In this document: positions 1-53,659 of the stretch, piece by piece | How positions within the stretch are numbered: the first letter of the stretch is position 1 | Layout: each line of letters opens with the position of its first letter | Source of the DNA: Deltaproteobacteria bacterium | Lineage (GTDB): Bacteria; Desulfobacterota; Deferrisomatia; Deferrisomatales; JACRMM01 | DNA length: 53,659 nt | NCBI GenBank assembly: GCA_037446775.1 | Contig: JBBIIA010000011.1 | Coordinates: forward strand, 1 to 53,659 | Direction: 5' to 3' | Notes under the pieces: model-generated | What the model was told of the DNA's origin: nothing | Database searches by the model: none | The model's input: the letters and a program-made list of their open reading frames with translations, nothing else | Made by a program: the position numbers and the translations under genes

Positions 1-22
1 TAGGGGCGAGGCATGCCTCGCC
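1..22. repeat. GTAG-type REP-like palindrome (window edge)
   Basis: TAGG followed by perfect 18-bp palindrome GGCGAGGCATGCCTCGCC (5-22), the layout of GTAG-family REPs; the first G would lie just outside the window. Confidence 0.55.
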
Positions 23-143
23 AGGAGCACGGGCACCCGGCGCTTGGTGGCGTTCCGCACCCCGGCACAGCCAGATGCTGCCGGCTCCCGGCGATTTGCC
101 ACCACCCGTGCTGTCCGCCATGGGGACTACCCCCAAGTGCTCA

Positions 144-304
144 GAGGCTGTGAGTTTATCCCTGGACCAAGCCCGGCGGTCGAGGTGCGAGCCGCGCGCG
201 GAGCAGACCCGCAGGCGTAGTTCGGCCTACGGCAAGGGTTTCGACCAAGCGCCGCGAAGCAGATCGGCCGCCTTGGCGACGGGAGGGGATAGATTCACAG
301 CCTC
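144..304. mobile_element. MITE-like non-autonomous element, 161 bp
   Basis: 19-bp terminal inverted repeats GAGGCTGTGAGTTTATCCC (144-162) and GGGATAGATTCACAGCCTC (286-304), 17/19 match; flanked by TCA at 141-143 and 305-307; no transposase. Confidence 0.75.
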
Positions 305-1102
305 TCAGTCCAAGCGAAAACGAAAGGGCACCCGGAGCTTCACGGCCACCGGGGCGTCGCCGACCAGCCCGGGGCGAAACCGGGCCCCCTGGAGCGCGAC
401 TCGCACCGCCGCGTCGAAGGAGTCCCCGGCGCTCGTCACGATCCGGACCTGGGTGACCGCGCCGGTGGCATCGACCAGCACCTCGGCGACGACGTGGGCC
501 TCCCGGCCGAAGGCCCGCTCCCCCTCCGGGTAGGCCGCCGCCAGGGGCGCCAGCGGGACGGGGAGGCGGCGCAGGGGCACCGGCTCCACGGTCGGGGGCT
601 CGACGGGGGGCGTTGGGGCGGCTGCCGCCGGTACGGGGGCTGTCGTCGGGCTGGGGGGGATCTCGACCGGCGCCGCCGGAGCCGGGACTGGAGCCGGAGC
701 GGGGGCCGGGTGTCTCCCGGTGGTTGACACCGGCTCTTGGGCGATCACCGGCGCGGGTCTCGGGGGGGCCGGGCCCAGCAACGCCGGCGGCGCCACGGGC
801 TCAGGAACTTCCTCCCGGGGGGGCGTCGGCGCCGAGGGCTGGGGAGTCGCCGCCCGAGGCTTCGGGGCCGGCGGCCGGGGTGGCTCCGGGACGACTCTTG
901 GGGCCGGGGCGGGTGGTTCCGGGGGCAGCTCCAGTCGCTCGAAGCGGATCGGTTCCGGGTCCGGGGGGGCCGTGGGCCACTCCCACTGCCCCCGGAGGGC
1001 GTGCCCCAGACCCAGGTGGACAGACAGGGAAGCCACCAGGAACGGCGCCCAGTGAAATCTTCGTGCGGGCCGCTCGGCCGCCAGGTCTTCCGAGCGGCGC
1101 AC
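305..1102 (-). CDS. tonB: Energy transducer TonB family protein
   Basis: N-terminal TM helix with SxxxH (SLSVHLG), long Pro-rich linker, C-terminal YPE...V.VDATGAVT.V.I..S...FD.A...ARFRPG....PV.V...VPFRF. Confidence 0.9.
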   Translation of the reverse strand: MRRSEDLAAERPARRFHWAPFLVASLSVHLGLGHALRGQWEWPTAPPDPEPIRFERLELPPEPPAPAPRVVPEPPRPPAPKPRAATPQPSAPTPPREEVPEPVAPPALLGPAPPRPAPVIAQEPVSTTGRHPAPAPAPVPAPAAPVEIPPSPTTAPVPAAAAPTPPVEPPTVEPVPLRRLPVPLAPLAAAYPEGERAFGREAHVVAEVLVDATGAVTQVRIVTSAGDSFDAAVRVALQGARFRPGLVGDAPVAVKLRVPFRFRLD

Positions 1103-1108
1103 GGGCCC

Positions 1109-4102
1109 CTACCCGCCGAACGCCCTCTTCGCGTACTCGCGCACGCTCTGCTCCAGGTCCGTTTCCCACCCACCGCGGTAGACGATGGCGGTGGCGAGCT
1201 CGACGGCCAGCATGGCGCAGCGGATCTTCAGGGGCAGCCGGCGGATGCGGCGGCGCAGCCACGGCTCCCGGCCCACCAGGTCGGGCAGGTGGGCCAGGAG
1301 CACCCGGCGAAAGACCGGTTGATCGACGAGCTCCGGCCGGCCGAGGAAGAAGGGGAAGAGGCGCCCGTAGTGGCCGTTGATCTCCTCGCTCAGGGCGGTG
1401 GAGATCTCGGTGTACGGGCGCTGGCCCCCGGCCTCCCGGTGGCGCCGGAAGATCAGGCGCGCCTCGTCGGCGGCCCGCCGCTCCAGGATCGCGAGGACGT
1501 CGGCCACGTACGCCCCCTTGTGGGCGAGGAACTCCTCGTCGGACAAGAGCAGGTTGGCCATGATCTCGTAGGAGGAGGAGATCACCCCGCACTTGTTGGC
1601 CGAGGCGTCCCGCAGGACGATCACCCCCCCCTTCTGGAGCGCGGCGCGGGCCTCGGGGGTGAGGAAGGAGTTCGCCCCCTCCACCACGGCCCGCACCAGG
1701 GGCGTGCCGTCCTCGCGGAAGAGGCGGGCCACGTTCCCCCCGTCCACGGTCTCGGGCCGGCCGCCGCCGGGGAGGAAGAGGTCGGCGGGGACCGCGAAGA
1801 TCAAGCCGTCGAACTCCCGGTGGAACTGGTCGGCGGTGACCCACTCCTCCCGGACCCCGGTCTCGGTGCGCACGAGCTTGCGGGAGAGCTCCTTGAGGCC
1901 CTCCCGGCGCTGGCCCCGGCGCAGGAGCAGGAACCCGCCGGGGTGGAGCCGGGCGGGGTCGAAGGCGTCCAGGTCGGCCTTGAGGATCAGCCGGGAGAGC
2001 TCCCCGGGGTCGATCCCCTCGGGGTCGAAGAGCGCCCCGGAGCCCGCCACGATGGCCCGCAGGCTCACCCGGGGGCACCGCGCCAGGAGCAGGCGCAGGG
2101 CGTTGCCGGCCACGTCGCCGTTGGTGCCGCCGGTGAGGGTGACCGTGAAGGGGTCCACCCGGGGGTCGATGCCCAGCTCCCCCAGGGCGATCTCGGCCAT
2201 GGTGACCACCCCCAGGGAGGTGACCCCGTACTCCTTGTGGTTGATGCCCACCGCCTTGCTCGACATGATGCCCTTGCCGAGCAGATAGCCCCGCCCCGCC
2301 GCCTGGCGGGCGATCAGCTCGATCATGGCGTCGTGCATGTTCTCGTCGGGCCCGAGCTCGATGGGCTCCTCCTCCCCGTAGTAGTCCACCACCCGGGGGT
2401 GCCGGGCGCGGCCGTTCTCGGTGACGAAGAGGTCCAAAAAGGCGTTGAGGAACCCGTACTGGAGCTTGTACAGCCGCTGGGTGCGCTGCTCCCGATCCGC
2501 CACGTCGGAGACGTCCAGGGCCACCACCAGCTTGGAACCTCCCTCGTAGATGTCCTTGTTCTTCAGGTGCTGGGTGTGGGCCAGCACGTACACCTCCCGA
2601 AAGAGGGTGTTGGTGGCGGTGAGGAAGTCATCGTAGGACCCGCACAGGACCGTTCGCCACCCGCCCCGGGCGATGTCGGAGAAGCCCACGTGGTAGCCGG
2701 CGCCGTGGCGGCCGTAGAAGAAGGTGACCCGGAAGGGCTCCCCCGGGGGGAGATCGGCGGTGAAGCCCTCCCCCAGGTCGGTCAGGTAGGCCGGGTCGAG
2801 GCGAAAGGCCAGGGCGTGCTTCTCGGGCACGAAGAAGTTGGTCTTGAGGGTGCGGGTCACCAGCAGCATGGCGGCCCGGAAGATCGCCCGGCGGACCTCG
2901 TCCAGGTGGCGGTGGCCGGTGTTGTAGTTGGCGACCAGCTCCGTGGTGGCGGCCAGGGCCGCGCCGTAGGCGGTCTCCCGGTCGGTCACCTCGGGGTCGA
3001 AGCGCGCCCGGAAGAGGCGGGCGAGTTGGAGCGCCACCTCCGGGTTGGCGTGAAACGCCCGGCGCACCTCTCCGAGGTCGAAGCGGTCCGGCTGGTGGTG
3101 GGCGAGGCTGGTGTGGCAGAAGGCGATCAGGGCGTTGGTGAGGGACGCCTCTTCGCCGGTCATCACCCCCTCGGCCACGAACCCGCCGTAGGTGTGGCCG
3201 CTGGTGGCCAGGATCTGGGTGTTGTACAGCTCGGCCTGGAGGGTGCGAAAGAGCGCCGAGTCGCTGGTGAGGAGCCGGTCGTCCCGGGTGGTGACGTAAA
3301 AGGTCCCGAGGAAGTAGGGGTGGACCCCGGTGGAGATGGTCAGGCAGTACGCCCGCCGGACCCCGAGGTCGAGCCGGTTGAACACCTCCATCACCTGGGC
3401 CAGGAAGCCGCGCTCGTCGGGGTTGCCCACCGAGAAGAGCAGCCGCGACTCCCGGTGGTGCACCACGTCCTCGGTGTTCTCCACGTCCAGGAAGAGGCCG
3501 TCGTGGCGGCGGCCCTGCTGGTACAGCCACAGCACCCGGGCGACCCGCTCGGGGGGCGAGACGCGGACGTAGCCCTCGTCGTTGAGCCACAACAGCCCCA
3601 GCCCCTGGTCGAGCTCCCCGAAGTCGAAGTCGGGGTACAGGGCTTCCATGGCCCGGGTCACCTCCCGCCGCAGCCGTGGGGGGACGGCGGCCGGGAGGGC
3701 CCGGCTGATGGCGGCGTGGGTCTTGCGGTCGAACTCGAAGCGCTGGATCTCGACCTCCTGTCCGAGCCCCGGCACCGGGTGGTAGCTGTGGGTGATCTCG
3801 GCGTAGGAGAGGGGGCGGTCCGGCAGGGTGAGGAGGGACGCGTAGATGCTGCCCGGCAGGTTGGGGCACGCCCAGATCAGCTTCTTCTCCTGGTCCACCA
3901 GGGTGATCCGGCGGTTGCGGGCGAGCCCGGCGAGGCCGGCCGCCAGGTTCACCACCGCCTCGGTCTCCTCGGCCATGGTGATGAAGAAGTAGGGGTGCAT
4001 GTGCCGGCGGAGCCACTCCAGGCTCTCGGCCGAGGTCTGGCAGTGCGCCCGCATCGCTGCCTGGAAACGCCGGTACACGCGGCGTTCGGTCCTGGCGTCC
4101 AT
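1109..4102 (-). CDS. Large NAD-specific glutamate dehydrogenase, 997 aa
   Basis: Motifs FSDIARGGWR, KNKDIYEGGSK, LGPDEN, GINHKEYGVTS, GGTNGDVAGN, VEGANSF, DASANKCGVISSSYE; SD AGGGAGG upstream. Confidence 0.9.
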   Translation of the reverse strand: MDARTERRVYRRFQAAMRAHCQTSAESLEWLRRHMHPYFFITMAEETEAVVNLAAGLAGLARNRRITLVDQEKKLIWACPNLPGSIYASLLTLPDRPLSYAEITHSYHPVPGLGQEVEIQRFEFDRKTHAAISRALPAAVPPRLRREVTRAMEALYPDFDFGELDQGLGLLWLNDEGYVRVSPPERVARVLWLYQQGRRHDGLFLDVENTEDVVHHRESRLLFSVGNPDERGFLAQVMEVFNRLDLGVRRAYCLTISTGVHPYFLGTFYVTTRDDRLLTSDSALFRTLQAELYNTQILATSGHTYGGFVAEGVMTGEEASLTNALIAFCHTSLAHHQPDRFDLGEVRRAFHANPEVALQLARLFRARFDPEVTDRETAYGAALAATTELVANYNTGHRHLDEVRRAIFRAAMLLVTRTLKTNFFVPEKHALAFRLDPAYLTDLGEGFTADLPPGEPFRVTFFYGRHGAGYHVGFSDIARGGWRTVLCGSYDDFLTATNTLFREVYVLAHTQHLKNKDIYEGGSKLVVALDVSDVADREQRTQRLYKLQYGFLNAFLDLFVTENGRARHPRVVDYYGEEEPIELGPDENMHDAMIELIARQAAGRGYLLGKGIMSSKAVGINHKEYGVTSLGVVTMAEIALGELGIDPRVDPFTVTLTGGTNGDVAGNALRLLLARCPRVSLRAIVAGSGALFDPEGIDPGELSRLILKADLDAFDPARLHPGGFLLLRRGQRREGLKELSRKLVRTETGVREEWVTADQFHREFDGLIFAVPADLFLPGGGRPETVDGGNVARLFREDGTPLVRAVVEGANSFLTPEARAALQKGGVIVLRDASANKCGVISSSYEIMANLLLSDEEFLAHKGAYVADVLAILERRAADEARLIFRRHREAGGQRPYTEISTALSEEINGHYGRLFPFFLGRPELVDQPVFRRVLLAHLPDLVGREPWLRRRIRRLPLKIRCAMLAVELATAIVYRGGWETDLEQSVREYAKRAFGG

Positions 4103-4129
4103 GGTTCCTCCCTGGCGTGAGCCGGTGGC

Positions 4130-6037
4130 TCAGGCGGGCCGAGGGGCAGTCACCGCTTCGGCCCGGACCCGGGTGTCGTAGTACGCCGCCCCCTCCCCGA
4201 GGTCGGTCAGGGCGGCGGCGGTGGCCTCGTTCACCCCCTGGCCGAGGCCGAGCCACCCGCCCCGGGGGCAGGCCGCGACCTCGGGGTGCAGCTCCGGGTC
4301 CAGGTGGACCTCCCCTTCGAGCTCCCCGTGGACGCTCGTCACCCGCACCGGGCTCCCCGCCCCGAGGCCGAGGCGGGCGGCGGTGGCCGCGTTGAGGCGC
4401 ACCGGCAGGGCTCCACCCTGCTCCTCGGGGAGGAGCTGGGAGTGGATCGCCCCGGCCCGGATCAGGGTGAGCAGCCGCAGGGGGTGGCGGGGGTCCGCCG
4501 GGGCCTCGGGGGAGAGCGCCTCCAGGAAGCGAAACCGGCCGTCCGGGTGGGCGAAGCCCTCCGCCCACGCCACCGGCGGCTCCGGGGCCAGCCACCAGCC
4601 CCGGCGCCGGAGCTCCCCCAGGCCCGGCGCTCCCGGGGGCAGGCAGGCGGCGAGCCACGCGTCCACCGTGGGGTAGGGGTGTGCCACGCCGAGGCGGGCG
4701 GCCACCTCCCGGGCGATCTCGAAGTCGCTCCGACACCCCTCGGGGGGGTCCACCATCCGGCGAACCGCCCCCACCCCGCGGTGCCAGTAGGAGCCGACCA
4801 GGTCCTCCTCTTCCAGCCACAGGGTGGTGGGCAGGACCACGGTGGCCCGGCGCGCGGTCTCGGTCCAGAACCCGTCCACCACCACCCGGGTCTCGACCCG
4901 GGCGAAGGCCTCCCGCAGGGCCTTGGCGTCGGGCCCCTGGTTCAGCAGGTTCGAGCTGGTGAACCAGGCGGCGCGCACCGCCGGGCGAGCCGCCGCGAGC
5001 TCCGGGGCCAGCCGCGGCAGGAGCAGGGCCCCGGGGCTGGGCCCGGGGGGCGGGGGGCTCGGCAGGTGGCGGGTGGAGGGGGCGCTGTAGTACAGCCCGC
5101 CCCCGGGGATGCCCAGGGTGCCGGCGAGGCACGCCAGGGCGTGGATCGCCCGGACGGTCTCGCCGCCAAAGGGGTAGCGCTGGAGGCCCGCGCCCACCAC
5201 GGTGGCCACCCGGCGGGTGCGGCCGTACGCGGCCGCGAGCCGCCGGGCCTGATCCTCGGTGACGCCCGCTTCGGCCAGGAGCTCGGCCAGGGGGGAGCGG
5301 TCGAGGAGGGCCCGAAACGCCTCGGGGTTGGCGGTCCGCTCCCAGGCTGCCCCCCCGCCCCCCCCGTCGAGGAGGAGCCGGGCGACCGCCAGGGCCAGGA
5401 ACCGGTCGCGGCCGGGGGCGACCCGGATCACCGCATCGGCCAGGGGGCGCACCCCCCTTGGGTCGGGGTTGACCGCCAGCACCGGGACCCCTCGGCGGCG
5501 GGCGGTGACCACCTGGGCCGCCAGGTGGACCGAGCACGCCCGGGGGTGCTTGCCCCACAGCACCACCGCTTCGGCACCGTCGAGCTGGTGCGGGTCGTTC
5601 ATGGCGAGGGCGCCGGCGTCCTGGACGATCGCCGCGATCCCGGCGCTGTCGCACAGGGAGCCCCGGGTGGAGCGGGCCCCAAGCGCCGCGAAGACGTAGC
5701 CCGGGAAGGCCTTGCTGGCCCCCTTGACCCCGTCGCCGCGGATGTGGAGGACCGAGGCGGGGTCTTCCCTCCGGGCTCGTAGGAGGCCCGCGCACGCCAC
5801 CTCCAGGGCCTCTTCCCAGGAGGCCTGGCGGAAGCCCTCCCCGGCCCGCACCCAGGGCTCTCGGATGCGGTGGGGGCTTGTCAGCCGCCCGGGGTAGCGG
5901 CGGATCTTGGCGCAGGCGAAACCCCGGGTGTAGGGGTGGTCCGGGTCGCCCCGCAGGCGGAGCCCCCCGGCCTCGGCGCGCACCAGGAGCGAGCAGCGGT
6001 CCGGGCAGTCCAGGGCGCAGGTGGTGAGGGCGGGCAT
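4130..6037 (-). CDS. DMSO-reductase-family molybdopterin oxidoreductase, substrate unknown
   Basis: N-terminal TCALDCPDRC...C [4Fe-4S] motif, SWEEAL, candidate Mo-ligand Cys in SLCDSAG, VVLPTTLWLE, C-terminal molybdopterin dinucleotide-binding domain. Confidence 0.85.
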   Translation of the reverse strand: MPALTTCALDCPDRCSLLVRAEAGGLRLRGDPDHPYTRGFACAKIRRYPGRLTSPHRIREPWVRAGEGFRQASWEEALEVACAGLLRARREDPASVLHIRGDGVKGASKAFPGYVFAALGARSTRGSLCDSAGIAAIVQDAGALAMNDPHQLDGAEAVVLWGKHPRACSVHLAAQVVTARRRGVPVLAVNPDPRGVRPLADAVIRVAPGRDRFLALAVARLLLDGGGGGAAWERTANPEAFRALLDRSPLAELLAEAGVTEDQARRLAAAYGRTRRVATVVGAGLQRYPFGGETVRAIHALACLAGTLGIPGGGLYYSAPSTRHLPSPPPPGPSPGALLLPRLAPELAAARPAVRAAWFTSSNLLNQGPDAKALREAFARVETRVVVDGFWTETARRATVVLPTTLWLEEEDLVGSYWHRGVGAVRRMVDPPEGCRSDFEIAREVAARLGVAHPYPTVDAWLAACLPPGAPGLGELRRRGWWLAPEPPVAWAEGFAHPDGRFRFLEALSPEAPADPRHPLRLLTLIRAGAIHSQLLPEEQGGALPVRLNAATAARLGLGAGSPVRVTSVHGELEGEVHLDPELHPEVAACPRGGWLGLGQGVNEATAAALTDLGEGAAYYDTRVRAEAVTAPRPA

Positions 6038-6112
6038 GGGGCCTCCGGGGTGGGGGACGGGGCAAGGATAGCCGAGGCCTCGGGAATCGCCAGGGGGACG
6101 AGGATCGGCGGT

Positions 6113-8407
6113 CTACCCGCCCCCCTCCCGCTTCTCCTTGAGCGCCCGCCACACCTTCTCGTAGCTCAAGGGGAGGGAGTTCACCCGCACCCCCATGGCG
6201 TCGAAGATCGCGTTGGAGAAGCAGCCCATGGTGGGGTTGGTGGACCCCTCCCCCACCTCCTTGGCCCCCCAGGGCCCGGCCGGCTCGTGGCTCTCTACCA
6301 CCTCGGAGGTGATGCGGGGCATGTCTAGCGCGGTGGGGATGCGGTAGTTGGCCAGGTCCGGGTTGCGGATCTTCCCGTGCTCGTCGAAGACCACCTGCTC
6401 CCAGATGCTCTCCCCCATGCCCATGGCGAGGGCCCCGTGCACCTGGCCGTGGAGGAGCCGGGGGTTGATCACCGTGCCGCAGTCGTGCACGTCCCACACG
6501 TCGACCACCCGGACCTCGCCGGTCTCCTCGTCGATCGCCACCTCCGAGACCTGGACCCCGAAGCTGTAGGCTGGGCTGGTGCCCACCGGGGCCCCCTTGA
6601 AGCTCCCCCCGAGCTTGGGGGGGGTGTAGGCGCCCTTGCCCACCAGGGGGCCCTTGAGCACGAAGTGCGTGCGCGCCACCTCCTCGAAGGTGAGGGCCTT
6701 ACCCTCCCGGGACCGGGAGAAGATCACCCCCTCCTGGCAGTCCAGGTCGTCGGCCGGCAGGTGCAACAGGGTGGAGGCTAGATCCAGGAGCTGGCGCTTC
6801 ACCTCCTCGCCGGCCCGCATCACCGCGGTGCCGGTCATCAGGGTGAGGCGGCTCGCGTAAGCCCCCAGGTCCAGGGGGCAGGTCTCGGTGTCGGCGGCGA
6901 CGATCTTCATCTGCTCGTACCGGTAGCCCATGGCCTCGGCCGCCATCTGGCACAGGGCGGTGTCCGAGCCCTGGCCGATGTCGGGGGCGCCGGTGTACAG
7001 GGTGGCGGAGGTGCCGTCTTCGTTAACCTTGAGCACCACCGCCGAGTGGGGCAGGTCGGTGCGGTAGATCGGGTAGCCGGCCCCCGAGACGAAGCTCCCG
7101 GTGGCCACCCCGATGCCCCGGCCCCGGGGCAGGCGGCCCTTCTTCCGGTCCCACCCGGAGAGCTCCCGGGCCCGCTCCAGGCACTGCCGGAGCTCGCAGG
7201 AGTTGACCCGGAAGTCGTTGGGGGTCACGGTATTCGGCCGCCGGGCGTTTCGGAGCCGGAGCTCCAGGGGGTCGAGCCCGAGGTCGGCGGCCACGTTGTC
7301 CAGGTGGCTCTCGAAGGCGTACTTGGGCTGGGGCGCGCCGTGGCCCCGCTGGGCGCCGCAGGCAGGCAGGTTGGTGTAAACGCGGTAGAGGTCGAACCGG
7401 TAGTGGTCGAACTCGTAGGTGAGGGGCAACAGCGCGCCGGCGTAGTACGCCGTGGCGATGCCGAGGCTGGTGTAGGCGCCGCCGTCCATGATGAAGTTGG
7501 CCCGGGCCCCCAGCAGCTTGCCCTCCCGGGTTACCCCGGTGGTGATCTCCATGTACTGGGCGTGGCGGCCGCGGTTGTGGGCGAACATCTCGGCCCGGTC
7601 GTAGAACATCCGCACCGGCCGGCCGGTGCGCCGCGCCAGCTCCGCCCCCGCGAACTCCAGGCCGGTGGGCTCGAGCTTGCCCCCGAAGCCTCCCCCCAGG
7701 TAGGGCTTGATCACCCGCACCGAGCCCAGGGGCAGGCCGAACTGCCGGGCGATGTAGTACTGGAAGTAGTGGGGGCTCTGGGTGGAGGAGTACACCGTGA
7801 GCTTGCCCCCCTCCCACACGGAGATCGCCGAGTGGGGCTCGATGGGCGCCTGGTACGTGCGGTTGCCGAGGAAGGCGTCGGTGCGCAGGTGGTCGGCCGC
7901 GGCAAGGGCCTGGTCCACGTCGCCGAAGTTCTGGTGGATCTCGGTGTTGATGTTGCGGGGGTACTCCTCGTGGACCTGGGGGGCGCCGTCGTCCATGGCC
8001 CGGAGGAAGTCGAGGGCGGCCGGGAGGGGTTCGTACTCCACCCGGATCAGGGAGAGCGCCCGGTAGCAGGTCTCCTCGTCCAGGCACGCCACCGCCGCGA
8101 CCTTATCCCCGACGAAGCGCACCTTGTCGATGCAGAAGATGTTCTCGTCCCAGCGGGCGGGGCTGATCCCGTACTTGAGGTCGGGCACGTCCCGGTGGGT
8201 GATCACCGCCTTGACCCCGGGCAGGCGCTCGGCCGCCGAGGTGTCGATGGCCCGGATGCGGGCGTGGGGGTGGGGGCTGGTGAGGATCTTGCCGTGGAGG
8301 AGGTTGGGGAACTTGAGGTCGCCGGTGTACTTGGCGGCGCCGGTGACCTTCTCCCGGCCGTCCAGGCGGGGGACGCTGCGGCCGATGACCCGGTGCTTCG
8401 CGCTCAT
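6113..8407 (-). CDS. hcrA: Xanthine oxidase-family Mo subunit, 4-hydroxybenzoyl-CoA reductase alpha-like
   Basis: GGGFGGK, RGRH, AQRGHGAPQ, DIGQGSDT, GAYASR, GAKEVGEG. RGHG resembles HcrA and the neighbourhood is aromatic-catabolic. Family is certain, exact substrate less so. Confidence 0.75.
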   Translation of the reverse strand: MSAKHRVIGRSVPRLDGREKVTGAAKYTGDLKFPNLLHGKILTSPHPHARIRAIDTSAAERLPGVKAVITHRDVPDLKYGISPARWDENIFCIDKVRFVGDKVAAVACLDEETCYRALSLIRVEYEPLPAALDFLRAMDDGAPQVHEEYPRNINTEIHQNFGDVDQALAAADHLRTDAFLGNRTYQAPIEPHSAISVWEGGKLTVYSSTQSPHYFQYYIARQFGLPLGSVRVIKPYLGGGFGGKLEPTGLEFAGAELARRTGRPVRMFYDRAEMFAHNRGRHAQYMEITTGVTREGKLLGARANFIMDGGAYTSLGIATAYYAGALLPLTYEFDHYRFDLYRVYTNLPACGAQRGHGAPQPKYAFESHLDNVAADLGLDPLELRLRNARRPNTVTPNDFRVNSCELRQCLERARELSGWDRKKGRLPRGRGIGVATGSFVSGAGYPIYRTDLPHSAVVLKVNEDGTSATLYTGAPDIGQGSDTALCQMAAEAMGYRYEQMKIVAADTETCPLDLGAYASRLTLMTGTAVMRAGEEVKRQLLDLASTLLHLPADDLDCQEGVIFSRSREGKALTFEEVARTHFVLKGPLVGKGAYTPPKLGGSFKGAPVGTSPAYSFGVQVSEVAIDEETGEVRVVDVWDVHDCGTVINPRLLHGQVHGALAMGMGESIWEQVVFDEHGKIRNPDLANYRIPTALDMPRITSEVVESHEPAGPWGAKEVGEGSTNPTMGCFSNAIFDAMGVRVNSLPLSYEKVWRALKEKREGGG

Positions 8408-8411
8408 GGTC

Positions 8412-8948
8412 TCACCTCCGGATCCACGGGCCCGGGCCCTCGTCCTCGGGGGCGACCCGACCTTCGGCCACGGCCCGCACCGCCTCCACGATGTGCACGT
8501 AGCCGGTGCAGCGGCACAGGTTGCCCCCGATCGCCCCGCGGATCTCGGCCTCGGTGGGGTGGGGGTTGCGGGTCAGGAGCGCCTTGGCGGAGAGGATCAT
8601 CCCCGGCGTGCAGTACCCGCACTGCACCGCGGCGTGGTTGACGAAACTCTCCTGGAGGGCGTCGAGTCGGCCGCCCTGGGCCACCCCCTCGATGGTGGTG
8701 ACCTCCCGGCCGTCGGCCTCCACCGCCAGCACCAGACAGGAGTCCACCGGCTTGCCGTCCAGGAGCACGGTGCAGCTCCCGCAGTCCCCGAGCTCGCACC
8801 CCTTCTTGGTGCCGGTCAGGTCCAGGTGATCGCGCAGCAGGTTGGTGAGGGTGAGGTTCGCCTTCACCACCGCCGTGTGGCGATCGCCGTTGACGGTCAC
8901 GGTGACGAGGTAGCGCTTGACGCCCTGGGGGTCGGTGAGGGTTTCCAT
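8412..8948 (-). CDS. hcrC: 2x[2Fe-2S] small subunit (HcrC/CoxS-like)
   Basis: GTKKGCELGDCGSCTV, QCGYCTPG, GNLCRCTGY. Confidence 0.8.
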   Translation of the reverse strand: METLTDPQGVKRYLVTVTVNGDRHTAVVKANLTLTNLLRDHLDLTGTKKGCELGDCGSCTVLLDGKPVDSCLVLAVEADGREVTTIEGVAQGGRLDALQESFVNHAAVQCGYCTPGMILSAKALLTRNPHPTEAEIRGAIGGNLCRCTGYVHIVEAVRAVAEGRVAPEDEGPGPWIRR

Positions 8949-8952
8949 GGGT

Positions 8953-9822
8953 TCACCCGTGGCCTTCTTCGATGGCGCGCGAAAGGGCCCGGCGGGTCAA
9001 CACCCGGGCCAGGTGGCGCCGGTACTCGGCGGAGCCCCGAAGGCTGTCCCGGGGGCGGCTGTCGGCCTCGGCCCGGAGCCCGGCCTCCGCCAGCACCTCG
9101 TCGTTGGGGGGCTTGTCCCGCAGGTACGCCTCGGCGGCGGGGGAGCGGATCACGGTGGGGGCGCAGGAGGAGAGCACCACCCGGGCCTCCCGGATCAGGC
9201 CGGCCTCGCACCGCACCGCCACGGCCGCGCCGGCCACCGCCAGCGCCCCGGAGCGGCGCAAGCCGAACTTGAGGTAGCGGCTGCCGGTCCACCCCCCGTC
9301 GGGGATCGCCACCTCGGCCAGGATCTCCCCCGGGGCGAGCACGGTCTCCGCGGCGCCCGTAAAGACCGCCTCCAGGGGCAGGCTCCGCTCCCCGGTCGCG
9401 CCCACCAGGCGCACCCTCGCCCCGAGGGCGATGAGGATGGGGGGCAGGTCGGCGGAGGGTACCCCGTTGGCGATGTTGCCCCCCACCGTGCCGAGGTGGC
9501 GGATCTGCAGCGACGCCATCTGGTGGGCGGCGCCGCAAATCGAGGGGTAGCGGGCCCCGAGCACCGGGGAGTCCACCAGCTCGTTTTGGGTGGCCAGCGC
9601 CCCGATCACCACCCCCCGGCCGGCCTCGCAGCGGATCTCCCGCAGGGGGGCGAGGCGCTTCAGGGACACCAGGGCCGTGGGCGCCCGCTTGCCGGTCTTC
9701 ATCTGGTGCAGGAGATCCGTGCCCCCGGCCAGGACCCGAGCCCCCGGGCCGAGCTCGGCGAGCAGTGCACACGCCTCGGCCAGGGTAGCCGGGGCGTAGT
9801 AGTCGAAGTCGGGCAGGACCAT
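8953..9822 (-). CDS. hcrB: FAD-binding medium subunit (HcrB/CoxM-like) without [4Fe-4S] insertion
   Basis: LAGGTDL, QIRHLGTVGGNI, RGSAEYR; 289 aa. Confidence 0.75.
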   Translation of the reverse strand: MVLPDFDYYAPATLAEACALLAELGPGARVLAGGTDLLHQMKTGKRAPTALVSLKRLAPLREIRCEAGRGVVIGALATQNELVDSPVLGARYPSICGAAHQMASLQIRHLGTVGGNIANGVPSADLPPILIALGARVRLVGATGERSLPLEAVFTGAAETVLAPGEILAEVAIPDGGWTGSRYLKFGLRRSGALAVAGAAVAVRCEAGLIREARVVLSSCAPTVIRSPAAEAYLRDKPPNDEVLAEAGLRAEADSRPRDSLRGSAEYRRHLARVLTRRALSRAIEEGHG

Positions 9823-9855
9823 GGCCGCACCTCTCTCCAGCGAGCCGTAGCCGAT

Positions 9856-9873
9856 CGTTCAGTCCGGCGAACG
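9856..9873. promoter_or_regulatory. Putative IclR operator 1 (CGTTC-N8-GAACG)
   Basis: CGTTC agtccggc GAACG, just downstream of a minus-strand TTGACT(9913-9908)-17 bp-GATCAT(9890-9885) promoter-like pair for hcrB. Confidence 0.6.
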
Positions 9874-9967
9874 CTGGCCCGTGGATGATCACCCGCCGCC
9901 GCGCCAAAGTCAAGCCGCCAGGACCGGCCTTTTTGCCTTGACCGCCGGGCTCTCGGCCCCCCATACT

Positions 9968-9987
9968 TCGTTCACTGGAGTGAACGA
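9968..9987. promoter_or_regulatory. Putative IclR operator 2
   Basis: TCGTTCACT-GG-AGTGAACGA perfect inverted repeat with the same CGTTC-N8-GAACG core, immediately before the IclR ATG (9989); TTGACC(9938)-18 bp-CATACT(9962) upstream. Confidence 0.65.
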
Positions 9988-9988
9988 C

Positions 9989-10756
9989 ATGGGCACGACC
10001 TACCAGGCCCCGGCCATCCGCCGGGCCGCCGACCTCCTGGAGCACCTCGCCGAGGCGGCCCAGCCCCCCACCCTGAGCGAGCTCTCCCGGGCCCTCGGGG
10101 TCGGCAAGAGCAGCGTTCACGGCCTCCTCCAGGCCCTGGAAGACCTGGGGTGGGTGGCTCGCGTCGGCCCGGGCTACGGCATCGGGCCCGGCTTTCTTGA
10201 CCTGGCGCGCCGGGCCGCGGCGACAGGCGACCTGGCCACCCTCGCCCGCCCGGTTCTGGAGCGCCTAGCCGAGGACCTGGGGGAGGCCGCCTTCGTCGGT
10301 GTGTCCCGGGGCGAGACGGTGGTCGTCCTGGACTGGGTGGAGGGCCGGGGCGACCTGCGCCTCTCCTCCCGACCGGGCCTGGCCCTGCCCCGGTTCGCCG
10401 GCGCCCTCGGCAAGGTCTTCCTGGCCGCCCTCCCCCCCGCTGGGGCGCGGGCCGCCCTGGAGGGGGTCGCCCTGCCCCGTTTCACCGAGCGCTCGGTCAC
10501 CGACCCGGCGGAGTTTTTGCGGGAGGTCGAGGCGACCCGGGCGCGGGGGTACGCCGTGGACGACGAGGAGTATCTGCGGGGGGTGCGGGCGGTGGCGGCG
10601 CCGATCTCCCGGGGCGGACAGGCGGTAGCCGCGCTATGGGTCGCCGGCTTCGCCACGCGCCTCACCGACGGCCGACTGGCCCGGGCGGGGGAGCTGCTGG
10701 TGGAAGCCGCGGCCGGGATCGGCCGACGGCTGACGCCGGCCCGGGTCCCGCCGTGA
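9989..10756 (+). CDS. IclR family transcriptional regulator
   Basis: PAIRRAADLLE..LSELSRALGVGKSSVHGLL HTH; GALGK, FTERSVTD, RGYAVDDEEYLRGVRAVAAPI. Start moved from the ORF track to ATG 9989. Confidence 0.92.
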   Translation: MGTTYQAPAIRRAADLLEHLAEAAQPPTLSELSRALGVGKSSVHGLLQALEDLGWVARVGPGYGIGPGFLDLARRAAATGDLATLARPVLERLAEDLGEAAFVGVSRGETVVVLDWVEGRGDLRLSSRPGLALPRFAGALGKVFLAALPPAGARAALEGVALPRFTERSVTDPAEFLREVEATRARGYAVDDEEYLRGVRAVAAPISRGGQAVAALWVAGFATRLTDGRLARAGELLVEAAAGIGRRLTPARVPP

Positions 10757-10765
10757 ACCGCCCCG

Positions 10766-10795
10766 GCGCGGGAAGAGCGGCCGCCCTTCCCGCGC
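10766..10795. terminator. Stem-loop between convergent IclR and outer-membrane channel genes
   Basis: GCGCGGGAAGAGCG / CGCCCTTCCCGCGC, one mismatch; no long U-tract. Confidence 0.5.
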
Positions 10796-10817
10796 GTTCG
10801 AAACGGGGGGCGCTCGA

Positions 10818-11786
10818 TTAGAAGGCGTAGGTAGAGTTCACCCAGAAGCTCTCACCCTGGGGGGTGTTGCGGGCGCCGAACTCCTTGAGGTACTTCGCGG
10901 TCAAGCTCACCTTGCCCATGCCGGGCCACCACTTGAGGATCGGGCCGATGGCGGCGATCCGGGACTTGGTGTCGGGGACGTCGCTGCCGTCGATCTGGTC
11001 CTCGGTGATCTGCTGGAAGTAGTAGCCGGAAAGCCCCAGGCGAAGGTCCTCCTTGCCGAGCGCGTAGCTGACCGCGTAGTCGACGTGGAACTCCTGGCCC
11101 GCCTTCATGTCCACCGGCGCCGACGCACCGGGGGGCAGGTAGTCGTCGTTGGTCGTATTGAAGTCGTACATGAACTTCGCCGAGAGGTCGATGCCGCCGG
11201 GCACCCAGTAGCTGACGGCAAAGACCGGCTCAAAGGTCCAGGAATTCTTGTTGAGGATCTGGCGGGACAGCTCCGACCGGTTGTAGTTCCCGGTCGGCGC
11301 CCAGATGTCCACGGCGGCCCCCATGTGCAGGTTGGGGCTCAGGTGCCAGGCGAGCACCAGGGGGCTGAAGATGATGTCCCCGAGGCCGCCGCTGTCGTCG
11401 TCGTAAATCGTGGTCGCCCCGCCCTTGAGCTTGGCGTCCGCCAGGTACATTGGGAAGAAGATCTGGCCGCCCCAGGTGGCGCCGAGGATCTTGATGGAGC
11501 TCATGTAGACGAAGCGCGGCACCTCCACGAAGACCCCGACTTCCAGGTCGGACGTCCCGGGCCCTAACACGGCCTTGTCCCCGTTGTTATCCGCGAGCTT
11601 GTCCTTCCCGATGTACGCCAGGTAGTTGACCCAGTAGAAGCCGGGGGGGGGCAGGACCCCACCCATGATGTCGCTGGAGCCGTTGGGGTAGTGCTGCCCG
11701 GCGCCGGGCAGGCCGGCCAGAGCCGGGGTGCCGAGGGCCACGGCCGCGACCAGGGCGATGAGGGTCTTCTGCCAGCGGTGGTGCAT
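10818..11786 (-). CDS. Outer-membrane beta-barrel channel, SphA / phenol meta-degradation (COG4313) family
   Basis: Signal peptide, PPPGFY, GLGDI..P..LAWH, APTGNY, GQEFHVDYA, GYYFQQITED, C-terminal Phe. Confidence 0.85.
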   Translation of the reverse strand: MHHRWQKTLIALVAAVALGTPALAGLPGAGQHYPNGSSDIMGGVLPPPGFYWVNYLAYIGKDKLADNNGDKAVLGPGTSDLEVGVFVEVPRFVYMSSIKILGATWGGQIFFPMYLADAKLKGGATTIYDDDSGGLGDIIFSPLVLAWHLSPNLHMGAAVDIWAPTGNYNRSELSRQILNKNSWTFEPVFAVSYWVPGGIDLSAKFMYDFNTTNDDYLPPGASAPVDMKAGQEFHVDYAVSYALGKEDLRLGLSGYYFQQITEDQIDGSDVPDTKSRIAAIGPILKWWPGMGKVSLTAKYLKEFGARNTPQGESFWVNSTYAF

Positions 11787-11840
11787 GGAGGCCTCCTTTT
11801 CGCTCGTTAGGGTTGGGGGCGGGGCGGGGTAGGATCGCTT

Positions 11841-12227
11841 CTAGATCCGAGACCTGGGCTTCGCGGATCTGGAAGCGCTTCGCCCTTGGTGCTCGGCACC
11901 AGGGCCCCGGGCTCCCCCGCGCACAGGTAGGCGACGAAGAGGTTGTACCCGAAGGGGCACGCACAGGGTATCGCCGCAGGGGAAGGGGTCCACCCCCGGG
12001 CAGCGGTAGTCGTCCTTGGTGATCAGGGGCACCCGCGCCACGTCCTCCCAGCTCCGGATATCCCCGGGGGTCAGGCCGGCGGCGGCGTACTTTCGGCGGT
12101 ACATGGGGCCGCGCTCGTACACCCAGGCCACGACCCGCTGGAACTTCCCCAGTTGAAGCGCCCGGGTCGCCGCCGGGTTCAGGGTTTCGAGGATCGGGTT
12201 CCAGTACCCGGATGTGGTCGGTCTCAT
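11841..12227 (-). pseudogene. paaK: Decayed phenylacetate-CoA ligase-family (aryl-CoA ligase) gene
   Basis: SD AGGAGG + ATG 12227; YWNPILETL..LQL.KFQRVV.W.Y...MYR.KY..AG..P.DI.SWED..RVPLITKDD matches the PaaK N-terminus; continues in another frame as PFGYNLFVAY, then degenerates. About 130 of ~430 codons remain. Confidence 0.8.
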
Positions 12228-12423
12228 CGCGCCTCCTGCTCCCCTCGCCCGAGACCCCGGGCCGTTGGCTACCCCCGCGGGCTCCCCTGTAGTCCACAAC
12301 CTCCGTGCCTGGCTCCCGGGTCGCCCCCGCCTTCGCCGCTGGCGGCTCCGCGTAGCCTTCGCCCTCGTCTTGGGCGAGCGCTGGTCCCGTCGCAGTGCTT
12401 TCGAGCCCGCCCCGCCCCGCCAC

Positions 12424-12451
12424 AGCCGTGCGACACTCGTGTCGCACGGCT
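12424..12451. promoter_or_regulatory. Perfect 13-bp inverted repeat, candidate regulator site
   Basis: AGCCGTGCGACAC-TC-GTGTCGCACGGCT. Confidence 0.45.
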
Positions 12452-13042
12452 TACCCCGTCCTGGGGCGTTCTCCCGTCCGCTTCGCTGCCCGATGCGTCT
12501 CGGCTGCCGCATTCTAGGCCTCTTTTCTGCAACTTGCGAACGCTGTTTCGTCACGAGATCGATAATTTGTCCGTGGCCGCCGGTTGCTTTGCTGCTTTGG
12601 CGCCTCTTGCGCGGTTTCGTGGAGCCGCGGTTAGCGCGGAGCACCCAAACGACGTTATTCAACCCGAACCCCCTTCGGGGGGTAGAGCCGCGCCCAACGG
12701 AGGGCAAGCCACACTGCGAAACCCGGCACCGCCGCGCGGGGTCGGAATACGCCTGCGGATTTTTTCCTGTGCCCCCGTTGACGGCACCGCAGATGCCTGA
12801 TTAGCTGCCCCATAGCAAGCCTAGGGGGGCTTTTCCGCTCTAGATTGCCCAACGATTGGAGGCATCGGCCCCTCGGAGCTTCGAGGCCGGGTGGCGCTGC
12901 GTCGCCGTGAAGCGGTGAGGCGACGGTGCGCCCGGTCCTGTCTTCGGTGCTGACCGGTGCTCGACGCGGTAGGGGAGGGCCCCGGTTCCAGCGGCTGGGA
13001 ACTGCTCGGCCTGGGTGGGCGCAATCCGAGGAGGAGAGGGAC

Positions 13043-13543
13043 ATGAAGACCGGGGGATGTTCGGCGGCGGTGGCGTTGGTTACCCTCGCGATCCACGCAG
13101 AGGCAAATGTAACGCTCATGAATCTTCCGTTTTCCGACTTCTATCAATGCGGAGACTGCCACAAGTCCTCTGCGCAGCTCGGAGTCTTTGTGGAGCCCCA
13201 TGGGTTCGTTGCGAAGGTTGTGGATATCTGCTTGACCTGTCACTCCAAGAAGCACCTAGGGAAGAGCCACCCGACGGGGAAGCGAGTCACGATGGACCCG
13301 TTGCCGGCGGATCTCCCTTTCGAGGTGTGGGTCAGCGAGTACGGAGAGGAGTATCCCGTCGTGACGTGCGGCACCTGTCACAATCCACACCTCCCCGGCA
13401 TCGGCATCCGCTACCGGCCGCCGCCAGAGCCCGGCATGGAAGGAACCTTCGAGCCCTACCGAACCCGGTTCCTGCGAAAGGATGCTAAGAACGTCACGAG
13501 TGGGTTCGCCCCGCTGTGCAAGACGTGCCACGCGGCCAAGTGA
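13043..13543 (+). CDS. Periplasmic tetraheme cytochrome c
   Basis: SD GAGGAGG, signal peptide, four CxxCH (CGDCH, CLTCH, CGTCH-NPH, CKTCH), SHP motif typical of doubled-CxxCH cytochromes. Confidence 0.88.
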   Translation: MKTGGCSAAVALVTLAIHAEANVTLMNLPFSDFYQCGDCHKSSAQLGVFVEPHGFVAKVVDICLTCHSKKHLGKSHPTGKRVTMDPLPADLPFEVWVSEYGEEYPVVTCGTCHNPHLPGIGIRYRPPPEPGMEGTFEPYRTRFLRKDAKNVTSGFAPLCKTCHAAK

Positions 13544-13581
13544 CGGGACGAAGACCTCCAGAAGCGCCGAAGGGGCTCCCC

Positions 13582-15264
13582 TCAGGTTGCCGCGGCGAGC
13601 TCGGCCAGCACCTGGTGGGCTCGGTGGTGTTTGAGGGTGGCCGCCTTGGCGGGGCAGGCGGCGGCGCAGGCGCCGCAGCCCTGGCAGCGGGAGGGCTCGA
13701 TGCGGTAGAGGGGGGCGTGGGGGAGGGGCGCCGGGGCGTCGGTGGGGCAGAGCGTTTCGCACAGGCCGCAGGCGGCGCAGCGGTCGGGGTCAATGACGGC
13801 TATCGTCGGGTCCACGGCGATCCGCCCCTTGAGGAGCAGGGCGCCGGCCTTGGCTGCGGCGGCCCGGCCCGAGGCTACGGCCTCGTCCAGGGCCTTGGGG
13901 CCCTGGCAGGCGCCGGCCAGGTACACCCCCGCCGAGGCGGTCTCGGAGGGGCGGAGCTTGGGGTGGGCCTCGAGGAAGAAGCCGTCGGGGCTCCGGGCCA
14001 CCCGGGCGGCCCGGGCCACCTCGGCGGCGTCGGCCCGGGGCCGGGCGCCGCAAGCAAGCACCACCAGGTCGGCAGCGAGCTCCCGGGCCTCCCCCATAAG
14101 GGTGTCTTCCCACCGCACGGCCAGCCCCTGGCCCCTCGCATACACTTCGGAGGCGGCCCCCCGCCGAAACACCACCCCGGCGCGGCCGGCGGCCTCGTAC
14201 GCCTCCTCGGCGCCCCGGGCGTAGGCCCGAAGATCGGTGTACAGCACCTGCACCCGGGTCTCGGGGCGTGTCGCTTTCACCTCCGCCGCCTGGCGCACGC
14301 TCACCATGCAGCAGGTGCGGGAGCAGTGGGCGCCGCCGGTGGTCTTGTCCCGGGAGCCGATGCACTGGAGAAAGGCGACCGAGGCGCCCGGCGGCAGGGC
14401 GCCGGTCCGGAGCAGCTCCTCGAGCTCCGCCTGGGTCACCACCCCGGGATAGCGGCCGTAGCCGAGTTCGGGTCGGCCCTGGGCCGGGTCGTCGGGCCGG
14501 TAGGGGTCGAACCCGGTGGCGAGGATGGCGGCGCCCACCGCCCGGGCCTTTGGGCCCCGGGGCGTCGCCAGGGTGGCCTCGAAGCTCCCCGGGGGGCCCT
14601 CGAGCCCGGCGAGGCGGGTCCCGAGGAGCACCTCGATCCGGGGATCCGCCGCCACCCGGCCCACGAGGCCATGAAGCCAGGGGCCCACCTCGCCCCCTTC
14701 GGGAAAGGACCGGCCGAGATCCGCGGCTCGGCCCCCCAGGCGGTCCCCGGCCTCGACGAGCACCACCTCTAGGCCCACGCCGACGAGGCTCGCGGCCGCG
14801 GCCAGGCCCGCGGGCCCGCCCCCTACCACCAGGGCCCGGGGCGTCACCGGGGCCTCGGAGCCCAGGAGCGGCTCCTGGCACCGCACCCGCGCCAGCCCCA
14901 TGGCCACCAGGTCCCGGGCCTTGGCCGTCGCCTCGACCGGCTCCGGGTGGACCCAGGAGCACTGCTCTCGCACGTTGACGTGGCACAGGAGATACGGGTT
15001 GAGCCCCTCGGCGGCGCACGCCTGGCGAAAGGTCGCCTCGTGCATCCGGGGGGAGCAGGCGGCCACCACCACGCGGCTGGCCCGGCCCTCCCGGAGGTCG
15101 GCCCGGATCAGCTCCTGGCCGGGCCGGGAGCAGAGGTAGGGGTAGTCCCGGACCACGGCCACGTCGGGCCGCGCCGCGAGCTCGGCGGCCAGGACGGCCA
15201 CGTCCACCGTGGCCGCGATGTTCTGGCCGCAGTGGCACAGGTACACCGCCGTCCCTCGGGTCAC
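13582..15264 (-). CDS. hdrA: HdrA-like flavoprotein, unit 2 (N-terminal Cys domain, FAD domain, C-terminal 2x[4Fe-4S])
   Basis: CHCGQNI, ACSPRMHE, NVREQCSWVH, GGGPAG, QCIGSRD..CSRTCCM, EAHPKLRP, GACQGPK, CAACGLC / CQGCGACAAACP; GTGA overlap with the upstream gene. Confidence 0.9.
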   Translation of the reverse strand: MTRGTAVYLCHCGQNIAATVDVAVLAAELAARPDVAVVRDYPYLCSRPGQELIRADLREGRASRVVVAACSPRMHEATFRQACAAEGLNPYLLCHVNVREQCSWVHPEPVEATAKARDLVAMGLARVRCQEPLLGSEAPVTPRALVVGGGPAGLAAAASLVGVGLEVVLVEAGDRLGGRAADLGRSFPEGGEVGPWLHGLVGRVAADPRIEVLLGTRLAGLEGPPGSFEATLATPRGPKARAVGAAILATGFDPYRPDDPAQGRPELGYGRYPGVVTQAELEELLRTGALPPGASVAFLQCIGSRDKTTGGAHCSRTCCMVSVRQAAEVKATRPETRVQVLYTDLRAYARGAEEAYEAAGRAGVVFRRGAASEVYARGQGLAVRWEDTLMGEARELAADLVVLACGARPRADAAEVARAARVARSPDGFFLEAHPKLRPSETASAGVYLAGACQGPKALDEAVASGRAAAAKAGALLLKGRIAVDPTIAVIDPDRCAACGLCETLCPTDAPAPLPHAPLYRIEPSRCQGCGACAAACPAKAATLKHHRAHQVLAELAAAT

Positions 15265-16607
15265 GGCGCCCCCCCGCCCAAGAGGTACCCCAGGGCCGCG
15301 GCGGCGGCCGCCGAGCCCGCGGTCACGGCGTCGGGGATATCGAGGGGGCCGGCGCAGGCGCCGGCCAAAAAGACCCCGGGGCGCGGCGACCGGGCGGGGT
15401 CCCGGGGCTCGGCCAGGGCCAGGAAGCAGTCGCCGGCCAGGGGGAGCCCGAGGACGGCAGCGAGCTCGGCCGCGTCGGCCTGGGGCCTAAGCCCGGCGGC
15501 CAAAACCACCAGGTCGGCCGCCAGTTCCTGGGCCTGGCCCAGGAGGGTGTCTTCGAAGCGCACGGCCAGCGCGTCGTCTTGGCGGTACACCTCGGAGGGG
15601 TTGCCCCGCCGCAGGACCACCCCAACGCGCTGGGCCCGCTCGAGAAACTCCTCGTAGCCTTTGCCGAAGGCCCGCAGGTCCATGTACAGGATCGTCACCT
15701 CGACCCCCGGGAGCTTCTCCACGGCGAGGATGGCCTGCTTCACGCTTACCATGCAGCAGACCCGGGAGCAGTAGGCCGCGCCGGTGGTGCGGTCGCGGGA
15801 CCCCACGCACTGGAGAAAGACCACTCGCCGGGGCTCCCGCTCGCAGCCGGGCACCGCGAGCGTGCCGCCGGTGGGGCCCGAGGCCGAGCAGAGCCGCTCG
15901 AACTGGAGGTTGGTGATCACCTCGGAGTAACGGCCGAAGCCGAGCTCGGGTCGGCCGGTGTCGGGGTCGGCCGGGTCGTAGGGCCGGTAGCCCGTGGCGA
16001 CCACTACGGCCCCCACCCGGACCTGCTCGACCCGCTCCCCCTCGTCCAGCCGGATCGCCCCCGAGGGGCACGCGGTGACGCACTTGGGCCCGTCGCCGCA
16101 CTTACCCCTCTTGCGGTAGAGGCAGCTCGCCGGGTCCACGGCGTAGGACGACGGCACCGCCTGGGGGAAGGGCACCCCCACCGCGCTGCCCCGCCCGAGG
16201 CCCTGGTCGAAGGCCCGGGGCACCCGGCCCTTGAGCCGGCACGCCGCGGCGCACGCCCCGCACGCCACGCACCGCTCGGGGTCGACGAAGCGCGGCCGCA
16301 CCCGGAGCCGGGCGCGAAAGCCCCCGCCCGCCAGCTCCAGGGCCTCGACCGCGGCCCGGGTGAGGAGCCGGATCTTCGGGTGGCTCCCCGCCTCGGCGGT
16401 GCGGGGGGTGAGGGTGCAGGAGGAGCAGTCCAGGGTGGGAAAGGTCTTGTCGAGCTGAGCCATGCGCCCGCCAATGGAGTCGCCCTGTTCGACCAGGACG
16501 ACGTCCACCCCGGCCTCCGCCAGGTCCAGGGCCGCCTGGATCCCCGCAATGCCAGCTCCCACCACGAGGGCGGACGGGGGTCTCTTTGACCGGATAACGG
16601 GATGCAC
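15261..16607 (-). CDS. hdrA: HdrA-like flavoprotein, unit 1 (FAD domain with inserted ferredoxin)
   Basis: VVGAGIAGIQAALDLA, GGRMAQLDKTFPTLDC, CVACGAC, QCVGSRD..CSRVCCMVSVKQA, DLRAFGKGYEEF. Start uncertain; nearest in-frame GTG (16607) lies inside the repeat element. Confidence 0.88.
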   Translation of the reverse strand: MHPVIRSKRPPSALVVGAGIAGIQAALDLAEAGVDVVLVEQGDSIGGRMAQLDKTFPTLDCSSCTLTPRTAEAGSHPKIRLLTRAAVEALELAGGGFRARLRVRPRFVDPERCVACGACAAACRLKGRVPRAFDQGLGRGSAVGVPFPQAVPSSYAVDPASCLYRKRGKCGDGPKCVTACPSGAIRLDEGERVEQVRVGAVVVATGYRPYDPADPDTGRPELGFGRYSEVITNLQFERLCSASGPTGGTLAVPGCEREPRRVVFLQCVGSRDRTTGAAYCSRVCCMVSVKQAILAVEKLPGVEVTILYMDLRAFGKGYEEFLERAQRVGVVLRRGNPSEVYRQDDALAVRFEDTLLGQAQELAADLVVLAAGLRPQADAAELAAVLGLPLAGDCFLALAEPRDPARSPRPGVFLAGACAGPLDIPDAVTAGSAAAAAALGYLLGGGAP

Positions 16608-17074
16608 GGGATGGGGGTCAGGCTGGGGGGAGCTGGGCGAGGTCGCGCAGCTTGCGGCGGACCTCGACCCGCTCCTCACCGAAGTTGAGGAGGAGCCCCA
16701 GGGGCTTCCCGGTGGCGACCAGGTAGTTGACCAGCTGGGCTTCGTGGATCGGAGATATTCGCTTCACCGTCTTGAGCTCCACCACGATGTCGTCCTCCAC
16801 CAGCAGGTCCACCACGAACTCCCCCACCAGCTCGCCGTCGTAGCGGACGGCGATGGGGCGCTGAGCCTCGGCCCGGACCCCGGCCTTCCGGAGCTCGATC
16901 AGGAGACACTTCTCGTACACGGACTCGAGGAAGCCGTGGCCCATGCGGTTATAGACCCGGTAGGCACAGCCGATGACCTTCTCGGTGATCGCCTCGAACT
17001 GCACGGCCACCTCCTTCTGCTCCAATGAGCCCCATCCCGTTCATCCGCCTCCGTCGATCCCGTTATCCGGTCAA
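16586..17074. mobile_element. Inverted-repeat-bounded cassette carrying a GxxExxY gene
   Basis: Perfect 18-bp IR TTGACCGGATAACGGGAT (16586-16603) / ATCCCGTTATCCGGTCAA (17057-17074), plus internal ACGGGAT/ATCCCGT sub-repeats. Confidence 0.7.
16618..17004 (-). CDS. GxxExxY protein (PD-(D/E)XK nuclease superfamily)
   Basis: IGCAYRVYNRMGHGFLESVYEKCL, DLLVEDDIVVELK, HEAQLVNYL, GLLLNFG; SD AAGGAGG 5 nt before GTG 17004. Confidence 0.93.
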   Translation of the reverse strand: MQFEAITEKVIGCAYRVYNRMGHGFLESVYEKCLLIELRKAGVRAEAQRPIAVRYDGELVGEFVVDLLVEDDIVVELKTVKRISPIHEAQLVNYLVATGKPLGLLLNFGEERVEVRRKLRDLAQLPPA

Positions 17075-18045
17075 GTCCCCCCCGTCCGGGCGGCTTTGAC
17101 GGCCTTGGTGAGGGCGGGGACGATCTTGAACAGGTCTCCGACGATGCCGTAGTGGGCGACGCGGAAGATGGGGGCCTTGGGGTCTTTGTTGACCGCGACG
17201 ACGAGGCTCGCTCCCCTCATGGCGGTGACGTGCTGGAAAGCGCCGGAGATACCAAGCGCCAGGTAGACCTTGGGCTTGACCGTCTTCCCCGAGATGCCCA
17301 CCTGGCGCTCCTTGGGGAGCCAGCCCGAATCGACCACCGGCCGGGAGCAGCTGACCGTGGCGCCCAGGGCTTCGGCCAGGGCTTGGGCCACGTCCAGGTT
17401 CTCCCCATCGCCGAGGCCGCGGCCGACGCTGACCAGGACGTCGGCCTGGGCGATGTCCACCTCGCCGGCAGCCTCCTGCATCCACTCCAGGAACCGCTTC
17501 CCCAGGTCGGGCAGGTCGGCCGCCACCCGCTCGGGCACCGGGATCGGGGCACCGGCCGGGGCCGACTCGCAGGAGCCCGGCCGTAGGGTGGCGATGACCG
17601 TGGGCGTGGCGGCGAGGCGCACCCGGGCCTGGAGCTTGCCCCCGAAGACCGAGCGCCGGGCACCGAGCGCGCCGTCGGCCCAGGTGAGTCCAATGGCGTC
17701 GGTGACCACCGGCGCCCCCAGGGCCGCGGCCAGGGCCGGCGCCCAGTCCATGCCGGCCGCCGACTGGGCGCCCAGGATCACCCGGGGTCCCCGCTCGGCC
17801 GCCAGGCGCTCCAGGGCGGCGGCCACCGCCGCGCCGTTGAACCCCGCGAGCTCCGGGTGCTCCACCGCCAAGACGGCGTCGGCGCCCGGCGGCAGGGCCC
17901 GGCACAGGGCCTCGGCCTGGCCAGGACCAGCCAGCACCACCGCCGTCACCGGCCCGGCCCCCAGGGCCCGGGCGGCGCCGACCACCTCGGCAGTCACCTC
18001 GCGCAGCGCACCGCTTCGGTGCTCGGTTACGGCCCAGACGCTCAC
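17071..18045 (-). CDS. etfA: Electron transfer flavoprotein alpha subunit
   Basis: DIAQADVLVSVGRG, SRPVVDSGW, QVGISGKTVKP, GISGAFQH, NKDPKAPIF; GTG 18045 overlaps the etfB stop. Confidence 0.95.
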   Translation of the reverse strand: MSVWAVTEHRSGALREVTAEVVGAARALGAGPVTAVVLAGPGQAEALCRALPPGADAVLAVEHPELAGFNGAAVAAALERLAAERGPRVILGAQSAAGMDWAPALAAALGAPVVTDAIGLTWADGALGARRSVFGGKLQARVRLAATPTVIATLRPGSCESAPAGAPIPVPERVAADLPDLGKRFLEWMQEAAGEVDIAQADVLVSVGRGLGDGENLDVAQALAEALGATVSCSRPVVDSGWLPKERQVGISGKTVKPKVYLALGISGAFQHVTAMRGASLVVAVNKDPKAPIFRVAHYGIVGDLFKIVPALTKAVKAARTGGT

Positions 18046-18818
18046 AGGACACCTCCCTTCTCCCGCAAGACCCCCACGACCCGGGCCGCCACCTCGTCGG
18101 GGGAGCCCTCGAACCGCTCGGCCTCCCGGCCGGGGGGCGGCGGTTCCAGGCCCTCCAGGGTCAGGAGGCCGCCGAGCTTTCCGGTGCTCCCGGGGCCCAG
18201 CCCCGTGACCTCGATCGGCTTGGAGCGGGCCTTGCGGATGCCCAGGACCGACACGTACCGGGGGGCGTTGAGGCCGGTCTGCACCGTCACCAGGGCCGGC
18301 AGCCGGAGCTCCACCACCTCGGTCCAGCCCCCCTCCAGCTCCCGGTGGCACCGGGCCCGCCCGTCCGCCACCTCCAGGCGGTTCACCAGGGTCGCCGCGG
18401 GTACCCCCAGCAGGGTCGCCAGGGTCGGCCCGACGATGCCGTACCCGTCGTCGGAAGCGAGCGCCCCGCACAGGTACAGGTCGAACCGCTCGCCCCCCAG
18501 GGCGGCGGCCAGGACCGCGGCAGCCCCCCCGGGGCCCGGGTCGGCCAGGGCGGGGTCCCACACCCGCACCGCCCGGTCGGCCCCCACCGCCAGGCACCGC
18601 CGCAGGCTCTCCTCGGCCTCCTCGGGTCCCAGCAGGAATGCCGTGAGGCTACCCCCGCTGGCTTCCTTGAGGCGCACCGCCTCCTCGAGGGCAAACCGGT
18701 CCCACTCGTTCATCTGGTACGGCAGCCCCGACGCCTTGAGCGACCGGCCATCCGCCGCCACCTGCAAATCGGCCTCGGCGGTGTCGGGCACATGCTTCAC
18801 AAAAACCGCAATGTTCAT
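18042..18818 (-). CDS. etfB: Electron transfer flavoprotein beta subunit
   Basis: VKHVPD, MNEWDRFALEEAVRLKE, GADRA, RELEGG, NAPRY. Confidence 0.95.
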   Translation of the reverse strand: MNIAVFVKHVPDTAEADLQVAADGRSLKASGLPYQMNEWDRFALEEAVRLKEASGGSLTAFLLGPEEAEESLRRCLAVGADRAVRVWDPALADPGPGGAAAVLAAALGGERFDLYLCGALASDDGYGIVGPTLATLLGVPAATLVNRLEVADGRARCHRELEGGWTEVVELRLPALVTVQTGLNAPRYVSVLGIRKARSKPIEVTGLGPGSTGKLGGLLTLEGLEPPPPGREAERFEGSPDEVAARVVGVLREKGGVL

Positions 18819-18834
18819 ATCGCCTCCTTGGGAA

Positions 18835-18995
18835 GGGGTTTTTTGACAGGATAACAGGATAAAATCGGATAGATCTCTTTTGTGGCCCTATGCGATTCCA
18901 AGAGAACGCGGCTCGTTCTGGCACAACAAACGAAAAGCCTTGTTTTATCCCGATCTTATCCTGCTCTTATCCTGTTATCCTGTCAAAAAAACCCC
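18835..18995. repeat. Non-coding inverted-repeat element related to the GxxExxY cassette ends
   Basis: TTGACAGGATAACAGGATAA (18843-18862) / TTATCCTGTTATCCTGTCAA (18967-18986), extended by GGGGTTTT / AAAAACCCC; AT-rich core. Confidence 0.8.
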
Positions 18996-18996
18996 G

Positions 18997-20142
18997 TCAA
19001 GCCAAAGCCCGAGCTACCAACTCCGCCAAGTCGATTACTTCGAGTTTCTCTTCCAGGCCCGTGGTCTTGCGGGCGTCTTCGAGGGTGAGGAGGCAAAAGG
19101 GGCAGGCGGTCACCACCGCGTCGACGCCGAGGTCCGCCGCGTCCCGGACCCGGCGCTGGGCGTTGCGCTCGCCCTCCCCCAGGCCCTCGAGCCACATGCG
19201 GCCGCCGCCGCCTTCGCAGCAGAGGCTCCGCTCCCGGCACCGGTCGAACTCCACCAGCTCCACCCCCGGCACCGCCCGGAGCACCGCCCGGGGTTCCTCG
19301 TACACCCCCGCCTGCTTCCCCAGGTAGCAGGGGTCGTGGTAGGCGACCCGCAGCGGCACCGGACGCTCCAGGGGGAGCCGCCCCTCGGCCAGGAGCCCGG
19401 CCAGGGCTTGGGCGTAGTGGAGGACAGGCGTGTCGAGACCGTAGTCGTCCCGGAAGGTGGCCGCGCAGTGGGGCGAGGTGGCCACGATCTCCCGGAACCC
19501 CAGCTCCCGGAAGGTCTCCCGGTTGGTCTCCCGGAGCTCCTCGAAGAGCCCCAGCTCCCCGAGGCGCAGCACCTCGCTGCCGCAGCAGGTCTCGTCGTTG
19601 CCGAGGGTGGTGTAGTCGTAGCCGGCGGCCGCGAAGAGCTGCGCCAGGGCCCGGGCCATGGCCTGGCACCGGGGATCGTAAGCGGCGGCGCACTCCACGA
19701 ACCACAAGCGCTCGGACTCGTGGCCCTCGGCCAGGGACCGGACCGGGACGCCCTCCTCGGCCCAGGCCGAGCGCTTCTGGCGGGACCGGCCCCAGGGGTT
19801 CCCGTGCTTCAAGCTCGACTCCAGGGCCGCCATGGCGGTCTCCGGGATGCGGCCCCCCTCGACCTTGAGGGTGCGGATCGCCCGGACCACCTCCACCGGC
19901 TTGAGCTCGCGGGGGCAGCGGTCGGCGCAGGTGCGGCACGCGGTGCAGTCCCACACCTCGTCCCGGTCCAGGAGCTCCTCCCCGTCCTCGCGCACCAGGG
20001 ACTCGTACAGCAGCCGCCGGGAGTTCAGGGGCGACCGCAGGCTCATCGGGCACCCCCCCGTGCACCGCCCACACTGCAGGCACGCAGCCAGCTCGAACCG
20101 CTCGGCCAGGGGAACGCCCTCGATGTCACTCAGCTTCGCCAC
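18997..20142 (-). CDS. HdrD/BamD-like Fe-S oxidoreductase (2x[4Fe-4S], two CCG domains)
   Basis: CLQCGRCTGGCP, CTACRTCADRCP, GNPWG, ETCCG, YHDPCYLG, LCCEGGGG, TACPFC; start GTG 20142 with SD GAGG. Confidence 0.88.
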   Translation of the reverse strand: MAKLSDIEGVPLAERFELAACLQCGRCTGGCPMSLRSPLNSRRLLYESLVREDGEELLDRDEVWDCTACRTCADRCPRELKPVEVVRAIRTLKVEGGRIPETAMAALESSLKHGNPWGRSRQKRSAWAEEGVPVRSLAEGHESERLWFVECAAAYDPRCQAMARALAQLFAAAGYDYTTLGNDETCCGSEVLRLGELGLFEELRETNRETFRELGFREIVATSPHCAATFRDDYGLDTPVLHYAQALAGLLAEGRLPLERPVPLRVAYHDPCYLGKQAGVYEEPRAVLRAVPGVELVEFDRCRERSLCCEGGGGRMWLEGLGEGERNAQRRVRDAADLGVDAVVTACPFCLLTLEDARKTTGLEEKLEVIDLAELVARALA

Positions 20143-20182
20143 TCGGGGTCCTCTTTGACAAGTCGACGGGACAGGGGACGAC

Positions 20183-20325
20183 GGGGGTTTCTTGACAGGA
20201 TAACAGGATAAGATCTGATGGGGTTTGTTTGGGTTCCATCTATTGATGGAGTTGCCACCCAGCGATCCCAAGAATTATCCTGTATTTATCCTGCTTTTCA
20301 TCCTGTTATCCTGTCCAAAACCCCC
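20183..20325. repeat. Second non-coding inverted-repeat element of the same family
   Basis: TTGACAGGATAACAGGATAA (20192-20211) and ATCCTGTTATCCTGTC (20300-20315); four ATCCTG units on the right arm. Confidence 0.8.
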
Positions 20326-20331
20326 CGGAAC

Positions 20332-21483
20332 TCAGACCTTCCCAAGAAGAGATCTAGCGACGATCTGCTTCTCCACTTCCTTGGTGCCTTCGTAGATCTC
20401 GACGATCTTGGCGTCTCGGTAGAAGCGTTCGACGTCGTTTTCGGCCAGGTAGCCGTAGCCACCGTGGAGCTGCAGCGCCTCGTCGGCGACCCGTACGCCG
20501 GTTTCGCCCGCCAGCCACTTGGCCATGGCGATCAGGCCGTGGTCCGTGATGCCGCTATCCACCAGGGCCGCGGCGCGGTACACCAGCCACCGGGCGGCCT
20601 CGACCCGGGTCGCCATCTCGGCGATCTTGAACTGGACCCCCTGGAGCGCCGCCAGGGGGCGGCCGAACTGCTCCCTTGCCTTCACGTGGCGCACCGCCTT
20701 GTCCAGGGCCCCCTGGCCCACCCCCACCCCCTGGGCCGCCACGTGGAGCCGGGTGCGATTGAAGAACTCCATGAACTGGGCAAACCCCTGGCCCCGTCGG
20801 CCGAGCAGGTTCGCGGCCGGCACCCGCACGTCCCGAAGGACCACCTCGGCGGTGTCCGAGGCCCGGATGCCGAGCTTGCCCTTGAGCTTGGTGGCCTGGT
20901 AGCCGGGCCGGTCGGTCTCGACCATCAGGCACGAGTGGCGGGAGTGGCGCGAGGGGGCGTGGGGCTCGGTGAGGCAGAAGACCACCAGGTAGTCGGCCAC
21001 CGTGCCGTTGGTGATGAAGACCTTGGTGCCGTTGAGCACCCACTCGTCGCCATCGAGCACCGCGGTGGTGGCCACGGCGGCGATGTCGCTGCCCGCGTCG
21101 GGCTCGGTGATGGCGGCGCCCATGATGGCGTCGCCGGTGGTGAGCGGCGGCAGGTACCGCTGCTTCTGCTCCTCGGTGCCGTAGAGGAGCAGGAGGTCGG
21201 CGCCGAAGGTCACCGACCCCAGGGCCTGACCCAGGCCCGGGTCGGCCCGCCAGAACTCCTCCACCGCGAGGCAGAAGTCCAGGTAGCCGAGGCCCGCGCC
21301 GCCGTACGCCTCGGGGAAGAAGAGCCCGGCGAAGCCGAGCTCGGCGGCCATCTTGTACAGCTCCCGGGGGCACTCCTCCCGGGCGTCGGCCTCCCGGGCC
21401 CGCTGGGGGAACTCCCCCTGGGCGAACTCCCGGGCGGCCTTTTGGATGTCGCGCTGCTCGGCGGTGAGGGCAAACTGGCTCAT
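20332..21483 (-). CDS. Acyl-CoA dehydrogenase
   Basis: ITEPDAGSD, LNGTKVFITNG, KLGIRASDT, REQFGRP, LQLHGGYGY, YRDAKIVEIYEGT. Confidence 0.95.
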   Translation of the reverse strand: MSQFALTAEQRDIQKAAREFAQGEFPQRAREADAREECPRELYKMAAELGFAGLFFPEAYGGAGLGYLDFCLAVEEFWRADPGLGQALGSVTFGADLLLLYGTEEQKQRYLPPLTTGDAIMGAAITEPDAGSDIAAVATTAVLDGDEWVLNGTKVFITNGTVADYLVVFCLTEPHAPSRHSRHSCLMVETDRPGYQATKLKGKLGIRASDTAEVVLRDVRVPAANLLGRRGQGFAQFMEFFNRTRLHVAAQGVGVGQGALDKAVRHVKAREQFGRPLAALQGVQFKIAEMATRVEAARWLVYRAAALVDSGITDHGLIAMAKWLAGETGVRVADEALQLHGGYGYLAENDVERFYRDAKIVEIYEGTKEVEKQIVARSLLGKV

Positions 21484-21490
21484 GGCTGGG

Positions 21491-22078
21491 TCACTCCCTG
21501 GGCGGGCCCTGGAGCCCGAAGGAGAAGAGGTGGGTAAAGTCGTCGGCGAGCTTTTCCGGGTTGACTCGGCCGGCGGGGTCGTACCAGGTGAAGATCCAGT
21601 TCATGCCGCCCAACAAGGCGAAGGCCACCGAGGTCTCGTCCAGGGCGGTGCCCGGGTGCTCGGCCAGGAGGTCCCGGACGATCCCCCGCAGGATCCCCAG
21701 GTACTCCCGCTGGCGGCCGAGGATCACCTCCCTACGGTCCGGGCCGAGGGAGGCCACCTCGGTGGACATGATCGTCAGCTCGTGGGGGTGGGCGGCGAAG
21801 AACCGGACGTAGCGGCCGATGAGCGCCCGGAGCTTCTCCAGGGGAGAGACCGGGCTCGCCGCGACCTCCGTGAGGTCCGCCATCACCCGATCCATGACGA
21901 ACGAGGTGATCTCGAAGAGCAGCTCGTCCTTGGACCGGTAGTAGTAGTACAGGGCCGGCTTGGTCACCCCCAGGGCCTCGGCGACCTCCTGGAGGCTCGA
22001 GCGGCCGTACCCCTTGGTGGCGAACACCCGGGCGGCGGCTTCAAAGATCTGGGTCTTGCGGTCTTCGGCGTGGCTCAC
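21491..22078 (-). CDS. TetR/AcrR family regulator (KstR2/PaaR-like C-terminus)
   Basis: IFEAAARVFATKGY..SLQEVAEALGVTKPALYYYYRSKDELL; GGMNWIFTWY. Confidence 0.93.
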   Translation of the reverse strand: MSHAEDRKTQIFEAAARVFATKGYGRSSLQEVAEALGVTKPALYYYYRSKDELLFEITSFVMDRVMADLTEVAASPVSPLEKLRALIGRYVRFFAAHPHELTIMSTEVASLGPDRREVILGRQREYLGILRGIVRDLLAEHPGTALDETSVAFALLGGMNWIFTWYDPAGRVNPEKLADDFTHLFSFGLQGPPRE

Positions 22079-22091
22079 GGCAACTCCTTAC

Positions 22092-22132
22092 TTACCGGAC
22101 AGTAAAATACCGGGCCTGCCGACCCTCGTCAA
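22092..22132 (-). promoter_or_regulatory. Sigma70-like promoter with overlapping candidate TetR operator
   Basis: Minus-strand TTGACG(22132-22127)-17 bp-TATTTT(22109-22104); TTAC-CGGACA-GTAA dyad at 22092-22105. Confidence 0.5.
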
Positions 22133-22160
22133 GGCCAATCCCTGGCCTCGCCGGGGCGCG

Positions 22161-23177
22161 ATGGCCTACACTGATCGGGTGGAGGCGCCAGCCCGGGCCG
22201 GCAGGGACCAAGCCGGAGGCCAGGGGCTCTTGTATCACGCGGGGGGCCTGGGAGACTTCGTTCTGTCTCTCCCGGCCGTGGCCCGGGTGATCCAGGCCCA
22301 CCCCGGCCTGGCCTGGAGCTACTGGGGGCGCCCCGAGCGCCTGGCACTCCTGCCCGGCTTCGCCCCGGCACCCCCGGCGCTTCTGCGCGTCGGCCACGCC
22401 CTGTGGGGCGAGGGGTCAGCGCCCGAAGCGGTGGACGCCCTCTCCCCCTTCGGGGTCGTCCTCGCCTTCGGGGGGCGCGAGGCCCCGGGATGGGCCCGCC
22501 GACTGGGGCCCCGAGGGGTCGGCGTGGCGAGCTTTCCCGGGGCCGGGGGCGCCTGGGTGCCCCACCACCAGGCGCGGCAGCTCGCCGCCCTGGGGGCGCC
22601 CCGGGTCCCGTCCCCGTGGCTGGGGTCCTGGCGCCGCCGGGTCCTCCCCGGCCGAGCTCCCCGGGAGATCCTCCTCCACCCGGGGAGCGGGGATCGCCGC
22701 AAGAACCTGCCCGTCGGCACCTGGCGCGAAACCCTCGCCCGCCTGGCCGAGCCGGGTTCCCTCCCGACCCGGCTCCTCCTGGGCCCGGCGGAAGCCGAGC
22801 GCGGCGGCTGGGAGCCCCTGGCCGCCGAGGTCGACGCGGTGACCCCCTGCCAAACCCTGGCCGACCTGCTGGGGGTCCTGGCCGGCGCCGCCCTCTTCCT
22901 CGGCAACGACGGGGGCGTCACCCACCTCGCCGCCGCCCTGGGGGTGCCGACGGTCGCCGCCTTCGGGCCCACCGACCCGCGCCTGTGGCACCCCCTCGGG
23001 CCTCGGGTGACGATCCTCCGGGCGCGCCGGGCGTGCGCTCCGTGCACCGCGGGGGAGCCGATCCTTTGCGAGGCCCCGGCCTGCCTCGGGGAGGTGAGGG
23101 CCGAGGCCCTCGCCGCGGCCGCCCGGGCCCACCTCGGGCGCGGGCTCACGCCCGGGGAGGTGCCGGCCGAAGGGTAG
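22161..23177 (+). CDS. Glycosyltransferase family 9 (heptosyltransferase-like)
   Basis: GGLGDFVLSLP, LHPGSG, LFLGNDGGVTHLAAALGVPTVAAFGPTDP; start approximate. Confidence 0.88.
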   Translation: MAYTDRVEAPARAGRDQAGGQGLLYHAGGLGDFVLSLPAVARVIQAHPGLAWSYWGRPERLALLPGFAPAPPALLRVGHALWGEGSAPEAVDALSPFGVVLAFGGREAPGWARRLGPRGVGVASFPGAGGAWVPHHQARQLAALGAPRVPSPWLGSWRRRVLPGRAPREILLHPGSGDRRKNLPVGTWRETLARLAEPGSLPTRLLLGPAEAERGGWEPLAAEVDAVTPCQTLADLLGVLAGAALFLGNDGGVTHLAAALGVPTVAAFGPTDPRLWHPLGPRVTILRARRACAPCTAGEPILCEAPACLGEVRAEALAAAARAHLGRGLTPGEVPAEG

Positions 23178-23221
23178 GGGGAAGGTATCTGTCACGGAGG
23201 GGGGAACGCCACGGAGGGAGT

Positions 23222-24145
23222 GTGCGCTTCTTCGTCCTGCTCGTCGCTGCCGCCTTCGTCGGCGGCGACCCCACCGCCGCCGGGGCGGTCACCCCGCCCC
23301 CCGAACTCTCGGCCGTCGCCCGGTCTTCGCGGGTGGTCCTCTTGGGGGAGCGCCACGGCGAGCCGGCGAGCCACGCCCTCTTCCTGGCCCTGGTGCGCGA
23401 CGCGGTGGCTGCCGGGGAGCGGGTCTGGGTCGGCCTGGAGATCCCCGGCGATCGCCAGGAGGAGCTGGACCGGGCGGTGGCAGGGGAACGCCGCGGCACC
23501 GCCCTCGCCCACCCCCTGGTGGACGCGCCCTCCTACGGAGCCCTGGTGCGCGCCCTCGGGAGGCTGGGGGGGGCCTTGACGGTGCGGGCCATCGACGCGC
23601 CGGCGACCGGCGACACCCCCCGGGACCGGCACATGGCCCGGGAGGTGGCCGCGGCGGACGCCGACGGAGCGGTCGACCGGGTGCTGGTGCTGGTGGGGAA
23701 CCTCCACGCCCTCCGGTCGATCCCCTGGGCGGCCGAGGCGGCCCCGAGCGGGCCCAAGCTCGCCGGCCTCCTGGCGGCAGAGGGGGTCGCCCTCGCCAGC
23801 ATCCTCCAGGCCTTTCCCCCGTCCTGCGTCCGGGGCCTTCGCCCCACCTTCGCCCCGCCGGGGCGGCCGGCCGCCGTCGCCGCCGTGCGCGCCCTGTGGG
23901 ACGTCCTGCACACCGAGCCGGCCGGAGACGACCGGGCGGCAACGGCTGCGGACGGCGCGGTCGCCTGGGCGTGCGTCCCCGAACGAAGGGGCGCTCCGCT
24001 AACCGGAGCGCCCCTTCTCATACAGGTCTTCGCCGAACGGTTCGCGGGGGGACTGAACCCTAGGCGGCCGAAACCTTTTCTACCCGCACCGCGCACACTT
24101 TGGTGCTGGGGGTCTTGGCCACCGGGTCGAGTTCCCGGCAGGTGA
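23222..24145 (+). CDS. Exported ChaN/EreA-like superfamily protein
   Basis: Signal peptide after SD GGAGGG; VLLGERH, VGLE, RDRHMA, VLVGNLHA; 3' end uncertain. Confidence 0.6.
   Translation: MRFFVLLVAAAFVGGDPTAAGAVTPPPELSAVARSSRVVLLGERHGEPASHALFLALVRDAVAAGERVWVGLEIPGDRQEELDRAVAGERRGTALAHPLVDAPSYGALVRALGRLGGALTVRAIDAPATGDTPRDRHMAREVAAADADGAVDRVLVLVGNLHALRSIPWAAEAAPSGPKLAGLLAAEGVALASILQAFPPSCVRGLRPTFAPPGRPAAVAAVRALWDVLHTEPAGDDRAATAADGAVAWACVPERRGAPLTGAPLLIQVFAERFAGGLNPRRPKPFLPAPRTLWCWGSWPPGRVPGR
23985..24017. terminator. 14-bp stem-loop downstream of fdh
   Basis: GAAGGGGCGCTCCG-CTAAC-CGGAGCGCCCCTTC. Confidence 0.6.
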
Positions 24146-26741
24146 GCACGTTGGTGCGGGCCTCCGTGAAGTGGAAACTCATGAAGACCGTCCCTTCGAC
24201 GCAGGCCGCCGTAACCCGGGCCCGGGCCTCGACCGCGCCCCGCCGCGACACCACCCGGATCCGGTCCCCGTCGGCCACCTCCAAGCGCCCCGCGTCGGCG
24301 GGATGGAGGTTGACCTGCTCCTCCTGGTTGAGCACGTTGAGACCGTACACCCGCCGGGTCATGGTGCCGTGGAAGTGGAACAGGTTCCGGTCGGTGGTGA
24401 GGAACAGCGGGTACTCGGCGTCCGGCGACTCGCCGGGCTCACGGTAGGCGAGGGCCCGGAACTTGCCCTTGCCGGTATCGGTGCCGAACTTCGCCGTGTG
24501 GAGGATCGGGGTGCCGGGGTGGTCGGGGGTCGGGCAGGGCCACTGGACGCCCGTCTCCTCCAGGCGCTCGTAGCTCAACCCAGCGTACGCCGGGACCAGG
24601 GAGCCGATCTCCTGGAACACCTGGGCCTGTCCCTCGTGGTCGAAGCCCGCGGCGCCCAGGCGCCGGGCCAGCTCGGAGAAGATCCAGGAGTCGGGCTTCG
24701 CGGCCCCCACCGGGTCGATGGCTCGGCGCACCCGCTGCACCCGCCGCTCGGTGTTGACGAAGGTGCCCTCCTTCTCGGCAAAGCTCGCCGCCGGGAGCAC
24801 CACGTCGGCCAGCTCGGCGGTCTCGGTGAGGAAGAGGTCCTGCACCACCAGGAACTCCGCCCGCTTCATCGACTCCACCGCGTGGTCGGCGTCGGCCTCG
24901 CTGAGGACGGGGTTCTCGCCTACGATGTAGAGGGCCTTGATGGTCCCGTCGTGGGCGGCGCTGAAGATCTCGGTGTGGGTGATCCCCGGTTTGTCGTTCA
25001 AGGGCACGCCCCAGGCCTTCTCGAACCGTGCTCGGACCCCGGCGTCGGCCACGGCCTGGTAGCCGGGGTAGACGGTGGGCAGGGCCCCCATGTCGCAGGC
25101 CCCCTGCACGTTGCTCTGGCCCCGCAGGGGGTTGACCCCCGCCGACGGCTTGCCCAGGTTGCCAGTGAGCATGGCGAGGTTCGCGAGGGCCAACACGTTG
25201 TCGGTGCCGTGGACGTGCTGGGTGATGCCCATGCAGTAGATGATGGACGCGGGGTCGTGGGTCGCGTAGCAGCGCGCCGCCTCGGCGATCTTCTCCCCTG
25301 GCACCCCGGTGATCCTCTCCGCGGTGGCCAGGTCGAAAGCGCCCAGGGACGCCTTGAAGGCTTCGTAGTCCTGGCACCGCTCCTGGACGAAGGCGTGGTC
25401 GACCAGGCCCTCGTCGACGATCACCCGCGCCATGCCCATCAGCAGGGCCACGTCCGAGCCCGGCCGGTGCTGCAGGAACAGGTGGGCGAAGCGGCACAGG
25501 TCGATTTCCTTGGGGTTGGCGACGATCAGCTTCGCCCCCCTCTCTACGGCCTCCTTGACTTCGAGGCCGAGGACGGGGTGGGCCTCGGTGGTGTTGGTGC
25601 CGATGGCGAAGATGGCGGCGGCGCCGCTCAGCTCTCGGATCGAGTTGGTCATCGCGCCGCTCCCGAACACCGTGGCCAGACCGGCCACCGTGGGGGCGTG
25701 TCAGAGTCGTGCGCAGTGGTCTATGTTGTTTGTCCCCATCACCGCCCGGGTGAACTTCTGGAGCAGGTAGTTCTCCTCGGTAGTGCACTTGGCCGAGGCG
25801 ATGACGGCGAAGGCGTCGCCCTTGTGGGCCCCGAACTTCTCCGCGACGAGGTCGAGGGCCTCGTCCCAGGTGGTCTCCACCAGGGCACCGTTCTTTCGCA
25901 CCAGGGGCGCCTTGAGGCGGTCCGGGTGGTTGACGAAGTGATAGCCGAAGCGGCCCTTCACGCACAGCCGCCCGCGGCTGGCGGCGCTCGCCTCGTCGCC
26001 CCGGGAGCGCACCAGCTTGCCGTCGCGCGCACCCAGGTACATCCCGCAGCCGCAGCCGCAAAAGGTGCAGACGGTGCGGGTCTCGTGGGTCGGCGGCAGG
26101 GCGTCCTTGGGGGTGAGGGCCCCCACCGGGCAGCGCACGATGCACTCGCCGCAGGACTCACAGGCCGACTCGATCCGCGCCTTGTCGCCGAAGCCCGCGA
26201 TCTTGGTGGCCGGGCCCCGAAAGGTGTAGTCGATGGCGCTGACCCGCTCGATCTCCTCGCAGGTGCGCACGCAGATGCCGCACAGTACGCAGCGGTTGGG
26301 GTCGAAGGTGAAGAAGGGGTTGGACTCATCCAGGGGCAGGGGCTGGGCGCGCCGCTTCAGGCGCCGCAACCGGTCCTGGTCGACCCCCACGTGCCGGGCC
26401 ACGCGCTGGAGGCCGCAGTCGGTGCTGGCACCGCAGGCCAGGCAGTTGGTCTGGTGATCCGCGATCAACAGCTCCACGGCGACCTTGCGCACCGCCTGGA
26501 TCTCGGGGGTCTCGGTGCGGACCACGAACCCCTGCTCCACGGGGGTCTTGCAGGAGATGGCGGTCCACTTACCGTTCACCTCCACCAGGCAGAGCCGGCA
26601 CACCCCCGAAGGCACCAGGTCCTTGTGGTGGCAGAGGTGGGGGATGTAGATCCCGTTGGCGAGCGCCGCCTCGAGAACGGTGGTTTTCGCGGCTGCTGTC
26701 ACCTTGCGGCCGTTGATGGTTAGTTCGACGCGGGATGCCAT
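24060..26741 (-). CDS. fdhF: Selenocysteine formate dehydrogenase alpha subunit with NuoG-like N-terminal Fe-S domains, 893 aa
   Basis: Two ORF-track pieces joined by in-frame TGA at 25701-25703 in NNIDHCARL-U-HAPTVAGL; IPHLC..CRLC, CVLCGIC, CESCGEC, CTFCGCGC, PLRGQSNVQGACD. Confidence 0.93.
25672..25688 (-). other. Bacterial SECIS hairpin
   Basis: GTGGCC-GGTCT-GGCCAC 12 nt 3' of the UGA; position and loop resemble the E. coli fdhF SECIS. Confidence 0.85.
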
Positions 26742-28567
26742 CAGTTGCCTCCCTCCTCGGAGTTCCCGGTCAAGCAGTCGACGGCGCGGAACTTGGTCGG
26801 GCACTTCTCCGCGCAGATGCCGCACTTGATGCAGGTCGATTGGTCGATGACGTGGAGTTTCTTGTTCTCGCCGGAGATTGCGTCCACCGGGCACGCCTTG
26901 GCGCACAAGCGGCAGCCGACGCAGCGCTGCGCCGAGATCTCGTAGCGAATCAGGGCCTTGCACACCTTGGCCGGGCACCGGCCGACCAGGTGGTCCTCGT
27001 ACTCCTTCCGGAAGTACTTCAGGGTGGTCAGCACCGGGTTCGCGGCGCTCTGCCCGAGGCCGCACAGGGAGCCCGAGTTGACCGCCACGCCCAGCTCCTC
27101 GAGGGTCTTGAGGTCATTGGGGCGGCCCTTGCCCTGGGTGATGTCCTGCAGGATCCCGAGCATCTGGCGAGAGCCCGCGCGGCACAGCGAGCACTGGCCG
27201 CAGGACTCCTTCACCGTGAAGTCGAGGAAGTAGCGGGCGATGTCCACCATGCAGGTGGCCTCGTCCATTACCACCATGCCGCCGGAGCCCATCATCGAGC
27301 CGGCGGCGGTCAGGGAGTCGTAGTCCACGGGGGTGTCCAGGAACGAGGCGGGCAGGCAACCGCCGGAGGGACCACCGGTCTGGACCGCCTTGAACGTCTT
27401 GTTGCCGGGAATGCCGCCGCCGATCTCGAAGATGATCCGCCGCAGCGTCACACCCATAGGCACTTCGATGAGGCCGCTGTTCTCAACCATGCCGGTAAGG
27501 GCGAAGACCGCTGTGCCCTTGCTCTTCTCCGTCCCCATGCCGGCGAACCAGGAGCCGCCGCGGTTGAGGATCTGCGGAACATAGGCGAAGGTCTTGACGT
27601 TGTTCAGCAGCGTGGGCTTGTCGAACAAGCCCACTTCGGTCGTTCTAGGCCGCGGGGCCGCTTTCGGCATGCCCCGTCTGCCCTCGATCGACAAGGTCAA
27701 CGCTGTAGATTCGCCGCAGACGAAGGCGCCGGCCCCCTGAAAGACCTCCACGTCGAAGGAGAAGCCGCTGTCCAGGATGTCGTCACCGAGAAAGCGGTGG
27801 TTCCGCGCCTGCTCGATGGCAATCCGTAGGCGCTTGACCGCCAGGGGATACTCCGCTCTTACGTACACGTAGCCCTTGGCCGCGCCGACCGTGTAGCCGG
27901 CGATGATCATCCCTTCCAACACGGAATGGGGGTCCGCTTCGAGGAGGGAACGATCCATGAACGCGCCCGGGTCCCCTTCGTCCGCGTTGCAAACCACATA
28001 CTTGTCCGCCCCCGGCGCCACGAGGCATGCTTCCCACTTGCGCCCGGCCGGGAACCCGCCGCCGCCCCGCCCGCGGAGGCCCGATGTCTTGAGTTCATCC
28101 ACGACCTGCTGCGGGGACATCTCGAAGAGCACCTTCTTCAGAGCTCCGTAACCGCCACAGGCAGTGTAGTCCTCTATAGATTCCGGGTTGATGCGCCCGC
28201 AGTTGGCGAGGACTGTCTTTTGTTGTTCTTTGTAGAAGGGGATATCCTGGTGCCGGTCGACCACGGAGCCGGTACCTGGGTCACGATACAAGAGGCGCTC
28301 TACGCGAGCGTCGCCTTGCAGATGGGATTCGACGATCTCCTGAGCATCCTCGGGCTTGACCTTTAGATAGCAGGTGCCCTCGGGCTCGATGACGACTATG
28401 GGCCCCCCCTGGCAGAAGCCCTGGCAGCCGGTCAGTTTGACTTTCGGCTTGACCTCCAGCGCGGAGCCGGAGATGAGCGCCTCCAAGTTCTTCTGAAGCT
28501 CGGGGGCCCGGGAGGATACGCAGCCGCTGCCCTGGCATACAAGGATGGTCTTCGCATCGTGGCTCAT
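26741..28567 (-). CDS. nuoF: NuoF/HydB/HylB-like FMN/NADH-binding subunit
   Basis: N-terminal [60 protein letters not shown]-terminal 2x[4Fe-4S]; ATG 28567 overlaps the nuoE stop. Confidence 0.9.
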
Positions 28568-29025
28568 TGCGACGCCCCTTCTTCCCCGTTCAATATCTGG
28601 GTGATCTTGGCCGAGGTCACGCCTCCGAACGTGGTCTCGTTGACCACGACGGCGGGTGCCAACCCGCAACAACCGAGGCAGGCTGCGGTCTCAAGCGTGT
28701 ACTCGAGATCCTTGGTGGTTTCGCCGTCCTTGATGTCGAGCCGCCGCTCGAACTCCTCCATGACCCGTTGGGCACCACGCACGTGGCAGGCGGTCCCGGT
28801 GCACACCGTGATACGGTTCTTACCGGTGGGCGTGAACCGGAACTGGGCGTAAAACGAAGCCACGGCGTAAACGCGACTCTCCGCCACTCCCACGAAGCGG
28901 GCGACTCGCCTCATCGCATCGTCGGGCAGGTAGGTGAACTCCTTCTGCACCCGCTGAAGGATGGGAATCAACTCGACAGGCTCACCCCGGTACCCCGAAA
29001 GGATGTTGTCCATTACCTCTGACAT
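28564..29025 (-). CDS. nuoE: NuoE/HydC/HylC-like [2Fe-2S] subunit
   Basis: [33 protein letters not shown]; SD AAAGGAGG. Confidence 0.92.
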
Positions 29026-29088
29026 CCGACGGCCTCCTTTATCAGTGGATCTGCCACCGTTCCTGCTGCGGCCTGCAATTCAACCAAG

Positions 29089-29136
29089 TCATGAGGCAGC
29101 TCTTCTCAGGACCTTCTCTACATCCGATCTTCCCAT
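29089..29136 (-). CDS. Putative leader peptide MGRSDVEKVLRRAAS (extends into nuoE if both UGAs are read through)
   Basis: SD AAAAGGAGG (29151-29143), 6-nt spacer, ATG 29136; TGA at 29091 and 29082, same frame as nuoE. Confidence 0.45.
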   Translation of the reverse strand: MGRSDVEKVLRRAAS

Positions 29137-29575
29137 TGCCTTCCTCCTTTTGACGGTGAGGTCTTCAGCAGCCCGCGGGGTTGCGACTCCGGCACCTGAG
29201 CGCCCACGGGAATCAGCGAAATCAACCGGCAGCAAAGAGCGACATCGTGTGCCGCCGCCAGATCAGAGGCAACAGGCACTTTCCCGGCGGACGGAGGGTA
29301 TCCCATTTCCGGCAGCGCTCGCAACTCTCTCTCTCCCAGCTGGATATTCGACATGAGTCGGCAAGCACACGGAGCGCCTCGACATCATCCCCGCCAAGAT
29401 CCAGGTCATCCGCGAGCTCCGACCCAAGTACGCCGGTGAACCGCCAGGGCCGTCGGCGCGCCGTCCTTGCTTCCTTTCCCGGCTTCCGTCAAGGTGGGGG
29501 GGCCCGCGGTCGGCCAAACCGGCGCCCGAACGCGACGATCTTTCCCCCACCGCCGCGCCACAGGAGGGCAACTCC

Positions 29576-30370
29576 GTGACTCCCTGGCCCCTCGCCCTGG
29601 GCAGCGCACTCATCGCGGGAACCGCCGCGGCCCACGGCATGTCCGCGGCCGACCAGCAAGCCATGCTCGAAGGCGGGTACACCCTGTATCTGTGGCTCGG
29701 CGCCAAGCACATGGTCACCGGGTACGACCACCTGCTCTTCCTCCTCGGGGTGATCTTCTTCCTCCGCCGCGCCTGGGAGGTGGTCCGCGCCGTCACCGCC
29801 TTCACCCTGGGCCACAGCCTCACCCTCGTCTTCGCCACCCTGGGGCAGGTATCGGCCAGCTACTACCTGGTGGACGCCGTCATCGCCTTGAGCGTCTGCT
29901 ACAAGGGCTTTGATAACCTGGGCGGGTTTCAGCGGCTCCTCAAGCGGGAGCCGCCCCGCCTCCTCCCGGTGATCTTCGCCTTCGGGCTCGTGCACGGCTT
30001 CGGCCTCTCCACCCGGCTGCAGCAGTTGCCCCTCGGGACGGACGCGACCGGCCTGGTCCTGCGCATCCTGTCGTTTAACGTGGGGGTGGAGGTAGGCCAG
30101 GTGGCCGCCCTGCTGGTGATGGTGGCCGTGCTGGCGGGCTGGCGTCGCACCCCCTCCTTCGCCGCCTTCAGCCGCCTGGCCAACGGGGCCCTGGTGGCCG
30201 CCGGGCTGCTCCTCTTCCTCTTCCAGCTGCACGGCTACGCCCACCAGCGGTTTGCCGACGAGCTGGCGTTTAGCCAGGACCAGCACCGCCACGCCCACGA
30301 GGCCCTGGAGGTGGAAAAGGCCCGGAGGAAGTTCAAGGGCAACCTGTTGGAAGAGGGAGGCGAACCGTGA
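29576..30370 (+). CDS. HupE/UreJ family Ni/Co transporter-like protein
   Basis: His right after the signal peptide (AAAHG), LGAKHMVTGYDHLLFL, FTLGHSLTL, FGLVHGFG, FNVGVEVGQ. Confidence 0.88.
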   Translation: MTPWPLALGSALIAGTAAAHGMSAADQQAMLEGGYTLYLWLGAKHMVTGYDHLLFLLGVIFFLRRAWEVVRAVTAFTLGHSLTLVFATLGQVSASYYLVDAVIALSVCYKGFDNLGGFQRLLKREPPRLLPVIFAFGLVHGFGLSTRLQQLPLGTDATGLVLRILSFNVGVEVGQVAALLVMVAVLAGWRRTPSFAAFSRLANGALVAAGLLLFLFQLHGYAHQRFADELAFSQDQHRHAHEALEVEKARRKFKGNLLEEGGEP

Positions 30371-30711
30371 CCCGCTGGTTCGGTCGGGTGGTGCTCCTGC
30401 TGGGCTGGCTGAGCACCGCGCCGGTGCTCCCCGCGAAGGCCCACGAGGGCCACCCGGTGATATCCGAGGAAGCGGCGGTGGCCCTGGGGCGCGAGCTCGT
30501 CGGCCGACTGGTTGCCCGGGGCAAGCTCCCTGAGACCTGGACCCAGGCGCGCCTGGAGGCGGCGACCTTGGCGCTGGTGGATGCCCTGGAGGAGTGGCAC
30601 CTGGTCTTCGCCAACGACGCGGTGCGAGAGCCCGACCGGCGCCGGCTCTACCTCTTCCTCAACTACGACGGTCAGGTGTTGGCCGCCACCTTCACCGGGG
30701 ACTCCCGGTAG
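30367..30711 (+). CDS. Small exported His-motif protein (DUF6488-like)
   Basis: Signal peptide then HEGH; GKL..TW, W...F.N, LYLFL..DG...AATFTG; GTGA overlap with hupE. Confidence 0.65.
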   Translation: MTRWFGRVVLLLGWLSTAPVLPAKAHEGHPVISEEAAVALGRELVGRLVARGKLPETWTQARLEAATLALVDALEEWHLVFANDAVREPDRRRLYLFLNYDGQVLAATFTGDSR

Positions 30712-30724
30712 CGGAGCGTCGCCC

Positions 30725-31669
30725 ATGAAGCCCTGGCTCCTGATCGCCGTCGGCGCCGTTGCCGCCTGTGCCCCCGCAACCGCCCTCCGCACGGCCCGCC
30801 CCGTAGCCCCCTACCCCGACGGGGTCTACGAGCGGAGCCGGTGCTGCGAGCTGGAGGACCCCACCTTCCATCACCTCAAGACCGTGAGCCCGGAGCGGGT
30901 GGCCGAGCGGTTCCGCTTTCGGGTGGAGCCCGAGCCGGGCCCCCTGATCGCCGGCCGCGAGAGCCGGCTCCACCTCTTCATCGAGGAGCGCGGCGTCACC
31001 GGAGGGGAGCTGGGCACCCTGCCGGAGCGCCGGCCCAACTTCCTGATCGTGAGCGAGAACCTGGAAGAGCTCCACCACTTCCACCCCGAGGACCTGGGTC
31101 CGTGGCAGGAGGCCGCGCTCTTCGAGGGCCGGTTCACCCTGCCGGTCGCGTTTCGCCTCGGCGGCCCCCACTGGCTGATCGTGGACTTCCTCGACAAGGG
31201 GACCATCGTCACCGCGTCCCTGCGGCTCGAGGTCCAGGGGCCGGCCCAGGAGCCCCCGCGGTGGGAGTTCGCCCCGACGCGCCGGCTCCCGGGCCTGGAG
31301 GCGAGCCTCACCACTGCCCCGGAGACCCCCCGGGCGGGCGACCTGCTGAACGGAATCGTGGCCCTCGCCACCGACTCTGGGGAGCCGGTGCTCGATCTGC
31401 GACGCCACGGCAACGCCCTGGCCCACGTGGCCCTGGTGCCCGGGGGCGATGCCGCCGCGACCCGCCACCTCCACGGGGGCGGCCAGGAACACAGCCACTT
31501 CCGCTTTCAAGAGATCCATCCCGGCTACCGGGGTCCCAAGCTGTACTTCAACGACTCCCTTCGGCGGGAGGGGCCTCACCGGGCGCTGGTGCAGTTTCGG
31601 ACCGGGACGGGGCTCCACACCGTCACCTTCGACTTTGCGGTCGCGGGGCGGGAGCCGGAGACGCCGTGA
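30725..31669 (+). CDS. Putative metal-binding lipoprotein
   Basis: Lipobox VAAC; two repeated halves containing VSENLEELHHFHP and AHVALV..HLHG. Confidence 0.6.
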   Translation: MKPWLLIAVGAVAACAPATALRTARPVAPYPDGVYERSRCCELEDPTFHHLKTVSPERVAERFRFRVEPEPGPLIAGRESRLHLFIEERGVTGGELGTLPERRPNFLIVSENLEELHHFHPEDLGPWQEAALFEGRFTLPVAFRLGGPHWLIVDFLDKGTIVTASLRLEVQGPAQEPPRWEFAPTRRLPGLEASLTTAPETPRAGDLLNGIVALATDSGEPVLDLRRHGNALAHVALVPGGDAAATRHLHGGGQEHSHFRFQEIHPGYRGPKLYFNDSLRREGPHRALVQFRTGTGLHTVTFDFAVAGREPETP

Positions 31670-31758
31670 GGAAGGGGGCTTGCCCCCGGCGCCACACTTG
31701 ACGCATTTTTGTAGCGCTGGGTCGCCAACGATGCCTCGCTCGCGAGTTGAGTACCCCC

Positions 31759-33381
31759 ATGGACACGATGTGGATCGCCACGGCGTTTCTCCTGGGCTTT
31801 GGGGCCCGGCAGGTTGGCTTGCCCCCCCTGGTGGGCTTTCTAGCCGCTGGCTTTGTCTTGAACGCCCTGGGGGTGGTCGGCGGCCAGGTCTTGCAGGTCG
31901 TCGCCGACCTGGGGGTGACGCTGCTGCTCTTCTACATCGGCCTCAAGCTCAACGTCCGGCAGTTGCTGAAACCCGAGATCTGGGTCGGCACCTCGCTGCA
32001 CATGTTGACCACCGTCGTCGTCTTCGCGGGGGTGCTCGTCGGGCTGGGGATCCTGGGAGCCGGGCTCTTCACCGGGCTGTCCATCCCCTCCGGCCTGCTG
32101 ATTGCGTTTGCCCTCAGCTTCTCCAGCACCGTCTTCGCAATGAAGGTGCTGGAAGAAAAGGGGGAGGTCTTCTCCCTCCACGGGCGCATCGCCATTGGCA
32201 TCTTGATCATGCAAGACGTCCTGGCGGTGCTCTTCCTCACAGCCTCCACCGGCAAGCTCCCCTCGCCCTGGGCGGTGGCCGTGCTCGCCGGCCTCTTTCT
32301 ATTCCGGCCGCTCCTCTTCAAGGTCATGGAGCGGTGCTCCCACGGGGAGGTCACCATCCTCTACGGGTTCTTTCTGGCCCTGGTGGTGGGCGCGGCGAGT
32401 TTCGACCTGGTGGCCATGAAGGCAGACCTGGGGGCCCTGGTGATCGGGATGCTGATGGCCGGGCACCCCAAGTCCAAGGAGGTCGCCAAGAGCATCTTCG
32501 GCTTCAAGGAGATCTTCCTGGTCGGATTCTTCCTGAGCATCGGCTTGTCGGGCGTGCCGAGCTGGGAGGCGGTGTGGATCGCGCTGTTCTTGATGCTGTT
32601 GATTCCCTTCAAGGCGGGCCTCTTCTTCGTTCTGTTGACGCGGTTCAAGCTCCGCGCCCGCTCTTCCCTGATGGCTGCCTTGAGCCTGGCCAACTACAGC
32701 GAGTTCGGCTTGATCGTCTGCGCGGTGGGGGTCGCCAACGGCTGGATCGGCGGCGACTGGCTGGTCGCCGTCGCCATCACCGTGTCGCTTAGCTTTGTGC
32801 TGGCGGCGCCCCTCAATCTGGCGGCAAACACCTTGTATCGGGCGCTCCACGAACGGCTGCGGGTCTTCGAGACCAGGGAGCGGCATCCCGACGATCAACT
32901 GGTCCACCCGGGGCCGGTAACCATGGCGGTGTTCGGCATGGGGAGAATCGGGACCAACGCGTACGATTTCCTGCGCTCCCAGCACGGCGAAACGGTGGTC
33001 GGCTTCGACTTCAACGAGAAGACGGTGCGCCAGCACCAGGCGGCGGGCCGCCACGTCCTCTTCGGCGACGCCAGCGACCTGGACTTTTGGGAGCGTGTGC
33101 AGGTCGGCAAGCGCAACACCGAGCTGCGGGTCATCCTCCTGGCCATGCCCAATCACAACGCCAACATGTACGCCGTCCGGCAGCTCGCGATCGCTGGCTA
33201 CGAAGGCCTCATCGCGGCCACCGGCATGTTCGACGACGAGGTCGAGGCGCTCAAGGAGGCCGGGGTGCAGGCCGCCTTCAACCTATACTCCCAGGCGGGC
33301 TTGGGGTTTGCCCGCCACGTCAACGAGACCTTGATGGGTCCCCAGGGCTCGGGTCTGCCTGCGCCGGAGGGGGGCGGCTAG
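31759..33381 (+). CDS. CPA2 cation:proton antiporter with C-terminal TrkA-N (KefC-like)
   Basis: GLPPLVGFL, SFSSTVFAMKVL, IGILIMQD, SEFGLI, FGMGRIG, GDASD. Confidence 0.9.
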   Translation: MDTMWIATAFLLGFGARQVGLPPLVGFLAAGFVLNALGVVGGQVLQVVADLGVTLLLFYIGLKLNVRQLLKPEIWVGTSLHMLTTVVVFAGVLVGLGILGAGLFTGLSIPSGLLIAFALSFSSTVFAMKVLEEKGEVFSLHGRIAIGILIMQDVLAVLFLTASTGKLPSPWAVAVLAGLFLFRPLLFKVMERCSHGEVTILYGFFLALVVGAASFDLVAMKADLGALVIGMLMAGHPKSKEVAKSIFGFKEIFLVGFFLSIGLSGVPSWEAVWIALFLMLLIPFKAGLFFVLLTRFKLRARSSLMAALSLANYSEFGLIVCAVGVANGWIGGDWLVAVAITVSLSFVLAAPLNLAANTLYRALHERLRVFETRERHPDDQLVHPGPVTMAVFGMGRIGTNAYDFLRSQHGETVVGFDFNEKTVRQHQAAGRHVLFGDASDLDFWERVQVGKRNTELRVILLAMPNHNANMYAVRQLAIAGYEGLIAATGMFDDEVEALKEAGVQAAFNLYSQAGLGFARHVNETLMGPQGSGLPAPEGGG

Positions 33382-33630
33382 GTGCGCGGGGCCACACGAA
33401 GATTGGTCAACAGTTCGGCAGTCAACGACTTTGCCCGGTCGCCCACAGTCGTACGCCACCCGCTTCACCGGTACTTCTCCTCCAGGTGATCGAGGTACGC
33501 CCCGGGCATGGAAGCCCGCGAACCCTTCGCCGCGGTGGCGCGCACCGTTCGCTCGGCCGGGTTTCGGAGGGCCCCTCACGTGTTATCATCTTGCGCAAGG
33601 TGTAATCAGTAGGGCGGCGGAGGGCGACCC

Positions 33631-33882
33631 ATGGTCCGAACGCAGATCCAACTCGAAGAGCGGCAAACGGAGATCTTGAAGCAGCTTGCAGCGGAACGGC
33701 AACTCTCCGTCGCCGAACTGATCCGCCGGAGCATCGATGCCTACCTGGCCTCGATCCCACCCCGAGCGGGCCGCGAAGACCAGCGAGAGCGCGCCATCCG
33801 GGCGGCTGGACGGTTCCACTCCGGGGTGACCGACCTGGGGGAACATCACGACCGCTATCTGGAGGAGGCGTTCGCCGAATGA
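33631..33882 (+). CDS. vapB: Ribbon-helix-helix antitoxin
   Basis: MVRTQIQL...SVAELIRRSID...HDRYL; ATGA overlap with the PIN gene. Confidence 0.85.
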   Translation: MVRTQIQLEERQTEILKQLAAERQLSVAELIRRSIDAYLASIPPRAGREDQRERAIRAAGRFHSGVTDLGEHHDRYLEEAFAE

Positions 33883-34277
33883 ACGTCTTCGTGGATACCT
33901 CCGGGTTTCTGGCGCTCCTGGACGCAGACGATGCGGGCCATCCGGCCGTTCGCGGAGCTTGGGAGACCCTGGTCCGTCAAGAAGCCCGCCTCTGGTCGAC
34001 GAACTACGTGCTCGTGGAAACCTGTGCTCTCGTCCAGCGCCGACTGGGGATGGAGGCGCTGCGGGTCTTCGACGAAAACGTCCTTCCCGTCGTCGCCATC
34101 CACTGGGTGGGTGAGACCGAGCACGCAGCCGGCTTGTCGGCGGTGTTGGCGGCCAACCGCAAGAAGCTCAGCCTGGTGGACTGCGTGAGCTTCGCGACGA
34201 TGCGGGCCGTTGGCACCCGGCACGCCCTGACCGTCGACAGCCACTTCCAGGAGCAGGGATTCCAGGTGTTTCCGTAA
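33879..34277 (+). CDS. vapC: PIN-domain toxin
   Basis: VFVDTSG, TNYVLVET, SLVDCVSF, TVDSHF. Confidence 0.92.
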   Translation: MNVFVDTSGFLALLDADDAGHPAVRGAWETLVRQEARLWSTNYVLVETCALVQRRLGMEALRVFDENVLPVVAIHWVGETEHAAGLSAVLAANRKKLSLVDCVSFATMRAVGTRHALTVDSHFQEQGFQVFP

Positions 34278-34574
34278 GGCGGGCGCGCCTGTTCAGGGAT
34301 TGGCCCCTTCGCCCTGGTGCTGAAGGAGTTGCTCCAGAACCCGCCCCTCAAGCCCCTCCTGGCGGGCACGGTCGGTCAACACATCGACCGGGCGCCCACG
34401 GCGGTCCCGGCTGACGACCAACACCTCCACGGCGCAGCGCGCACGCTCCCGAGGTTTCCCCACGCGGCCCCCCGAGGGACGGGGTCCTCGGCCAGACCCC
34501 GGGGCCTTCCGGAATCCAAGGGACGGCAACTGTTCCTCCGGCTCATCCCGTCAAGAAGCCGGCCCCGGCTGCCG

Positions 34575-37250
34575 TTACGATCCGGGGTGGTCCTCGGCGG
34601 CGGGGTGTTCACCGACCTCCCCCGCCAGGGCGCTCCCCACCGCGGCCAGGAGCTCCCGGCTGCCGACGGGCTTGTGCAAAAGCGCCCGGGCCCCGAGCGC
34701 TCGCGCCTTCTCGGGGGTGAGGTCGGCGGTGTAGCCCGTGCACAGGATCACCGGCAGCGCCGGGCGCGATTGCGCAAGCCGTTCCACCAGCACGGCTCCG
34801 CTCATGCCCGGCATGGTGTGGTCGGTGATGACCAGGTCGATCTCTCCAGGGACCGCGTCGAGGCGCTCCAGGGCTTCCTCGGCGCAGGAGACCCCTTCGA
34901 CCCGGTACCCCCTGCGCGTCAGCGCTTCGGTCCAGAACTCCCGCAGCAACTCCTCGTCCTCTACCAGCAGGATGCAGGCGTTTGCCCCCGCGTGGACGGT
35001 CGGCTCTTCTCCGGCGGGGAGCGGGAGGAGGTCCTGGTCGGCCCGGGGCAACCACACCCGGACGCGGGTCCCTTGCCCCAGGGTGCTCTCGACGCGGACC
35101 GCGCCCCCCAGGTCGCGGGCGATGCCGTGCACCACCGAAAGCCCCATGCCGGTGCCCTCGCCGACCCCCTTGGTGGTGAAGAAGGGCTCGAAGATCCGGG
35201 GCAGGACCTCGGGGGGGATGCCGCAGCCGGTGTCCTCCACGATCAGGCACAGGTAGTCGCCCCCGGCGAGCTCCGGATCGTCTCCCTCCTCGACGTGGAC
35301 CGGCGTCCCGGCCACCCGGAGCCGACCGCCCTGGGGCATGGCGTGGCCCGCGTTGGTACACAGGTTGGTGACGATCTGGTGCAGCGCCGTGGGGGTGGCG
35401 TGAACCCAGGCGTCTTCGGCTTCGACCGGGGACTCCAGGCGGATGGAGCTCGGCAGGGTCGCCCGCACCAGGGCCAGGGCCGCTTGCACCTCGATGGTCA
35501 GGTGGACGGGCCGGGCCTCCTCCTTGCTCTGCCGGGCGAAGACCAGGATCTGGTGTACCAGGTCTCGGGCCCGCTCCGCCGCCCCCACCACCCGCCCCAG
35601 CCGCTGCCGGTTGGGGCTACCGGCCGGGGTGTCTTCGGCCGCGAGCTCGGCAAACCCGATGATCGGGGTCAGGGTGTTGTTCAGGTCGTGGGCGATGCCC
35701 CCCGCCAGCACCCCGAGGCTCTCCAGCTTCTGCTTCTGTCGGACCTGTTCCTCCAGGGCCCGCCGTTCGGCCTCCAGTCGGCGCAGCTCGGTGGTCTCGA
35801 TGAAGGTCCCCATGGTTCCCTGGAACTCCCGGTCCGGTCCGAGCAGGGGCGAGGCCGACAGCATGGCGACCCGCCGACCGCCCCGGCGCCCGAGGATCTC
35901 CACCTCGTAGGTACCGCTCTCCCCGCGGCGCCGCGCCGGGACCTCCGCCGCCATCCGCGCCACGGCCGCGGGGGAAAAGAAGGCCGACAGCGGCAGCCGG
36001 GCCACCTCCTCGGGGCCGTCGGCTTCCAGCATGCGGCACATGGCGGGATTGACGTACCGCGTCTCCTCGGCCGCGTCGATCTGCCAGATCCCGGCCTCGC
36101 TGTGCTCGGCCAGGGCCCGGAAGCGGACCTCGTTGGCCTTGAGCGCCGCCTCGGCGGTGTGCCGCTCGGTGACGTCGTGGGCCGTGCCGGCCATGAATAG
36201 CGCCCTGCCCTCGGGGGCCCTCCGCACCTCGGCCGTGCAGTCCAGCACCCGCGTGGCGCCGTCGGGTCGCACGATCCGGAAGGCGAGGTCGAAGGGGGCC
36301 GTGCCCCGCAGCGCGGCCCGCAACGCCTCCCGGACCCGGGCCGCCTCCTCGGGGTGGACCCGCGAGCGCAGGACCTCGGAGAAATCCCCCGCCGCCGGAG
36401 GCCCAATCCCGAAGATCCGCAGGAGCTCGTCCGACCAGTCCACCGTGCCGGCGACCAGGTCCCACCGCCAGTGTCCCAGGTGGGCGAGCCTCTGGGCCTC
36501 GGCCAGCTCCTTGGCCTTGTCCCGGGCGGACTCCAGGATGCGGCCGACGGTCTCGCTCAAGTGCTCGAACTCGGCGATGCCCCGGTAGGTGGGGCGCTCC
36601 CCCGCGGCGAGGGGGCCGAGGATGGCCCGGACCGGGCGCCGCAGGAGCAAGCCGATCAGCAGGCTGACCGCGAGGCCGGTGGCCAGGGCCCAGGCACCGA
36701 CCCCGAGGTAGCTCCCCCGCACCTCCTGGTGGAGCGCGGCGTACTCCGCCAGGTCTCGAAGTACGGTCACCTCCCACCCCCACGGCTCGTAGGAAAACCG
36801 GGTCGCCAGGTACCGCCGGTTCCCGAGCTCGAGGCCCGAGACGGCCCCGGCAACGATCTCGACCCCGGCCAGGGCCTGGGCGTCCACCTCCACCAGGGGT
36901 GCCCCCCCGTCCCGGCTCGCCACCCGGCCACCGAGGCCCCGCTGCCGCAGGAAGTCCTCCACCTCCCCCAGGGTCCGGCCCCGGGCCACGGCCTCGCTCC
37001 GTGGGTCCCCGAGGGCCCCCGCGCGCAGGACCCCGTCGTAACCCTGCTCGCACAGGGTGTACAGGTCCCGGGCGTACACTTCGGTCTCCCGCCGGAGCTG
37101 CTCCAGGGCGAAGCGGTCCACCGATCGGTGGACCAGGCCGTACAAGCCGGCCCCCGAGGCGAGGGCCACGGCCAGGACCGGCAGGGTGGTCCACACCGCC
37201 AGGGAGCGCCACAGGGGGAGTTTGCGGCGAGTCCCCACGGAGTTCGTCAC
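34575..37250 (-). CDS. Hybrid sensor histidine kinase (2 TM, 2 PAS, HisKA, HATPase, REC)
   Basis: GGIAHDLNN, NLCTNA, DTGCG, FEPFFTTKG..GTGMGL, LLVEDE..TDHTMP..KP; GTG 37250 overlaps the upstream stop. Confidence 0.92.
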   Translation of the reverse strand: MTNSVGTRRKLPLWRSLAVWTTLPVLAVALASGAGLYGLVHRSVDRFALEQLRRETEVYARDLYTLCEQGYDGVLRAGALGDPRSEAVARGRTLGEVEDFLRQRGLGGRVASRDGGAPLVEVDAQALAGVEIVAGAVSGLELGNRRYLATRFSYEPWGWEVTVLRDLAEYAALHQEVRGSYLGVGAWALATGLAVSLLIGLLLRRPVRAILGPLAAGERPTYRGIAEFEHLSETVGRILESARDKAKELAEAQRLAHLGHWRWDLVAGTVDWSDELLRIFGIGPPAAGDFSEVLRSRVHPEEAARVREALRAALRGTAPFDLAFRIVRPDGATRVLDCTAEVRRAPEGRALFMAGTAHDVTERHTAEAALKANEVRFRALAEHSEAGIWQIDAAEETRYVNPAMCRMLEADGPEEVARLPLSAFFSPAAVARMAAEVPARRRGESGTYEVEILGRRGGRRVAMLSASPLLGPDREFQGTMGTFIETTELRRLEAERRALEEQVRQKQKLESLGVLAGGIAHDLNNTLTPIIGFAELAAEDTPAGSPNRQRLGRVVGAAERARDLVHQILVFARQSKEEARPVHLTIEVQAALALVRATLPSSIRLESPVEAEDAWVHATPTALHQIVTNLCTNAGHAMPQGGRLRVAGTPVHVEEGDDPELAGGDYLCLIVEDTGCGIPPEVLPRIFEPFFTTKGVGEGTGMGLSVVHGIARDLGGAVRVESTLGQGTRVRVWLPRADQDLLPLPAGEEPTVHAGANACILLVEDEELLREFWTEALTRRGYRVEGVSCAEEALERLDAVPGEIDLVITDHTMPGMSGAVLVERLAQSRPALPVILCTGYTADLTPEKARALGARALLHKPVGSRELLAAVGSALAGEVGEHPAAEDHPGS

Positions 37251-38410
37251 CGGGCCGGGGCCGGCGGGAAGCGGGGTGGGGCGGTCCGTAACTCGTCCGG
37301 CCACGTAACCTCCTGCTTGCCCCCCTGCCACTGGAGGGTGAGGACGAAGTGCCGAACCTGCCGGCCGGTGGGATCGACCCCGTAGCGGCCGAGGATGCTC
37401 GTGGCGTTGAGCGCCCCCAGGGTATCCCGCAGCGTCTCCCGCTCCAGGGACCCGGCGCGAGCTACCGCGGCTTCGAGGATCTGGCCGGCGGCGTAAGCCG
37501 CCGCGGCGTGGTAGGAGGGGGGCTCCCCGTAGGTCGCGGCAAAGGCGCGGTGAAAGGCGGCCGACCCGGGCAGGGGGAGACGCTCGTGGTTCACCCACTG
37601 GCTGGTCGAGAAGGCCCCCTCGGCCGCGGCGCCGAGCCGCTGTCCGTACTCCCGGAGCGCCGGCCCCACCGGCGAAAAGTACGCCTCCGGGCGCCACCCG
37701 AGCTTCTCCAGGGCTCGCACCCCGTTCACGGCTTCGTCGAAGTGACCGCAGACCAGCAGGGCCCGGGCGCCCCCGGCCCGGGCCGTAGCCAAGGGCGCCG
37801 TCAGGTCCGTTTGCCCCTTGGGGAAGGGGGGCACCCGGGTGACCTTGACGCCGAACCGGGCGGCCCACCGTTCCGCGCCGTCGGCCACGCCGACCGAGAA
37901 GGAGTCGTCCGCCGACACGATCCCCACCCGGTCGATGCCGGCGCCGACCAAAAGCTCCAAAAAGCCCACGGCGTAGCGGTCGGTGGTGGTGTAGACCCCA
38001 AAGAGGTAGCGGTGGCCCCGCTCCCACAGGCTCTCGGCCGAGGCCCCGGCAGCGAGCATGGGGTAGTGCCGAGCCTCGGCCACCTCGGCGGCCGCTTCGG
38101 TGAGGGCACTGGAGTAGGGCCCAAACACCAGGTCGACCCGGTGCGCGTCGATCAGCTCGGCGTACAAGGCGCGGGCCGCCTCGGGCTTGCTCCGGTCGTC
38201 GTGCAGCACGAGCTCCACGGGCCGGCCAAGGAGCCCCCCCCGGGCGTTGACCTCCCGCTGCCACAGCTCGTACCCCCGCCGCTGCATGGCCCCCATGGGG
38301 GCGTAGGTTCCGGTCTGGGAGAGGGTGAGGCCGATCCGGACGGGCTCGGCGGCGTGGGCCCAGGCGGCGGCGAGGGCGACGGCAATGGCGACGGGAGCGA
38401 TCAGGCGCAT
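37247..38410 (-). CDS. Periplasmic ligand-binding protein (LivJ/LivK type I fold)
   Basis: Signal peptide; IGLTLSQTG, NARGGLLGRPVELVLHDD, GPYSS. Confidence 0.9.
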   Translation of the reverse strand: MRLIAPVAIAVALAAAWAHAAEPVRIGLTLSQTGTYAPMGAMQRRGYELWQREVNARGGLLGRPVELVLHDDRSKPEAARALYAELIDAHRVDLVFGPYSSALTEAAAEVAEARHYPMLAAGASAESLWERGHRYLFGVYTTTDRYAVGFLELLVGAGIDRVGIVSADDSFSVGVADGAERWAARFGVKVTRVPPFPKGQTDLTAPLATARAGGARALLVCGHFDEAVNGVRALEKLGWRPEAYFSPVGPALREYGQRLGAAAEGAFSTSQWVNHERLPLPGSAAFHRAFAATYGEPPSYHAAAAYAAGQILEAAVARAGSLERETLRDTLGALNATSILGRYGVDPTGRQVRHFVLTLQWQGGKQEVTWPDELRTAPPRFPPAPAR

Positions 38411-38501
38411 GGGGTGGCTGGTTCCTCTCGGGGCGGTGGCATCCCCCGGCTGGGCTGCTTATCGACTGCCCTGGGTCGTGGCTTGAGGCGGGGGGAGAGG
38501 A

Positions 38502-38963
38502 TCAGGCGAGGCGCCCCAGGTCTTCGGCGACGAGGGCGACGGTGGCCGGAAGGGCGGCCTCGACCGCGGGGCTCAAGCCGACGCCAAAGGCGACCTCGTC
38601 CCCGATCTCGACCCCGTAGACCCCCCCCACCTCGGGGACCGGGTAGCCCAGGCGCCGACCGAGCTCCAATAGCTCGAAGAAGTTCACCCCGTGGGACGAG
38701 AAGAGGTGCCGGGTGCCGCCCTCGAGGGTGAGCCGGCGCACGGTCCCGGGCCGGCCGTCTTGGGTGGTGAGGGCGTCGACCAGAAACACCCGGTCGTAGC
38801 CGCCGATCAGCTCCAGGATCTCCAGGCCGACCAGGGCCGTGGTGAGCACCTCCACGCCGGGGACCCGGCCCTGTAGCTCCCGGTGTAGCTCCCGGGCCAC
38901 GGCGAGCCCCACCCCGTCGTCGGAGAGGATGGGGTTGCCCAAGCCGAGGACGAGGGTCCTCAC
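38502..38963 (-). CDS. Hydrogenase maturation protease
   Basis: LVLGLGNPILSDDGVG, VDAL, SSH; GTGA overlap with the mvhA stop. Confidence 0.92.
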   Translation of the reverse strand: MRTLVLGLGNPILSDDGVGLAVARELHRELQGRVPGVEVLTTALVGLEILELIGGYDRVFLVDALTTQDGRPGTVRRLTLEGGTRHLFSSHGVNFFELLELGRRLGYPVPEVGGVYGVEIGDEVAFGVGLSPAVEAALPATVALVAEDLGRLA

Positions 38964-40423
38964 CGCCGCCGCACCTCCCGAATCGCGGCCCCGGAGGGGT
39001 CGCGCAGGGTGACCGTAAGGGGCATCGTCCCGGGCAAGGCGTGGGTGGCGCAGGAGAGGCACGGGTCGTAGGCGCGAAAGGCCATCTCCACCCGGTTGAG
39101 AAAGCCCTCTCGTACCTCGCCTCCCTGGACGAAGGCTTGAGCGGCCTTTTTCACCGACAGGCAGATGGGGCCCGCGTTGTTTTGGGTGGCCACGATCAAG
39201 TTGATCTTGGTCAAAAGCCCCCGGTCGTCGGTCTCGTAGTCGTGAAAGAGCGTGCCCCGGGGAGCCTCGACGCACCCCACCCCCTTGCCCCGCAGCTTAA
39301 AGCGCTCGGACCGGATGTCCTTGCTGGTGAGCAGCGGATCCCGGGCGAGGAGCTGGTTGTGCTCCGCGGCCTGCAAAGCGCAGATCAGCCGAGCCCAGTG
39401 CATGGCCAGGGTGTGGTGGGAGGGCTTGCCCCCCAGGGTCTCGTACATCCGCTCGTACTCCCGCTGGGCGAGGGGGGTCTTCATCCCCTCGGCGGCGTTG
39501 AGGCGCGCGAGCGGCGCCACCCGGTAGAGCGAACTGCCGTCCCCCTCGGTGAGCCCCTGCCAGCCGAGTTGCTTTAAGTAGGTCAGGCGGACGTAGGTCC
39601 ACGGCTCGACCCATTCGGCGAGGTGGTCGCGGTAGTCGCGGGGGTCGAACCGGGCGAACTCCCGGCCCTGGGGGTCCACCACCCGGACCCGGCCGTCGTA
39701 AAAGTCCACTCGGTTCTCCTCGTCCACCAGGCCCATGGAGTGGGTCCGAAGCTGGTAGGCGGGGCTTAGGATGAGGTCCACGTAAGCCGGGTTGGCGAGG
39801 ACGTGGGTGTGGAAGAGCTCCAGGGCGAACTGGGCAAACTCGACGGTCTCGTCGGCGGTGGCGGTGATCCAGCGGCGGTCCTCCTCGGTGAGGCCCCGGG
39901 GCACGCCGCCGGGGAGCCCCCCTTCGGGGTGGGGCGCCTTGCCGAAGAGGTGGCGGATGATGTCCCGGTTCTTTTTGCGGATGTCGATGACCTTTAGCCC
40001 CACCTCCTTGCCCACCTTCCCGATCACCCCGAGGATGTTGCGCTCCCGGGGGTCGGCGTCGGGGCCCAGGATGAAGTCCGGGGCCGCCAGGAAGAAGAAG
40101 TGGACGTAGTGGTCCTCGACGTAAAAGGCGTTGAATTCGAGCTGGCGGAGCAGCCGGGCGGCTGGGGTGGGCTCTACCCCAAACACCTGGTCGAGGGCCT
40201 TGGTGGCAGCCATGTGGTGGGCCGAGGGGCACACCCCGCAGATGTTGGGCACGATGCGGGTCATCTCCTCGACCGGTCGGCCGAGGCAGAACCGCTCGAA
40301 CCCCCGAAGCTCCACCACCTGCCAGAAGGCGTCGGCCACGTCGCCGCGGTCGTCGAGGAAGATCTCGATCTTGCCGTGGCCCTCCAGCCGGGTGATGGGA
40401 TTAATGGTGATGCGGTCTCCCAT
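38960..40423 (-). CDS. mvhA: [NiFe] hydrogenase large subunit, group 3c-like
   Basis: PITRLEGHG, RGFE, ICGVCP..H, EAPRGTLFH, RAYDPCLSCATH plus C-terminal extension. Confidence 0.9.
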   Translation of the reverse strand: MGDRITINPITRLEGHGKIEIFLDDRGDVADAFWQVVELRGFERFCLGRPVEEMTRIVPNICGVCPSAHHMAATKALDQVFGVEPTPAARLLRQLEFNAFYVEDHYVHFFFLAAPDFILGPDADPRERNILGVIGKVGKEVGLKVIDIRKKNRDIIRHLFGKAPHPEGGLPGGVPRGLTEEDRRWITATADETVEFAQFALELFHTHVLANPAYVDLILSPAYQLRTHSMGLVDEENRVDFYDGRVRVVDPQGREFARFDPRDYRDHLAEWVEPWTYVRLTYLKQLGWQGLTEGDGSSLYRVAPLARLNAAEGMKTPLAQREYERMYETLGGKPSHHTLAMHWARLICALQAAEHNQLLARDPLLTSKDIRSERFKLRGKGVGCVEAPRGTLFHDYETDDRGLLTKINLIVATQNNAGPICLSVKKAAQAFVQGGEVREGFLNRVEMAFRAYDPCLSCATHALPGTMPLTVTLRDPSGAAIREVRRR

Positions 40424-40437
40424 GGGTTGCCACCTCC

Positions 40438-41385
40438 CTACGCCTTGGTCTCGCCCAGGATGGAGCTGGGCTGGGTGAAGCGGTACAGGTACCCCACCGG
40501 GTCGTCGATGGAGCGGGCCACGGCTTCCACCGCGCACAGGGAGGAGAGGGCCGAGAGGAACTTGGCGCCCCCATCGGCCACCCCGTCCAGGGGCCCGAAA
40601 CAGCCTCGGCACGGGGTGTTGGTCCCGAGGCAGGTGCCGCCGCAGCCGGCCCGGGTGGCCGGGCCGACGCAAAGCACCCCTTTGGCGAGGAAGCAGGTGC
40701 TGCTCTCCACCTCCACCTCGTGGGGTCGGCGCACGTCGGTGAGGGAGAGCTTGAGGGGCTTGGTACCGTTGCGGGTGCAGGTGTCGCACAGCGCCCGGTG
40801 GGGGGCGAGGGTCGCGCCCCGGGGCGGAAGCTTCCCCTGGAGGGCGGCGTACACCGCGTTGCCCACCAGGTCGGGGGGCGGCGGGCAGCCAGGCAGGTAG
40901 TAGTCCACCGGGACCACTTGATCCAGGGCGTAGACCCGGTCGAAGAGCTCCGGGAGGGTGAGCTCGTACCCGTTGGCGGTGGAGCACGGCGCGGGCTCCC
41001 GGCCGTCGGGGTTCACTACGGTGGGGGCGTCGTGGTAGATCCAGCGGAAGAGGTCCTCGCGCCCGCGCAGGTTGGCGAGCCCGGGAGTTCCGCCGAAGCA
41101 GGAACAGGCGCCAAACGCCAGCAGCAGCTGGGACTTCCGGCGCAGGAGCCGGGCCACCTCGAGATGCTCGGAGTTGCGGACGTTGCCGTGGACGATCGAA
41201 AGGGCGATCGCGCCGTCGGCGAGCCGCTCCACGTCGTGGTACTTAAAGTCCAGCGCGAGGGGCCAGAGCACGATCTCGACCGCGTCGGCGACGGTGAGGA
41301 GCACCTCGTTGAGATCCACGATGGTCTCGTCGCAGCCGCCGCAGGCTCCGAGCCAGTGGATGGCGATCTTGGGCTTGGTCGGCAT
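40438..41385 (-). CDS. mvhG: [NiFe] hydrogenase small subunit
   Basis: ACGGC, FGACS, PGCPP, CDTC, CFL..G..C.GPATRAGC...C.....CRGCFG; no Tat signal. Confidence 0.9.
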   Translation of the reverse strand: MPTKPKIAIHWLGACGGCDETIVDLNEVLLTVADAVEIVLWPLALDFKYHDVERLADGAIALSIVHGNVRNSEHLEVARLLRRKSQLLLAFGACSCFGGTPGLANLRGREDLFRWIYHDAPTVVNPDGREPAPCSTANGYELTLPELFDRVYALDQVVPVDYYLPGCPPPPDLVGNAVYAALQGKLPPRGATLAPHRALCDTCTRNGTKPLKLSLTDVRRPHEVEVESSTCFLAKGVLCVGPATRAGCGGTCLGTNTPCRGCFGPLDGVADGGAKFLSALSSLCAVEAVARSIDDPVGYLYRFTQPSSILGETKA

Positions 41386-41401
41386 CGGGCGTCCTTTGCG
41401 G

Positions 41402-41830
41402 TTAGGGGCCGGGGGCGATCGTACCGTCCAGGGGCGCGCGCACGGCCACCGGGCCGAGGGCCCGGAGCTCTCGGGCCAGCGCGTCCACCGCGGCTACCGC
41501 CCGGGACCCCTCCGGGTCGACCCCGAGCACCATCTGGAGGCGCCCCGGTTCGACGCCGTGGGCGGCGAGCACCCGCTGGAGCAAGACCACCTTCTTCTTG
41601 GTCTGGTAGTTGCCATCCTGGAAGTGGCACTCCCCTTCCGGGCAGCCGAGAATCAGCACCCCGTCGGCCCCTCGCTGGAACGCCCTGAGGACGTGGGTGG
41701 CGTCGACCTTGCCGCTGCACGCCACCGGGAGCCAGTGGTCGATCCGAGCGCCCAGGGCGTCCCGCTCGCCGAGGTAGCCCCAGCCAAAGCTACAGGAGAA
41801 GCAGACGATCTTCGGGGTGGTCGCCGGCAT
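41402..41830 (-). CDS. mvhD: MvhD-like [2Fe-2S] subunit
   Basis: CSGKVD, GADGVLILGC..GECHF..GN, RL; N-terminal segment shortened. Confidence 0.85.
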   Translation of the reverse strand: MPATTPKIVCFSCSFGWGYLGERDALGARIDHWLPVACSGKVDATHVLRAFQRGADGVLILGCPEGECHFQDGNYQTKKKVVLLQRVLAAHGVEPGRLQMVLGVDPEGSRAVAAVDALARELRALGPVAVRAPLDGTIAPGP

Positions 41831-41840
41831 GGTTGCCTCC

Positions 41841-43631
41841 TCACAGGGCGGCGAGCGTCTGCTCGAACCGCTGGTCCAGGTCGCACCCGAACATCTCGCG
41901 GGCGTCCGCCGGGCACGCCACCACGCACATGCCGCACGCCTTGCACCGGAAACGGTCGGTGGACGATCGCACCCCGCCGTGGGCGGGCCGGGGGTGGGCC
42001 GCGTCGTAGTAGCAGATCGAGGAGCAGATGCCGCAGCCGCTGCACCGCTCGTCGTGGACGACCACCGTGGGGAGCTCGGGCTGTAGGCCCACCGAGACGC
42101 ACGCCTTGCACGACAGGCACGGCCCGCAGGTGAGGCATCGCTTGGCCTCCTCCCGCGCCTCCTGGAGGGTGAACCCCCGCTCGAAGAGCTGGAAGTGCAT
42201 GCGCTTCTCCGGCGGGATCCAGACCACCTCCGGTTCGTGCTTGTAGGCCCGGCGCAGGGGAATCGCCTGGGCTTCAAAGGAGCGGGTACGCCCCTCCCGG
42301 ACGTCGAGTCCCCGCAGCAGCCGCTCGATGGATTCGGCGGCCTCGAGGCCGTCGCGCATGGCCTCGGCCAAAAACCCGATGCGGCGCATGTCGCCGCCGA
42401 CGAACACCCACTCCCGAGTGCGGCTCTGGAGGGTCACCGGATCCACCGCCAGGCGCCCGGCGTCGTCGAGCAGGCCCTCGCGCTCGAGCCACGCCCGCTC
42501 GGGCCCCTGACCCACGGCGAGCACCAGGACGTCGCCCGCGAGGTCCACGGTGTCGGCTAGGTCGAACCGGGGGGCAAAGCCGGTCTCATCAAACACCGCG
42601 GTGCAGCGGGGGCACTCGATGCGGCGGAACACCCCCCCCTCGCCCCGGATCTTCTGGACCCCCCGGGAGTAGACGATCCGGATGCCCTCTTCCCACGCCC
42701 CCTTGATCTCCTCGTGGTCGGCGGGGATGCCGTCCCGGGAGGCCTTGTCCTCGCACTCCAGGCACACCATCGTCGTGTCGCCGCCCAGGCGGCGGGCGGT
42801 GCGGGCCACGTCGAAGGCCACGTTGCCCCCGCCGATCACCACCACCCGCTTGCCGCAAAAGTAGTCGGGGGCGATGTTGCCGTGGCTCACCTCGTAGAGG
42901 AAGGTCTGGCCGTACATCACGCCGGAGAGCTCCTGGCCCTCCACGGGCTGACCCCCAAAGGAGAGGATGCGGGGGGTGGGCGATCCCCGGGCGATGAATA
43001 CGGCCCGGTACCCGTCGTTGCGCAGCCGGTCGAGGGTGAGCTTCCCTTCCCCGACGCGGACGTTGACCTTGACGTCGATCCCGGTGATCCGCACCAGGTT
43101 GTCCACGGCCGAGCGGAGCACCTCTTCGGGCAGCCGGTAGCGGGGGATCAGCCACAGGGCGCCCCCCAGCCGGTCCGAGGACTCGAACACCGTCACCCGA
43201 TACCCCCGCTTGGAGAGGTCGAAGGCGGCCATCAGCCCGGACGGCCCGCCGCCCACCACGGCCACGCCCTCCTTGCTGCGCACCAGATCGAACTCCTCCT
43301 TCGCCTCCAGGTGGGCCCCGTAGTGGTCCGCCACGAACCGTTTGAGCAGTCGGCGGCGGATCGCGCCGCCCTTTTCGGAGTAGTTGCAGTCCAGTTCGCA
43401 CAGCCCGCACACGTAGCCGCACACCTCGAAGAGGGGGTTGCGGTCGTAGAGGTAGTCGCCGATCTGGACGATCCCCCCCGCCGCGGCTTCCGGGGTGTCC
43501 GGCAGCAGGGAAAGGAGGACGTTGGTGCGCTGGATGTCCTCGTTGATGGGGCACTTGGCCTGACAGGGGGGGAGGAACTGCTTGATCGCCGGTTCGACGC
43601 GGGTACGGCCGGTGCTCTGGGTCTGCCACAT
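41841..43631 (-). CDS. GltD/NfnB-like FAD/NAD(P)H oxidoreductase with C-terminal 2x[4Fe-4S]
   Basis: PCQAKCP, CGYVC..CE..C, GGGPSG, IPRYRLP, GGGNVAFD, EAKRCLTC, CSGCGIC / CKACGMC; SD AGGAGG before ATG 43631. Confidence 0.88.
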   Translation of the reverse strand: MWQTQSTGRTRVEPAIKQFLPPCQAKCPINEDIQRTNVLLSLLPDTPEAAAGGIVQIGDYLYDRNPLFEVCGYVCGLCELDCNYSEKGGAIRRRLLKRFVADHYGAHLEAKEEFDLVRSKEGVAVVGGGPSGLMAAFDLSKRGYRVTVFESSDRLGGALWLIPRYRLPEEVLRSAVDNLVRITGIDVKVNVRVGEGKLTLDRLRNDGYRAVFIARGSPTPRILSFGGQPVEGQELSGVMYGQTFLYEVSHGNIAPDYFCGKRVVVIGGGNVAFDVARTARRLGGDTTMVCLECEDKASRDGIPADHEEIKGAWEEGIRIVYSRGVQKIRGEGGVFRRIECPRCTAVFDETGFAPRFDLADTVDLAGDVLVLAVGQGPERAWLEREGLLDDAGRLAVDPVTLQSRTREWVFVGGDMRRIGFLAEAMRDGLEAAESIERLLRGLDVREGRTRSFEAQAIPLRRAYKHEPEVVWIPPEKRMHFQLFERGFTLQEAREEAKRCLTCGPCLSCKACVSVGLQPELPTVVVHDERCSGCGICSSICYYDAAHPRPAHGGVRSSTDRFRCKACGMCVVACPADAREMFGCDLDQRFEQTLAAL

Positions 43632-43830
43632 CGGGACCTCCTGGCGGTGCAAGCGAAGCCGCGCCATTTTGGTACCGGCGCGGCTTGCGAAGATGCCGGG
43701 GATCGGGGGCACCCTATGCCCTTCGGACGGGACGGCCGAAAGCTTGAGAAACAACATACAAGGAGCGGCGCGGTTCCGCAAACCGGGCAGGAAGCCGGGG
43801 CTGCACCACCTGGCAGGGAGCCGCCCTGGG

Positions 43831-45234
43831 CTAGGGTCGCTCCGGCTCGAGCCGTGCCCAGGAGAGCAGCACCCCGGCCACGCACAGGGCGCACAAGGCC
43901 ACCAGCCCCGCCCGCATGCTGAGCAGGAAGGCGGGCTGGGTGGCGGGGGTCACCGGGTGGCCGCCCATAAACACGGAGAAGGTGACGGTGATGACGGTCA
44001 TGCTGGTCATCATCCCCAGGGCGCGCATGGTGGCGACCATCCCCGAGGCGAGCCCGTAGTGCCGGGGCGGCACGCTGCCCATGATGGCGCTGGTGTTGGG
44101 GGAGGAGAAGAGGGCGAAGCCGGTACCCAGGAGCCCCAGCATGGGCAGGAGGACCCACAGAGGGGTCGTAGCGGTGACGGCGGTCGCCACGCCGAGGCCC
44201 GCGGCGCACAGGGCCATGCCGGCGGTGGCCACCCGCTCCGCCGGGTACCGGTCGGCGAGTCGGCCGCAGGCCGGGGAGAGGACGGCCTGGGTCAGGGGTT
44301 GGAGGAAGAGCATCGCCCCGGCCTCCCGGGGGGTCATGCCCCGGACGTACTGGAGGTACAGGCTCAGGTAAAAGGTGACCCCGAAGGTGCCGGCGTAGTT
44401 GAGGAGGGCGGAGAGGTTGCTCAAGGCGAAGAGGCGGTTGGTTCGGAGCAGGCGGACGTCGAGCACCGGGTAGGGGACGCGGGCCGACCGGGCGAGGAAG
44501 AGGGCCAGGCCGAGGAGCCCGGCCGCGCCCAGGGCCCAGGCCCAGCCCCCCCGCCCGAGGTTCGAGGCCCCGGTGACCAGGAGCAGAATCGACGTACCGT
44601 ACAGCAGGCTGCCCAACCAGTCGAAGGGCTCCCCCCGGGCGTCGGCCCACTCCCCCCGCAGCTTCCAGGCGACCACCGAGAAGGCGACCACCCCCAGGCC
44701 GAAGGAAGCGTGGAAGAGGGACCGCCAGCCGAGGGCGGTCACCAAGAGGCCGCCGAGGAAGGGTCCGCAGGAGATCCCCAGGTACACGCACGCGATGGTG
44801 ATGCCCAGGGCCCGGCCCCGATCCTCGGGGGGGAACACGGCGACCACGATGGCCAGGCCGGTGGCGTTGACCATGGCTCCTCCCAGGCCCTGGAGAAACC
44901 GCAGCGCCAGCACGGCCTCGATGGAGGACGCCAGGGAGAGCACCCCGGCAACGGCGGTGAAGAGGGCGAGGCCGGTTTGAAACACCCGCCGGCGCCCGTG
45001 GATGTCGCCGAGCCGGCCCATGGCGAGGAGAAAGACCGCCGCCGAGGTGACGTACGCGGTCTCCACCAGGCCGAGCTGTAGGGCGCTGGCGTCCAGTTCC
45101 CGGCCGATGGCGGGGAGGGCCACGCCCACCGCCGACATCATGAAGGGCATCAGGAAGTGGACCACCCCCACGGCAAACAGGGTGGCGCGGCGGGAGACGG
45201 TGGCCGCTTTCCCCCCGCACCGCGACGGGGTCAG
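43831..45234 (-). CDS. MFS transporter, DHA2/EmrB-QacA type
   Basis: GRLGDIHGRRR, RFLQGLG, RGRALG, GRLADR, FSSPNT. First canonical start is GTG 45171; CTG 45234 proposed. Confidence 0.88.
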   Translation of the reverse strand: MTPSRCGGKAATVSRRATLFAVGVVHFLMPFMMSAVGVALPAIGRELDASALQLGLVETAYVTSAAVFLLAMGRLGDIHGRRRVFQTGLALFTAVAGVLSLASSIEAVLALRFLQGLGGAMVNATGLAIVVAVFPPEDRGRALGITIACVYLGISCGPFLGGLLVTALGWRSLFHASFGLGVVAFSVVAWKLRGEWADARGEPFDWLGSLLYGTSILLLVTGASNLGRGGWAWALGAAGLLGLALFLARSARVPYPVLDVRLLRTNRLFALSNLSALLNYAGTFGVTFYLSLYLQYVRGMTPREAGAMLFLQPLTQAVLSPACGRLADRYPAERVATAGMALCAAGLGVATAVTATTPLWVLLPMLGLLGTGFALFSSPNTSAIMGSVPPRHYGLASGMVATMRALGMMTSMTVITVTFSVFMGGHPVTPATQPAFLLSMRAGLVALCALCVAGVLLSWARLEPERP

Positions 45235-46001
45235 CCAGCGCCTCCCCTAGCGGCCTCCACGGCCTCCCGCACGGTCTCTCGGAAGATGAGCAAGTAGAGG
45301 GGGTTCACCGCCTGCTCTTCGGCCTCTTCGTCGGAGGCGCCGGGCAAGCAAGCCAGGGCCACCCCCTGGGACAGGGCCCTGAGGTCCGCCACGTCGGCGG
45401 CCCACCGGGGCGCCGCCCCGAGCAGGGCGGCCTCCAGGTCGCCGAGGACCTCGGGCCCTTCGACCTCGGCTAGATAGGAGGACAGCAACTCCTCGAACCG
45501 GGTGGCAGGGGAGTCATCGTCCTCCCCCAAGACGCCATCGGCCATCTCCTCGGCCAGGAAGGCCGCGGCGACGTGCCCCGTGAAGCGGATGCGGCACAGG
45601 GCAGGGTCCTCTTGAAACAAGCGGGTCAGGGCATCCATGTCCTCCGAGAAGACGTCCTGCCGATGCACCTGGGGGACCAGGCCCGGATCGTCCAGGGGAA
45701 AGGGAAGGCTCACCGGCGGCTCGGGGAGGCCTGCGGCGGCCGTGCCGTAGCAGCACTTCTTGTGCTTGCGGCCGCTGCCGCACGGGCAGGGGTCGTTGCG
45801 GCCCACCCGCTGGGACCGCACCCCCCGCCCCTTCGCCGCGTCGTACACCATCAGGGCCGCCGTGAGGGCGTTTAGCCCCATCAGCCGCTCAAACTCGTCG
45901 CTCGGGTCGTAGCCGGCCCGGCGGATCGCCCCCAGCATCGCTTCCTCGACCTCGAGGGGCAGTCCGGCTCCGGAGGAGCGGCTCTTTCGGTTGGTCGCCA
46001 T
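45231..46001 (-). CDS. SEC-C metal-binding motif protein
   Basis: VGRNDPCPCGSGRKHKKCC; acidic helical C-terminal region. Confidence 0.8.
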   Translation of the reverse strand: MATNRKSRSSGAGLPLEVEEAMLGAIRRAGYDPSDEFERLMGLNALTAALMVYDAAKGRGVRSQRVGRNDPCPCGSGRKHKKCCYGTAAAGLPEPPVSLPFPLDDPGLVPQVHRQDVFSEDMDALTRLFQEDPALCRIRFTGHVAAAFLAEEMADGVLGEDDDSPATRFEELLSSYLAEVEGPEVLGDLEAALLGAAPRWAADVADLRALSQGVALACLPGASDEEAEEQAVNPLYLLIFRETVREAVEAARGGAG

Positions 46002-46111
46002 GGGCAGTCCCTCGCGGGTCGAAGGGGTGGGGGCGGCGCGAGGGTAGTTCGGCTGGGGTCGGCGGGTCAAATCCCCGGGGACACCGCCCACCCCCAACGC
46101 CGGGAGGGCTG

Positions 46112-47968
46112 TCAGTATCCCAGGGCTCGGAGAAAGCACCCGACCCTCGCCTCGGCCGAGGGCCCTGCCCCAGCTTCCACGGTGGCGGCGGCGGTGGCAG
46201 TCAGCCCTTCGCCGTCCTGCACCCGCACCCGTAGGGTGTAGGTGCCGGGGCGAGAGAAGGTGACGCTGACCGCCTCCGCGACCCCGGGGCGGCTCCGCAG
46301 TTCCCCGTCCCCCAGGTCCCACTCGTAGGCGGCGATCGTCCCGTCGGGATCGGTGGCCACGGCGCGGGCGGTGACGGCGACGGGGGCGACCCCGCCCCCG
46401 TCGCTCACCTCGAGGCGGACCTCCGGCGGGCGGTTCACCGCCACCGGGAAGTCCGCGCCCTCGCCGTTCACCCGCACCCGGCCGGTGACCGCCCCCCCTG
46501 GGACCCGAGCCTCGATCCGCCGGTCGCCCCAGGCAACGACCTCCAGGGCCGCCGCCCCGAGGGCGGCGCTGCCGGGGTTCGGCCCGAAGTTGGCCCCGGT
46601 GATGATCAGGGTCGCCCCGGGATTGACCCGCCCGGGGGTCGCACCGAAGACGCACGCCCGGTCCCCGAGGGTGAGGGAGCGCGCCGCGTTGATCCGCCCC
46701 CCGGTCGCCAGCTTCCCCGCCAGGCCAGGGAGGGGATCGACCCCGTTGAGGAGGCGGGCCTTCACCTGGTGGTGGTCGAGCCCCGGGCGATAGGCCCACA
46801 CCAGGGCCGCCAGGCCCGCCACGTGGGGAGCCGCGGTGGAGGTGCCGGAGAGATAGCCGTAGGGGCCCCGGTCGGGGATGCCCATGGAGCCCCGGGTGCT
46901 CACCACCCCGGTGGGGCTGGAGGAGTAGGCGCCCCCCGGCGCGGCGAGGTGGACCGAGGCGGCGCCGATGGAGGAGTAGGGGGCCAGGGCATCTTCCCGG
47001 GTGGTGGCAGCCACGGCGAGGTTGTTGGGCGTCCGGGTCGAGGCGGGATAGACCCGGGTGCGATCCAAGTCGGCCCGGGTGTTGCCGGCGGCCGATACGG
47101 TCAGGACGCCGCGCTCGTCGGCGTAGGCCAGGGCCTCCTCCAGGGCCCGGATCTCCCCGGCCACCGCCCCGGACGCGGGGATCGTGAAGCTGAGGTTGAC
47201 CACCCGAGCCCCGTGGTCCACGGCGTACACGATGCCCGCGGCGGCGTCGGCCACGTCGCCGAGCCCGGCGCTGCCGTGGAGGAACTTGACGGCCATCAGC
47301 CGCACCCGCCAGTTGACGCCCGCGACGCCGACGCGGTTGTTGCCGACGGCGCCGATCACCCCGGCCACGTGGGTGCCGTGGGTGTCCGCCGCGTCGTCGT
47401 CTCGGGGGTCGCCCGACACCACCCCGTACTTGTACCGGACCCCGTACACGTCGTCGACGACGCCGTTGCCGTCGTCATCGATCCCGTTGCCGGGGATCTC
47501 CCCGGGGTTTCGCCACAGGTTCAAAAAGAGGTCCGGGTGGCCGTAGTCGATGCCCGTATCGAGGACGGCCACGATCGTCTCGCCCCCGGTGGCGAAGTCC
47601 CACGCCCCGGGGGCGGCGATGGCCCCCAGGGCCCACTGCTCCCCCGCGACGAAGAGCGGGTCGTCGGCCCGGGTCACCGCCTTTACCGCCAGGTAGTTGG
47701 GCTCGGCGTACGCGACGCTGGGGTCGCGGCGAAGCGCCGCCACCGCCGCCTCCACCGTGACGCCGGCCGGCAGCTCGAGCCGCTCGAGCCCGAGGGGGGC
47801 GACCCGCTGGGTCAGCCGGGCCCCCCGCCGGGCCAGGGCGCGGCCCGCCTCGGCCCCGGGGCGGAACTTGACCAAGACCTCCCCGGGGCGGTACGCCGGC
47901 TCCCCGGCGACCGGGCCAGCCACCCCCAGGGCCACCGCTAAAAGCACCCCCGCGCTCGTTCCTCGCAC
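46112..47968 (-). CDS. Secreted S8 subtilase with IPT/TIG and PKD domains
   Basis: Signal peptide, prodomain YAEPNY, triad LDTG / HGTHVAG / GTSTAAPHVAG, ITGANFG, YEWDLGDG. Confidence 0.92.
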   Translation of the reverse strand: MRGTSAGVLLAVALGVAGPVAGEPAYRPGEVLVKFRPGAEAGRALARRGARLTQRVAPLGLERLELPAGVTVEAAVAALRRDPSVAYAEPNYLAVKAVTRADDPLFVAGEQWALGAIAAPGAWDFATGGETIVAVLDTGIDYGHPDLFLNLWRNPGEIPGNGIDDDGNGVVDDVYGVRYKYGVVSGDPRDDDAADTHGTHVAGVIGAVGNNRVGVAGVNWRVRLMAVKFLHGSAGLGDVADAAAGIVYAVDHGARVVNLSFTIPASGAVAGEIRALEEALAYADERGVLTVSAAGNTRADLDRTRVYPASTRTPNNLAVAATTREDALAPYSSIGAASVHLAAPGGAYSSSPTGVVSTRGSMGIPDRGPYGYLSGTSTAAPHVAGLAALVWAYRPGLDHHQVKARLLNGVDPLPGLAGKLATGGRINAARSLTLGDRACVFGATPGRVNPGATLIITGANFGPNPGSAALGAAALEVVAWGDRRIEARVPGGAVTGRVRVNGEGADFPVAVNRPPEVRLEVSDGGGVAPVAVTARAVATDPDGTIAAYEWDLGDGELRSRPGVAEAVSVTFSRPGTYTLRVRVQDGEGLTATAAATVEAGAGPSAEARVGCFLRALGY

Positions 47969-47997
47969 CAGACTCCCTTCTCGCCCCCAAACCGACC

Positions 47998-48031
47998 GCG
48001 GGGGAGACGGCCCTGAGGCCGCCTCCCCCGC
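47998..48031 (-). terminator. Stem-loop between the lipoprotein and subtilase genes
   Basis: 15-bp stem GCGGGGGAGACGGCC / GGCCGCCTCCCCCGC; the mismatch is a G-U pair on the minus strand. Confidence 0.55.
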
Positions 48032-48074
48032 TCCAGGGGCTTGGTTTGCGCCGCCCCCGTCGGGCGGCGGTGGG

Positions 48075-50387
48075 TTACCTATCTCCCGGGGGATCCGGCA
48101 GCGGCAAGGGGGCAGAGATGCCCCGGGCGTAGTTGTGCCCGCTCCCGTCCATCTTGCGGGTCTGGAAGACCCAGGTGGGCTCGTCCATGTCCGGCAGGTA
48201 CTCCTCGACGTCGGCGATCTGGTCCGCGGGGATGGTGATCGAGCTGATCCCCTTGGGCACCCGGGCGTGGACCACGGCGACGTCCCTGGTCTGGGTCCAG
48301 TCGTAGGTGTTGATCACCAGGTGATAGCGGTCAAAGCTCGAGGTGTCCGCCGGCTCGACCCAGGAGAAGGTGAGGGAGCCGTCGGTCCCCCAGGCCGCCT
48401 GCCGCGTCCCCGAAGCGACCACGGGGAGGGTCACGGTCCCCGGTAGGTTCACGGTGGCGGTGGCTACCTGCCCGGTCCGGGTGGTCAGCGCGACCGTGTA
48501 GTTCCCGGAGGGGAGGGTGGTGCTCCCGAGCCGTACCAGGAATCCGGTCTGGAAGCTCGGCACGAGGGCCCCAAAGCGCCCGGCCTCCGGGTCCCACTCG
48601 GTGGCCACGAACCGGTTGCGCTGGAAGGTGGTGGCTCCGTCCGGGGGCTCCAGGTATCCGTTGGGGCCGGTAATGGCGCCGTCGACGATGTCTCCCTCGA
48701 AGATCGGCGCCCCGCCAAAGGTCACGGCGGCCCAAGCGACGTACTGGTTCTGCGCGGGCTCGGCAAAGGACTGGTACTGGACGAAGGCGTTGGCGATGGC
48801 AAAGGTCCCCTTGGACGCCGCCTGCCCCTTGGCGGCAAAGGGGTACAGCCGCGCGTCGAACACCTCGGTGTACGAGAGGTAGTGGGCGACCTGGAGGTCC
48901 CCGGTGTCGAGTTCCTCGTCCCCGTTGCGGTCCCACAGCTCGTAGGGGTCGATGATTCCGTTGCGGTCTTGGTCCTCCCACTCCCCGGGGTTCCCCCCTT
49001 CCGGCAGGGTGATGCCCCAGGAGCAGGACCCGGCGTTGCCCGGGAGGCGCACCCCCTGCCCGCCGGTGAATTCCGACCGAGCCGCCAGATATCCGTTTTC
49101 CCACGCCTCGGGGGTCTCGTCCCCGTCGAGATCCACCGGATCGCCCAGGTACCAATCACCCCGGTCCCCCGAGGTGCAGACGACGGCGTGCTCGGCCCAG
49201 GTATCGGTGAGGCCCAAAAGCTCGGCGACGGCGGCCTTGCGGGCCGACGAGGCGGCGGCGCGCAGCACCGCGGCCCGGGTGGAGAAGCGCACCGTCGAAG
49301 CCTTGGCGGCTCCCGCCGACGGGTACACGAGCTCCCGGGCCTTGGACTTGATCAGCACCTCGGCCACCTGCCCGGTGATCCGATCCCCCGCGCCAACCGT
49401 GGCGGGCTGGAACGTGGCGGGGTCCACCGGGGTTCCCGCCACCGTAAAGGCGGGGTCGGGGAGCAGTGCGTCGCGGAAGCCCTCGCCGTCCTCGCCGTCC
49501 TCGCCCTCGAAGTCGACGATGGCGAGGAACCGGTCCCCCACCGCCTCTTCGCTTTCGCCCCCGTCTTCGCCGTAAAAGTAGGGATCCAGGGGATCGAGGG
49601 TCCCGCGCCGACTGGTGAGGTTGTACCACCCCCCCATCAGGTTCGAGGTCCCCTCCCGGCCGTGAAAGGAAGTCCAGTGGTAGAGGCCGGTGACCCGGGT
49701 CAGGTCCCCGAAGGCCCGCTCCGGGCCCTCGGTGGGGCCCCGGGCCCCCCAGTACAGCGCGTACCTCCCCCCCTCCAGGTAGTGGGGCCCGGTGGTGGCG
49801 CTTTGGGGCCCCTGCCCCTCGTCCTGCTCAAACGGGTCGGTCAGGGAGCGGAGCTCGAAACCGTCGAGCCGCAGCGACCCCGCCCCGCTCGACAGGGCGA
49901 GGGGGGCGGGGGCCCCGTTGGCGTCCACGAAGGTCCAGTTGCCGGCGAGGAAGGTGAGGGTGACGGTGTTTGGTCCCACCACCAGGGTGCCGGAGCTGGA
50001 GACCCGGTCCAGGAGCCGGCCCCGGTCCTCCGAGGTGTCCCCGGCCTCCACCTGGCGGGCCTCGGCGGTAAAGGAGTACGGTCCGGGGACCAGGTTGAGG
50101 GTGGCCGTCGGGCTGGCAGGGGTCAGGGTCACCGAGCCCCGGTTCTCGTCGTCGGCAAACCCCCGATAGGAGACCACGATCTCGTTGGTCCGGGGGTCCA
50201 TCAAGCTCTTCACCGCCTGCCCCTGCCCCGGGAACTGGGTGCGCAGGGTCACCAGGGCAGTCCTGGCGGCGGTGGGCGAGGTCTCGGCCGGGGCGGCGGC
50301 CTCGGGCGCGCCGGAACCCGAGCCGCCGCACCCGAGGGCAGCGACGGCCAGGGCGGCGCTCAACATCCACGGAATGGTCCTACGCAT
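48075..50387 (-). CDS. Large surface lipoprotein, function unknown
   Basis: Lipobox ALGC; DLDGDE, DQDRNG, DRNGDE Ca-binding-like loops; beta-rich C-terminal domain. Confidence 0.75.
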   Translation of the reverse strand: MRRTIPWMLSAALAVAALGCGGSGSGAPEAAAPAETSPTAARTALVTLRTQFPGQGQAVKSLMDPRTNEIVVSYRGFADDENRGSVTLTPASPTATLNLVPGPYSFTAEARQVEAGDTSEDRGRLLDRVSSSGTLVVGPNTVTLTFLAGNWTFVDANGAPAPLALSSGAGSLRLDGFELRSLTDPFEQDEGQGPQSATTGPHYLEGGRYALYWGARGPTEGPERAFGDLTRVTGLYHWTSFHGREGTSNLMGGWYNLTSRRGTLDPLDPYFYGEDGGESEEAVGDRFLAIVDFEGEDGEDGEGFRDALLPDPAFTVAGTPVDPATFQPATVGAGDRITGQVAEVLIKSKARELVYPSAGAAKASTVRFSTRAAVLRAAASSARKAAVAELLGLTDTWAEHAVVCTSGDRGDWYLGDPVDLDGDETPEAWENGYLAARSEFTGGQGVRLPGNAGSCSWGITLPEGGNPGEWEDQDRNGIIDPYELWDRNGDEELDTGDLQVAHYLSYTEVFDARLYPFAAKGQAASKGTFAIANAFVQYQSFAEPAQNQYVAWAAVTFGGAPIFEGDIVDGAITGPNGYLEPPDGATTFQRNRFVATEWDPEAGRFGALVPSFQTGFLVRLGSTTLPSGNYTVALTTRTGQVATATVNLPGTVTLPVVASGTRQAAWGTDGSLTFSWVEPADTSSFDRYHLVINTYDWTQTRDVAVVHARVPKGISSITIPADQIADVEEYLPDMDEPTWVFQTRKMDGSGHNYARGISAPLPLPDPPGDR

Positions 50388-50410
50388 GGGTCATCCTCCT
50401 CATCGGGCTG

Positions 50411-50441
50411 AGCGTCGGCGGCGAAAGCCGCCGCCGACGCT
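50411..50441. other. Intergenic perfect 13-bp stem-loop
   Basis: AGCGTCGGCGGCG-AAAGC-CGCCGCCGACGCT. Confidence 0.6.
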
Positions 50442-50447
50442 TCTGGT

Positions 50448-53294
50448 CTAGCGAACGATCACCTCCACCTGGGCCGGGGTGCCGAAGTACAGGGTGAAGT
50501 CGGCGGTGGCCGTCCCCCCCTGCCCGTCGGTCACCGTGAGCCGTACGTCGTAACTGCTCCCCAGGACGGCCCCCGCGGGAACCGTGAAGGTGCTGTTGGC
50601 CGCGTCGCTGGGGGTGACGGTGCCCCGGGGCGCGGTCCAGCTGTAGGTCGGCTGGTCCCCGTCGAGGTCGTAGGCGGCGGCGTACAGCCGGATCTGCTGG
50701 CCCGCCGCCGTGATGCGGACCGTCTCGGGATAGGCGTAGGAGATCACGGGGGCCCGGTTGCCGCTGCCCGCGGTCACGCTCAAGCGGCCTAGGCCGACCG
50801 TGGCTTCCCCGCCCCGCTGGTCGGTGACCGTGAGGACCGGGGTGTAGGTCCCCACCGCCAGCCCGGTCAAGGGGACGAGCTTCTCGTACTCGCCCCGGAC
50901 GAACTGGCCGCTCCCCAGGGTCTGGGTGCCGCTCTTGATGGTGTAGGCGAGGGGGTAGTCCCCGTCCTCGTCGAAGGCGTACAAAGAGGCCTGGACGGTT
51001 CGCCCTTCCCGGATGCTGGCGGACCCGAGCCACCCGGAGGCGGTCGGGGGGGAGTTGGCGGGCACCAGGTTCCCGAGGTCGGCGACGCCGGCCGCGTCGC
51101 TCTGCTCGTCGCCGTCCACGGTGCCGTTGACGTTGAACACGGCGTCCGGGGTGCCGTCGCTGCCCACGTACGCCCGCAGGTCGCGGTCGCACGGCACCTC
51201 GGCCGTGACCCCGCCGGACGCATTGGCGTAAGCCCAGGCGTAGAACCGCGCGCCGCCCGCCGGCGCGAACCAGACGTAGGCAGAGGGGACCGGGGCACCC
51301 GCGCCAGTGACGACGGTGGCCCGAACCTCGCAGCGGTTGTCGACGAGGGTGTTGACCTTGGTGGCGCGGCAGGTGCCGTCGGGGTTCAGGACCCCGAGGG
51401 TGACCGGCTCCTCGACCCAGGTGTAGCTGAGCGGGTCGTAGTAGCTGAGGGTCGCCGACCGGTCCGGGTCCGTAACGTCGGTCAGCAGGGTAGCCAGGGT
51501 GACCTTGCCCGCGGCGTCGCTGTGCCCGTAGACGTAGCCGAAGCTCGTGGCGGCGGGGTCGTCATCCCGGAGGTTCGCCTGCACCGACGCCAGGGGCCCC
51601 CGGTTGGTCTGGAAGGTCTTCTCGATGCAGACCTGGACGGGCTCCTGGAACACCAGGGGGTAGTCCAGGTTCCACCAGGAGCGGAGGAAGTCCTCGTTGA
51701 TCACCAGGATGTCGAGGTAGTAGACCGACGATCCCCCCGGGTTGCAGTTGGCGGCGGTCACGTCACCGGCCGGGGCGTTCCCCGCCGAGTCCACCACGGT
51801 GCCCACCCCCAGGAGGTCCCAGACGCCCCGTACCCGGTTGAGGGTGTACACCGGCACCTGGTAGCCGTCGGGGCTGGTGAGGGCCGCGCACTGGGTGGGA
51901 TCGCCCGTGCCGTCGCAGAAGTCGGTGAGGAGCGAGCCGCAGCTCCCGGTGGGGATCCAACGGCGGATCCGGGTCGACTCGGTGGCCGCCTTGCCAGCCT
52001 GCCGCGCCGCGGCCCGGAGGGTGCCGAGGCTCGTGCCGTTCTCGTCGGTGATCTCCATGAAGTCAAACGCCACGGAGAGCAGGCGGTTGCCGTCCTGGTC
52101 GACGTAGTCCCCGGGGAAGTTGCGGGCGTCCGACGGGTCGGTGGGGTCGAAGGACCGGAGTTTCCCGACCAGGCTACCGGTCTCGTCGGGCACCGTGCTC
52201 CCGGGCACGAAGACATCGAGTTCGACCGCGGCCCCGTTGGCCTTGGCCGCAAAGAGCGCCCCGTGGCTGCCCAGGGCGGCCCGGGTGCCGTCGGCGTAGC
52301 GCACGACCCCGAAAGAGAAGCCAACCACGGGCTCGCCCGAGGCCTTGAGGGAGGTCCCCTTGGGGGCCACCACGGTGACCACCGCCTGGAGCTCGGCGTT
52401 GATCGTCAGGTTCTGGCCGGCCGCGAAGTCGGCGCGCCGGGTGGTGTCGGTGAAGCCCTCTTTGCGCACCCGCACCGTGAGGTAGCCCGGGCCGTCCGGC
52501 AGATCGAGCCGGACCGAGTAGAAGCCGGCGGCGTTGGCCACCGCGTTGCCCGTGCCGATCAGGGCGTTGGCCGGGTCGTAGGACCGCACCTCGACCAGGG
52601 CGCCGGGGGCCGCCACGGCCTTGGCGGCGCCGCCGGCGGCGACGTCCACGCTGCCGGACACCGTCCGGGGCGATCGCGGGGTCGGGGGGGTGATGACGTA
52701 GGTCTGGGTGGCCACCGTACCCGCGTTGGTCGCCAGGTCCACGGCAAAGTACTTCAGCGTGGTGCTGGTGGCGATGGCGATGGGGCCCGCGTAGACCGGG
52801 GAGCTCGTGGTCGGCTCGGCGCCACCGAGCTCGTAGTAGATGGTGGCGGTCTCGATCGCCGCCAAGGTCACGTTTTGGGCCCCGGAGAAGGGCCCCGCGC
52901 TCCCCGCCGGGGTGGCGGTGACCGTGGGGGCGACCTTGTCGATGGTGTAGAGCAGGGTCGTCACGGCGCTTACGTTCCCCGCCACGTCCACGCCGAGGAA
53001 CTTGAGGGTGGTGGTGGCCGTGATGGCGATGGGGGCCGTGTACTTGTTGGCGGGAACCGCCGTGGGCGTGCTGCCGTTGGTGGTGTAGTAGATGGAGGCG
53101 GCGGCGTCGTCCGCCGTCAGGGTCACGCTCTTATCCGCGTTGTAAATCCCTTCGGGGGGCGCGGCCGTGACGACCGGAGGGGTGGTGTCGCCACCTCCGC
53201 CGCCCCCGCCGCCTCCTCCCCCACCGCAGCCGCTGACTCCGAGCGCCAAAGCGCCCAGAACCACCAGGGACCAGCCTCGCAACACACGAAACAT
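50448..53294 (-). CDS. Large surface lipoprotein with two chitobiase-C/Fn3-associated repeats and Ig/PKD-like domains
   Basis: Lipobox VSGC, poly-Gly, two IYY...G..PT....Y..PI.I...TTLK...VD.A.N repeats, LTVTD..GG motifs. Confidence 0.82.
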   Translation of the reverse strand: MFRVLRGWSLVVLGALALGVSGCGGGGGGGGGGGGDTTPPVVTAAPPEGIYNADKSVTLTADDAAASIYYTTNGSTPTAVPANKYTAPIAITATTTLKFLGVDVAGNVSAVTTLLYTIDKVAPTVTATPAGSAGPFSGAQNVTLAAIETATIYYELGGAEPTTSSPVYAGPIAIATSTTLKYFAVDLATNAGTVATQTYVITPPTPRSPRTVSGSVDVAAGGAAKAVAAPGALVEVRSYDPANALIGTGNAVANAAGFYSVRLDLPDGPGYLTVRVRKEGFTDTTRRADFAAGQNLTINAELQAVVTVVAPKGTSLKASGEPVVGFSFGVVRYADGTRAALGSHGALFAAKANGAAVELDVFVPGSTVPDETGSLVGKLRSFDPTDPSDARNFPGDYVDQDGNRLLSVAFDFMEITDENGTSLGTLRAAARQAGKAATESTRIRRWIPTGSCGSLLTDFCDGTGDPTQCAALTSPDGYQVPVYTLNRVRGVWDLLGVGTVVDSAGNAPAGDVTAANCNPGGSSVYYLDILVINEDFLRSWWNLDYPLVFQEPVQVCIEKTFQTNRGPLASVQANLRDDDPAATSFGYVYGHSDAAGKVTLATLLTDVTDPDRSATLSYYDPLSYTWVEEPVTLGVLNPDGTCRATKVNTLVDNRCEVRATVVTGAGAPVPSAYVWFAPAGGARFYAWAYANASGGVTAEVPCDRDLRAYVGSDGTPDAVFNVNGTVDGDEQSDAAGVADLGNLVPANSPPTASGWLGSASIREGRTVQASLYAFDEDGDYPLAYTIKSGTQTLGSGQFVRGEYEKLVPLTGLAVGTYTPVLTVTDQRGGEATVGLGRLSVTAGSGNRAPVISYAYPETVRITAAGQQIRLYAAAYDLDGDQPTYSWTAPRGTVTPSDAANSTFTVPAGAVLGSSYDVRLTVTDGQGGTATADFTLYFGTPAQVEVIVR

Positions 53295-53659
53295 GTTCGC
53301 CTCCTCTCCCCCGCGCAGGGTTCCCCGAGCGCGCCGCCGTGGCGCGCTTGGGGCAGTTGAGCCGTGACGGTCAGGCCGTGGCGGCCGGGCGACACCTCCC
53401 CGGAGCGACGCCGGGCCCAGCCCCCCCTATAGAACGGCATATATTTCCCCCGCTAAAGTCGTCTCGCTGTCGACCCCTTGCGATTCCTGTCGTCTTTTTG
53501 TCGACCGGGGAGAGATATTCGAATCCCGCACCCAAATCGGCCGACGGGTGGGGAGCCCCTCGCACCGGCCCAGAGGCAGCGTGGGACCGGCCACGGGCAT
53601 TTTAGATGGATACTCGTTTTGCGCAAGGGCTGCCTGACACCGCTCGGCGGTCACCCGCG

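Follow-up and report, generated by a model that had tools for sequence, protein, structure and literature searches.

A GxxExxY nuclease gene between inverted arms at an etfA-hdrA junction: a probable minimal mobile element

Why should a gene for a small nuclease-family protein, enclosed by inverted repeats, lie between etfA and hdrA? The locus is part of a stretch of deltaproteobacterial DNA of 53,659 nucleotides that we analysed as a whole (the window). The initial annotation had called it an etfA-hdrA junction, and this is correct because the neighbours of the GxxExxY gene encode EtfA (domains ETF and ETF_alpha) and an HdrA-like flavoprotein with Fer4 domains. The reading that we favour, with a probability of about 0.58, is that positions 16571-17088 are an old, fixed copy of a mobile element of approximately 0.5 kb, whose nuclease would act on the arms around it and also mobilise derivatives that lack the gene. 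Judged from sequence comparisons, the gene and its repeats together appear to form a tiny mobile element of a so far undescribed type.

The main inverted pair of the arms (16586-16609 and 17051-17074) is 24 nt long and 92% complementary, and its first 18 nt (16586-16603 and 17057-17074; TTGACCGGATAACGGGAT) are perfectly complementary. An inner pair (16600-16620 and 17026-17046) extends over 21 nt with 90% complementarity, and an outer pair of 10 nt (16571-16580, CGGACGGGGG, and 17079-17088, CCCCCGTCCG) is again perfect. The inverted-repeat analysis thus confirms the initial annotation's description: the gene lies between inverted repeats that are perfect over 18 nt and imperfect in their extensions. 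Each arm consists of two or three tandem units of 8-10 nt, made up in the window copy of a T-run and GACNGGATAACNGGATGNACNGGAT. Allowing up to three mismatches, the window 18-mer occurs six times in the window, compared with an expectation of 0.01, and none of 100 shuffles reached six. The features are collected in Table 1.

Table 1. Positions in the window of the GxxExxY gene, its two arms and the gene-less hairpins of the same family.
Feature	Position	Strand	Remarks
GxxExxY gene, longest ORF	16618-17025	minus	TTG start at 17025, 135 aa
Arm 5' of gene	17026-17088		GGAT units, core 17057-17074, outer G-run
Arm 3' of gene	16571-16620		core 16586-16603
Gene-less hairpin element, window-arm family	18843-18986		HdrD-like/etfB junction; RNA fold z = -7.2
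Gene-less hairpin element, window-arm family	20192-20317		acyl-CoA dehydrogenase/HdrD-like junction; RNA fold z = -6.6

The arms are also part of the coding arrangement of the neighbours. The EtfA stop codon, TGA (17071-17073, minus strand), falls inside the 5'-side arm, and a GTG inside the 3'-side arm (16605-16607, minus strand) is the probable start of the HdrA-like gene, whose first codons (HPVIRS) would then be read out of the arm. Since one neighbour draws its stop and the other its probable start from the arms, the window copy is an old one that has become part of the operon. Among assembled contigs, those of X1 and a variant in X2 that is approximately 96% alike both span the insert; neither an empty form nor a circle junction is readable in these contigs, and the joints at the arms stem from repeat copies elsewhere. 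Inspection by eye led us to reject a DnaA box in the arm. The TTGACA at the start of the arm may be a promoter element; archaeal copies keep it too.

Such an arrangement could also be explained at the level of the transcript. The arms would then be long stems that, for example, serve RNase III-type processing, insulate or stabilise cistrons, or occlude a start codon; the protein would persist because it serves the host, perhaps by cutting such stems, and the dispersed hairpins would regulate operons in the manner of REP sequences instead of being mobile DNA. In favour of this explanation, the arms hold the EtfA stop and the HdrA-like start in all five occupied junctions known to us (see below), they close a predicted 531-nt RNA fold (z = -4.1), all three window elements lie within one co-directional operon, and 11 of the 19 classifiable repeat loci of this genome are found between genes on the same strand. 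A search of Rfam over window positions 16000-21000, with E-values up to 1, gave no match, which counts against it.

The protein speaks against a role in RNA as well. The GTG at 17004, preceded by AAGGAGG, is a likelier start than the TTG of the longest ORF and would give a product of 128 aa from a gene at 16618-17004. The window protein matches the TIGR04256 (GxxExxY) profile with E = 4.9e-43 and 146.2 bits (curated cut-off 35) and the PF13366 (PDDEXK_3) profile with E = 2.7e-42 and 144.2 bits (cut-off 22), and at the E-value limits used these are its only matches in Pfam and NCBIfam. The proposal that the enzyme belongs to the PD-(D/E)XK type and is not an HUH transposase is thereby borne out. 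No variation is seen across 26 GxxExxY sequences at G23 and Y29 or at the catalytic set E26, D65, E75 and K77, while Q89 and Y93 are found in at least 90%; by this alignment the product is a minimal PD-(D/E)XK nuclease with an intact and conserved predicted catalytic site. It is this D...ExK/QxxxY site, together with fold neighbours that are DNA nucleases (R.SwaI, Z 8.2; Cas4, 7.9; Hjc, 6.8), that fits poorly with a protein acting on transcripts. The similarity to Cas4/RecB-/Hjc-type nucleases is weak (TM 0.43-0.57). A sequence search of solved structures with the window protein returned nothing meaningful (best E = 0.05), and no PHROGs family was matched. We rejected an identity as Cas4: the PADLOC profile reached E = 0.004 and 15 bits only, and the gene lies among Etf, Hdr and acyl-CoA dehydrogenase genes. 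Between the window arms there is no second ORF, and neither Pfam and NCBIfam searches nor the ORF list revealed a transposase family (DDE, HUH/Y1 IS200-like, serine or tyrosine recombinase) in the element. A Pfam superfamily survey, in its accessible part, enters the function of the GxxExxY family as 'Unknown', and one published mention of GxxExxY concerns, in the part available, a gene adjoining a reverse transcriptase gene, with nothing on repeats.

The arms belong to a repeat family that is dispersed over the genome. The arm core, GGATAACNGGAT, has 78 copies at 41 loci in a genome of 3.86 Mb with 71.7% G+C, mostly in short hairpin elements, and the copies include 19 adjacent convergent pairs that fold as long hairpins. 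The repeat comes as an A variant (66 copies) and a G variant (11 copies); the arms of the GxxExxY gene are of the G variant, whereas most dispersed copies are of the A variant. The interiors of the short elements are not conserved, and in 16 paired elements of this genome no target-site duplication was detected, the longest shared word averaging 4.8 nt, compared with 4.8 nt for mismatched pairs. The two gene-less elements of Table 1, in the operon of the GxxExxY gene itself, and the dispersal of the arms over the genome were absent from the initial annotation.

With 41 loci in one genome, repeats are common enough to raise the suspicion that an ordinary hypothetical gene has by chance been enclosed by a pair of host repeats or terminators. 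The same arrangement recurs, however, with a different repeat. Around another GxxExxY gene of this genome (C22:36312-36650) the flanking repeat is built from 10-nt units, CGCCGATGNA, and in this genome it is restricted to the surroundings of that gene. It recurs in other genomes too: flanking inverted repeats exceed shuffled controls at 21 of 24 evaluable GxxExxY loci in relatives, and among the best 80 close homologues, picked by protein alone, they are found at 66 of the 79 usable loci, with GGAT units at 61. Looking for inverted repeats at other GxxExxY genes had been suggested from the window sequence alone, and the outcome makes mere coincidence exceedingly improbable.

We can also compare occupied and empty forms of the site. 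Within the host family (f1), G000, G001, G002, G005 and G006 carry the insert at their etfA-hdrA junction, whereas it is missing from a close relative, G004, a clean absence of the kind that the initial annotation had proposed to look for. The hdrD-etfB junction of G004 is empty too, while all five gene-bearing genomes of the family have an element of the family there, and the arm 12-mer has no copy in G004 vs 4 to 77 in the five carriers. A relaxed pattern, GGATRNNCRGGAT, was dropped as noisy, with 11 matches in G004 vs 14 in G003 even though G003 lacks the 12-mer; the one match in G004 that we inspected is apparent coding sequence. The gene is under purifying selection (dN/dS of 0.08-0.18 against syntenic orthologues), and dS among these orthologues is saturated (at least 0.9), the arm units being nevertheless retained. 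This selection, a synteny of the insert that spans three genera and the different hairpins found at the same junction in other lineages would all suit a regulatory function in the transcript; the clean absence in G004 is left unaccounted for by it.

The history of the insert differs from that of its surroundings. In the insert tree G006 groups with G005 (support 100/98) and a grouping of G001 with G006 is rejected (p-AU 0.003), whereas the flank tree places G001, G004 and G006 together (99/98) and rejects G006 with G005 (p-AU 0.0003), so that in these reconstructions the genealogy of the insert conflicts with that of the flanks. Together with one empty allele, this is what a homing gene would give. 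It could therefore be argued that the hairpins are spread or maintained by host replication, repair or an unrecognised enzyme, and that GxxExxY is a selfish gene, similar to a homing endonuclease gene, that rides in their loops. Hairpins of other unit types that occur in this genome without a matching gene in the assembly point in the same direction, as does G012, which has a hairpin of another unit type and in which no GxxExxY gene was found, and so do chimeric hairpins that combine two unit types in one. In G007 there are 17 copies of the repeat and no gene was found, in an assembly that is 86% complete and in which the junction is not assembled.

The comparison across phyla bears on both of these alternatives. 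The close homologues share 59-72% identity and carry at least 15 phylum labels, archaea included, though many of the loci compared come from binned metagenome assemblies, and the arms accompany the gene throughout this range: a strict arm pattern is found upstream at 75 of 87 loci, downstream at 72 and on both sides at 64. Two loci within one MAG are similar over 502 nt only (86%). Identity is 97% over 525 nt between a copy from Nitrospinota and one from Brocadiaceae, and 91.5% over 706 nt between a Bacteroidales copy and one from an archaeon; the flanks are unrelated in all three comparisons. The unit of transfer, as these alignments indicate, is the element alone, with gene and arms moving together across phyla. 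Near-identical elements in unrelated flanks are not accounted for by stems that function in a transcript, and we regard that explanation as unlikely overall. Because what is transferred reaches only just beyond the arms, GxxExxY is the only protein shared, and there is no second enzyme common to the hosts that could move the hairpins in its place.

The arms also change with the protein. Arm units in relatives are tandem (e.g., CACAGAG, CGCCAAG, CGCAAAG and CGCAGAT), and other GxxExxY clades use other units of 9-10 nt. Protein identity and unit distance are correlated with r = -0.26, a value reached in 19 of 5000 permutations, so the suggestion that protein and repeat co-vary holds: unit type tracks protein clade. 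A unit type that follows the protein clade is not what one would expect of a passenger in hairpins spread by other means.

Possible signs of insertion are found in some of the copies. In the related genome G039 a gene-less element of 275 bp has a conserved interior and 8-bp direct repeats at all four readable copies, a pattern for which a purely RNA-level role offers no explanation, and L109 has a 7-bp direct repeat. At gene-bearing loci a terminal repeat with an 8-bp duplication is seen at 1 of 68, vs 0-1 in controls, and one with a 7-bp duplication at 5 of 68, vs 0-3 in controls.

If the nuclease maintains the repeats, their abundance should be tied to the gene, as the initial annotation supposed. 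In a phylum sample of 401 genomes we defined 20 as repeat-rich (at least 8 motif hits) and scored the gene as a match to the window protein. The gene is present in 13 of the 20 repeat-rich genomes vs 54 of the 381 others (odds ratio 11, p = 8e-7, where related genomes are not independent). CACAGAG doublets are confined to six genomes, all of which carry GxxExxY genes, and a 2.5-Mb Methanoperedens genome has one arm-flanked GxxExxY gene and 87 motif matches. Counts of CGCMAAG doublets were discarded as noise because these are similar to codon strings. The tie is an enrichment with exceptions, however: no GGAT-type gene was found in G275 (68 motif hits), G218 (40), G327 (11) and G052 (8), in a follow-up of gene-less repeat-rich genomes that left out G093 and G180. 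Repeat-rich genomes without a cognate gene are the sort of observation that favours hairpins spread independently of GxxExxY, and taking them together with the co-travelling arms we consider that alternative rather improbable.

A mobile element with this anatomy, a genome-wide repeat family, clade-specific units and a presence/absence polymorphism could work as follows. Its sole gene would encode a minimal PD-(D/E)XK nuclease of about 120-128 residues, which we infer to recognise the arm units, each arm being occupied by several protomers; its predicted target is a defined 25-30-bp repeat. The nuclease would bind and cut the arms as DNA, not RNA, and the breaks would allow the element to move, the same activity in trans moving gene-less hairpin derivatives that share the arms. 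To our knowledge a 120-residue hydrolase has no strand-transfer activity, and movement would therefore need host functions; along the integration route that we infer, the host does the joining and the gap repair. The element would spread in two ways, by copying into the same site of related genomes, as in homing, and by occasional new intergenic insertion, which would seed a population similar to REPINs or MITEs.

More tentatively, and at somewhat less than even odds, the whole GxxExxY family (TIGR04256/PF13366) may be the protein of unrecognised minimal autonomous elements of about 0.5-0.7 kb, in which a nuclease of some 120 residues reads tandem 8-10-bp arm units and which cross bacterial and archaeal phyla, home, and seed REPIN-like hairpins that join operon structure. 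The literature that we searched on GxxExxY, PDDEXK_3, TIGR04256, PF13366 and IPR026350 contains no prior description of the gene-plus-repeat unit. Searches for work linking PD-(D/E)XK to extragenic palindromic or miniature inverted repeats found none, a weak result since the splitting of terms by the search was unchecked, and the titles and abstracts retrieved for PDDEXK with palindromic repeats or intervening sequence proteins hold nothing on the subject. If the proposal is true, it would assign a role to numerous small proteins of one family, spread over many prokaryotic phyla, for which none is recorded so far in the sources available to us. The few systems in which a low-copy gene maintains a population of palindromic repeats would gain a second, unrelated type of enzyme. 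The proposal would also account for the intergenic hairpins of tandem 9-nt units, which interrupt assemblies (contig ends hold 15 of the 41 repeat loci) and give neighbouring genes stop and start codons.

How does the element compare with known systems? A small ORF inside a long inverted-repeat stem of a transcript is reminiscent of the intervening sequences of 23S rRNA. The ORF of those sequences encodes a four-helix-bundle protein, however, and their stem lies within rRNA, whereas the window locus lies between protein-coding genes and none of 20 of the 80 related loci, scanned with Rfam at the gathering threshold, was in rRNA context (the single match in that scan was an unrelated DUF3800-X RNA).

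Free-standing homing endonuclease genes are likewise small nuclease genes lodged between conserved neighbours, with the same site filled in some related genomes and empty in others, and with a genealogy at odds with the flanks. We know of no homing genes that carry cognate inverted arms or seed dispersed gene-less copies; the GxxExxY element has both, and its target cleavage is only putative. With Cas4/RecB- and Hjc-type nucleases and TnsA it has in common the fold and the E...D...ExK...QxxxY site, at the level of weak similarity for Cas4 and Hjc (Cas4 profile E = 0.004, TM 0.43-0.57, Z at most 8.2). TnsA of Tn7 is a precedent for a PD-(D/E)XK nuclease that cuts transposon ends, but the GxxExxY element is without a partner transposase gene.

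Insertion sequences and MITEs resemble it in their terminal inverted repeats, short gene-less derivatives and copies at different sites in one genome, and also in the conserved interior and 8-bp direct repeats of the G039 derivative. They differ in that the sole ORF of the GxxExxY element encodes a nuclease of about 120 aa and no DDE, HUH, serine or tyrosine recombinase, that target duplications are absent or not evident in most copies, and that the short elements of this genome lack a conserved interior.

There is a parallel in organisation with RAYT/REPIN systems, i.e., REP-associated tyrosine transposases and REP doublets (Bertels & Rainey). As far as the accessible parts of that literature go, both have a low-copy gene flanked by palindromic repeats that are also dispersed genome-wide, tens of gene-less hairpin copies in extragenic space, a separate repeat family for each paralogue, and long persistence, with synteny within a lineage and, as in G004 here, repeats missing where the gene is missing. 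The analogy drawn in the initial annotation therefore holds in organisation, given the repeat family, the gene and arms that travel together and the enrichment of the gene; its suggestion of a mobile repeat system is supported in part, since some repeat-rich genomes are exceptions to the tie with the gene, target-site duplications are missing from the elements of this genome and the window copy is old. The enzyme is a PD-(D/E)XK hydrolase where RAYTs are HUH/Y1 transposases, and the arms are tandem 8-10-nt units where RAYTs have a single REP hairpin. While REPIN-RAYT systems are, in the portions of the published account available, mostly vertically inherited, the GxxExxY gene and its arms pass between phyla and domains.

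In the window, a minus-strand operon encodes an acyl-CoA dehydrogenase, an HdrD-like CCG protein, EtfB, EtfA and two HdrA-like flavoproteins, and includes a GxxExxY ORF matching TIGR04256 ('GxxExxY', E 4.9e-43) and PF13366 (PDDEXK_3, E 2.7e-42); the likelier gene start, judging from the sequence, is the GTG at 17004 behind AAGGAGG. The initial annotation had placed this gene between inverted repeats, and these are real: beyond the perfect 18 nt there is a longer pairing of 24 nt at 92%, an inner inverted pair of 21 nt at 90% and a perfect outer pair of 10 nt. The 18-mer occurs six times in the window at up to 3 mismatches, versus 0.01 expected, and the four matches beyond the gene's own arms form two more convergent pairs, located in the two intergenic gaps that come next in this operon. 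At all five occupied etfA-hdrA junctions of the host family (those holding the insert, i.e., gene plus arms), the EtfA stop codon lies inside the upstream arm and the HdrA-like N-terminus is encoded by the downstream arm, which probably contains the start and first 6-10 codons. The HdrA-like N-termini are shorter at empty junctions than at occupied ones, and in G005 and G006, two genomes of the host family, the HdrA-like ATG and the end of the GxxExxY gene overlap.

Positions of the genes and repeat elements in the window (no prefix) and on other contigs of the same genome (C-numbers)
Feature	Position	Strand	Remark
GxxExxY ORF	16618-17025	minus	135 aa, between EtfA and first HdrA-like gene
Perfect inverted repeat	16586-16603 / 17057-17074		18 nt
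Upstream arm	17026-17088
Downstream arm	16571-16620
Convergent pairs without gene	18843-18986; 20192-20317
Second GxxExxY gene	C22:36312-36650		sole other family member in this genome
CGCCGATGNA hairpins	C22:36154-36993		locus L002; three small elements
Other-unit hairpins/arrays	C150:4470-4620; C183:2330-2380; C214:410-545; C53:2330-2560

Residues G21, G23, E26, Y29, D65, E75, K77, N106 and F107 are invariant in 26 homologues, and Q89 and Y93 nearly so; this set forms the E...D...ExK...QxxxY site of RecB/Cas4-type nucleases. The structure model is confident (pLDDT 92.4), with Cas4 SSO0001, Hjc and lambda exonuclease as the closest solved folds (TM 0.43-0.57) and with fold-search Z scores (R.SwaI 8.2, Cas4 7.9, 3ijm 7.8, Hjc 6.8) that indicate a common fold at most. 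As modelled, the nearest folds are generic small PD-(D/E)XK enzymes. Defence-system families gave nothing beyond a 15-bit Cas4 match, and PHROG families no match.

The arms belong to a repeat family spread through the genome (3.86 Mb, 281 contigs, 71.7% G+C). Its core, GGATAACNGGAT, is present in 78 copies (66 with A, 11 with G, 1 with T) at 41 loci, of which 15 are found at the end of a contig. Adjacent convergent pairs number 19, of which 18 span 61-259 nt and the gene-bearing one 477 nt; their interiors differ in most copies, and the common part of the GGAT arms is about 30 nt per arm: (A)CGGGG followed by a T-run, GACAGGATAACAGGAT and finally a third GGAT unit. Third-position G+C allowed a rough classification of 19 loci: 11 have same-strand genes on their two sides, 5 divergent and 3 convergent ones. 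No target-site duplication was found around the elements of this genome. As RNA, each of the operon's two short elements forms a long hairpin (z = -7.2 and -6.6, in order of position), and the 531-nt gene-bearing stretch forms a fold closed by the arms (z = -4.1). In one of the two main rival readings, stems and protein now serve the operon at the RNA level; this may hold for the old, entrenched window copy, but such a role leaves unexplained why arms and gene pass together between phyla.

The second GxxExxY gene of this genome, directly downstream of a gene for a DUF3780 protein, is flanked by a different repeat of 10-nt units (CGCCGATGNA). None of the seven matches to this repeat is more than 840 nt away from that locus, and no copy exists elsewhere in the assembly; unlike the arms of the window gene they are strictly local, and each paralogue therefore has its own repeat. 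Other intergenic hairpins and arrays of 9-nt units also occur (CACAGAGGA, CGCCAAGGA seven times, GGAGGCTAG), for which no matching GxxExxY gene was found in the assembly; the hairpin on C214 is a chimera of one GGAT-type and one CACAGAG-type arm.

The family is carried by 16 of 41 genomes (40 relatives and the window's own), and flanking inverted repeats exceed 20 shuffles at 21 of the 24 loci with enough flank. These arms, too, repeat a unit of 8-10 nt two or three times in tandem, and the unit varies with the protein clade, a co-variation that the initial annotation had proposed to test (CACAGAG, CGCCAAG, CGCAAAG, CGCGGAG, CGCAGAT, CACGAAT). With hand-read units and syntenic orthologues represented once, protein identity and unit distance correlate at r = -0.26, a value reached in 19 of 5000 permutations. 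We also analyzed the GGAT clade through the 80 closest homologues in a species-genome collection, picked from the protein alone. Identity in this set is 59-72%, and its members come under at least 15 phylum labels, Methanosarcinales and Methanoperedens among them. Inverted repeats exceed shuffles in 66 of the 79 with usable flanks, and 61 of those 66 have at least two GGAT units. Among 87 loci, a strict arm pattern precedes the gene in 75, follows it in 72 and does both in 64; the arm (T-run, GACAGGAT, A/T-AACAGGAT, third unit) is thus kept across phyla. One Methanosarcinales record has a DUF3800-X RNA (Rfam RF02984, 43 bits; L068:473-542) about 2 kb from its element.

When elements are compared pairwise, similarity ends just beyond the arms and the flanks are unrelated in each case: two loci within one MAG are alike over 502 nt (86%), a Nitrospinota and a Brocadiaceae record over 525 nt (97%), and a Bacteroidales and an archaeal record over 706 nt (91.5%). 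We take this as the strongest evidence that gene and arms form a mobile unit. Elements 90-97% identical in nucleotides occur under different phylum or domain labels (L083, L109 and L110, archaeon versus Bacteroidales; L065 and L067, Nitrospinota versus Brocadiaceae), so that they were either transferred recently or misbinned; wrong binning might give some of them a false host label, yet cannot produce differing flanks. In the other main rival reading the gene is a passenger on hairpins spread by other means, which may hold for the old, entrenched window copy but again does not account for the joint passage of arms and gene between phyla.

Within the host family (f1), G000 (the window's genome), G001, G002, G005 and G006 have the gene at the same junction with the same arm family. 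Empty junctions occur in G004 and also in two neighbouring families, in six of their genomes. The flank-protein tree is (G000,(G005,(G002,(G001,G004,G006)))), with starred support, and rejects G006+G005 (p-AU 0.0003), whereas the insert tree pairs G006 with G005 (100/98) and G001 with G002 (92/86) and rejects G001+G006 (p-AU 0.003); these p-AU values are generous, because the tested groups were chosen with an earlier quick tree already in view. Given this conflict, the insert has undergone exchange, loss or regain at one and the same site, and by these phylogenies is not simply inherited within the family. Among syntenic orthologues dN/dS is 0.08-0.18, with dS saturated; by this measure selection acts on the protein, and recent origin alone does not account for the conserved arms. 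The hdrD-etfB junction of the same operon holds a GGAT element in the same five genomes and is empty in G004, where stop and start overlap as ATGA. In neighbouring families this junction has other tandem-unit hairpins of ACTAGA or CACGGAG type (L005 and L010 in G010 and G020; L014 in G012), with no GxxExxY gene found in G012 or G020 and three, elsewhere in the genome, in G010. The junction seems to be a repeated landing place. At the empty etfA-hdrA site of G018 (L013) the HdrA-like N-terminus, MNRSPDPV-LVVG, resembles the arm-encoded ..SPDPVHPVILS.. of G005 and G006 (L004, L007). The native site may thus have resembled an arm unit, a hint at target choice.

Some elements have transposon-like ends. 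In G039, with four GxxExxY genes and 102 CACAGAG doublets, a gene-less 275-bp element (L141-L146) has a conserved interior between terminal repeats of its own, and 8-bp direct repeats flank all four readable copies. Six copies were aligned, among them an inverted one and one whose end is disrupted. Its CACAGAG units are subterminal, about 30 nt inside the terminal repeats. The gene-bearing L109 has terminal repeats (CATATTTCGCAC...GTGCGAAATATG) inside a perfect 7-bp direct repeat, which is imperfect in its relative L083. A systematic scan of 68 gene-bearing loci found 8-bp direct repeats at control level (1 versus 0-1), and 7-bp (5 versus 0-3) and 6-bp ones (9 versus 2-4) slightly above it. 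Staggered-cut insertion is therefore suggested by these repeats, not established.

Repeat copy number is linked to the gene, though there are exceptions. The 12-mer GGATAACRGGAT counts 77, 31, 22, 12 and 4 in the insert carriers G000, G002, G005, G001 and G006, and every one of the 12 in G001 is of the G variant, like the arms of its gene. It is absent from G004, from G003, which has another GxxExxY gene elsewhere, and from all seven genomes of f2 and f4; G007 (86% complete, junction unassembled) has 17 with no gene found, and the remaining genomes at most 6. CACAGAG doublets are confined to 6 of the 41 genomes (102, 16, 6, 5, 2 and 1 copies), all with GxxExxY genes, and none occurs in the 25 genomes without the family. 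In a phylum sample of 401 genomes, the window protein has a match (E 1e-25 or better) in 13 of 20 repeat-rich genomes (at least 8 matches to ACAGGAT-N(1,2)-ACAGGAT) versus 54 of 381 others (odds ratio 11, p = 8e-7, with the caveat that related genomes do not count as independent). A family-profile search covered five of the seven repeat-rich genomes without a match (all but G093 and G180) and found GxxExxY genes in four, but with other unit types; a truncated GGAT-type copy is present only in G074, and no GxxExxY gene was found in G052. Outside the phylum, the 2.5-Mb Methanoperedens genome G045 combines a single, arm-flanked GxxExxY gene with 87 motif matches in compact hairpins, while four other gene-bearing genomes have only 2-14; repeat expansion therefore happens on occasion without being obligatory. 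The compact GGAT hairpins of G045 (L149-L159) number about 40, and several share a 30-40 nt asymmetric flank, so that the repeated unit is longer than the hairpin.

The best account is that the insert is a minimal mobile element, whose putative nuclease would recognise the tandem units within the element's own arms and would work on gene-less copies as well. We found no paper linking the GxxExxY family to repeats in a search that left out subscription journals and database family notes. The analogy to RAYT/REPIN drawn in the initial annotation holds for organisation and not for membership. The insert belongs neither there nor with homing genes, since the enzyme that defines RAYT/REPIN is absent from it and the activity that defines homing genes is a putative one here; nevertheless, it is organised like the former and behaves at the etfA-hdrA junction like the latter.

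Follow-up and report, generated by a model that had tools for sequence, protein, structure and literature searches.

Three elements bounded by the same kind of inverted arms lie at junctions of one operon in the window, that is, the whole stretch of 53,659 nucleotides that was analysed. One of them is a cassette enclosing a gene for a GxxExxY protein, and the other two, elements 1 and 2, are gene-less (Table 1). What are the gene-less elements, and what has kept their arms in place? The family to which the cassette's protein belongs, GxxExxY (TIGR04256/PF13366), is huge and has no assigned function. It is listed as 'Unknown', with multiple transfers, in the one classification paper that a literature search returned (PMC3424549). 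The locus ties one GxxExxY clade to a specific DNA word, and gene-less hairpins in many phyla retain this word.

Three armed elements in one operon

Elements 1 and 2 share the layout that the initial annotation had described, with GGGG, a T-run and TTGACAGGATAACAGGATAA at their 5' ends and four ATCC[TC]G units, an A-run and CCCC at their 3' ends, around AT-rich cores that differ from each other. Each core, when searched against the genome, returned itself alone. As in the GxxExxY cassette, the arms are inverted rows of 8-9-nt C-N-GGAT units with GGGG/CCCC caps, and both elements match the family consensus GGGG-TTTT-TGACAGGATAACAGGATG. The pattern TTGAC[AC]GGATAAC[AG]GGAT occurred at six sites in the window, forming three convergent pairs (16586/17074, 18843/18986, and 20192/20317), against a shuffle expectation of 0.01; six sites were reached in none of 100 shuffles. 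Both cassette arms read TTGACCGGATAACGGGAT, so the two differences that separate them from the gene-less arms are mirrored. Local GC was 0.42-0.50 at the elements, compared with 0.70-0.80 in the flanks.

Table 1. Positions in the window of the three elements, their parts and the operon genes around them.
Feature	Position	Strand	Remarks
HdrA-like flavoprotein gene	15261..16607	-	5' end adjoins the other cassette arm or overlaps it; uncertain start codon
Full-length cassette, same arm family	16576..17083	.	arms 16576-16612 and 17034-17083, CCGGAT/CGGGAT on both sides
GxxExxY gene	16618..17025	-	PF13366 PDDEXK_3, TIGR04256
etfA	17071..18045	-	final five codons and the TGA stop (17071-17073) within cassette arm (TTGAC)
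etfB	18042..18818	-	
Gene-less element 1	18835..18995	.	between Fe-S/CCG gene stop and etfB ribosome-binding site
Element 1 left arm	18835..18871	+	GGGG, T-run, TTGAC, 2x CAGGAT and a degenerate TCGGAT unit
Element 1 core	18872..18944	.	AT-rich; genome-unique; unalignable with same-junction cores of relatives
Element 1 right arm	18945..18995	-	ATCCCG and 3x ATCCTG, GTCAA, A-run, CCCC
Fe-S/CCG-domain oxidoreductase gene	18997..20142	-	TGA stop within TTGACGGGG word adjoining element 1
Gene-less element 2	20183..20326	.	between acyl-CoA dehydrogenase gene and Fe-S/CCG gene
Element 2 left arm	20183..20211	+	GGGGG, TTTC, TTGAC, 2x CAGGAT
Element 2 core	20212..20274	.	AT-rich; genome-unique
Element 2 right arm	20275..20326	-	4x ATCCTG, GTCCA (1 mismatch vs left arm), A-run, CCCCCC
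Acyl-CoA dehydrogenase gene	20332..21483	-	

Each gene-less element folded into one long stem (-72.6 kcal/mol for element 1 and -66.8 kcal/mol for element 2; z -7.7 and -7.1, respectively), a stability equalled in none of 200 shuffles. The earlier description of both as gene-less, as belonging to the cassette's arm family and as able to fold into long hairpins was thereby borne out. Beyond the CCCC that closes the stems there is no U-tract, so the elements are not intrinsic terminators; the four sites returned by a terminator scan (shuffle mean 1.8) are other, short stems that have small loops and are located at the ends of element 1 or next to them. Rfam covariance models gave no match at E up to 1 in region 16000-21000. 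A 23S rRNA intervening sequence, which would sit in helix 25 or 45 of that gene, was likewise rejected, with no rRNA match and with protein-coding genes as flanks. The suggestion that the cores derive from eroded GxxExxY sequence found no counterpart in the searches: 91 proteins used in tblastn matched translated arm letters only, and blastn against the cassette interior gave 7-mers only. No target duplication was seen flanking elements 1 and 2, which are old copies with diverged flanks.

The cassette's protein, 135 aa long, is assigned to PF13366/TIGR04256, not to GIY-YIG, and its motifs GFLESVYE and D...ELK are intact and kept in the orthologues; a sequence search against solved structures returned no relative. 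Only two PF13366 genes are present in the genome, one of them in the window. A paralogue on contig C22 has arms that read CGCCGATG. Genes of the related family PF05635 in this genome also have inverted tandem-word arms. The operon genes flanking the elements are all on the minus strand and separated by short gaps; in this respect the placement first claimed for the elements stands, and the co-transcription claimed with it is presumed from the gene arrangement.

An arm family spread through the genome and co-inherited with GxxExxY genes

The arm motif has 147 sites in the 3.86-Mb genome, so it is not confined to the operon. Unit arrays numbered 251, compared with 14 in a reversed-sequence control, with units spaced 8 or 9 nt apart in 332 of 381 intervals and a GGGG cap present on 107 of 141 arms. 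Overlap with called genes was at most 20% for 124 of 166 array loci and for 397 of 5000 random intervals, figures that depend on a purpose-built gene caller with a GC3-based heuristic. Of the array loci, 39 lie inside called genes and are kept in the total; 35 of them have just two GC-rich units and look like chance. Divergent gene gaps were depleted, holding six of 90 arm loci compared with 333 of 3304 adjacent gene pairs genome-wide. The motif is mostly paired or arrayed and almost wholly intergenic, as opposed to forming unpaired promoter sites, and only the arms repeat. Nested and tandem arrangements of arms also occur. A CTAG-bounded subfamily of 207-230 bp has a conserved interior, and approximately 26 of 131 CAGGAT loci sit within this kind of larger CTAG-bounded repeat, which may have spread by a different route.

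Compensatory maintenance of arm pairing, another proposal of the initial annotation, was upheld for the cassette and its orthologues, where arm changes are mirrored, and was not seen genome-wide. Mirrored changes were not the rule among 30 arm pairs in the genome, and in anchored 18-mers partner arms were as alike as non-partner arms (16.27 vs 16.26 of 18), the observed value being reached in 2439 of 5000 shuffles of the covariation test. Across phyla, the first spacer was identical on both arms at 11 of 33 loci (shuffled mean 4.8, maximum 14) and the second matched at 2 of 16 (1.1 shuffled), a weak excess in a comparison where some arm pairs are mis-registered. The conserved feature is the unit word, not pairing. 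This points towards a protein that recognises the word.

Among 80 metagenomic relatives of the window's protein, CAGGAT-type arms were found in 53, other arms in 23, and ambiguous arms in four; for relatives at least 56% identical to it, the count was 43 of 49. On the protein tree, arm type changed eight times, compared with 18.9 on average and never fewer than 14 in 300 shuffles. More distant homologues have inverted arms as well, each built from a different 7-9-nt word. CAGGAT arms also flank the GxxExxY orthologues in four related genomes (G001, G002, G005, and G006). Across 41 related genomes, a homologue at least 60% identical occurred in 7 of the 10 with triple-CAGGAT arrays and in none of the 31 without, counts in which kin are not independent, five of the seven positive genomes coming from one family. 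The three array-bearing genomes without a close homologue are G007 and G026, which are 84-86% complete, and G025, at 50% identity. The link of GxxExxY to the arm motif, as first suggested, is real; co-inheritance of gene and arms would be equally expected if both merely travel together. The arm word further matched at least 122 stretches from many phyla, including archaea. When 75 arm-word loci were scanned, PF13366 lay inside two, another cassette gene in none, and the remainder were gene-less. Within a genome, the arm letters of gene-less elements differ from those of the cassette.

Age, loss and gene swapping at the operon junctions

Elements occupy three corresponding operon junctions in G001, G002, G005, and G006, which represent three genera, and because the same junctions are filled in all three, elements 1 and 2 are old and not recent insertions. 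At the same junction, relatives have conserved arms and unalignable cores, and the element at one junction of G001 is built from another unit word. G004 marks one loss: its operon is present with junction gaps of 31 and 61 bp and no elements 1 and 2, and neither arrays nor a GxxExxY homologue were found in that genome.

In the cassette-gene tree, G001 grouped with G002 (support 98/97) and G006 with G005 (support 100/99), contrary to genus assignment, and a G001+G006 clade was rejected for this gene by the AU test (p 0.0005). Proteins encoded by the flanking genes are 87-93% identical between G001 and G006, compared with 71% for the GxxExxY proteins, and arm letters track the cassette allele. 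The cassette gene is swapped between lineages at the operon site; cassettes turn over at a fixed position while the arms are conserved. Contigs from four DNA runs of related samples contained no empty-site variant, insertion or excision. These contigs break at the arms, and the sides of the joints, just 20-31 letters long, are repeat noise.

Explanations and known systems

We consider it probable, judging from these sequence patterns, that elements 1 and 2 belong, as members without a gene, to a cassette family bearing a GxxExxY PD-(D/E)XK nuclease gene, and that their units are recognised in trans. They would be non-autonomous or relic members of a family whose full-length form has the GxxExxY gene between inverted arms. 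Each arm lines up two to four 8-9-nt units with a C-N-GGAT core and is closed by a T/A run and a GGGG/CCCC clamp, which allows a single DNA or RNA strand to form a stem of approximately 30 bp. The units are putative recognition sites of the cassette's nuclease, which, acting in trans, would keep the arms intact and allow elements to be gained, swapped or lost. Binding and cutting of the units by the nuclease may drive both spread and maintenance, possibly working in the way of Ssn nucleases with NTS hairpins, or of RAYT with REP. The elements would then be long-term residents of three intercistronic junctions, and mRNA hairpin effects would be a by-product. Alternatively, a use to the host could account for their persistence at operon junctions from genus to genus.

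Such use might consist of mRNA hairpins that are cut by RNase III or hold up exonucleases and so set the relative levels of the subunits ACAD, Fe-S, EtfB, EtfA, and Hdr. This is compatible with a nuclease cassette, and as the explanation of the elements we regard it as unlikely. The stems are very stable, they lie between same-strand genes, right after stops and ahead of a ribosome-binding site, and their junctions are kept in three genera while cores drift; the depletion of arm loci between divergent genes also fits. However, across many phyla the arm word stands beside unrelated genes, partner arms complement each other no better than arms paired at random, and the longer arm has no preferred side with respect to transcription (upstream in four cases, downstream in four, and equal in six). 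The G004 operon is without the two elements, a different unit word stands at one G001 junction, and, with no U-tract, the hairpins are not intrinsic terminators.

Conservation of a repeated short word, and not of pairing, would also be expected of arrays that bind a host protein, which could be a global DNA-binding regulator or CsrA titrated by ACAGGATG words; we judge this quite improbable. A csrA gene is present in the genome and we take ACAGGATG to resemble the CsrA SELEX consensus, but CsrA prefers loops, and the GGA words here are base-paired in the hairpin. The paired tandem-heptanucleotide sites of Geobacter metallireducens, presented as putative global-regulator sites in the description by Aklujkar et al. 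2009 (PMC2700814), would favour a regulator. Against this, a host regulator would not explain why the word travels with one GxxExxY clade across phyla, and arm loci are depleted in the divergent, promoter-containing gaps. Similarly improbable are ordinary MITEs that depend on a DDE transposase encoded at another locus, or REPINs mobilised by a RAYT, despite the terminal inverted repeats, many copies, nested and tandem layouts, and the MITE-like conserved interior of the CTAG-bounded subfamily. The initial annotation had used both labels. The REPIN label does not apply, since the elements have no linked Y1/RAYT gene. Nor are they classical MITE copies, which would share internal sequence: each of the two cores occurs just once in the genome. 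No target duplication was seen at these old copies, and GxxExxY is the sole gene found between such arms. A search for Y1_Tnp (PF01797) gave three matches, one of them above the cut-off; their 260-bp flanks contained no arm arrays of C-N-GGAT units, and two flanks had a single CCGGAT word.

Extending the nuclease-cassette reading, we tentatively raise the possibility that GxxExxY is a very large family of sequence-specific nucleases, each with its own 7-9-nt word, and that gene and inverted word-arrays together form a new class of mobile cassette, homing into intercistronic junctions, replacing residents in place and leaving gene-less arm pairs that the enzyme, perhaps by cutting them and then recopying from arms elsewhere, keeps intact beyond the lifetimes of genera. 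If this is true, elements 1 and 2 would be maintained 'landing pads', and the pairing of protein clade and word would amount to a naturally occurring recognition code, open to being read and reused. Were the enzymes word-specific, they would constitute a set of programmable-looking nucleases and would explain intergenic repeats recorded in genome papers as unexplained regulatory sites. For annotation, it matters that such inserts supply stop codons, adjoin the start codons of core metabolic genes and break assemblies.

We define the CAGGAT-armed GxxExxY family by two inverted arms, each with at least two C-N-GGAT units at 8-9 nt spacing, TTGAC/GTCAA and a G/C clamp. A literature search found no description of this cassette architecture, and the family of hairpin elements with CAGGAT arms is widespread and, it appears, undescribed. 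REP palindromes are 20-40 nt long and have a conserved GTAG at the 5' end. The REP/REPIN-RAYT system resembles the present one in its many-copy intergenic palindromic repeats, often downstream of genes, and in having one repeat-flanked enzyme gene; here, however, there is no linked Y1 transposase, the arms consist of tandem-unit arrays instead of REP palindromes, their consensus is without a REP-type GTAG word, and the cores are unique. The 23S rRNA intervening sequences with an ORF in Coxiella and Leptospira, as outlined in PMC4990558, are likewise small, selfish inserts, bounded by a long stem, in a transcribed unit, whereas the elements here separate protein-coding genes instead of sitting in rRNA helices, and elements 1 and 2 have no ORF. 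The Geobacter metallireducens sites are described as paired, looping, intergenic arrays of approximately five tandem heptanucleotides (consensus MTYCTGA; PMC2700814) and probably have the same architecture; the description of them in that paper interprets them as regulator sites and draws no link to a nuclease gene. The remaining comparison is with Ssn nucleases and their NTS/SRM hairpin repeats, as characterised by Chenal et al. 2025 (PMC11893778). The Ssn enzymes, whose binding and cleavage are demonstrated there, are of the GIY-YIG type, whereas the cassette's protein has a PD-(D/E)XK fold (PF13366), and the NTS is a single short palindrome in place of arms made of tandem rows of 8-9-nt units. 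What the two systems have in common, going by that account, is a small nuclease gene flanked at either side by a hairpin repeat that is also scattered through the genome in gene-less form, with gene and repeat co-occurring across phyla.

Armed inserts in the operon and across the source genome

In the source genome G000, a 3.86 Mb draft with 72% G+C whose contig C11 is the window, the operon runs on the minus strand in the order TetR regulator, acyl-CoA dehydrogenase (ACAD), Fe-S/CCG oxidoreductase, EtfB, EtfA, GxxExxY protein, and two HdrA-like flavoproteins. Two gene-less elements lie at the Fe-S/etfB (element 1) and ACAD/Fe-S (element 2) junctions, and the GxxExxY gene lies in a cassette with arms of the same C-N-GGAT word. 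Reading of the sequence confirmed the layout that the initial annotation had described for elements 1 and 2. A pattern search of the window for TTGAC[AC]GGATAAC[AG]GGAT returned six copies forming three convergent pairs, against 0.01 expected from shuffles (0 of 100 shuffles reached six). Inside the gene-less elements G+C falls to 0.42-0.50, and each is predicted to fold into one long stem (element 1, -72.6 kcal/mol, z -7.7; element 2, -66.8 kcal/mol, z -7.1). The final five codons and TGA stop of etfA fall within the cassette arm, and the stop of the Fe-S gene sits in a TTGACGGGG word adjoining element 1. An inward-facing perfect TTGACA, resembling a -35 hexamer, is present in three of the four gene-less arms; a scan found no good -10 partner for it.

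Coordinates of the armed inserts and related features
Feature	Location	Description
Element 1	window 18835-18995	GGGG, T-run, TTGACAGGATAACAGGATAA, core, four ATCC[TC]G units, A-run, CCCC
Element 2	window 20183-20326	GGGG, T-run, TTGACAGGATAACAGGATAA, core, four ATCC[TC]G units, A-run, CCCC
Cassette	window 16576-17083	GxxExxY gene (PF13366, TIGR04256; putative PD-(D/E)XK nuclease) between C-N-GGAT arms
Inward hexamers	window 18843-18848, 18981-18986, 20192-20197	TTGACA
Fourth gene-less arm	window 20312-20317	TGGACA
Word-enclosed genes	G000 C139:6075-6383, C88:15850-16167, C220:891-1208, C141:5633-5803, C22:36309-36647	four PF05635 genes and the second GxxExxY gene
Partial fifth PF05635 match	G000 C22:2578-2739	CTCCGGA row on the downstream side only
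CTAG-bounded repeat	G000 C44:19080-19290 and about 25 further loci, e.g. C145:8339-8545, C10:18710-18906	
TGGACGGGG rows	G000 C129:9518-9577, C71:19-60, C260:2077-2110, C28:15980-16010	
ACAD/Fe-S junction element of relative G001	L015, G001:C43, 3327-3445	GCGGTCA-row arms, different word family

The arm family was not confined to the window. The arm 18-mer occurred 147 times in G000, in 90 clusters (≤2 mismatches), several at contig ends and including nested and tandem arrangements. Arrays, meaning rows in which two or more C[ACG]GGAT units follow one another every 7-11 nt, numbered 251 against 14 in a reversed-sequence control, and 332 of 381 intervals between units measured 8 or 9 nt. The arm consensus was GGGG-g-TTTT-TGACAGGATAACAGGATG; 107 of the 141 arms carry the GGGG cap and 93 have a third unit. 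Outside elements 1 and 2 themselves, their cores had no match anywhere in the genome, and the repeated part in G000 is the arms only. An intergenic bias was also borne out: a home-made GC3-based caller gave 3585 genes at 90.6% coverage, and overlap with these was ≤20% for 124 of 166 array loci, compared with 397 of 5000 random intervals. Of the 39 genic loci, 35 have two GC-rich units and no more, and resemble chance occurrences. Neighbours of the 90 intergenic loci with both flanks called were same-strand in 67 cases, convergent in 17, and divergent in 6 (2642, 329, and 333 for adjacent gene pairs genome-wide). Some arms run on into rows of a variant unit, TGGACGGGG, in up to five or six copies, and unit number and unit word drift within arrays. 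Approximately 26 of 131 loci are embedded in a larger 207-230 bp repeat with CTAG at both ends, a central CAGGAT hairpin, a conserved loop, and two systematically different arm types; this repeat may be a MITE that captured the hairpin and spread by another route.

The cassette's two differences from the gene-less arms had been taken as compensatory maintenance of pairing. They are mirrored, because both cassette arms read CCGGATAACGGGAT, and manual reading of the cassette series found identical letters on both arms in nine of ten unit comparisons, covering three states. Genome-wide the claim did not hold, as 30 arm pairs in G000 had 16.27 of 18 letters in common between partner arms versus 16.26 between non-partners, and departures from consensus were mostly one-armed. 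The first spacer of cross-phylum pairs was mirrored in 11 of 33 against 4.8 expected, a weak excess, and the longer arm had no preferred side relative to transcription. What these comparisons show to be conserved is chiefly the C-N-GGAT word with its spacing, and perfect pairing to a lesser degree; protein recognition accounts for this more readily than selection for an RNA helix would.

Residence, loss, and replacement at the operon

Five relatives have a syntenic operon. Elements at the ACAD/Fe-S and Fe-S/etfB junctions, and a GxxExxY cassette between etfA and hdrA, were found in G001, G002, G005, and G006; the arms were recognisable in all four, and the cores could not be aligned. At the ACAD/Fe-S junction, G001 has the GCGGTCA-word element in place of the CAGGAT element of other relatives. 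As the same junctions are occupied in relatives, elements 1 and 2 are old residents or repeated occupants, not fresh insertions. In G004, congeneric with G001 and G006, two of the junctions are gaps of 31 and 61 bp, and neither arrays nor a GxxExxY homologue was found in this 89% complete genome.

Between G001 and G006, flanking proteins are 87-93% identical and the GxxExxY proteins 71%. The GxxExxY tree paired G001 with G002 (support 98/97) and G006 with G005 (100/99), an AU test rejected a G001+G006 clade (lnL difference 40.6, p 0.0005), and the cassette gene thus does not track its host. Arm letters track the cassette allele (G,G in G001/G002; A,A in G005/G006). Together, the discordant tree and the allele-specific arms show that the whole cassette, arms included, was replaced in place at least once.

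Association of arms with genes and spread beyond the lineage

The proposed link to GxxExxY genes was borne out among metagenomic relatives of the window protein: of 80 sequences at 48-72% identity, 53 had CAGGAT-type arms, 23 other arms, and 4 ambiguous ones. CAGGAT arms enclosed 22 of 23 relatives above 64% identity, 7 of 9 at 60-64%, 14 of 17 at 56-60%, 4 of 18 at 52-56%, and 6 of 13 below 52%. On a protein tree (71 labelled rows out of 75 distinct) arm type changed 8 times, against a mean of 18.9 and a minimum of 14 in 300 shuffles. Since kin share labels, what the tree demonstrates is joint inheritance of the gene with its arms, not recognition. G000 has two PF13366 genes, the C-N-GGAT-armed window copy and a second on contig C22, 56% identical, with arms built from CGCCGATG. 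At least four PF05635 (four-helix-bundle) genes in G000 each lie between inverted rows of a private 7-8-nt word (GGTGATT, CGTGATT, GTGATCC, GGGA[CG]GCT), and these and the second GxxExxY gene have a common design, the word differing per gene.

Triple-CAGGAT arrays were present in 10 of 41 related genomes (G000 83, G005 35, G008 30, G002 11, G025 5, G035 4, G006, G007, and G026 3 each, and G001 2). Homologues at least 60% identical occurred in 7 of the 10 array-bearing genomes versus 0 of 31 array-free ones, a count that is suggestive and not a statistic because one family supplies five of the seven. The backwards control, rows of TAGGAC, gave 9 in G000, 8 in G020, and 1 to 3 in G002, G005, G007, G012, and G016; the two highest counts exceed expectation for a control and may reflect another word family.

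In a species-representative genome set, the three-unit pattern matched at least 122 stretches, where our own arithmetic predicts about one or two by chance. The matches listed (G+C 34% to 68%) include Verrucomicrobiota, Planctomycetota, Acidobacteriota, Chloroflexota, Bacteroidota, Gemmatimonadota, Nitrospirota, several proteobacterial classes, a Heliomicrobium, Methanoperedens, and Methanosarcinales, and among them the build is uniform (T-run, GACAGGAT units, short core, ATCCTG units, A-run). When the inner or neighbouring ORF of 75 loci was scanned, PF13366 lay between the arms in two and another cassette gene in none; the rest were gene-less hairpins beside ordinary genes. A further 105 stretches matched in IMG/VR viral contigs (loci L252-L331), with three to six copies on each of several contigs and two giant-virus bins among the matches. 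These could have carried the elements between phyla, or could be host DNA within viral bins.

Nature of the elements and comparison with known systems

Elements 1 and 2 had been described as REPIN/MITE-like derivatives. Their membership failed for REPIN/RAYT; it failed too for MITEs, the cores being unmatched elsewhere in G000, and for rRNA intervening sequences and terminators. On balance, both are probably gene-less members of a nuclease-associated element. The C-N-GGAT units would be sites of the GxxExxY enzyme, whose GFLESVYE and D...ELK motifs are intact in the window protein and conserved in its orthologues. The hairpins might also be mRNA-processing sites, as initially suggested; this is compatible with a nuclease-associated element, but the cross-phylum spread, the age and turnover, and the arm constraint do not require it.

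Only two related records turned up in print: a 2012 superfamily survey gives PF13366 as function unknown (PMC3424549), and the G. metallireducens genome paper describes tandem-heptanucleotide sites in pairs, interpreted there as putative sites of a regulator (PMC2700814). Our literature search found no published description of a nuclease gene within inverted word arrays. We rate the C-N-GGAT elements as belonging among repeats associated with a nuclease. Among characterised systems, Ssn and its NTS hairpins come nearest: the gene of a small nuclease lies between copies of a repeat that also occurs dispersed in hundreds of copies, and the enzyme cleaves single-stranded DNA at this repeat (PMC11893778). 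Membership in Ssn/NTS itself fails on enzyme family. To such systems this locus adds gene-less copies retained over the long term, repeats and gene lost together in one relative, and a cassette swapped in place.
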